Origin: a virus | Lineage: Duplodnaviria > Caudoviricetes | Virus record (IMG/VR): IMGVR_UViG_3300027586_000024 | Location: 1 to 33,742 of that record | Length of the DNA stretch: 33,742 bases | Reading direction: 5' to 3' (one strand) | Shown here: one piece after another, positions 1 through 33,742 of the stretch | Layout of the letters: every line of letters begins with the position of its first letter | How positions within the stretch are numbered: position 1 is the first letter of the stretch | Notes under the pieces: model-generated | Databases searched by the model: none | Told to the model about the DNA's origin: nothing | What the model saw: only the letters and a program-made list of their open reading frames with translations | Translations under genes and position numbers: made by a program

Positions 1-232
1 ATTGCTGCCCTGGATCTTTTTCTCTTTTTCTTCTTACTGCAGATGCTACTTCACCTTTACTCATACTTGCTAATTTATCTCGTGAGAAACACTTAGGAGT
101 TTTGGTTTCACCAGGTTCATTAGCACATGGAGACCCATCTGATTGTACCCAACCAGGTTTTCCATCCTTTGATTTAGACTTACCAAACCAATCACGAAGA
201 CCTTCTTCATTTACAACATCTTCATATGCCAT
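1..232 (-). CDS. Hypothetical protein, runs off the left window edge (MAYEDVVNEEGLRDWFGKSKSKDGKPGWVQSDGSPCANEPGETKTPKCFS...)
   Basis: Manually translated open frame from ATG at 232 to window edge; late-promoter-like AATAAATA at 262-269 upstream; position between gp16 and the expected gp17, where cyanomyoviruses carry basic hypotheticals. Confidence 0.75.
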   Translation of the reverse strand, partial: MAYEDVVNEEGLRDWFGKSKSKDGKPGWVQSDGSPCANEPGETKTPKCFSRDKLASMSKGEVASAVRRKREKDPGQQ

Positions 233-239
233 TTGGATT

Positions 240-305
240 TCAGTAATCAATATCTTTTTTATATTTATTAGTCCACTCTTCTCTAAACTGTTTGAATGTC
301 TTCAT
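240..305 (-). pseudogene. Truncated small ORF MKTFKQFREEWTNKYKKDIDY*(NPNG)
   Basis: ATG overlaps the gp16 3' end; MKTFKQF-E start typical of T4-like head-associated small proteins; premature TGA followed by NPNG, which resembles recalled homologs continuing IDCSNPKG. Confidence 0.45.
262..269 (-). promoter_or_regulatory. T4-type late promoter-like motif (AATAAATA)
   Basis: ATAAATA core ~30 nt upstream of ATG at 232. Confidence 0.5.
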
Positions 306-732
306 TATCTAGTTGTTGTTGCTTTAAAAGCTTTGCTAGTTCTGCAGTTGATCCTACAAAAAGTGCATTATTAACTGTGGTTGGACCTTTTGGTTTGTCA
401 TCGTCAATATCTTTTACTTTCTTTTGAAGATCTAATAGTTTATCTGTAATGTCACCTACACTTTTAATGAGTTGTCCAGCAACTTCATATGCACGGGGCA
501 TCTCAGATTCTTGTGCTAATTCAAGAATTCCATTAATTGCTTCTTGTCCTTTTTCTATTAAAGAATATAAATTTCCTCTAGTATAATCGTAATCTTTTTT
601 AACATCATCTACTACTAGTGCAACTTTCTCTATTTTTTCTGTTATTGTTTCAGATTTCACATCTATAGAAATTATATCACCATCTACATTAAAAGTTTCA
701 TTGAGTTTATCAAATTTTTTTGTCATTTTCAT
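283..732 (-). CDS. gp16: Terminase small subunit
   Basis: DYDYTRGNLYSLIEKGQEAINGILELAQESEMPRAYEVAGQLIK and NNALFVGSTAELAKLLK motifs of T4-like gp16; follows gp15 with ATGA overlap. Confidence 0.92.
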   Translation of the reverse strand: MKMTKKFDKLNETFNVDGDIISIDVKSETITEKIEKVALVVDDVKKDYDYTRGNLYSLIEKGQEAINGILELAQESEMPRAYEVAGQLIKSVGDITDKLLDLQKKVKDIDDDKPKGPTTVNNALFVGSTAELAKLLKQQQLDNEDIQTV

Positions 733-1727
733 TCTATAGATCCACTAAATCCAAAATCATCACCCTCTTCAATTAACAAGTCATCTTCTGTAGTAATTGA
801 TTTAGCTTGTGCTCCAGAAAGATGTGATGTAATTGGTGTCCCATCTTTACCTCTTTCAACTGTAAGAACGTTTCCAGTTACGAGTGTTACATATACTTCT
901 TCTCCTTCAATTTCCAAATACACACCCTTAACAATAGATGCTGCACTGTTGACTGTAATTAAAGTATCTTCTTTAGTAATATCCTTTGACAAAGTAGTTA
1001 GTACTGTACCAGTGTAATTTTTAATAGATCTTGGTAATGTTGTGTAAATAACATCTCTTGTCGTGCTTTTACTATCTCCAGAAACATATCCAACAGAAGT
1101 TTTTTTGATAACATCTTTTGTTGCAGAAGAAATAGGACCAAAGAGATAAGTTTTAGCAGTAAACCTTAATGTGTAAATAAGAACTCTTCGTGTAGTAAAG
1201 TTACCTTCATAATCATCCTGCATCGTAATATTTTCAAGAACTACAGGAACGTCTCTTTTTTCATTAATAATATCTACCAACTCAAGTGTCATTGAATATG
1301 ATGGTTGAAAATATGGTAAAATTTGCTCAATAATTTGAAGTGCATCATCATTCAATTTGGACATAATGCTTAACTCAAACTGCATATTGTATGGAACTGG
1401 AAGATATGCTTTTTTAGTTTCAGTTCCGTCAGTTGAAGATTTTACAAGAAAAGTTTGTGTTGTTGTAGATTTGCGAGTTGGATCATAAGTTAATCCAGTA
1501 AATTCAAATGACATTCTTGGTAATGTAATTTGAACCGGTTTACTTAAATCTGGAGATTGCTCCAATCTTGCAAGAAATTTCTGTGTAGGTCCATATGCAA
1601 GTGGAACTTTAATTACACTTTTCACATTATCAGAATTATCTGTATGCTTAATGTTAATTTCGTTAAATAAAGAACCAAAAGAAACTACAGTTCTTCTTAA
1701 AATTTCGTGATAGAAATATTCAAACAT
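729..1727 (-). CDS. gp15: Tail sheath stabilizer / tail terminator protein, with an extra ~70 aa beta domain near the C-terminus
   Basis: YFYHEILRRTVVSFGSLFN, KVPLAYGP, LPRMSFE, PVPYN, QIIEQILPYFQP motifs; gp13-14-15-16 synteny. Confidence 0.93.
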   Translation of the reverse strand: MFEYFYHEILRRTVVSFGSLFNEINIKHTDNSDNVKSVIKVPLAYGPTQKFLARLEQSPDLSKPVQITLPRMSFEFTGLTYDPTRKSTTTQTFLVKSSTDGTETKKAYLPVPYNMQFELSIMSKLNDDALQIIEQILPYFQPSYSMTLELVDIINEKRDVPVVLENITMQDDYEGNFTTRRVLIYTLRFTAKTYLFGPISSATKDVIKKTSVGYVSGDSKSTTRDVIYTTLPRSIKNYTGTVLTTLSKDITKEDTLITVNSAASIVKGVYLEIEGEEVYVTLVTGNVLTVERGKDGTPITSHLSGAQAKSITTEDDLLIEEGDDFGFSGSIE

Positions 1728-1769
1728 TTTTTAAGTTCCGATGCTATTGGTTACCCAAGTTATAACTAA

Positions 1770-1777
1770 TATTTATA
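1770..1777 (-). promoter_or_regulatory. T4 late promoter TATAAATA for gp15
   Basis: Exact T4 gp55 consensus in the gp14-gp15 intergenic gap. Confidence 0.8.
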
Positions 1778-3190
1778 CTATGGCATTCCGAATGGATTAG
1801 TGCTACTAAAATCAATAATATCTTCTGCCTCTGTTTCTATATCACTATTATCAGAATATCCATCTTCAATTGCAAAAATATCAATAGATCTAAGTTTTCT
1901 TGAAGCACTTGATGCGGTTCCAACAATGGATTCTCCTGGTGTAAATGATCCAGAAACTGTTGCAACTTCTAATACATTAGTTATAACATTCCAAGATCTA
2001 ACTCTTGCAGTTGTTCCACTTGTAGAACCTGTCACAATTTCGTTAAAGACAAAAGTTCCAACACCAACAATTTGTGGTGGGTTCTCAATAGTAATAATTG
2101 GTGATGTAGTATATCCTAATCCAGCATTTGTAATTCTAATTTGAGTAATTGTTCCTGCTGCACTTACTATAGCAGTCGCAGCAGCAGATACTGTTGCAAT
2201 ACCAGTAAATGTAATTGTAGGAATGCCAACATATCCACCACCACCATTTGTTATAGTAATTATTCCAACAACACCATTTCCAATAGTTGTTGTAGCAGCT
2301 GCTCCAACTCCATCTCCAAAAAACAATACTTTAGGAGCAACCGTATACCCTGCACCAGGATTAATAACTTCTACTGATTGAACTGATTTTGCTTTTGGGT
2401 CTATATTATCCGCACAAACAACAATTCCACCAATCATTGTTACAGATCCAATGCCAGTCACTCCTCCAGAAGGTGCTGAAGATATCGAAACTCGTGGTGC
2501 ATGTGTATATCCACCACCTCTGTTTGTAACAGTAAAGAATCTTATACCACCATTTACAATTGTGATAATAGCAGTTGCTGTTACTCCAGCACCTATCATA
2601 TTCAGTTTTTGTGTTCTGCCAAGAGAAATTGTTGAGATGCCACTTTCAGAACTCCCAGAAAGAACATTATCAATGAAATCAATCCCAGTGTCAATAACTT
2701 CATCTTCATACCTAAACAGTTCACATTTTAAAGTATAAACATAATTTGTTTGAAGTTGATAAAAGGGTTGCTCATGTTCAACAAATTTAATTTCAAATAA
2801 TCTATCACCAAGAGGAAAATAAATTAAATCTCCTTCTTTAGGTCTTGTAGATAACTTAATATTTGCATGATCTTTAATTAGGGGTGTTATGTACTCTTCA
2901 AATCTTTCTTTTGATATTACAATTGTTAGTTCATTAAGTGCTTGAATACCAAACTTTGATAAGATTGTGGTATTATCACCATATCCATCAAAGTTTTCAA
3001 CATATGCTTCAATTGGATATGAACGATCAAATGCGGATTCAATAACCTCCCGCATTATAGTTTTTTCTGTTATATATTTTCTTGGAAGATAATGAACTTC
3101 AACACCATACATTCGCAGTTGTTCATTTATAAGGTCTTGAATTAGACCTTGTTCTGATTTAGATCCTTGAAGAAAAAATGGGTTAAGCAT
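1778..3190 (-). CDS. gp14: Neck protein with inserted NxGxGY repeat domains
   Basis: MLNPFF..EQGLIQDLINEQLRMYG, RPKEGDLIYFPL, FEIKFVEHEQPFYQL, LKCELF, C-terminal IIDFS..NPFG motifs. Confidence 0.93.
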   Translation of the reverse strand: MLNPFFLQGSKSEQGLIQDLINEQLRMYGVEVHYLPRKYITEKTIMREVIESAFDRSYPIEAYVENFDGYGDNTTILSKFGIQALNELTIVISKERFEEYITPLIKDHANIKLSTRPKEGDLIYFPLGDRLFEIKFVEHEQPFYQLQTNYVYTLKCELFRYEDEVIDTGIDFIDNVLSGSSESGISTISLGRTQKLNMIGAGVTATAIITIVNGGIRFFTVTNRGGGYTHAPRVSISSAPSGGVTGIGSVTMIGGIVVCADNIDPKAKSVQSVEVINPGAGYTVAPKVLFFGDGVGAAATTTIGNGVVGIITITNGGGGYVGIPTITFTGIATVSAAATAIVSAAGTITQIRITNAGLGYTTSPIITIENPPQIVGVGTFVFNEIVTGSTSGTTARVRSWNVITNVLEVATVSGSFTPGESIVGTASSASRKLRSIDIFAIEDGYSDNSDIETEAEDIIDFSSTNPFGMP

Positions 3191-3193
3191 AGT

Positions 3194-4039
3194 TTAACCA
3201 ATCATATCGTATGGTGGAAGTTCATACGTATTGGACATTTTTTCCATAAGCATATCCAATTCCTTCTGTGCATCATCATACATTTGTCTTCCATTTAATT
3301 CAACTCCACCAGGAAGTTTAACTCCAGTAAACTTCATCATATTTTGTCCCCACTGACGTTTGATCAATGAAGTTAGGTATGGTTTAATAAAGGAATCATT
3401 ATAAACTCTAGCATAATCATTTGGATCTAATGTTGAATAACAATCGATAACAAAATAATCATTTTCTTTTATAACCCCCCAATCAATATCCAAATATAAT
3501 CTTTCTTGTCTTTTATTAAATCGAATTTGTTTTTGTGTATTTAGAAGAAAATCTAAATCTTCCAAATATGTTTTAACCATTGAATAATTTAAGAGCTCTG
3601 TAGCTCCTAAAAAATAAATGTCATTTAAGAACATTTGATATTTGATACTAAACATACCTCTTGAAGTATTAGCTCCATCAAATGTAAAAATTTTATTTAC
3701 ACCAATAACATTAGGAGGAAGTTGAATATAATTACTATTTTCTGTATATGAAAAAGTTGTTGCTGTTCCAACAATACTTGTTGTTACAGTAGTTGTTGCA
3801 ATTCCAACGACATTATTAGATCCTACTACTGCTGTACCACGAGAAATATCTGCTGCTGTTGTTTTATATTTAAAAAAAGCAGGATAAACTCCATCAAAAT
3901 GTCTTTCTTGAAAAAATTGAATTGCATCATCAACCAAATCATCAATCTGTTCATCTGCAACATTAATTTCAAGTACAGGCGCGCCTAGTTTTCTTTTACA
4001 GTAATCTATAAGTTCCTGTCTAGTTGATGGTTGCGCCAT
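3194..4039 (-). CDS. gp13: Neck protein / head completion adaptor
   Basis: ELIDYCKRKLGAPVLEINV, ERHFDG, IKRQWGQNMMKFTGVKLPGGVELNG motifs. Confidence 0.94.
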   Translation of the reverse strand: MAQPSTRQELIDYCKRKLGAPVLEINVADEQIDDLVDDAIQFFQERHFDGVYPAFFKYKTTAADISRGTAVVGSNNVVGIATTTVTTSIVGTATTFSYTENSNYIQLPPNVIGVNKIFTFDGANTSRGMFSIKYQMFLNDIYFLGATELLNYSMVKTYLEDLDFLLNTQKQIRFNKRQERLYLDIDWGVIKENDYFVIDCYSTLDPNDYARVYNDSFIKPYLTSLIKRQWGQNMMKFTGVKLPGGVELNGRQMYDDAQKELDMLMEKMSNTYELPPYDMIG

Positions 4040-4059
4040 TTACTATTTTCCTTTAGAAA

Positions 4060-4067
4060 TATTTATG
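4060..4067 (-). promoter_or_regulatory. Late promoter-like CATAAATA for gp13
   Basis: ATAAATA core ~20 nt upstream of gp13 ATG. Confidence 0.65.
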
Positions 4068-4068
4068 A

Positions 4069-4242
4069 TTAAAGTATTGGAAACTTTGCAAGAACTTCTT
4101 GCTGCTTAAGATACAGTTTAAAATAACATTTTGCAAGATTTCTAAGATCTTCAACATTATTAATAGTATCTATTTGACTGGTAAACTTAATGTATTCAAA
4201 ACTTTTGTTTAAGTTTTCAAGAGTTATGTCATCAGGATTCAT
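4069..4242 (-). CDS. 57 aa two-helix protein, possibly NblA-like (not in ORF track): MNPDDITLENLNKSFEYIKFTSQIDTINNVEDLRNLAKCYFKLYLKQQEVLAKFPIL
   Basis: Manually translated; fills the gap between the 77 aa ORF (11 nt overlap) and the gp13 promoter; size and hydrophobic pattern resemble NblA. ORF is well supported, function is tentative. Confidence 0.7.
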   Translation of the reverse strand: MNPDDITLENLNKSFEYIKFTSQIDTINNVEDLRNLAKCYFKLYLKQQEVLAKFPIL

Positions 4243-4465
4243 TAATTAACCTCCTAAGTAAAAATTTAATTTCATTCAGATCTTCTTTCATATTAGCAAC
4301 ATCAGATTCAAGATTTTGTACTTTTTCAGTCTCTTTTAATTTAGAGTCCCTCCTAGAAATGTATCCGTTGTATTCAGACATATTAGTGTTAATGATAGAA
4401 TTTGTTTTGGGATCTCGGAGTAAGTTATCATGTCCCTTCACTTTAATATAGTCCATATTAGGCAA
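4232..4465 (-). CDS. Conserved hypothetical protein with C-terminal coiled coil
   Basis: YIKVKGHDNLLRDPKTNSIINTN motif, typical gene directly downstream of the DUF4815 protein in T4-like cyanophages; overlaps both neighbours. Confidence 0.8.
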   Translation of the reverse strand: MPNMDYIKVKGHDNLLRDPKTNSIINTNMSEYNGYISRRDSKLKETEKVQNLESDVANMKEDLNEIKFLLRRLINES

Positions 4466-7400
4466 GTGTAATCACTCTCAGATTTCTTACTCTAGGAACA
4501 TAAACTTGGTTAGTTGATGTCATAATAAGTTTAATCCTATATGATCTAAATGGTGCTTGTATATTTGCAGTAAAGGTGCGTTCTTTATAATCTAATTCTG
4601 GGGAAGCAAATCCGATAGAGTTTGATAAAGAAACAAATTTATCAGATGAACCATCGCTATCTTTAATATCAATAATTTCTCCTTCTGCATTAATATTTTT
4701 ATATCCAGGAAATGGAATAAAGATTGGATTAAAATTGTTATTTTCACTAACTGCATAAAATGCACGAATGTCATGATAAAGATTTATATAAGCATCTAAT
4801 ATGATTTTAATAGAAGATGCTGGACTTTCTAAAGTAATTTCTTTTGAAATATATTGACATGCCGATGGATCTGGATCTATTGAATTTACTCTTGCATCGG
4901 TTGCATAGTTACTAATTGCACTATTTACTCTATTTGAAGTTAAAATTGCACTAATTCTTTGAGTGTCTAAAACCGGTGAAACTTTTGAATTAACAGTGTC
5001 AAGTCTTAATCTCATATTTATTGACCTATTACCCTTTAAATTGGATAATTTATTGCTTTCATTTACTTTTGATGCAATAATTCTTGTACTGCTTAAATAA
5101 TTAGGAATATTAATTGTGATTGGTTCAAATCCATTATTACGGAACGAAACTTCATCTCCACTAATACTAGAACCAGTAATAGTTCTTACTTCAGCACTTA
5201 ATGAAGTGCCTTGCACAGTTACATTATGAACCATTGGGGTAATAATTTCAAATGGCATATTTTGTGTTGCTGCAATATTATTTCCACCAGTTGATTTTGT
5301 TTGATTTGCATAAAGAACTGGGAAACTAGTTCCGACACTTCTATTAACACCATCAATAGATCCGTCAATTTTAATATCATAAGAATCAAAAGTAATTGGA
5401 TTTGAAACGGTTACATTATTTAAATCATGTGTTTTATTAATTCTTCTCAAAGAAATTCCATTTATTTCATACTTATGTATTTGGGTTCCAATAGGATGTG
5501 TTTTTGGTGTGGATCCTTCTAACCCTCTGACAATGGTTCCAGAAATTGATGCTCCAGATACCAAAGTGTAAGAAATAATTTCATTACCAATGATTGCATA
5601 TCCAGGATTAGTAGTACCAACACCGACATTTTCAAAAGCAGAGAAAGCACTAGAGTCATCAACAGATATTGATCCCGTAAAATCTGCTGCCAATTGTGCA
5701 GTTAATTTAGTTGGATTAATGTCCGATTTTACATTAGAAATTGTAACTAAGTTATCCCTAGAATACATTCCATGATTTCTATGATCTACTTTAACGTGCA
5801 GTCCATCAGTTTCAGTAATTATTTCATTAACCAAAACAGTAGTTCCATTTAAATTTATTTCTCCAACGCCAGATTTAATGTATGTAATCGATTTACCAGC
5901 ACCAACAACAAACTCTCCTTGAACATTATCTAATATAATTTGATTAATGTCAATGACACTTTTAACTGATAATCTTGCATTTATACCAACATTTGTTGCT
6001 CCAATATTGGAAATTCCAAGCACATCTCCAATTTGATATCCAGTCCCCCCAGAAGTAATATCTGCATTAATTACCTTCCCCCCATTTATTAAAATTGAAC
6101 CAACTGCATTTCTACCACTACCAGTAATTGTTTGTAAACTAATTCCAGTAAAAAGTTGCTCACCAGACGATGGGGTATATCCAATGCCAGCATTAATTAT
6201 ATTTAATGTATCTGTTGCAGCTCCCGCGCTTCCTACATAATTACCAGATGCATTTGTTCCGGATTGTAAAACAGTATTTCCAAGAGTTAAAAAACCATCA
6301 GTAAGGTTTGCTCCTAAACTAAGCCTAATTTTTCTAGAAGTAAAGTTAAGTGAATTTGGCATCAATTGTGCAATTTGCTTGTTACCTCTAGAAAGTTCTG
6401 GACTATAAACTTCTACGGTTCCAGAATCTATAAAATCTGCACGATAAAGATTAAATTTAAGATCTTCCCACTGACTTGCTTCCCAAGTAGAGGCATTTTG
6501 AGATTTAAATAGTGATCCCAAATATGGTTGATTGGAAATAAATGATTGAGTTAAGAGATCAGTTTCTCCAATTCTAGAAATATAAACACTATATTTTGTA
6601 GAGTTTGATGCCAAACACATACAATATTCCTTACCACCTTCAAGATAGACGGGTGCTTTAAATCTTATTGGTGTAGCAATTGATCCATCACCAGATGTTT
6701 GAACCTGATTAGGTTCAATAACAACTTCTGAAAATGGAATAACATTTTGCGTTGGAAATCCATTTAGCATCGTTCTTAGTTGGAACGTTACTGGAATATC
6801 CATATCATCTTTAGATCTGAAGAAAACATCACACCTAGTTAAGAAAAGTCCAACTTCATCATCAATTAAAAATGATTGTGCAAGGGGATCATACCATCCA
6901 ATAATTCCTTGTCTTTGTGTTTGTGCAATAACTCTACTACCAACAACCTGAGTTCCGGTAGTTCGTGAAAGAGATCTTTCTTCAAATTCTTGTTTGTTTT
7001 CAATTCTAGCATTTCTAATTGATATAATATTTTCCTGAACAGTTTCTAAAATTCCACTTGATAAAAATCCTTCTTCAGCAATTGTTGAAGCAAGATTCTG
7101 ATCGTTTAGGTCATTATTCACTAATGTAAAAGTTTTATTTCCTGCTTGAAATCTAGGATGAATACCTATATTGGGATTTGGAATGAAGAAACTTCCTATT
7201 AACGTTGATGATACATCTGGAATAAGTTTTATATTTGTAATTATAGCTTGAGCTCCACTCGTTTGCCCAACAAGCTCCATTCCGGATTCTACATATCCAC
7301 TGAAAGTTCCCTGAGGTTCATTTGATAAAGAGAAAGTATCAACGTTTAAAATATTTGATGTTGAAGAATAGTTTGGTTGTAATGTTTGATTTGTATATGG

Positions 7401-10400
7401 ATTTTGTGAAAATGTTGTGTTTGGAGAATTATATGGACCTTCTTTATGATTTGATTGCGATACTCTAAATCTTATTTCTACAGGTGAAGATGAAATCGGT
7501 CCTAATCCAGTAGATCCAACTTTTCCAACCACAGTTTCTCCAACTTGAAATACACCAGAAAGCATATTGATTTCTAATAATTTAGGAACACAATACTTCG
7601 TTACATCAATGTTATCAAAGAATGCATAAATTTGAGTAAGTGGCTTTAATTTTTTACTAATAAATTGAATATTACGAGATCTCATAGACGCAATAACATC
7701 TCTACTTACGGTTCTATCACCAACAGATGTTGTATCAAATTGTTCAGTAATTATTGTTCTAACACCAGATCTGTTTGATATTCCAGTATCCTTAACTTCT
7801 CTAAGTGTTTCTTCAATAGTAGTTGAGGCATCTACTGTACCAAAAGTTGGTCGTGGTACACCGTCATTACCCCAATCAGGTTTTGGAACATCTGCTGGTC
7901 CAACATTATTAACTGTTGTTCTTGTTGTTTCTGTAATTTCTTGTCCTATCCAATTATCAACCCAAGAATTCCAAGTTGTAGGAGAAAACCCTGTTTGTGG
8001 GTCAACATTAAGAGTTCTTCCTACAAGGGCAAGAGTTTCTGCATAATTTCCTTGTGTATTGATAATTTTTGCTTCAGTTCTTACAGTATCTACCCAGGTA
8101 TCAGATGCCGGAGTTAATTCTAATGTACCTTGCCAAAAACTAATCAGAAAAGGAGTAACACTTTCCGATCTTGTTGCAAAAGTTTGTTGTAACCACAAAA
8201 CCTCCGCATAATCCAAAGTAATAATGTCACTAGTTTTTCTAACATTAACTCCTTCAACTGGAGAAAATGCTAGATCAAATGTTGGATCTACGTTTTGTAC
8301 TGGACCAAAACTCAAATCAACAGAACTCGTATAATGTGCTGGTCTTAATTCTTTATTTTTTCCATCTATACTATTTTTAATTTCAATACTAGTTTCTTGT
8401 GCTAATATTGTGGTAAAATTATCTACAAAAAATCCAGATTTAAATCTATTTAATCCTGCAGAATCTGGAACAAAGAGATTGGCAGTATTTGTTTCAAGCA
8501 AAGATAGTGAAGTATAATATTCTAAATTTTTAATTCTATTTTCAAGTTGTCTAATATCTACCGCTCGATATCTTTTATGTTCTAAAAATTGAAGAGATAT
8601 TTGTGACGTTGAATATGTATATGGTGGGAACGTAATAACGCCTATCTCAAGAGCGTCGTCCACAGAATCTGGTTTTTGGGGACTTTCTGCTGGAGTTCCA
8701 TATTTAACTATAAATTTTCCATCTTTTGTTAAGAAAATTCTATCAATTCTCCCCAGATAGAAAGAAAAATCAGTCAAAATTTGTTCATCTGATGCAAGAA
8801 TATTTGCTGCAGAGTTGCCAGAAGAATTGAAAGTTCTTCCTAAAAATTCAAAAGGTGACCTTGCATTCTCAGAAACTGTATAAGGAGAAACTCTTGGTCG
8901 GATATCAATAATATCTGATATACTGTTACTATCAACAACCGATAACTCAGATCCATAATCAAATGTGCTATATGAGTTTATTGTTGTAATATCACCATCA
9001 TCCGAAGAACCATAAAAACCACTTGTAAAATAAACTATTATTTTTTTATTCGGTTCCACTGCATTTGATTTTCTTTTAATTGTCCCATAATCATAAAAAG
9101 ATCCTTTTTGTCCAGATGAAAATGTATAGTTAAAAGAAATATTAAAACTTGATGAATCTAAAGCAACAATTACTGCTTGAATTTTAGATTCTCTAAAATA
9201 TACAGATTGTCCTTCTCTAAAAGTATTTTCATTTTTTGGAATAAAGGATATTTGTACTGCACTTAATCTTTCTGCAACAATACCAATAGGACCTCCACCT
9301 TCTCCTACAATTTCTTCTCCAATTATTAAATCAGAGGTTGTATTGGTTGGTCCATTAAGATTTGAAAAAACCATTTTTGGTGCAGAAGGATTCTCAGTAT
9401 CTGCTGATTCAAAAATACCATGAATTTCAATAACATCAGGTACATTTAATGAAATATTTTTGTCTTGTACTCTAGTTCCAAAAGCATAATTTCCATATGT
9501 AAGACCATCGTCCAATGTTGTTGCTCCAACACCAGACCCTGCATTTATTGATTTATTGATAATAACACTATTAACTCTATTTTTTATTTTTTGTTTTGCT
9601 TTTGGTTTAATTTTTCTTATGGTCGTTGTTAGTCTTGCTCCGGCATCGTTAGAACCCAAATTAAAAATTTGAAGTTCTGTCCCACCACTAAGAAACAAAA
9701 ACCTATCTGACGTTAACAGTTCGGTAGAACCATCAGATCTTATTAATGAATATCTTTCTTCATCAAAAGGTAAAAATGTTTCATTTTCTCCTGCAACAAC
9801 TGAAGAAGAAAGCTGATTAGATATAATATTGACATTAAAAGATTTTCTAATAGATAAAACAGCATTTGTTAATTCTACTGAAGAAATATTATTTTTTGGA
9901 AGTTTTGTATATAAAGTATTATCTGATGAAGATGCTAAATTAGTTCCCAATACTTTTAAATCTGAAACTGAAAGTAATGAAGTTGGAAATTCACCAACAC
10001 ATACTCCAGGAACCTCTGCAATTTCAATAGAAGGACCTAAAGGATCAATTACTCCACCAATTTGAATTGACGATTCTCCTACAGATATAACTTTTCCATA
10101 AAAAGGATCTACGGTACTTCCTGTTGCATAAGAAATTATATTGTCTTTTTTAATTGTTCCTGGAAACAATTTATTTGGTGATATTATATCATTTGTAAAT
10201 AATAAGTTGCTAAAATTTACTGGACTTCCTGTAATTAAAGAAGAAATAGTCGTGAATTCTAAAACAGTTCCAATTCCAATTGCAAAAGATACTGTACTCC
10301 CGGTTCCAATAGTAATAAATGTTGTACCTACACCGACAACAGACAATCCACGATTTATACGAGATATTATAATATTTGTACCAGCAATTAATGAAGAAAC

Positions 10401-13076
10401 ATTGTTAAATCTCATGACTTCTCCAATTTCAATCGCAGAAGATATTGTACTTCCGGTTCCAATAGTAATAAATGTTGTGCCTACACCGACGACAGACAAT
10501 CCAAAATTTATACGAGATATTGTAACGGCAGTTCCTACTGAAATTGTAGAAGATATTGTACTTCCAGTTCCAATAGTAATAAATGTTGCACCTAAACCAA
10601 CAATAGGAGCATTTGTAATTGCAGCTCCAACACTAATAGAATTTCCTATGGCAACTCCAGAAAGATTTGTAACAAATATTTGTGTTGATCCAATACCAAC
10701 AAAAGAAGAAATTGTTGTAAATGCAGGTGTCCTTACAAGATCGAAAGAACTTCCAACAGTAACTCCAATAGGAACTGTAGCAAACAACACAGTAGATCCT
10801 ATACTCACACTCCTATCAATTGATAAATTAAGTAAACTTCCTGTTGTAGACCCAGATCCAATAAAGATAGACGTTGTACCTAAACCAACAATAGGAGCAT
10901 TTGTAATTGCAGCTCCAACACTAATAGAATTTCCTATGGCAACTCCAGAAAGATTTGTAACAAATATTTGTGTTGATCCAATACCAACAAAAGAAGAAAT
11001 TGTTGTAACTACAGGTGGCCTTACAATATTAAAAGAACTTCCAATAGAAATTTCTGTGGTGGGTGAAACAAACAACACAGTAGATCCTATACCCACACTC
11101 CCAGTAAGTTGTAAATTAAGTAAACTTCCTGTTGTAGATCCTGTTCCAATAGTTATAAATGTAGATCCAACACCAGTTACAAATGCATTTGTAACTTCAG
11201 AATCAGATCCAATAGTAACAGAACTTCCTACAGATACTCCAGAAGTGTCATCTACAAAAATCTGAGTTGATCCTATACCAATTGTTGATGTAACAGTAGT
11301 TCCTAAGAAATCAATATTTGAATTATACGCAAGAGGAGAAATTGTTGCAAATCCAATAAAAGATGAGGTTGATTGAATAGTATCAGCAGAAAATATAAAT
11401 CCTCCTCCCAGTGTACCATAGACTGATTTAATATCAGAAATATTATATGATGTAACTGCAGTTGCTACTCTATTACCAGAAATCCCATTAAAAAGTAATG
11501 GATCATCTTTTGAAAAATTACCACTTATATCATATAAGGTGATTAAATTCTTTGCACTAACTGCATCTTTAAGAAACCCAGTTGCCCCACTATTTTTTCC
11601 TTCAACAAAAGTTGGAACTGCTAGTGTAATAGGCTCATTCAGACTAATTTCAACAGTAGTTTGAACATCATATAAAGAAAGACTCCATTCATTTAAGTGC
11701 GTCAATGTAGTTCTATATGATCCAGATTCTAGCTTAAAATCATATACTCTAGCAACACCTATTTCCTTACCAGGTACAGTGGTTTGATTATCACCAACTC
11801 TCTCATTTCTTAAACTTAATACATACGTATTTCCAATTCCAATTAGAGGAGCTCCATAAACTCTATTTAAAAATAATGTAGGTCCTGTATTATAATTAAT
11901 TGATTGATTTTCTAGAGTTTTAACAGTTCTTGGTTTTGGTACATCTAAAAATGTTGAATTAATCGTTTCTACTTCATACCCCATAATGAATGCTCTACCT
12001 GGGGATACTTGATAAATTGATAGAGCATCAGATGGAGTTAGTCCACTAGAAGTAAACTGACCAATTTGATAAATACCCTGATTTCCTCTATTATTATTTA
12101 AAGACTCTTTTACTGAAACATCAAATGGAGTATGAACAGAATTTCCAAATTGAGCATGAAATCTTTTTGCTAATACATCATTAATTATAGAATATTCAGA
12201 TGATTTTACTAAGGTTTTTAAAACACCATCAGTTATAGTTGTTAATTCTACAAAATTATTATCATCATAATCATTTAAACTCTTTTTAAATAATGATGTT
12301 GTAATTTTTAATCTATCTGCACCAGGTGCCGCATAATTATTAAATCCTTGTGAGTTATCATTTAGTCTTTGATCAATATCTGAGTTAATAATTTGTTCAT
12401 TTACAAACAAACCAACTCTATAGCTTGGTTTATTACTATATTGCTCAAGAATCAAAGTTTCGGTATCTACATTTACAAAATTTCCACGAATAAAATAAAC
12501 ACCATTTGTAATGTTAAAAGCAGATCCAATTGCTGCAGCATTTTTTGCAATAGTTGTTGCAAAAGGTTGACCTGAAGCAATAGTAGTATTTCCTAAAAGA
12601 CTGGAAGTAATTTGTATATCTGCAATTAATGATTCTCCATCAGCAAATATTTCAGTTATATTATTCTGAGAACTTGAACTCAAGTAATTAATGTAAAGAG
12701 TGAGATTTCCTCTTTCCGATTCTTGTGAAGAAAGAACTTTATCTACAATTGCAGTTACACTAGAATTTGCCCCAGTAATTTTAACTCCAACAAGTTGATT
12801 TACATATGCTTCAACAGGGACTCCCAGAAAAGTATTTTCAAGTTGAATACAATAGTATAATTGTGTGTACCCAGTATTTCCCGGTATTACTTTAGCACCT
12901 TCTTTAAAAAAATGTTGCCCAAACTTTTCAATTTGATTTTGAAGAATTGATTGAAGAGTTGTTAATTCTCTTGCCTGGACAGGAGTTCCGGGTTTAAAAA
13001 GAACTTTATGATAGTCATTATTTGCATTAAAGTCATCAAAATACGGTGCTACATTGAGATTAGTTTGCTGAGACAT
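4458..13076 (-). CDS. Giant virion structural protein (DUF4815 / VrlC-like, baseplate-associated), 2872 aa
   Basis: N-terminal TNLNVAPYFDDF..KVLFKPG.PVQARELTTLQSILQNQIEKFG, APGADRLKI, LENRIKNLEYYTSLSLLE, RFKSGFFVDNF, DPLAQSF, GSLFKSQNASTW motifs; location after gp8. Confidence 0.8.
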   Translation of the reverse strand: MSQQTNLNVAPYFDDFNANNDYHKVLFKPGTPVQARELTTLQSILQNQIEKFGQHFFKEGAKVIPGNTGYTQLYYCIQLENTFLGVPVEAYVNQLVGVKITGANSSVTAIVDKVLSSQESERGNLTLYINYLSSSSQNNITEIFADGESLIADIQITSSLLGNTTIASGQPFATTIAKNAAAIGSAFNITNGVYFIRGNFVNVDTETLILEQYSNKPSYRVGLFVNEQIINSDIDQRLNDNSQGFNNYAAPGADRLKITTSLFKKSLNDYDDNNFVELTTITDGVLKTLVKSSEYSIINDVLAKRFHAQFGNSVHTPFDVSVKESLNNNRGNQGIYQIGQFTSSGLTPSDALSIYQVSPGRAFIMGYEVETINSTFLDVPKPRTVKTLENQSINYNTGPTLFLNRVYGAPLIGIGNTYVLSLRNERVGDNQTTVPGKEIGVARVYDFKLESGSYRTTLTHLNEWSLSLYDVQTTVEISLNEPITLAVPTFVEGKNSGATGFLKDAVSAKNLITLYDISGNFSKDDPLLFNGISGNRVATAVTSYNISDIKSVYGTLGGGFIFSADTIQSTSSFIGFATISPLAYNSNIDFLGTTVTSTIGIGSTQIFVDDTSGVSVGSSVTIGSDSEVTNAFVTGVGSTFITIGTGSTTGSLLNLQLTGSVGIGSTVLFVSPTTEISIGSSFNIVRPPVVTTISSFVGIGSTQIFVTNLSGVAIGNSISVGAAITNAPIVGLGTTSIFIGSGSTTGSLLNLSIDRSVSIGSTVLFATVPIGVTVGSSFDLVRTPAFTTISSFVGIGSTQIFVTNLSGVAIGNSISVGAAITNAPIVGLGATFITIGTGSTISSTISVGTAVTISRINFGLSVVGVGTTFITIGTGSTISSAIEIGEVMRFNNVSSLIAGTNIIISRINRGLSVVGVGTTFITIGTGSTVSFAIGIGTVLEFTTISSLITGSPVNFSNLLFTNDIISPNKLFPGTIKKDNIISYATGSTVDPFYGKVISVGESSIQIGGVIDPLGPSIEIAEVPGVCVGEFPTSLLSVSDLKVLGTNLASSSDNTLYTKLPKNNISSVELTNAVLSIRKSFNVNIISNQLSSSVVAGENETFLPFDEERYSLIRSDGSTELLTSDRFLFLSGGTELQIFNLGSNDAGARLTTTIRKIKPKAKQKIKNRVNSVIINKSINAGSGVGATTLDDGLTYGNYAFGTRVQDKNISLNVPDVIEIHGIFESADTENPSAPKMVFSNLNGPTNTTSDLIIGEEIVGEGGGPIGIVAERLSAVQISFIPKNENTFREGQSVYFRESKIQAVIVALDSSSFNISFNYTFSSGQKGSFYDYGTIKRKSNAVEPNKKIIVYFTSGFYGSSDDGDITTINSYSTFDYGSELSVVDSNSISDIIDIRPRVSPYTVSENARSPFEFLGRTFNSSGNSAANILASDEQILTDFSFYLGRIDRIFLTKDGKFIVKYGTPAESPQKPDSVDDALEIGVITFPPYTYSTSQISLQFLEHKRYRAVDIRQLENRIKNLEYYTSLSLLETNTANLFVPDSAGLNRFKSGFFVDNFTTILAQETSIEIKNSIDGKNKELRPAHYTSSVDLSFGPVQNVDPTFDLAFSPVEGVNVRKTSDIITLDYAEVLWLQQTFATRSESVTPFLISFWQGTLELTPASDTWVDTVRTEAKIINTQGNYAETLALVGRTLNVDPQTGFSPTTWNSWVDNWIGQEITETTRTTVNNVGPADVPKPDWGNDGVPRPTFGTVDASTTIEETLREVKDTGISNRSGVRTIITEQFDTTSVGDRTVSRDVIASMRSRNIQFISKKLKPLTQIYAFFDNIDVTKYCVPKLLEINMLSGVFQVGETVVGKVGSTGLGPISSSPVEIRFRVSQSNHKEGPYNSPNTTFSQNPYTNQTLQPNYSSTSNILNVDTFSLSNEPQGTFSGYVESGMELVGQTSGAQAIITNIKLIPDVSSTLIGSFFIPNPNIGIHPRFQAGNKTFTLVNNDLNDQNLASTIAEEGFLSSGILETVQENIISIRNARIENKQEFEERSLSRTTGTQVVGSRVIAQTQRQGIIGWYDPLAQSFLIDDEVGLFLTRCDVFFRSKDDMDIPVTFQLRTMLNGFPTQNVIPFSEVVIEPNQVQTSGDGSIATPIRFKAPVYLEGGKEYCMCLASNSTKYSVYISRIGETDLLTQSFISNQPYLGSLFKSQNASTWEASQWEDLKFNLYRADFIDSGTVEVYSPELSRGNKQIAQLMPNSLNFTSRKIRLSLGANLTDGFLTLGNTVLQSGTNASGNYVGSAGAATDTLNIINAGIGYTPSSGEQLFTGISLQTITGSGRNAVGSILINGGKVINADITSGGTGYQIGDVLGISNIGATNVGINARLSVKSVIDINQIILDNVQGEFVVGAGKSITYIKSGVGEINLNGTTVLVNEIITETDGLHVKVDHRNHGMYSRDNLVTISNVKSDINPTKLTAQLAADFTGSISVDDSSAFSAFENVGVGTTNPGYAIIGNEIISYTLVSGASISGTIVRGLEGSTPKTHPIGTQIHKYEINGISLRRINKTHDLNNVTVSNPITFDSYDIKIDGSIDGVNRSVGTSFPVLYANQTKSTGGNNIAATQNMPFEIITPMVHNVTVQGTSLSAEVRTITGSSISGDEVSFRNNGFEPITINIPNYLSSTRIIASKVNESNKLSNLKGNRSINMRLRLDTVNSKVSPVLDTQRISAILTSNRVNSAISNYATDARVNSIDPDPSACQYISKEITLESPASSIKIILDAYINLYHDIRAFYAVSENNNFNPIFIPFPGYKNINAEGEIIDIKDSDGSSDKFVSLSNSIGFASPELDYKERTFTANIQAPFRSYRIKLIMTSTNQVYVPRVRNLRVITLA
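10294..10590. repeat. Three in-frame imperfect repeats encoding (SRINxGLSVVGVG)TTFITIGTGST
   Basis: gtact(c/t)c(c/a)gttccaatagtaataaatgttg-like unit at 10294, 10447 and 10558 (offsets 153 and 111 nt). Confidence 0.85.
10590..11165. repeat. 288-bp-period in-frame tandem duplication with a 131 bp identical core
   Basis: 10590-10720 is identical to 10878-11008; further matching blocks at 10782/11070 and 10825/11113 keep the 288 nt offset. Confidence 0.9.
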
Positions 13077-13082
13077 AATTTT

Positions 13083-14633
13083 TTAGAATTGCAAAATGAC
13101 TTTAATATCTTCTTTTTGGTTTGATGATCTTGTAATAGATGGTCTATTATCTACATAAATTATATTTCCAGAATATTTTGTTGTTTCTGGATTTGCAAGA
13201 CCATTTGTAAACGATTGTCCGAGGTAATACGTTCTATTATTTATCACAGTAGATAAACCTGTAAATGAAGTATCAATAGTTAAATTAGATGAACCTCCAA
13301 CGATTGAAACACTTCCACCACTACCAGGAGAATTTGTAAAATTAACTTTGCCAAACCCATATGTTGGATTTGTTATTGCAACTCCGACTGCTGAAAATCC
13401 TGAATTAGATCTATCTTGCCAATATTTTAAGACACCAGTTACTTGATCATAACTAATGACTCTACCAACAGCAGTAGTTGCTGTAGACACTGTTTGTGTA
13501 ATAAGTGAGTCTGGAGTAAAAATTGCAGAATTAACTCCAATTCCAGTTAATTTAAGTGCGTAAACAGCACTTGCTTTATCTAAGGTTAAAATTGAAGACG
13601 AATTAAATGATGTTGGATTTTGTACAATTCCCACTCTTGCAATTTGATTTCCTGTAATAAAATCTGGATTTTCGACATCATTTTCAATTCTAGAATACAT
13701 CAAAACATTATATGCACCCAATTCCCTATAGATATCTTTTCCATGCCCCCCTTTAGGTGATATAATTACATCAAATGTTGGTTTAGTAGTTCCAGTAGGA
13801 ACATTTCCTGCAACTAAATCAACAGTACCAAAAGTATATCCAAAACCTTGATTTGATATTACAACTGATTCTACTTTTTGGTCATTATCAACAACTACAG
13901 TGCATTCTGCTCCTGTACCATCACCTTGAATAGGAACTCTTGTATAAGTTTTATTGGCAGATCCTACAGAAATTCCTCTATTTGTAATTGTTATAATTTT
14001 TATAGATCCATCAACTGCATTATTTCTAACTGAAGCATTATCGGATCCTGTCTCCCAATCTATAGGAACCGGCATAAAATCAGTGGATTCAAATTTAATA
14101 ATATCAATAGGTTTAATAGTATAAAGGTACTTCCAAACATATCCATCACCACTAGATCCTGCTGCTCTTGGTTCTAAATCAGTGAATAATGGTTCATCAA
14201 GTGAAGATCTACCATTCGGACTATCAGAACTTGTTCCATTCTGTAAGCAAATATAAACTCTATAATCACTATTTAAGATATAATATGATGATAAATATAA
14301 ATTAGTTGCACCAGAAACTTTTGCAGTGTTTGATCTACTATAGTCATGACGATACATATCAAAAGTTGTACCAGAAGACCAAAAACGTTTCTGAACCACC
14401 TGTCGAACATCACTTGAATTAATTTTTTTTAATCCAATCATAGTATCCCAATAGTCATTTTCCTCATTAAAATTATCTTTTGGTGATGGGGGATTTGTAT
14501 CCCAATCAGATTGAATATTGGTGGGATTTGGTAGACCAACAAAAGAATAATAAGAATTTACTGAAGAAGTTACTCCTGCAACAAAATTCTTTGCATTTAA
14601 TATTCTAATTTGGTCGGTTATAATTGCTGCCAT
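13083..14633 (-). CDS. gp8: Baseplate wedge subunit
   Basis: MAAIITDQIRILNAKNF, W.SGTTFDMYRHDY, YRVYICLQNG, DGYVWKYLYTI, GNIIYVDNR..ITRSSNQKEDIKVILQF motifs. Confidence 0.9.
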   Translation of the reverse strand: MAAIITDQIRILNAKNFVAGVTSSVNSYYSFVGLPNPTNIQSDWDTNPPSPKDNFNEENDYWDTMIGLKKINSSDVRQVVQKRFWSSGTTFDMYRHDYSRSNTAKVSGATNLYLSSYYILNSDYRVYICLQNGTSSDSPNGRSSLDEPLFTDLEPRAAGSSGDGYVWKYLYTIKPIDIIKFESTDFMPVPIDWETGSDNASVRNNAVDGSIKIITITNRGISVGSANKTYTRVPIQGDGTGAECTVVVDNDQKVESVVISNQGFGYTFGTVDLVAGNVPTGTTKPTFDVIISPKGGHGKDIYRELGAYNVLMYSRIENDVENPDFITGNQIARVGIVQNPTSFNSSSILTLDKASAVYALKLTGIGVNSAIFTPDSLITQTVSTATTAVGRVISYDQVTGVLKYWQDRSNSGFSAVGVAITNPTYGFGKVNFTNSPGSGGSVSIVGGSSNLTIDTSFTGLSTVINNRTYYLGQSFTNGLANPETTKYSGNIIYVDNRPSITRSSNQKEDIKVILQF

Positions 14634-14651
14634 TTTATGATAGTTTTTTAT

Positions 14652-14659
14652 TATTTATT
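14652..14659 (-). promoter_or_regulatory. Late promoter-like AATAAATA for gp8
   Basis: ATAAATA core in gp7-gp8 gap. Confidence 0.55.
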
Positions 14660-14676
14660 TAAGTAATAACATAGTT

Positions 14677-17600
14677 TTAAAATTTAAGTGGAAGAGTTCT
14701 CTTAACAACACCAGAAGTTGAAATTCCGCCCACTCCAACATTTCCATAGAAATTGTAAGTGTTTTCTTTAGACCTCGATGTTAATTCAATTTTTCCCCAA
14801 CTAAAGTTACCAAAACTAATTGAAGTGGTTCCTATTCCTACTCCCAAATATCCACTAATTGTTGATATACCACTAACTATTGCACTAACTCTTCTTACAG
14901 TAGTTGTTGCACTGCCAACTGTTGCAATTCCAATCGCAGTGTTTGCAACACTTACATTGCTTACACTTTTTACTTGATAAACATTATTAATAAAATTGGT
15001 TCCAATTCCTATGATATTATTACTAGTATCTCTTGATGTTATTGATGTTGTTGCAAAACCAATATTTGAATCATAAACTAAGAAGTAATCACCAGTTCCA
15101 ATACCACTAACTGTGAGTGCAGTTCCAGCAATAGAGGCATCTCTTAAATATGAATTAGTCGGAATATAAAAATCAAATATAATACCAGTTGCAGTAGTTC
15201 CAAATCCAACGATAACACCAGAATCACCTGTATATGAAGCAACACCAACAGTCTCTTTGATCGTACTTGGTGATTCAATTAATACCTGTGGAGGAGTGGT
15301 GGATATATAACCACCCCCTCCAAATGTAACTGCAATTCCTGTTACGACTCCTTCAGATACGGTCACAGATGTGAGAGTAGTATTTTGCGCTGCTGTGGTT
15401 CCAAATCCAATTGGTTGAGAAATTGATACTGTTGGTGTGGTTGTATATCCAACTCCACCATTACTGATTACAATTGAAGTTACTGTTCCTGCAGTTGATA
15501 CTATTGCGGTTGCAGATGCTCCAACTTTATCATTTTGAGAAATAATGACAACTGAATTTTGGAATGCTAGTGAGTTGGGATTTGTGGATATTGTTTCATT
15601 TATTGGATTAAAAAATGGTCTTATATTATCAACGTAAAGAATAGTGCTTCCAATTCCAACTGATTGAATTAAATATGATGTTGGAGTAATTCCAGCCTCA
15701 TATAGAATTCTATCCTTTCCAATTTGTATTTCATTAATAATCTTATCCTCAGTTTGTCTGCACCATGTTACAGGTCTTTCAAGAGTTTCGTCATTAACAT
15801 TTCCTGGACCAAAATATGGGTTTGTTTTAACTAAATCTGTAGAATCAATTCGAGTAACTGTTCTTTCTTCTTCTTGAAGTCCTGGGAGTTGTCCACGATA
15901 AGAGTCATAATTAATTGTTAGTTCATCACCAACCTTAACGGTTTCTAGAATATTAACATCTACAACGTCAACAGATCCACTTCCACGATAGAAAATAATT
16001 TTTGAAGTATCCCCAATTTTTGGTGGTTCTGCAAATGTAATAATAGTGCCTCCTGGGAAAGTATATCCTTTACCAGGAACTTGCAAAATATCATTGATAA
16101 ATACTAATAAAGTATCTTGAATATTAATATTCGATCCTCTGGCAGAACGAACAGAAATTAAATCGCCAGATAATTTTAGTTGGAAAGCAACAGTTTGTCC
16201 ATTAAATTCAAAATCAAGAGGATCAAGAACTTGAAGTTCTCCAATTGACCATCCAGTAAATTTATCAGCAAAAGTTTTTTGTATGGTTAGTTGGAATTCA
16301 TTAAATGATGATCCTGTTGTTGGAATCCCAATTATACCTCCAATTGGAACAGTTAGAATTTGATTATCACCATAACCATATCCAGTGTTAATAATTTCAA
16401 AATCAATTATACTAGATCCTTGACCAACAACAATATTAACTTTTGCTTGTGTACCAACACCCGAAGATCCTGAACTGTAAATAAGAGGAATATTTGAGTA
16501 TGATAATGGGTCATCAAATATTACATATGGCGGATTTGTAGATGTATATCCTGTGCCTGGATTTGTAATCGCAATACTTACAATTCTACCATTACTTACC
16601 GAAGCAGTTCCAATAAATTCAATAGTTGGAGTGCTAGTTGAAGAAAGTGCAACACCAACTTTAACAACTTGAGCACCAGAACGATATCCAGATCCACTAT
16701 TACCAATGCTGATTGCTGAAATAGTACCAGCAACTGAAACTGCTGCCGTCCCTCCCGCAGAAACTAAAGGTTGATATCCAAATCCTCCAGTTGATCCAAC
16801 AGATACAATAATTCCACCTCTTGGAATACTTGCATTATTAACATCATAAGAAACTGAAGTTGCTGTTCCAGTAAAGGTAATTGAAGTTATTCCTACAGAT
16901 TCTGATAAAGTATAATTATACGTTGATCCCGGACCTTGAAAAACGTCATTAATTAAAATAACTGCATTTTTAGTTGAAACATCAGATACATTAACACCAT
17001 TAGATTTCAATGTAAATGTTTTACCAATACCATTAAATCCTGCAGAAATATCGTCAAAAATGTAATTTTTACTATAAGTTTCCTCTGATGAGTTTGTAAC
17101 TCCAGATCTTATAAAGGATCTTCCTTGGAATGACGATCCTGTTGATATACCAACCCAATCTCTCTCATCAGAACGATTTGTTGTACTGCTGAACGGAAGG
17201 TTTCCAAAAGGTGCTTCTACAAAATTAAGAACATTATCAATTATATTATAATTGCCAGTTACCTTAGTGACCAGAAATCCTGTTGGATATCCAGCAACTG
17301 ATGTTCCCAATCTTGGTCTACGAACCTGAATAGCATTAGTGCTTCCAATACCAACACCATCAACTCTCATTACTTCATTACCAATTTTAATTAAATCTCC
17401 ACCAAAGAAAGATGTAACTTGGTTGAGAAATATCTTATCGTCAGTTGTAAAGACATTAGTTGATAATGTTGTTGTAGTTGCAGTAGAAACTATTGGGGAT
17501 TGAATAACATTATCAAGTGCTAAAATTACCCTTGCATTTTGATTTGTACTAACAAATCTATGCGAAGTTCCAATTCCGACACTAACAATATCTAAAGTTT

Positions 17601-20600
17601 TTGGTATATCTTTAAGAGCATCTTCTGCACTTCTTGCTAACTTAACATTGTTTGCATCAACTTTTACAATATATACATTTTTGGGAAGTTTATCGGTAAT
17701 TCCAATTCCAGCAAAACTGGTTGATGCAATTCCAATTGCTTGTGTTGTTCCTTCTCCAGCATAAGTATACTCAACTTGTTCTCCAGTTACAAAGAAATGG
17801 TTTGATACAGAAATAACATTTAAATTTGTATCAATAACTGTAGAAGCACTGCCAACAAAATATTTTTCGAATATTGGATCATTTTTGTAAGTTATATCAA
17901 AGGCTCGTTTGATGGCAGAATCAGTTCCTTCATAAGTTCCAAAGTTTGTTTGAACTTTTGAATCTATGAAATCAGTTATATCCTTATCATCATCTTGATG
18001 TCTGAGTGCATTTAAATAAACTTTTACATCAACAGCAATATTTGCTAATGGTTTGAATGTTAACTCTACTATTGAAGAAGTTCTTTGAACACCAATGGTT
18101 CCAAGGCCCGAAAGAGTATTGACAACTCCATATTCTGTAACATAAACATTTGGTTGAACGTCAATTTCGTTAGTATTATCATCAACAACAATTATTTCTG
18201 ATAATTGATGAACATTATTTGTGTTATCAGATATTTGAACAATAAAGTATGCACTATCGTAGGCATCAGGATAACTACTAATACCTACAGGTGTTGGAGT
18301 TGATGTTGAAGCAATAGAAGTAGATTTACCTTCTAACCTAGCGTGTTTTATATCATGATTCACCGCACCAACAGTTGATGTGGCCGCAAACGCAACTTGA
18401 GTAGTACTAACATTGACTGTTGTAGTAACTTGAGAATTTGGTATGAAATCAACTTTGAGTTGCCCACCAGAAAGATATGGGTAATATGTTCCAAGTCCCG
18501 TGCTTGAATATAAATTGAGAGAATGATTTGTTAACTGCCCGTATTCCAAAAATTCTACATTAGTTCCATCATGAATTATATTCAATTCATCAAATTCATA
18601 TTGATTTGTAGTCGATGAAGAAATTGAAACCAAAACCTTCATAGATCTATAGGTATTTGCAATTCCAATAATAGTAGTAGTAGTTCCAGCAGAAACAACA
18701 ACACTACTTGATCGAATATCAACAATACTCCCAAAGGTTGTGCTTCCTATACCAGAATGACTATCTTCAATGTTATATGAAAGTGAGGATATATTAAAAT
18801 CATTAATGCTAAACTTGGTTGGGAAAAATTGAAGAACTCCCTCAGTTCCATCAATAATAAAATCAAAGGATCCCATATCATAAGTGCTTTCTACTCTTGC
18901 ATATTGATTTAAAAATATATTACCAACATTATCAATAAGAGACGTAATAATTAGAAATTGTCTTTCTCTAGAATACCTCTTGTCACTTACATATATAAAA
19001 TATTTTTGTGATTTCACACTCGTCAGATTAAACCTAGAAATTTCAGAAAAACGAGTTGGTCTTGGATTGCTGTTAAATTGATGACTAATATCATCAATAG
19101 TCAAAACTCTGTTTCCTACAGATTCTGCATAATCTTGTAAAACTCTATTTGAAAATATTATTTCATTTGAAAAAATTTGAGATCCAATTTGAAGTGAATT
19201 TTCTTTTACTAAATCAAAATCATAAACACAATTTAAATTTACAACACTAATAATGTCACTTATAACATCAATAAAAGTTAAATCGGATGGTAAGTTAATA
19301 TTAAGTGAATTGCTAGTAATTTCTGCAAAAGTAGAAGGAGTTTCTAATTGAAAATCTGAGAATTTTTTAAATCCAGTAGTGTGATTTAAAGAACTTACTA
19401 CATCATTCCAAGTATCAAAATCTACTGTAGATTTAATTGAATACGAAAAATTTTGATAATAATCATTGTCTTGAATTCTTTGTATACTACTATTTAATAC
19501 TCCAGCATCAGATTGGTTCCCATGTAAAAATCTTGACGTTGCATCAAGATTAAAAAATGCATCAAATTTTGCAATTTCAGATACAACTCCTTGAGTTCTT
19601 GAAGAGGATCCCTTTATAACTTCTCCAAGTTTAAAATTCTTTTTAGATAAGATCGTTACAAAATTTGATTTTGGATTCCAACCTTCCACTATTCCTGTAG
19701 CAGATTCTGATGTTACATTTTCTCCTATAAGATAATCATTTTTTTTCAAAACCACATTAAAAATTGGAAAATGTTTTTGTGAAATAATTTTACCAGAAGA
19801 ATTCTCAGAGTCGAAATTGCCTGGAAATTCTGAACCAGCAAGAAATTCATTTAGATTGTACACTACAGATCCACCAAGTCCCCCAAGGTTTTCAGTAACT
19901 GAAGTAAGTGTAAAAAGTTGATAATTATAATTTTCTGAATTATATCCTTTTCCGGTTGATCCAACTCCTACACTAACATTTTCAATTAAAACTTTGTCAT
20001 TCACTGCAAAAGGGAATGAATTTACTGTACTAAACCCAACTGATAATGTAATGGTTACATTTTTATTTGATGTATTAAATCCAACAGAACTAATATCAAC
20101 TCCATTTGAATTTTGAATTGGTAAAATTGTTGGTGCTACATTGTTTAGTCCAAACGTGTTTTTTAAAATTTGTACTTGAGTATTGCTCAAAGTATATTTT
20201 AAATCAGCGTCTGAAGCAATCTTACCAGTTTTCCCATCTAAAACTATAATTTTTGGTGCAGAAGTGTATCCTCTTCCAAATGAAGATATTCCAATAGATT
20301 CAAAACATGAAAGAGGATCTATTCGCATAACTTGTGGAACTACTACACTAGGTCTCATTGTTAGATCTGATGGGAAATCAAATCCAATATCATTTATTTT
20401 TACAGAATTAATTTTACCAATAGAAGTGCTCGAAGGTTCTAATATTGCCCCAATTCCAGTTCTAGATATAATATTTGAAATTTGTGGAATAGAAAAATAA
20501 TTCAATCCTTTGTTTGTTATTTTAATTTTTGAAATAGGTCCATTAGCATTTAATGAACTGGTTTCGTATTTTATACTAGATATGCCTGAAGTATATAAAT

Positions 20601-23600
20601 TTTCTTCCGGAACTTTTGTGATATCATAGGTAAATGACGTACTAGATCCTGATATAATTTTATGTTGTCCATTGTATTGACTTTTATAAACTTGAATTTC
20701 ATTATTTGATAAAACTTCACGATCTTCATTAATTAACTTTTTATTTTCGGGAAGAGTTCCATTATAAATTGGAACTAAATTATAATAGAGTTTTTGTGGT
20801 GTGTTTTTATTAATTGATAGAGAAACTCTTGCATCACTTGTAATTCCAACAGTTCCTACTTTTTGCACATTAAAAAGTTGATCACTAGAGTTGCTATCAT
20901 AATTTTCCGTAAAATTAGAGTCTTTAAAGAATTTTAAATCAAATGCAGGATAACGTGTTGCTTGTTGAGTATATGAAAGAGAAGGATCTGATAAATCAAA
21001 TATAACTAAAGAGTTTCTATATACTTGAATTGGTGGATTGATTGCAGATAATGTTCCATTTGATGCACTAGTAATGCCAACAATCTCGGGTTTTACGTTA
21101 ATAGAATCATAGTAAGTATTAGTAAGTTTAATATTATTAGTATCAACTATATAAATAAAATATTCTTTATCACTCTCAAGCCCAACTGCAGGAACGGATG
21201 CGGTGTGAATTACTTTTTGTCCATTCTCAAATTTATGATTTAAGATTGTAATTGTATTTGTAAGTGTATTAATTCCAGCAGAAATAAAATCTTTTGGATT
21301 TACTAATACTTTTCTAGAATAATCATTATATTTGAAAGTAAATGTGGTTGATATAGATGGATTTACATCAACAAAAACAATATCATTATTTAAAAGTCCA
21401 TGACTTTGTGCGGTAGATACTGTAATAGTATTTTTTGAAATATTTCCTGATAAACTATTATATTTTGTTTTAAAACTATGATTGTTTCCTGTGCCCACAT
21501 TTGTAAAGAATAGAGTTCCCATTTCCCGAGTAGTACTTGCAATTCCAACGAAAGTTCCTCCAGTTCCAATTCCAATTTTAAATGTAGAGATACCAATTAA
21601 ATCATTCGATATTTTTGCAACATAAACTATAGATTGGTCTGAAATTGATACCGAAGTTGATATTCCATTTGTAGAAACTCCAATCGGATTTCCACCATTT
21701 GTAGAGTAAATTAATTCATCACCAGTGTCTAATCGGTGATTTGAAATATAGATAGATTTCGTAGGAATAAAAATTTGTGTAGCACCAGTTCCCGGATTTG
21801 AAAAGATTATGGTAGAACCAATTCCAATTTCCGAACGAGTGCTGAAAGTCACCACAGTTCCAATACCAAGTACATCTGCAACTGTAGATGATGTTCCAAT
21901 TTGAACAAATGTGGATGCAACAGAAACAATTGGTCTAGTTGTAATTGTGCCTGGACCTACTACACTAATAGAACTTACACCAGCAATAATTCCGGTTGTA
22001 TCAACAACAAAAATTATCGTCGACCCAATTCCAACAGGTGAACTAATAGTTGTTGTACGAAAAACTATATTTTTTGCAACAATTGTTCCTAATCCAACAG
22101 CATCAATTGGATTGAAATAATATTCACGATTTATTTTATAATCATACTGTGACCTAAATCCCGAATTTATTGTAAATTTTCTAGAATTCTCATATAAAGG
22201 AGTAGTAATGCTATGAGAAGATCCAACAGTTCCATTTACTGCACGAAGAACTCTAATTCTTGATGATCCTACATCAACATTTAATACTTTAATTTTTTCT
22301 GTTCCTATTCCCAGAATATCATTTTCTCTAATATTTGGATAATTTAAGTTTCCTGCGACAGAAAAATAAGTAACAATTCCAGTTACTGCCGTGCTACCAA
22401 TACTAACGGCAATGCCAATTGTATTTGTTGATATTCCAATTCGATATGATCCTTCAATCAAAGATGATGTTGTATTTAATCCAGAAACAACAACCAAAGC
22501 AGTATTTGTAAAATTATGTGGATTTTCAGAAAATACTAAGAAATTTCCTCGGGGTGTAGTTGGATAAAATTCAACATTAGATATTGAAGTAGTTGCTACA
22601 CTGATTGAATTTACAGATTTTCCGGAAATTCTTTCTATTTCGGCAGAAGCATTGTATCCATCAGTACCTTCATTATCAAATATTAATTTATCTCCAATTT
22701 TATATTCAACACCACCAGAAGTTATGTTTATTGTTTCTATAAAACCTGAAGAAGCATATTTAATGTCTGCGGTCTGATTTAAAAGATTTTGAAGGTCTAC
22801 GTATTGATAAGGAGTGGTAAAAGAATCACTTTCAAGTAAATTATATGGATTAGTATTTCTTGAAAAACTAGTTTGATTTAAATCAAAATCACTTTGATTT
22901 GATGTTTTTTTGAAATTAAATTGATTCGGTTTTGAATTAAAATTATTCCCAATTAAATATGGAAATATTGGTGACTTATATCCATCAAAGGGTCCAGATG
23001 AGTCTGCACCAGAATTATTAATTGTTGCAAAATATGCATATGTTCCATTTGGATATTCTGGAGTGACACAAAATCTTCCATTATTTTTGTCCAATACAGT
23101 TTCATCAGAAACTTGAAAGTGACTATAATCTTGAATAAAAAATCCATTAGGAAATGAAGATAATGAAGGTCTATTTTGTGTCAAATTAAGTCCTGACTTA
23201 AGTTTATATCCAGACTTCATTTGAGATACTATTCCACCTTGTTTTGTGGAGTACCCATATGGACCATAGATTGGATTTCCATCATATGCCCACCCTATAA
23301 TTGGTGAGTGGTCAGTTGATAATACCTCATCATCTCCAATCTTTCTTAAATCTCTTTTTCCATATAAAGTATTTCCATCAGAGTCTGAAGAATAAACAAT
23401 TTCTCTAAGTTTTCTTGGTGCATAAAGATGAGAATATTCCAATTCGAAATTTTCATTAATTCCTTCAGATAAAACTCCATCATCATCGGAGATAATTGAT
23501 AGATTTTTTTCAAAAATATTAACATTCCACGATTGTATTTTTGGATTAAATTCTTCTAAAGATCCTGTAGAAAGAACATCTATTGAAGTAGTGTCTGATA

Positions 23601-26600
23601 CATACTCAATACCAGATTCAATTACCTTTACTTCAATTAATTGACCGTTTTTAATAATTGGAGTAAGTACTGCTCCAAAACCACTTCCATTAATTACTAA
23701 GTTTGGTGGAGAGTTATATTTACTCCCAGAAGAAATTACTAAAATTTCTTTAATTTTTCCATCTGAAATAATAGGAATAACTTTAGCACCAGAACCACTG
23801 TTTAAAGTAACTAAAGGTTGTCTTTTATAATTTAAAATTTCTGATGATCCATAATTGGATCCATTACTTTCTAAATGTATTGAAGTAATTACTCCTCTAA
23901 AAATTGGTTGAACAACTGCTTTAAAATTATTAGAACCAATTGAAGAAATACCAACATTGCCAATCACTTCAACAGAAATTTCAGGATAGTTGAAAGTGTG
24001 AGTTCCAACTCCAACTGAAGTTAAATTGATAAACTGTTTTGTGTTATAGTAAAAATCTCTTAATATTGATCCAGTTCCAATACCCGACAATTTAAAATTA
24101 TTGTCATCGACTTTGGTTAGATAATATTCAGTGCTAGTGGTTAATCCACCAATTACAGATCCATCAGAAGAATAGTTTATGTATTTTATAACTTCTCCTG
24201 ACAGAAATTCATGATTTACAATATTAATTTGATTAATTGATGTATTAATACCTGTTACTGAACTAAAAACTGTTTTTTTCTTATTTTCATATCCAAAACC
24301 AGAATCTTGTATAATGATTGATCCTAAAATAGATTTTTTATTATAAGATCTAAATTCGTGATTTCCAATTCCATACGAAGTTAAATTGACAGTATTAATT
24401 CCAGATATTACGTCACCTAAAGTATTATGCAACTTAATTTCAGTTGGTGATTGTACGAAAACAAAATATGCGGAACCTGTAGAAATACCACCAACTCCTT
24501 TCTGATCACCAGTAATGTAAATTATTTGCTCAGCATTTCTAAATTTGTGATATGTACTGAATCCAATAGTATGATTTGTTAATGATATTTGTGTCGAACT
24601 GCTCTCAGAATTGAAAGATGATTGATGATCGACTAATTTCATTGATGCGTAAGCTAAAGCACCTACACCATTTCCTCCAGTTATCTTAATAGATGGTATT
24701 TCTACATAATCAAATCCAGGATCAATGATTCTTATTTCACTAAGAGAACCTTTTATTGCACAATATCCAGTAGCACCAGATCCCACTGAATCGGTGATTA
24801 ATAATTCTGGTGGATTGATGACATCATAACCTCCACCAGGAGAGGTAACTTCTATTTCATCTAGTTGCCCATAATATACAATATCCTGGGATTTATAATT
24901 TAATATTTCTACACCGTTAATTAAAATTCCAGTAAATCCAGGTTCTGTTGGATATTGTGCTCCATCATTAATAGGGGGGGAAATTTCTCTAAAAAGATTT
25001 TGTGACTTAAGTGTTTTTGATTTAAAGTTATAATATTCAAGTTTATTTGCAGTTACTTTTACTGAACTATCAACAGAAATAAATTTTGAATTGTATATGT
25101 CAGATTTACTTAAAGCAAACTTAATAGTGTTAGAATCTATTCTTTTTACAAAATATATTCCCTCAGCAAACAACTTACTTAAAGTTTGAGAAATTTTAAT
25201 AACATTGCCTTCATTGTCAAATGATTCAGATATTATTTTTTCTGGTGTATAGTAAACTAAATCTCCAGTATAAAACCCGTGATCTTTGGTAGTAGTAATA
25301 TTAAAGGTATCAGAATTAAATGTTCCAGAAAAAATTATTTGTTTTGATGAAACATTTAATGGTTGTTCATTATAATATGGAAGAGATGGTGATGCAACTA
25401 TAGTTTTATTGTTTTGTTTGTATACATTTTGAACATTTGCATTAAAAGCAGAAATGTATGGAAACGTTGGAGAATTTGGTGCTAAAAGATTTTTTTTTAT
25501 TGTATAAGTATCTGTAAGCAACAATTGTCCTTGACCTCTTACATTAAAAGATTTTTTCGAAATAATATCAATTACTGTAGAATTTTTTTCATTACCATTA
25601 CTGTCTATTATTTTTAAACTGTCACCTATTCTGAAAATATGATTTAATTTTATATCAATTCTATAAGTTTTATCAGTATCATCAAGCAAAGAAATTGATT
25701 GAACATTATAAGAGGTTGGAATATTAAAAAACCAATTATTTGAAACTACATCTTCCGAGTTAACTCCTAGAGTTTTAATTTGACAAGTATTACCTTTTTT
25801 AAGATAGTATGAATCACTGATTAAATCAAAATCTTTTATAACTGAAGTAATTCTTACTTTAACAATTTCATCAGAACCCTCAAAAGGTAATTTACGTGCA
25901 TAGGTGCTAATACCAATATATGCAGAATCCTCAATGATTCCTGTAATATTTGAACAATTAAAAAATTGATTTACACTTTTTGATTCATATCCTATAGTAC
26001 CCTGTGTTTGATCGTTATATGTGACATACAGGTTTCCACTATTTGGAAATCCTACAGTTGAATCAACATCTAGAGTTGTAAGTCCACCAGTATAATCGGT
26101 AGTTATATTAATATTTGCTCCCATTCCATTATGAAGTGAGCAATTGTATTTTATTGTTTCATCTGGAGCATTTATATTAATAATTAAATCAACAAAAGAT
26201 CCTGCTTCGCCAGCAACCCCATTGCCAGATACAATATAATATAGTGAAGAAAGAGAACCTCCAGAAGTTGTTTGAAATATAAGAATATGTCCACTATTGG
26301 AAGAATCTGATGTATCAAATCTATATGTATTTCCTTTTACTAAAGTCAACTGTTGTTGAGTTATTCTATTAATTGCCCAAACTTTATTGGGTGGTGGTGT
26401 TCCTGGATTTACTACACTAGTTACTATAAAAGATCTTACACCATATCGACCAATTACTTTAGTCTGTGGGTGAACTTTAAATTCTCCATGTAACGCACCA
26501 TCGAATAGTATATCTTTATTATATCCAGAATCTATACTAAGTTTATAGTATTCTTTTCCATCTCTAGAAACTATTTTTTCTACCTTTGCAATTGATGCAT

Positions 26601-27420
26601 ATGCTTTTGTAAAATCTGAATATTCATCTTGAATTAAGGTACAGTTTAATAAATTTTCTGGATTTCCTTCAATACTTTCTACAACCAAATCTTTTGTTAT
26701 CTCATAATGTGCATCGGAAGGTCTAAAAAGATATTCTTTTGGTTTTATAATACTTACGTCTTTTCCATAAAGAGATCTGAATAAAATTTCAAAGGATTCA
26801 TCCGTACCTTTACTTCTGTAAAAATCTTTTGATTGTTTAATGAATATTGAATCATTTAAATTTTCATATAACTTCCTATTTTCAAATCCTGGAGTCAACT
26901 GATATTTGATTTTAGATAAAAATTCTTTTAAAAATAAAGAACTTAAATTAATAATAGTATCTCCTACAGAATGATTTGTCGATTCTGATTCAGTAAATAC
27001 TAATTTATCAGAATTATTTTGAGTTTTAAGAGAATCAATACCACTAAACCCTCTTATACATCCAGTAAAAGAATTAAAGGTTTTTCCAGTATAAGTAATT
27101 ATTTCATTATTAATTTTTAATAAACCATATTTCTCAGGAAATCCATCAGTTCCAGTAAGAGAACTCGATATTTCTACAGGTATTACATCGTCAAAACTTG
27201 TAATATTATTACCTAATATTACAGAATCAATTTGATGAGTTACTTCATCAAGTTTAACATACTTATCAATATTTTGAATTAGATCAATAGGTGCGCCTTG
27301 AAACTCTTGAGCACGATAATATTGAGAAAGAAACTCCGAAACTAATGGAAACTCCTCCCTAACATATGCAGGGAGTTGATTAAAAATTATATTACTAAAC
27401 TGAATTCTCTTTTCTGTCAT
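14677..27420 (-). CDS. gp7: Giant baseplate wedge initiator protein, 4247 aa, multi-domain
   Basis: Between gp6 and gp8; QLPAYVREEFP..FLSQYY, KDFYRSKGTDESFEILFRSLYG, YHYH-like HSPIIGWAYDGNPIYGPYG / LDKNNGRFCVTPEYPNGTYAYF, IQDNDYYQNFSYSIKS..LNHTTGFKKF motifs; many NxGxGY repeats. Confidence 0.85.
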   Translation of the reverse strand: MTEKRIQFSNIIFNQLPAYVREEFPLVSEFLSQYYRAQEFQGAPIDLIQNIDKYVKLDEVTHQIDSVILGNNITSFDDVIPVEISSSLTGTDGFPEKYGLLKINNEIITYTGKTFNSFTGCIRGFSGIDSLKTQNNSDKLVFTESESTNHSVGDTIINLSSLFLKEFLSKIKYQLTPGFENRKLYENLNDSIFIKQSKDFYRSKGTDESFEILFRSLYGKDVSIIKPKEYLFRPSDAHYEITKDLVVESIEGNPENLLNCTLIQDEYSDFTKAYASIAKVEKIVSRDGKEYYKLSIDSGYNKDILFDGALHGEFKVHPQTKVIGRYGVRSFIVTSVVNPGTPPPNKVWAINRITQQQLTLVKGNTYRFDTSDSSNSGHILIFQTTSGGSLSSLYYIVSGNGVAGEAGSFVDLIININAPDETIKYNCSLHNGMGANINITTDYTGGLTTLDVDSTVGFPNSGNLYVTYNDQTQGTIGYESKSVNQFFNCSNITGIIEDSAYIGISTYARKLPFEGSDEIVKVRITSVIKDFDLISDSYYLKKGNTCQIKTLGVNSEDVVSNNWFFNIPTSYNVQSISLLDDTDKTYRIDIKLNHIFRIGDSLKIIDSNGNEKNSTVIDIISKKSFNVRGQGQLLLTDTYTIKKNLLAPNSPTFPYISAFNANVQNVYKQNNKTIVASPSLPYYNEQPLNVSSKQIIFSGTFNSDTFNITTTKDHGFYTGDLVYYTPEKIISESFDNEGNVIKISQTLSKLFAEGIYFVKRIDSNTIKFALSKSDIYNSKFISVDSSVKVTANKLEYYNFKSKTLKSQNLFREISPPINDGAQYPTEPGFTGILINGVEILNYKSQDIVYYGQLDEIEVTSPGGGYDVINPPELLITDSVGSGATGYCAIKGSLSEIRIIDPGFDYVEIPSIKITGGNGVGALAYASMKLVDHQSSFNSESSSTQISLTNHTIGFSTYHKFRNAEQIIYITGDQKGVGGISTGSAYFVFVQSPTEIKLHNTLGDVISGINTVNLTSYGIGNHEFRSYNKKSILGSIIIQDSGFGYENKKKTVFSSVTGINTSINQINIVNHEFLSGEVIKYINYSSDGSVIGGLTTSTEYYLTKVDDNNFKLSGIGTGSILRDFYYNTKQFINLTSVGVGTHTFNYPEISVEVIGNVGISSIGSNNFKAVVQPIFRGVITSIHLESNGSNYGSSEILNYKRQPLVTLNSGSGAKVIPIISDGKIKEILVISSGSKYNSPPNLVINGSGFGAVLTPIIKNGQLIEVKVIESGIEYVSDTTSIDVLSTGSLEEFNPKIQSWNVNIFEKNLSIISDDDGVLSEGINENFELEYSHLYAPRKLREIVYSSDSDGNTLYGKRDLRKIGDDEVLSTDHSPIIGWAYDGNPIYGPYGYSTKQGGIVSQMKSGYKLKSGLNLTQNRPSLSSFPNGFFIQDYSHFQVSDETVLDKNNGRFCVTPEYPNGTYAYFATINNSGADSSGPFDGYKSPIFPYLIGNNFNSKPNQFNFKKTSNQSDFDLNQTSFSRNTNPYNLLESDSFTTPYQYVDLQNLLNQTADIKYASSGFIETINITSGGVEYKIGDKLIFDNEGTDGYNASAEIERISGKSVNSISVATTSISNVEFYPTTPRGNFLVFSENPHNFTNTALVVVSGLNTTSSLIEGSYRIGISTNTIGIAVSIGSTAVTGIVTYFSVAGNLNYPNIRENDILGIGTEKIKVLNVDVGSSRIRVLRAVNGTVGSSHSITTPLYENSRKFTINSGFRSQYDYKINREYYFNPIDAVGLGTIVAKNIVFRTTTISSPVGIGSTIIFVVDTTGIIAGVSSISVVGPGTITTRPIVSVASTFVQIGTSSTVADVLGIGTVVTFSTRSEIGIGSTIIFSNPGTGATQIFIPTKSIYISNHRLDTGDELIYSTNGGNPIGVSTNGISTSVSISDQSIVYVAKISNDLIGISTFKIGIGTGGTFVGIASTTREMGTLFFTNVGTGNNHSFKTKYNSLSGNISKNTITVSTAQSHGLLNNDIVFVDVNPSISTTFTFKYNDYSRKVLVNPKDFISAGINTLTNTITILNHKFENGQKVIHTASVPAVGLESDKEYFIYIVDTNNIKLTNTYYDSINVKPEIVGITSASNGTLSAINPPIQVYRNSLVIFDLSDPSLSYTQQATRYPAFDLKFFKDSNFTENYDSNSSDQLFNVQKVGTVGITSDARVSLSINKNTPQKLYYNLVPIYNGTLPENKKLINEDREVLSNNEIQVYKSQYNGQHKIISGSSTSFTYDITKVPEENLYTSGISSIKYETSSLNANGPISKIKITNKGLNYFSIPQISNIISRTGIGAILEPSSTSIGKINSVKINDIGFDFPSDLTMRPSVVVPQVMRIDPLSCFESIGISSFGRGYTSAPKIIVLDGKTGKIASDADLKYTLSNTQVQILKNTFGLNNVAPTILPIQNSNGVDISSVGFNTSNKNVTITLSVGFSTVNSFPFAVNDKVLIENVSVGVGSTGKGYNSENYNYQLFTLTSVTENLGGLGGSVVYNLNEFLAGSEFPGNFDSENSSGKIISQKHFPIFNVVLKKNDYLIGENVTSESATGIVEGWNPKSNFVTILSKKNFKLGEVIKGSSSRTQGVVSEIAKFDAFFNLDATSRFLHGNQSDAGVLNSSIQRIQDNDYYQNFSYSIKSTVDFDTWNDVVSSLNHTTGFKKFSDFQLETPSTFAEITSNSLNINLPSDLTFIDVISDIISVVNLNCVYDFDLVKENSLQIGSQIFSNEIIFSNRVLQDYAESVGNRVLTIDDISHQFNSNPRPTRFSEISRFNLTSVKSQKYFIYVSDKRYSRERQFLIITSLIDNVGNIFLNQYARVESTYDMGSFDFIIDGTEGVLQFFPTKFSINDFNISSLSYNIEDSHSGIGSTTFGSIVDIRSSSVVVSAGTTTTIIGIANTYRSMKVLVSISSSTTNQYEFDELNIIHDGTNVEFLEYGQLTNHSLNLYSSTGLGTYYPYLSGGQLKVDFIPNSQVTTTVNVSTTQVAFAATSTVGAVNHDIKHARLEGKSTSIASTSTPTPVGISSYPDAYDSAYFIVQISDNTNNVHQLSEIIVVDDNTNEIDVQPNVYVTEYGVVNTLSGLGTIGVQRTSSIVELTFKPLANIAVDVKVYLNALRHQDDDKDITDFIDSKVQTNFGTYEGTDSAIKRAFDITYKNDPIFEKYFVGSASTVIDTNLNVISVSNHFFVTGEQVEYTYAGEGTTQAIGIASTSFAGIGITDKLPKNVYIVKVDANNVKLARSAEDALKDIPKTLDIVSVGIGTSHRFVSTNQNARVILALDNVIQSPIVSTATTTTLSTNVFTTDDKIFLNQVTSFFGGDLIKIGNEVMRVDGVGIGSTNAIQVRRPRLGTSVAGYPTGFLVTKVTGNYNIIDNVLNFVEAPFGNLPFSSTTNRSDERDWVGISTGSSFQGRSFIRSGVTNSSEETYSKNYIFDDISAGFNGIGKTFTLKSNGVNVSDVSTKNAVILINDVFQGPGSTYNYTLSESVGITSITFTGTATSVSYDVNNASIPRGGIIVSVGSTGGFGYQPLVSAGGTAAVSVAGTISAISIGNSGSGYRSGAQVVKVGVALSSTSTPTIEFIGTASVSNGRIVSIAITNPGTGYTSTNPPYVIFDDPLSYSNIPLIYSSGSSGVGTQAKVNIVVGQGSSIIDFEIINTGYGYGDNQILTVPIGGIIGIPTTGSSFNEFQLTIQKTFADKFTGWSIGELQVLDPLDFEFNGQTVAFQLKLSGDLISVRSARGSNINIQDTLLVFINDILQVPGKGYTFPGGTIITFAEPPKIGDTSKIIFYRGSGSVDVVDVNILETVKVGDELTINYDSYRGQLPGLQEEERTVTRIDSTDLVKTNPYFGPGNVNDETLERPVTWCRQTEDKIINEIQIGKDRILYEAGITPTSYLIQSVGIGSTILYVDNIRPFFNPINETISTNPNSLAFQNSVVIISQNDKVGASATAIVSTAGTVTSIVISNGGVGYTTTPTVSISQPIGFGTTAAQNTTLTSVTVSEGVVTGIAVTFGGGGYISTTPPQVLIESPSTIKETVGVASYTGDSGVIVGFGTTATGIIFDFYIPTNSYLRDASIAGTALTVSGIGTGDYFLVYDSNIGFATTSITSRDTSNNIIGIGTNFINNVYQVKSVSNVSVANTAIGIATVGSATTTVRRVSAIVSGISTISGYLGVGIGTTSISFGNFSWGKIELTSRSKENTYNFYGNVGVGGISTSGVVKRTLPLKF

Positions 27421-27440
27421 TTTTTTGATTTATTTTTTTA

Positions 27441-29534
27441 TTAATATCCTGAAGAATATGATGGTCCAGAAGGTGCTGATGGTGCTGAAGATGTTGTAGA
27501 TGAAGATGTTGTAGATGAAGATGTTGCAGATGAAGATGTTGTAAATGAAGATGAGGTTGAAAATGGTGTAGCAACTACCGCACCTGCAGCAACTCCCCCA
27601 ATTTCATTTGTTGGACGAACTAAAAGACCATTTACATAACTTGAAGATTGAATATAACTGGATGCAGATGGATCAAGTCCTGAAGAAATACTATCAACAA
27701 CCATTTCAAAAGTACTACTTCCAATATCTAATTGCAAATATAAATCTTGTAATCCAATCACATCATTTGAATGAGGAGTTGTAGAAATTTCAAGAATTGT
27801 TTGTCCATCTTTTATTTTTCCTGCTTGAATATTTATTGGGTTTAAAGTTATTATACCTTTCTTATAATTTACATTACCTATATTTCTTCTTACTATTGTT
27901 GGAGTTGTTGAATTTATTGAGGGTATTGTAAATAAAAATAAAGATCCAACTTCTCTGTTTGTATTTGGAATATCTGAGATATAAACAATTTGTGAGGTAG
28001 ATGATTCTCGAAACGCAGAAGATTTAATGTTATAACCATTCATGCTATTAATATGAAACTCATTTCCAAAACCAATTTGATATTCAGTAAATGTGTTTAG
28101 TACAACTCTTAAATCTCTCCTCATCTGTATTGTTGTAATATTTGAAGTTACTGCATCATTACTTTCATCAATAATTTTTAAGAATTTACTATATTTAAAT
28201 CTTGCTCCGTACTTATTCAACTCAGTTGACTCTGCATATTTTTTAGTGTTATTTTGAATGATACTTGATACATATTCAGCACTTGGTGCAAAATTAGTAT
28301 TGTAATAAACTTTGGAATTTATTTCAAGATAAATATATTTTAAATCTAAAATCTCAGGAACAATCCCTGCAACCGCATATTTTTTAAGATCACGTTTGAT
28401 ATTTTCTTTAACTAAATTTGGTAAAAAATCACCTGATCTTGGTTTAATACTTATAAAGACTTTACCATATTGTGGTGGAATTAAATCTTCTCCACCAAAT
28501 ACCGAAATAGATTCAGTTTCTTCATAAATTTTTGCAGGAATTAATGTTTCATAATCGTTTGCCGTAAGTGCTCTATTTTGAGATGCATATATTCTTGGAG
28601 CATATCTTTTAATGGATTCTATTGGCTCAATATTTTCTCCACCTGATGCAATTAATCCAGTGGTTAACAATGAAATTCCTGAAGTAACTGTGTATTCTAT
28701 AGAGTTTCGATTGTATGTAATTCTTCCTGCAAATGTAAATTGACTTATGCCATTTGCACTATCACCATTTGAAGTGATGTATCCAACTTCAATAAAGTTT
28801 CCCTCTTCAAGTTTCTTGCCAAAAATTCCATCACCAAAAATAAGTTCATATCTTTCATCTTCAATTTCTTGTAGAAAGAAAACTTTAGAGTCTTGATTGA
28901 TTTGAAAAAGACTATCTTGACGATTATATTTTGTTGAACTTGTACTCTGTTCATTAGTTTTTATTAATACAGAAATCAAATCAGTATCAATACCACTATT
29001 TGGTAAAATAAATCTTTGATTTAGATTTCTAGAACTATAAGTAAAATTATTTACTAAACGATTTCCTTGATAAACCTTAAGATTATTAAAAGTTGCTATA
29101 TTATTAAAGACCGGAACCGTTATATCTTCTAAAATACAGAACACATAGGACTGATTACCAAAGTCACCCGCAGTGCTTGCTACAGTCCCTTTATGGAGGG
29201 TTAGAGAGGATGGTACGGGTGTTATGCTAGATGTATCGACAAAGAAGCTTACTGTTGCTTGTGCTGCTTTTCTTGAACGTGGGATATATCCAATATTTCT
29301 TGCAAGTGCTACGACATTTTCTCTAAGAGTAGCACTATCAATAAAAACTTCATTTGCCACCATATTTGCATTATATGATGTGATGTAGGTGTTATATGCC
29401 AACACATCAAGAATAGACGATAGATTAGATCCTTCAAAATCATAATCCGTGAAATTAGAATTAGATTTTAAATAATCTCTAAGACTGGTTTTTATCTGAT
29501 CGAAATCTAGATTTGAAAAATTTGCTAATGGCAT
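27441..29534 (-). CDS. gp6: Baseplate wedge subunit with Ser/Thr-rich C-terminal tail
   Basis: LDFDQIK, FTDYDFEGSNLS.ILDVLAYNTY, E.FIDSATLRENVVALAR.IGY.P.S, FGDGIFGKK, QNRALTANDY, PPQYGKVFISIKP motifs. Confidence 0.94.
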   Translation of the reverse strand: MPLANFSNLDFDQIKTSLRDYLKSNSNFTDYDFEGSNLSSILDVLAYNTYITSYNANMVANEVFIDSATLRENVVALARNIGYIPRSRKAAQATVSFFVDTSSITPVPSSLTLHKGTVASTAGDFGNQSYVFCILEDITVPVFNNIATFNNLKVYQGNRLVNNFTYSSRNLNQRFILPNSGIDTDLISVLIKTNEQSTSSTKYNRQDSLFQINQDSKVFFLQEIEDERYELIFGDGIFGKKLEEGNFIEVGYITSNGDSANGISQFTFAGRITYNRNSIEYTVTSGISLLTTGLIASGGENIEPIESIKRYAPRIYASQNRALTANDYETLIPAKIYEETESISVFGGEDLIPPQYGKVFISIKPRSGDFLPNLVKENIKRDLKKYAVAGIVPEILDLKYIYLEINSKVYYNTNFAPSAEYVSSIIQNNTKKYAESTELNKYGARFKYSKFLKIIDESNDAVTSNITTIQMRRDLRVVLNTFTEYQIGFGNEFHINSMNGYNIKSSAFRESSTSQIVYISDIPNTNREVGSLFLFTIPSINSTTPTIVRRNIGNVNYKKGIITLNPINIQAGKIKDGQTILEISTTPHSNDVIGLQDLYLQLDIGSSTFEMVVDSISSGLDPSASSYIQSSSYVNGLLVRPTNEIGGVAAGAVVATPFSTSSSFTTSSSATSSSTTSSSTTSSAPSAPSGPSYSSGY
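27486..27560. repeat. 15 bp tandem repeat (TGAAGATGTTGTAGA) x ~5 encoding STTSS units
   Basis: Units at 27486, 27501, 27516, 27531, 27546. Confidence 0.9.
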
Positions 29535-29936
29535 TTATCTTGTTGGTTGCAAAACGAACTCTAATTGTTGTGCTGGAATATCGGCACCAACGACATTATA
29601 AACAATAACTACATTAAAACCATTATTATCATAATCAGGAATAGTTTTAACATCAATTAATATTACTCTTGTTTCAAAGTTATTAATTGAATTTTTAATT
29701 TCGTCTCTAATAATTGATGCAGAAATTTGATCAACATTTTCAAATAATGATCTGGATATTTTAGAACCAAAATTTTCATTAAAGAATTTTTCACCGGGAA
29801 GGGTAAATACAATATTTCGTATTGAACGAGCAATTGCAGATTCATTTTTAAGGGCAATCAGATCACTATTTAGAGGGTTACTCTGAAATGTCATACTGAT
29901 GTCTTTAAAACCTTGACTTACCCTTTCTAAAGGCAT
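29535..29936 (-). CDS. gp25: Baseplate wedge subunit / sheath initiator (GPW/gp25 family)
   Basis: FKDISMTF..NP...DL..LKNE.AI.RSIRNIVFT.PGEKFFNENFGS motif; directly upstream of gp6. Confidence 0.92.
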   Translation of the reverse strand: MPLERVSQGFKDISMTFQSNPLNSDLIALKNESAIARSIRNIVFTLPGEKFFNENFGSKISRSLFENVDQISASIIRDEIKNSINNFETRVILIDVKTIPDYDNNGFNVVIVYNVVGADIPAQQLEFVLQPTR

Positions 29937-29955
29937 TGATTATTACAATTCTATC

Positions 29956-30204
29956 TTATTTATCAAGGATTTTTGACTCATAAAGTGGTTCAGTTCCATA
30001 TTCCCAATCATCGTAATCATTATCATTGCGAATTCTTTCGTGAATTTCGTTTTGTGTAGCAAAATCGTGTTTTTTGGGGGTTAAAACATCATCTGCAATC
30101 TCACGAAGCATTTTTGGTGGTTTTACCGTGTAATCCGTGATTAATTTTGTAGTTCCCCACACTTCTTTCATGTAATCCTTGTCTCTATCCGATGGTTGTC
30201 CCAT
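29956..30204 (-). CDS. Hypothetical protein (acidic C-terminus)
   Basis: 82 aa ORF with AGGAG Shine-Dalgarno upstream; collinear with operon. Confidence 0.75.
   Translation of the reverse strand: MGQPSDRDKDYMKEVWGTTKLITDYTVKPPKMLREIADDVLTPKKHDFATQNEIHERIRNDNDYDDWEYGTEPLYESKILDK
29957..29964 (-). promoter_or_regulatory. Late promoter-like GATAAATA for gp25-gp6-gp7
   Basis: ATAAATA core ~20 nt upstream of gp25 ATG. Confidence 0.6.
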
Positions 30205-30898
30205 GTTTTTGCTCCTGATTGGTTAAATCAGAACTTTTTTCGGGGTTGCTATCCCGTTCTTGTGCAGTTTTCCAAAAATATTCGTCTTCATTACCCATTG
30301 CAAGACGTTCATAACTATTTTCAACTTGATAGTACCTTGTAGATACCTTAAAATCGGGTGTTTTGGGGTTTTTTGGTGTTAAACTGTTATCATATATACG
30401 AATTCTGTTGTTTGGGTAGAGTGCATACTGTCCATTATATAGTTCAATAAGATTAAATGACTTATGTTCTGCAGGATTCTCCGAAGTTGTATAGTCAATT
30501 ACATTTGAGTCTTGATGATAGTTGTCTAAAGTGCAAATGTAAGTACCTTTCTGAGGTCCATGATCTCTTGTGTAGCATTCATAGTCCATAGAAGCAATAA
30601 AGTGCTTACGAATGGATACTACACCATAATCCATGCAGTTCCAGAATTGTAAGTTAGGTAAATCCATATCAGGACTCGGAGTTTCTGGACGAGATACGAA
30701 CGCGCTGATGGGTAGTTTGTCATACATTGCTGCATACTCTGGTAAGTATGTCTCAAAATAAAAAGTGCGCCCAGGTATCGATTTTGCCGATACCCAAACG
30801 CCTTTTACAAACTCTTCAAACCCACTCTGATGATCAGTTAAGTATTCTTTACGAACCCAAATTTCTTTAGATGGTAAATTAACAATTAAACATGACAT
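30185..30898 (-). CDS. Conserved hypothetical cyanomyovirus protein
   Basis: 237 aa ORF; WVRKEYL.DH, AMYDKLPISAF, LQFWNC, NGQYALYPNNR motifs recalled from T4-like cyanophage core hypotheticals. Confidence 0.8.
   Translation of the reverse strand: MSCLIVNLPSKEIWVRKEYLTDHQSGFEEFVKGVWVSAKSIPGRTFYFETYLPEYAAMYDKLPISAFVSRPETPSPDMDLPNLQFWNCMDYGVVSIRKHFIASMDYECYTRDHGPQKGTYICTLDNYHQDSNVIDYTTSENPAEHKSFNLIELYNGQYALYPNNRIRIYDNSLTPKNPKTPDFKVSTRYYQVENSYERLAMGNEDEYFWKTAQERDSNPEKSSDLTNQEQKHGTTIG
30212..30256 (-). promoter_or_regulatory. Putative cis-regulatory RNA (mini pseudoknot plus RBS-overlapping hairpin) ahead of the 82 aa ORF
   Basis: CGGG-ATAGCAAC-CCCG-AAAAAA-GTTCT then CTGATT-TAACC-AATCAG overlapping AGGAG. 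Confidence 0.4.
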
Positions 30899-30927
30899 AC
30901 TATTAAGTTATGCATCTTTAATTCTAT

Positions 30928-31014
30928 TTAACCTTTCCCTTGTTCTCGATATTTTTTTGTTTTTCATTACGAGACGTTGCCGAAACGAGATTTTTTTGAT
31001 AATCCCGAAGACAT
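30928..31014 (-). pseudogene. Decayed small basic protein gene
   Basis: Fragments KKSR / SATSRN / KYREQGKG* in three different frames. Confidence 0.45.
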
Positions 31015-31027
31015 TATTTCTCTAAGT

Positions 31028-31801
31028 TTAAATAATACGAGTTTTTTCATGTCCGACACGAATCCGCGGATCGCACCAGATATCATATCCTTTCTCAATG
31101 GCATCAAGACAGAATGAAACATCTTCTCCACACATATCCTGAACTGCACCAGATTCAAAGACTTGCATCTTAGGAGCAAACCAAGGATACTCAAGATTTT
31201 CAAAAACACCCTTCTTAATGAGAACCCAACCAAATCCAGTGTAATCAACTGTGAAAGGCTTCTTACGCTTACTAATTGATTCAATGGTTTCGTGATTCAT
31301 AACTCCACCATTTTTGCGGAAGTCATCTTCCTCTAACCAGTGTGCGACAGAGGTTGTGTGACCATCTTCTGTGGCATACCATCCACCAACGATCTCTTTG
31401 TCCACTCCTTCATTATTCAGTGCTAAATCACAAAGTTGCCAGAACTTGTTAGAATCAAAGACAATATCCGAGTCAATCCATAGTTGATAATCATATTGTA
31501 ATTTACCATCCCAAGGAAGTTGCTTAGGACCTCGTAATACATTTGCACCTAAACACTTACAACGTGCAAAGTTTACCATTGATGAGTAATCTTGTGAGAT
31601 TTGAATACTCATTCCATTTTGTACAATATCAAAACAAAGTTGTACAAATGCTTTTAAAAAGATATAAGAACATCCTCTGCCAGGTAAACAGAAAACAATA
31701 GACTTTCCTTTCATTCTTTCTTTAATTGCACCATAGTCCCAATCTTCTGTTGGTGCTGATGCTCGTGGTGCTGCTGCCTTTACAGTGAATCCTTTTGCCA
31801 T
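31028..31801 (-). CDS. GT-A fold glycosyltransferase-like protein
   Basis: WIDSDIVF (DxD), TGFGWVLIKKGVFE, GEDVSFC, DPRIRVGHEK motifs. Confidence 0.75.
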   Translation of the reverse strand: MAKGFTVKAAAPRASAPTEDWDYGAIKERMKGKSIVFCLPGRGCSYIFLKAFVQLCFDIVQNGMSIQISQDYSSMVNFARCKCLGANVLRGPKQLPWDGKLQYDYQLWIDSDIVFDSNKFWQLCDLALNNEGVDKEIVGGWYATEDGHTTSVAHWLEEDDFRKNGGVMNHETIESISKRKKPFTVDYTGFGWVLIKKGVFENLEYPWFAPKMQVFESGAVQDMCGEDVSFCLDAIEKGYDIWCDPRIRVGHEKTRII

Positions 31802-31825
31802 AAGTTTTTACGAATCTTTAGGTTA

Positions 31826-31854
31826 ATTTTATCAGTTATATAGAATTTTGTCAA
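31826..31854 (-). promoter_or_regulatory. Sigma70-type promoter TTGACA-N17-TAAAAT with extended -10 TG
   Basis: -35 at 31849-31854, -10 at 31826-31831, upstream of glycosyltransferase-like gene. Confidence 0.8.
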
Positions 31855-32042
31855 TGCGAAGAATTTAAGATTGCCTCTTTGTTTATGATTAATTCTTCGT
31901 ATGAAAGATCCTTTGCAGTATAATCAGTTTTCATCAAACCAATCATATTGTTTAATGTATTCCAGGTAATTTTAAATTCTTCTTCTTTAATAGAATGAAA
32001 CAAACATTTGTTTTTTGCGTATATGTGATATATTTTTTCCAT
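31851..32042 (-). CDS. Hypothetical protein
   Basis: 63 aa ORF (YHIYAK..CL...LSYEEL), collinear with downstream genes. Confidence 0.7.
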   Translation of the reverse strand: MEKIYHIYAKNKCLFHSIKEEEFKITWNTLNNMIGLMKTDYTAKDLSYEELIINKEAILNSSH

Positions 32043-32084
32043 ATTTTGTGAAAATTTTTTACCGGAAATTTTTTTAATAGTAAT

Positions 32085-32241
32085 TTATCTCACTATCGCA
32101 TTATATATCAGTGTTACTAAGAACACAATATGAACTCACATAATCTTATAATACATTATCGTCCATCCTATAAGTACAACTCTTCAGAAGTTACAGTAGG
32201 GGGGACCTTCTTGTTCTGAGAGGGGTTTTGTGAGTTTTCAT
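32085..32241 (-). pseudogene. Decayed small membrane-protein gene
   Basis: MKTHKTPLRTRRSP, +1 shift in a C6 run, then YCNF*RVVLIGWTIMYYKIM*VHIVFLVTLIYNAIVR*; hydrophobic frame with two internal TGA. Confidence 0.45.
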
Positions 32242-32384
32242 ACCTGGGGGAAATATTTTTTGATCTTTATATTTACAGGTCGATTTGTCACCTCTGTAGG
32301 TTAGGGTAGTGGTTCGTTTTTAATAACGCCCCCCGGACCGCAACGCCCCCTAGGGCAAAACACTGCTCCTAGGGTATACTGCCA

Positions 32385-32413
32385 ATTCTAACATAGGTGC
32401 TCCCCAGTGTCAA
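32385..32413 (-). promoter_or_regulatory. Sigma70-type promoter TTGACA-N17-TAGAAT with -35 inside an inverted repeat
   Basis: -35 at 32408-32413, -10 at 32385-32390; TGCTCCC (32398-32404) / GGGAGCA (32417-32423) flank the -35. Confidence 0.8.
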
Positions 32414-32434
32414 CCAGGGAGCATACAGTAAGTA

Positions 32435-32575
32435 TCAATATTGAGTGTTATATACCTCAGCACAATTATCAATATTCTCCTCAACAATGCTCTCTACAAG
32501 CATATCAAGAATCGTCAAGATTTCGGTGGCAGTGTTACCTTGTGCCAACAAAGAAAGAATCACAGACTTAGACAT
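32435..32575 (-). CDS. 46 aa acidic hypothetical protein (MSKSVILSLLAQGNTATEILTILDMLVESIVEENIDNCAEVYNTQY), not in ORF track
   Basis: Manual translation; amphipathic helical pattern; U-rich leader; tiles with neighbours. Confidence 0.6.
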   Translation of the reverse strand: MSKSVILSLLAQGNTATEILTILDMLVESIVEENIDNCAEVYNTQY

Positions 32576-32611
32576 AATAAAAAAAGAAAGTTGAGTTAAC
32601 TGTTTGAGTGG

Positions 32612-32645
32612 TGAGTGTCTTTATAGAGGCGCATCTCATTCCTCT
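32612..32645 (-). ncRNA. H-type pseudoknot RNA motif, abiF-motif-like (copy 1)
   Basis: AGAGG-AA-TGAG-ATGCG-CCTCT-ATAAAGACA-CTCA: P1 AGAGG/CCTCT, P2 TGAG/CTCA; intergenic. Confidence 0.55.
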
Positions 32646-32677
32646 TGATTGTTACTTAGAAATCGAACACATCAGAG

Positions 32678-32857
32678 TTAGTTCACATCACCTAATGCGG
32701 TTAATTTAGTGCTCTGATTAATGCTGCGAGACCCTGCCCCAGTGCGCACTCTGGTGCTGCCACCTTTAATCCGGTCAGTCCATCGCAGTGTAGCAGAACC
32801 ATGAGCAACAGGCAGTCGGGTGATGGTGAATTGAATGCCGTCGATTGTGGTGATCAT
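32678..32857 (-). CDS. 59 aa basic hypothetical protein (MITTIDGIQFTITRLPVAHGSATLRWTDRIKGGSTRVRTGAGSRSINQSTKLTALGDVN), not in ORF track
   Basis: Manual translation; visibly more GC-rich than the structural genes; promoter-like motif upstream. Confidence 0.55.
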   Translation of the reverse strand: MITTIDGIQFTITRLPVAHGSATLRWTDRIKGGSTRVRTGAGSRSINQSTKLTALGDVN

Positions 32858-32918
32858 GGCAGGGAGTGCAGTGCTTATACTACTGGTACACTTTGAAGGA
32901 CCCAGAGGTCCTCATCTC

Positions 32919-33092
32919 CTACCAACTATCAGGTGCATTTAAGTCCTCGACATATGCCTCGCAATGTTCTGCTGGTTCTAACTTAAATACTTTTGTCCAG
33001 TCCAAATTGTGTGGGTCAAAGTCATTTAGAACATCAAGTTCCAATGTCACTCTATACTTGTGCTTCTGTGCCTGGGAATACGCAACCGACAT
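32919..33092 (-). CDS. 57 aa hypothetical protein (MSVAYSQAQKHKYRVTLELDVLNDFDPHNLDWTKVFKLEPAEHCEAYVEDLNAPDSW), not in ORF track
   Basis: Manual translation; GGAG Shine-Dalgarno and tandem promoters upstream; better candidate than the antisense 32866-33108 ORF. Confidence 0.75.
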   Translation of the reverse strand: MSVAYSQAQKHKYRVTLELDVLNDFDPHNLDWTKVFKLEPAEHCEAYVEDLNAPDSW

Positions 33093-33119
33093 AATAGTGC
33101 TCCATTGATGTATGTGTAC

Positions 33120-33148
33120 AGTATAAGATGCTTGCCAGTCATTGTCAA
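33120..33148 (-). promoter_or_regulatory. Sigma70-type promoter TTGACA-N17-TATACT
   Basis: -35 at 33143-33148, -10 at 33120-33125. Confidence 0.8.
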
Positions 33149-33160
33149 GTGTCTTGGGGG

Positions 33161-33168
33161 TATTTATA
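33161..33168 (-). promoter_or_regulatory. T4 late promoter TATAAATA
   Basis: Exact consensus 12 nt upstream of the sigma70 promoter. Confidence 0.6.
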
Positions 33169-33220
33169 AGATATTCATATGTTTTTTAGAGTATTTGTCA
33201 GATTTTGTAATCCTGGGGGG

Positions 33221-33249
33221 TTGACAAATTGCGTTCCTTTGTGTATGCT
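33221..33249 (+). promoter_or_regulatory. Divergent sigma70-type promoter TTGACA-N17-TATGCT with no downstream ORF
   Basis: -35 at 33221-33226, -10 at 33244-33249, preceded by TG extended -10 dinucleotide region. Confidence 0.7.
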
Positions 33250-33306
33250 TGCTAAGATCACAAGGATCTGGCAGGTTTATAAGATTTAGAGAGCATTAAT
33301 ACCCTC

Positions 33307-33361
33307 AATTATTCTCAATAAGACTCCTTATTGATTCTCAATAACAACAAATATTCTCAAC
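33307..33361. repeat. Three ATTCTCAA repeats, one within TTATTGA-TTC-TCAATAA inverted repeat
   Basis: ATTCTCAA at 33311, 33334, 33353. Confidence 0.65.
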
Positions 33362-33442
33362 AGATAACTCACACATATACATTAATTAACACATTTATTA
33401 ATCATTTTTAATACTTTTTCACCTTATTTGAGTTAAAAACAT

Positions 33443-33475
33443 AAAAAAAGAGAGAAGGATTACCAGTCCCTCTCT
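33443..33475 (-). terminator. Intrinsic terminator
   Basis: AGAGAGGGA-CTGGTAA-TCCTTCTCT 9 bp stem (one G-U) followed by CTTTTTTT. Confidence 0.7.
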
Positions 33476-33518
33476 ATTAACCAACCTATCCACATTTAGA
33501 AAATTATCTATACTTTAC

Positions 33519-33562
33519 AGAGTCACTTTTGTTTGTTGTGATGAGGCAAAACTCCTTCCTCT
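33519..33562 (-). ncRNA. H-type pseudoknot RNA motif, abiF-motif-like (copy 2)
   Basis: AGAGG-AA-GGAG-TTTTG-CCTC-ATCACAACAAACAAAAGTGA-CTCT: P1 GAGG/CCTC, P2 GGAG/CTCT; intergenic, before terminator. Confidence 0.5.
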
Positions 33563-33570
33563 ATGTAATA

Positions 33571-33732
33571 CTAACTGTACGAGTAACCTACTGATTGTAA
33601 CTTATCAAAGATAGTATCAATCTCAGGGTCATACTCTTCCTTTGACCTATTAGCAACCTCTTCTAAGTAATAGAGAATTATTGATATCTCATTCTCGGTG
33701 AGTGAAACATTGTGCAGTGTGTCAAGTGTCAT
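33571..33732 (-). CDS. 53 aa acidic hypothetical protein (MTLDTLHNVSLTENEISIILYYLEEVANRSKEEYDPEIDTIFDKLQSVGYSYS), not in ORF track
   Basis: Manual translation; helical-hairpin pattern typical of small early phage proteins. Confidence 0.6.
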   Translation of the reverse strand: MTLDTLHNVSLTENEISIILYYLEEVANRSKEEYDPEIDTIFDKLQSVGYSYS

Positions 33733-33742
33733 TTGATTTGAT

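What the first reader, a model, noticed from the sequence alone, without database searches (positions are those of the whole stretch)
10207..11310. Matryoshka (nested) insertion of five homologous beta domains in the giant structural protein
Seen: one complete ~70 aa unit sits in the centre (TTISSFVGIGSTQIFVTNLSGVAIGNSISVGAAITNAPIVGLGATFITIGTGSTISSTISVGTAVTISR). Before it are alternately a unit lacking its last strand (..TTGSLL), an N-half only (..SSFNIVRPP), a unit lacking its last strand, an N-half only (..SSFDLVRTP). After it come, in mirror order, a C-half (GLSVVGVGTTFITIGTGST..IGEVMRF), a lone last strand (SSLIAGTNIIISR), a C-half, a lone last strand (SSLITGSPVNFS). Inference: the missing pieces pair exactly as domain 5 inside 4 inside 3 inside 2 inside 1, giving an out-and-back stalk rather than beads on a string; lengthening requires coordinated duplication of two separated DNA segments (288 bp on the way out, 153 bp on the way back), both of which are visible.
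Basis: partly seen in the sequence, partly recalled or inferred. Interest (0 to 1): 0.8.

Follow-up and report, generated by a model that had tools for sequence, protein, structure and literature searches.

The report
Telescoping nested-barrel arm on phage baseplate
A giant structural protein of a freshwater T4-like phage, likely part of its baseplate, carries five copies of a small barrel domain predicted to sit one inside another as an out-and-back arm; relatives carry zero to six such domains with opening and closing pieces in exact balance, likely because single recombination events add or remove whole layers.

Summary
Confirmed. Residues 589-957 of the 2872-aa VrlC/DUF4815 protein (4458-13076, minus strand) are an insert that the best cultured cyanophage matches lack. 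It has one whole 70-aa unit flanked by mirror-ordered fragments.

An AlphaFold model (pLDDT 79) matches single six-stranded barrels over five strictly nested ranges; domain 4 gives Z 12.7, rmsd 1.3 Å. In 37 of 37 proteins parsed, the return leg is exactly 12+14n residues, with n predicted from the outbound pieces. Relatives carry 0 and 2-6 domains; three are branched, and the one tested carries a PEBP domain. A contiguous version of the split domain exists (P0012).

Correction: two coordinated duplications are not required. One misaligned double crossover gives both repeats, and domain 3 is the expected chimera. Insertion at the tip also lengthens the arm. Two unbalanced contigs look like assembly collapses.

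Recursive nesting is known from cyanobacterial RNA polymerase Si3. This case uses another fold, lies in a phage structural protein and varies between close relatives. Its function, likely a reach or display arm, is inferred.

The parts
4458..13076 (-). VrlC/DUF4815 giant structural protein, 2872 aa (host protein)
   Evidence: Pfam DUF4815 E 7e-50; phrog_358 full length; PDB 9euf DUF4815/ORF65 E 4e-39
11313..11363 (-). Host barrel, strand leading into the insert (about res 572-588); in insert-free homologs a short hairpin
   Evidence: DSSP strand 19-31 of model; weak barrel matches spanning both model ends, Z 6.3-6.5
11127..11312 (-). Domain 1, outbound part (res 589-650; lacks last strand)
   Evidence: model range 21-394
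11013..11126 (-). Domain 2, N-half (res 651-688)
   Evidence: model range 85-379/381
10839..11012 (-). Domain 3, outbound part (res 689-746); domain-5-like, then domain-1-like
   Evidence: model range 124-345
10725..10838 (-). Domain 4, N-half (res 747-784)
   Evidence: model range 183-327, Z 12.7; unique 217-nt unitig at about flank depth
10512..10724 (-). Domain 5, complete innermost barrel (res 785-855)
   Evidence: model range 217-293
10407..10511 (-). Domain 4, C-half (res 856-890)
10359..10406 (-). Domain 3, closing strand (res 891-906); domain-1-like, then domain-5-like
10254..10358 (-). Domain 2, C-half (res 907-941)
10206..10253 (-). Domain 1, closing strand (res 942-957)
10050..10205 (-). 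Host barrel, remainder (about res 958-1009)
   Evidence: conserved in insert-free homologs; DSSP
10556..11131 (.). 288-nt tandem pair (outbound), 88% identical, containing a 131-nt identical run at 10590-10720 and 10878-11008
10228..10525 (.). Return-leg repeat pair, 145 nt at spacing 153, 82% identical
21841..22056 (-). One complete, unsplit copy of the same unit in the neighbouring 4247-aa baseplate-wedge-like gene (res 1789-1860)
   Evidence: unit HMM E 1e-16

Best explanation
The 369-residue insert is predicted to fold as five small six-stranded beta-barrels nested one inside the next, giving an out-and-back arm that likely projects from the phage's baseplate protein and likely changes length when single recombination events add or remove whole layers. 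Shown: the pieces and their mirror order; exact opening/closing balance in homologs; variants with 0, 2, 3, 4, 5 and 6 domains; the unit as a free-standing insert in other structural genes; chimeric junctions in domain 3. Predicted (about 0.9): each domain is completed by pieces from the return leg. The barrel has adjacent ends and two tolerant loops (between its halves, and before its last strand), so a copy can be inserted in either loop without unfolding the host. Inferred (about 0.65): layers are gained by tip insertion of a whole unit, or by one misaligned double crossover between gene copies in which domain 1's middle pairs with domain 5's middle and domain 1's last strand pairs with domain 5's last strand; the reciprocal event removes layers. 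Inferred (about 0.5): the arm is an exposed spacer and display scaffold on the trimeric VrlC/tripod, setting reach towards the host surface and able to carry a cargo domain.
For: Model pLDDT 78.6 with mirror-symmetric long strands. Compact single barrels align over nested ranges 217-293, 183-327, 124-345, 85-379 and 21-394; all 75 residues of 9n71_B 103-177 align across 183-327 at rmsd 1.3, Z 12.7. Tail length is 40/54/68 residues for 2/3/4 predicted closings in 37 of 37 proteins; return spacing is 31-39 for one closing (13 cases) and 51 for two (2 cases). P0012/P0014 hold the split domain in one piece, joined by a short hairpin, and their N-halves group with the split N-halves (support 94, few columns). 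Domain 3 switches 5-1-5 at informative DNA sites; the outer domain of three ABC loci switches 1-2-1 against an AAC locus, more noisily. Domains 2 and 4 differ equally on both legs, 79% and 83%. P0004 and P0012 share 96-98% of their flanks but differ in architecture; insert-free L002 is sister to the two five-domain proteins. The insert in P0041 is a PEBP domain, E 1e-7. DUF4815 relatives are baseplate tripod/pyramid proteins.
Against: No coordinates or contact map were available; the nesting in the model is read from first-last aligned ranges, and outer domains score only Z 6-7.5, which the tool calls middling. pTM is 0.44, so domain-to-domain geometry is not fixed. The single-sequence fold failed (pLDDT 33). 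The 37 proteins fall into six architectures and few lineages, so they are not independent. L016 and L017 carry an unbalanced form (one outbound copy, two return copies); I read this as collapse in the 131-nt repeat, but contigs cannot exclude a rare real deletion. Chimeric junctions arise equally from two successive tandem duplications. Domain 3/5 N-parts are 99% identical, which needs later gene conversion in either model. No binding activity or position in the virion is shown; the insert lies in a region not alignable to the phage 812 structure.
Confidence: 0.72

Rival explanations
1. The nest is real but arose by two successive tandem duplications (288 nt, then 153 nt) through a tolerated unbalanced intermediate.
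For: Both repeats are tandem and give the same chimeric junctions. L016/L017 show an unbalanced form.
Against: No unbalanced form among 37 parsed proteins. The two unbalanced contigs skip exactly within the 131-nt identical run, and depths argue against a common deletion. Both legs diverged equally. The two repeats abut with only about 30 single-copy bases between them, as one event predicts.
Confidence: 0.2
2. The nest is real but is neutral accretion: a recombinogenic mobile barrel piles up at a permissive surface loop and has no selected role in reach or binding.
For: The best cultured relatives and a close relative (L002) lack it. The unit also occurs singly at scattered sites in 10 of 120 wedge-protein homologs and in small genes.
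Against: Every one of the 39 insert-bearing homologs has 2 or more domains in frame. Nesting was seen only at this site among the proteins examined. One lineage carries an extra ~270-aa segment with a PEBP domain on a side branch.
Confidence: 0.25
3. The barrels themselves are low-affinity ligand-binding units (for example for host surface glycans), and nesting multiplies avidity rather than reach.
For: The same fold decorates tailspikes and tail parts (7w1c, 6e0v, 9n71). Domains 2 and 4 differ at 17 of 38 residues in their N-halves but at only 1 of 21 third positions of same-residue codons, a hint of diversification.
Against: No binding family matched the insert. A shared fold shows no function. 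The sample for selection is tiny.
Confidence: 0.2
4. The pieces are not nested within one chain: they form tandem partial domains, a solenoid, or swap between the three chains of a trimer.
For: VrlC relatives are trimers. A monomer model cannot show swaps between chains.
Against: Last-in-first-out spacing, short linkers, nested model ranges and a contiguous natural version of the split domain.
Confidence: 0.06

Closest known systems
Si3 insertion of cyanobacterial RNA polymerase beta' (SBHM/HABAS repeats; PMC10895346, PMC11515920, PMC13114784, passages read)
   Same: Homologous small beta domains recursively inserted into each other, several discontinuous, forming an elongated arm inserted in a loop; up to six levels and branching nodes are described. 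Foldseek also listed 8emb, weakly (E 1.7e-3, TM 0.12).
   Different: Different fold (hammerhead/barrel-sandwich hybrid versus six-stranded barrel). Si3 is in an enzyme subunit and is described as an old lineage-level trait with unclear insertion mechanism. Here the number of layers differs between phages 96-98% identical in the flanks and recent DNA traces remain.
Accessory six-stranded beta-barrels of phage proteins: Mystique tail-tube insert (9n71), K1 lyase insert (7w1c 140-230, recalled as the rider domain), P22 coat I-domain (2m5s); also E1 N-terminal fragment 4p22 and EF-Tu domain II-like barrels
   Same: Same predicted fold, Z 12.7, 9.5, 8.3, 7.5 and about 7; the aligned stretches are single compact domains within larger proteins.
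   Different: The matches are to one domain each; sequence identity is 12-23% and no sequence-level match was found. The name RIFT barrel for this fold is recalled, not from a call.
VrlC/DUF4815 baseplate proteins: Staphylococcus phage 812 tripod (PMC13433997), Listeria phage A511 gp106 (via PMC11406892, PMC4621102; passages read)
   Same: Sequence homology at the N-terminus and in later stretches. These are trimeric, host-facing baseplate proteins.
   Different: The cyanophage-type protein is 2.5 times longer, and the insert lies outside the alignable parts. Equating PDB 'ORF65' with the tripod is my inference from entry contents (9euj, 9euk).

Membership tests
VrlC/DUF4815 protein | Pfam DUF4815 above the curated cut-off | tested here: met
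   170 bits against cut-off 30
VrlC/DUF4815 protein | Position in a T4-like structural operon next to baseplate wedge and neck genes | tested here: met
   gp8-, gp6-, neck- and gp15-like neighbours
VrlC/DUF4815 protein | Trimer located on the baseplate | not testable with these tools
   Known for relatives only
Recursive (nested) domain insertion, A1-B1-C-B2-A2 | Each outer domain is built from two separated segments that enclose the inner domain | tested here: met
   Met in the predicted model (nested ranges) and in sequence logic; no experimental structure
Recursive (nested) domain insertion, A1-B1-C-B2-A2 | Forms lacking the inner domain exist with the host domain contiguous | tested here: met
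   P0012/P0014 (split domain whole) and L002-L007 (no insert)
Si3 / SBHM (HABAS) repeat | Sandwich-barrel hybrid fold | tested here: inconclusive
   The best matches are six-stranded barrels; 8emb appears only weakly in Foldseek. Works like Si3 in architecture; not filed as a member.
Si3 / SBHM (HABAS) repeat | Located in the RNA polymerase beta' trigger loop | tested here: not met
   The host is a phage structural protein
Six-stranded EF-Tu domain II-like / P22 I-domain-like barrel | Closed six-stranded barrel of about 70 residues | tested here: met
   Six strands per unit in DSSP; Z 12.7, rmsd 1.3, 75 aligned; predicted model only
Six-stranded EF-Tu domain II-like / P22 I-domain-like barrel | Common ancestry detectable by sequence | tested here: inconclusive
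   No PDB, Pfam or PHROG match of the insert above cut-off
Six-stranded EF-Tu domain II-like / P22 I-domain-like barrel | GD-box motif (pattern as quoted in PMC11515920) ending each half | tested here: inconclusive
   By eye, both halves of domain 5 match the glycine and four of the five other defined positions
Linear tandem repeat or beta-solenoid | Head-to-tail whole units or a constant short period | tested here: not met
   Pieces are partial and mirror-ordered

The most novel reading that the evidence does not exclude
A family of freshwater myophages uses a self-nesting barrel as a genetically telescoping arm. One recombination event adds or removes complete layers, the arm can branch and carry a cargo domain, and its length is under selection to tune how far the baseplate reaches towards different host surfaces. 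This would be a natural recursive repeat system, and the first in which the mechanism of recursive domain insertion can be watched between close relatives.
Probability: 0.35. Interest if true: 0.82.

Novelty: new variant of a known kind. Interest (0 to 1): 0.64.

Why it matters
Recursive insertion of a domain into copies of itself is rare. The main example I found in print, RNA polymerase Si3, is ancient, and its mechanism is called unclear (PMC11515920). Here the layers differ between near-identical genes and the DNA junctions are still readable, so the origin of such nests can be tested directly. It also points to a way, other than tandem repeats, for phages to vary the size of a likely host-facing structure while both chain ends stay anchored. 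It offers a small barrel with two insertion-tolerant loops as a scaffold for protein design.

Tried and rejected
Single-sequence AlphaFold failed (pLDDT 32.8). Foldseek on the whole model gave only elongated-beta noise (TM about 0.2 or lower), apart from pointing to Si3. ESM Atlas on the central unit gave nothing at 0.9 or above. A PDB profile search gave chance hits only. Pfam DUF5907 on the insert is below cut-off. The last-strand profile missed some outer strands, so a motif-free length test was used instead; two N-halves (P0009, P0029) had to be added from a second tokeniser. P0042 and P0043 were dropped for lack of both flanks in order. P0039-41 were left out of the 37 by length and parsed by HMM and by eye. 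A viral scan with the full-length alignment missed the region. The GTDB genome scan found none of 58 candidates. The earlier-findings index returned nothing. The two-chain test of outbound against return leg was not available, and neither was the search of 1.84 billion representatives, so the wider spread of such nests is untested. The flank tree is the quick version, and no one-clade test was run. Assembly artefact for the five-domain form: rejected. The 374-aa plus-strand ORF 10141-11265 is taken as an antisense shadow and was not tested. Literature searches (open-access library only, listings seen) showed no description of nested repeats in a phage structural protein; subscription papers and supplements were not seen.

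Full report
Setting. The window is a 33.7-kb, 32% GC contig holding a T4-like structural operon on the minus strand: gp6-, gp8-, neck- and gp15-like genes, a 4247-aa wedge-like gene and the 2872-aa ORF 4458-13076. That ORF is VrlC/DUF4815 (Pfam E 7e-50; phrog_358; PDB 9euf E 4e-39). Of 408 phage records with a match, 323 are named Synechococcus phages, and none covers 80% of the query; the best matches lack about 370 residues at the finding. Six related viral loci also lack it (L002-L007). Runs holding the DNA are freshwater or lake metagenomes where labelled (14 of 18 holders). The host is not determined.

Observation. The pieces are as described, and both DNA repeats exist. Call the thirds of the unit N (first half), M (two strands) and L (last strand). 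The window then reads NM N NM N NML ML L ML L, a valid bracket word; 143 of 756,756 orders are.

Is the sequence real? Two metagenome contigs of the same phage (L016, L017) have only one outbound copy but both return copies. Their skip lies exactly within a 131-nt identical run, and four other loci end or begin within it. In 4 of 4 runs laid, the depths of flank / domain-4-unique piece / repeat / flank were 730/715/1467/690, 41/39/76/36, 7/10/24/8 and 8/14/26/15 (three runs may be the source, one is not so flagged). That fits two repeat copies with domain 4 present in essentially all genomes. Contigs cannot exclude a rare deletion. P0003 (63% identical over the region) has the same five-domain order.

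Homologs. One search returned 41 proteins; 39 had both flanks, with inserts of 170-771 residues. I segmented the window and the 36 homologs with inserts under 500 residues without imposing any order (two N-halves added). From the N/M order alone I predicted how many closing strands must follow. In 37 of 37 the distance from the last M to the host anchor was exactly 40, 54 or 68 residues for 2, 3 or 4 closings. Return-leg M spacing was 31-39 for one closing (13 cases) and 51 for two (2 cases). First-in-first-out pairing would give 51 then 26 for the ABC type; 37 then 40 is seen. There are six architectures (AC 3, AAC 13, ABC 4, AAAC 8, AABC 7, ABABC 2; A lacks L, B is an N-half, C is whole) in few lineages, so the count overstates independence. 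With a cruder anchor, 28 of 30 complete arrays in fetched loci were balanced (many duplicate the proteins above, one is the window's own contig); the two exceptions are L016 and L017. P0039-41 have six domains in a branched tree, read by HMM and by eye; the extra segment in P0041 is a PEBP domain above the Pfam cut-off. P0012 and P0014 hold the B-type domain in one piece with a short hairpin where relatives carry the inserted unit. Whole single units occur in 13 of 13 non-VrlC short hits, in the neighbouring wedge gene, and in 10 of 120 wedge homologs, never split.

Structure. Without an alignment the fold failed. With 48 sequences, residues 565-1030 gave pLDDT 78.6 and pTM 0.44, with long strands in mirror order (13, 7, 13, 8, 13 residues out; 16, 8, 16, 7, 14 back). 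I could not see coordinates. In the wide structural search, compact barrels aligned over model ranges 217-293 (8rk3, Z 8.1), 183-327 (9n71_B, Z 12.7, rmsd 1.3, 75 aligned to 75 contiguous residues; 7w1c Z 9.5; 2m5s Z 8.3), 124-345 (7anu, Z 6.5, 69 of 86), 85-381 (8vjh, Z 7.5) and 21-394 (4pgo, Z 7.4, 72 of 90). Adding 564 gives residues 781-857, 747-891, 688-909, 649-945 and 585-958, the boundaries predicted from sequence. About 70 aligned residues spread over spans of 145-374 mean that each domain is made from both legs. Outer Z values are middling, and two weak rows (Z 6.3-6.5) suggest that the host domain has the same fold. An arm of about 3 nm per barrel, roughly 15 nm in all, is an estimate and was not measured.

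Mechanism. At informative DNA sites domain 3 follows domain 5 up to about residue 736, domain 1 from there through the start of its last strand, then domain 5 again. Domains 2 and 4 are 79% identical on the way out and 83% on the way back. This is what one misaligned double crossover gives when domain 1 with its contents is copied over domain 5 of another gene copy. Two tandem duplications give the same junctions but need an intermediate with unpaired pieces, which was not seen. The outer domain of ABC loci is a noisier 1-2-1 chimera relative to an AAC locus, the reciprocal pattern. P0004 (ABC) and P0012 (AAC) share 96-98% of their flanks, so changes are recent. Insert-free L002 is sister to the two five-domain proteins in the quick flank tree, support 100, while their insert resembles the ABC clade's; this suggests loss or exchange of the whole cassette. 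Domain 3/5 N-parts are more alike within a protein (43/44, 41/44) than between the two five-domain proteins (35/44, 33/44), which points to ongoing gene conversion. High recombination in T4-like phages is recalled knowledge.

Function. DUF4815 relatives form trimeric tripods or pyramids that face the host (PMC13433997, PMC11406892, PMC4621102; passages). An insert with both ends in one hairpin must project outward. I take it as a spacer and display arm (about 0.5). Neutral accretion and direct low-affinity binding remain open. Nothing here tests function.

Known and new. Recursive insertion of homologous domains is published for cyanobacterial RNA polymerase Si3: discontinuous SBHM-2 to -5 (PMC10895346), recursively inserted HABAS domains with unclear mechanism (PMC11515920), and six levels with branching nodes (PMC13114784); I read passages only. 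The architecture class is therefore known. My searches showed no report of it in a phage structural protein, with this fold, or varying between close relatives; the library covers open-access papers only. Verdict: real, a new variant of a known kind, interest 0.64.

Noticed in passing
P0039, P0040, P0041 (residues about 850-1140): Branched six-domain nests with an extra ~270-aa segment inside one unit; in P0041 it holds a PEBP domain (PF01161, E 1e-7). A PEBP domain on a phage structural protein is unexpected.
   Followed up: partly
window 21841-22056 (-): A single complete unit inserted in the 4247-aa wedge-like gene. Only 2 of the 120 listed homologs cover this site fully (one is the window's own protein); 10 of 120 carry a unit somewhere.
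   Followed up: partly
window 798-1001 (-): [quoted passage not shown]
   Followed up: no
L016:2501-3319, L017:2501-3319: Unbalanced allele (288 nt skipped within the 131-nt identical run); read as an assembly collapse, but a rare real deletion is not excluded.
   Followed up: partly
L002:2914-7409: Insert-free VrlC that is the closest flank relative of the five-domain proteins (75-80% to the window): clean loss or exchange of the whole cassette.
   Followed up: partly
L035-L037, matches near 2200-3500: A different large protein with two whole units inserted about 180 residues apart among other beta repeats.
   Followed up: no
window 10725-10838 and 11013-11126 (-): The N-halves of domains 2 and 4 differ at 17 of 38 residues but at only 1 of 21 third positions of same-residue codons: possible diversifying selection, small sample.
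   Followed up: no
window 31028-31801 (-): A 257-aa ORF that looks by eye like a glycosyltransferase (DSD motif; recalled resemblance, not searched). The insert is very Ser/Thr-rich, so glycosylation is a possibility.
   Followed up: no
window 10141-11265 (+): A 374-aa open frame antisense to the insert; taken as a shadow of the codon bias.
   Followed up: no
window 27486-27553: A 15-nt x 4.5 tandem repeat encoding a Ser/Thr-rich tail on the gp6-like protein.
   Followed up: no
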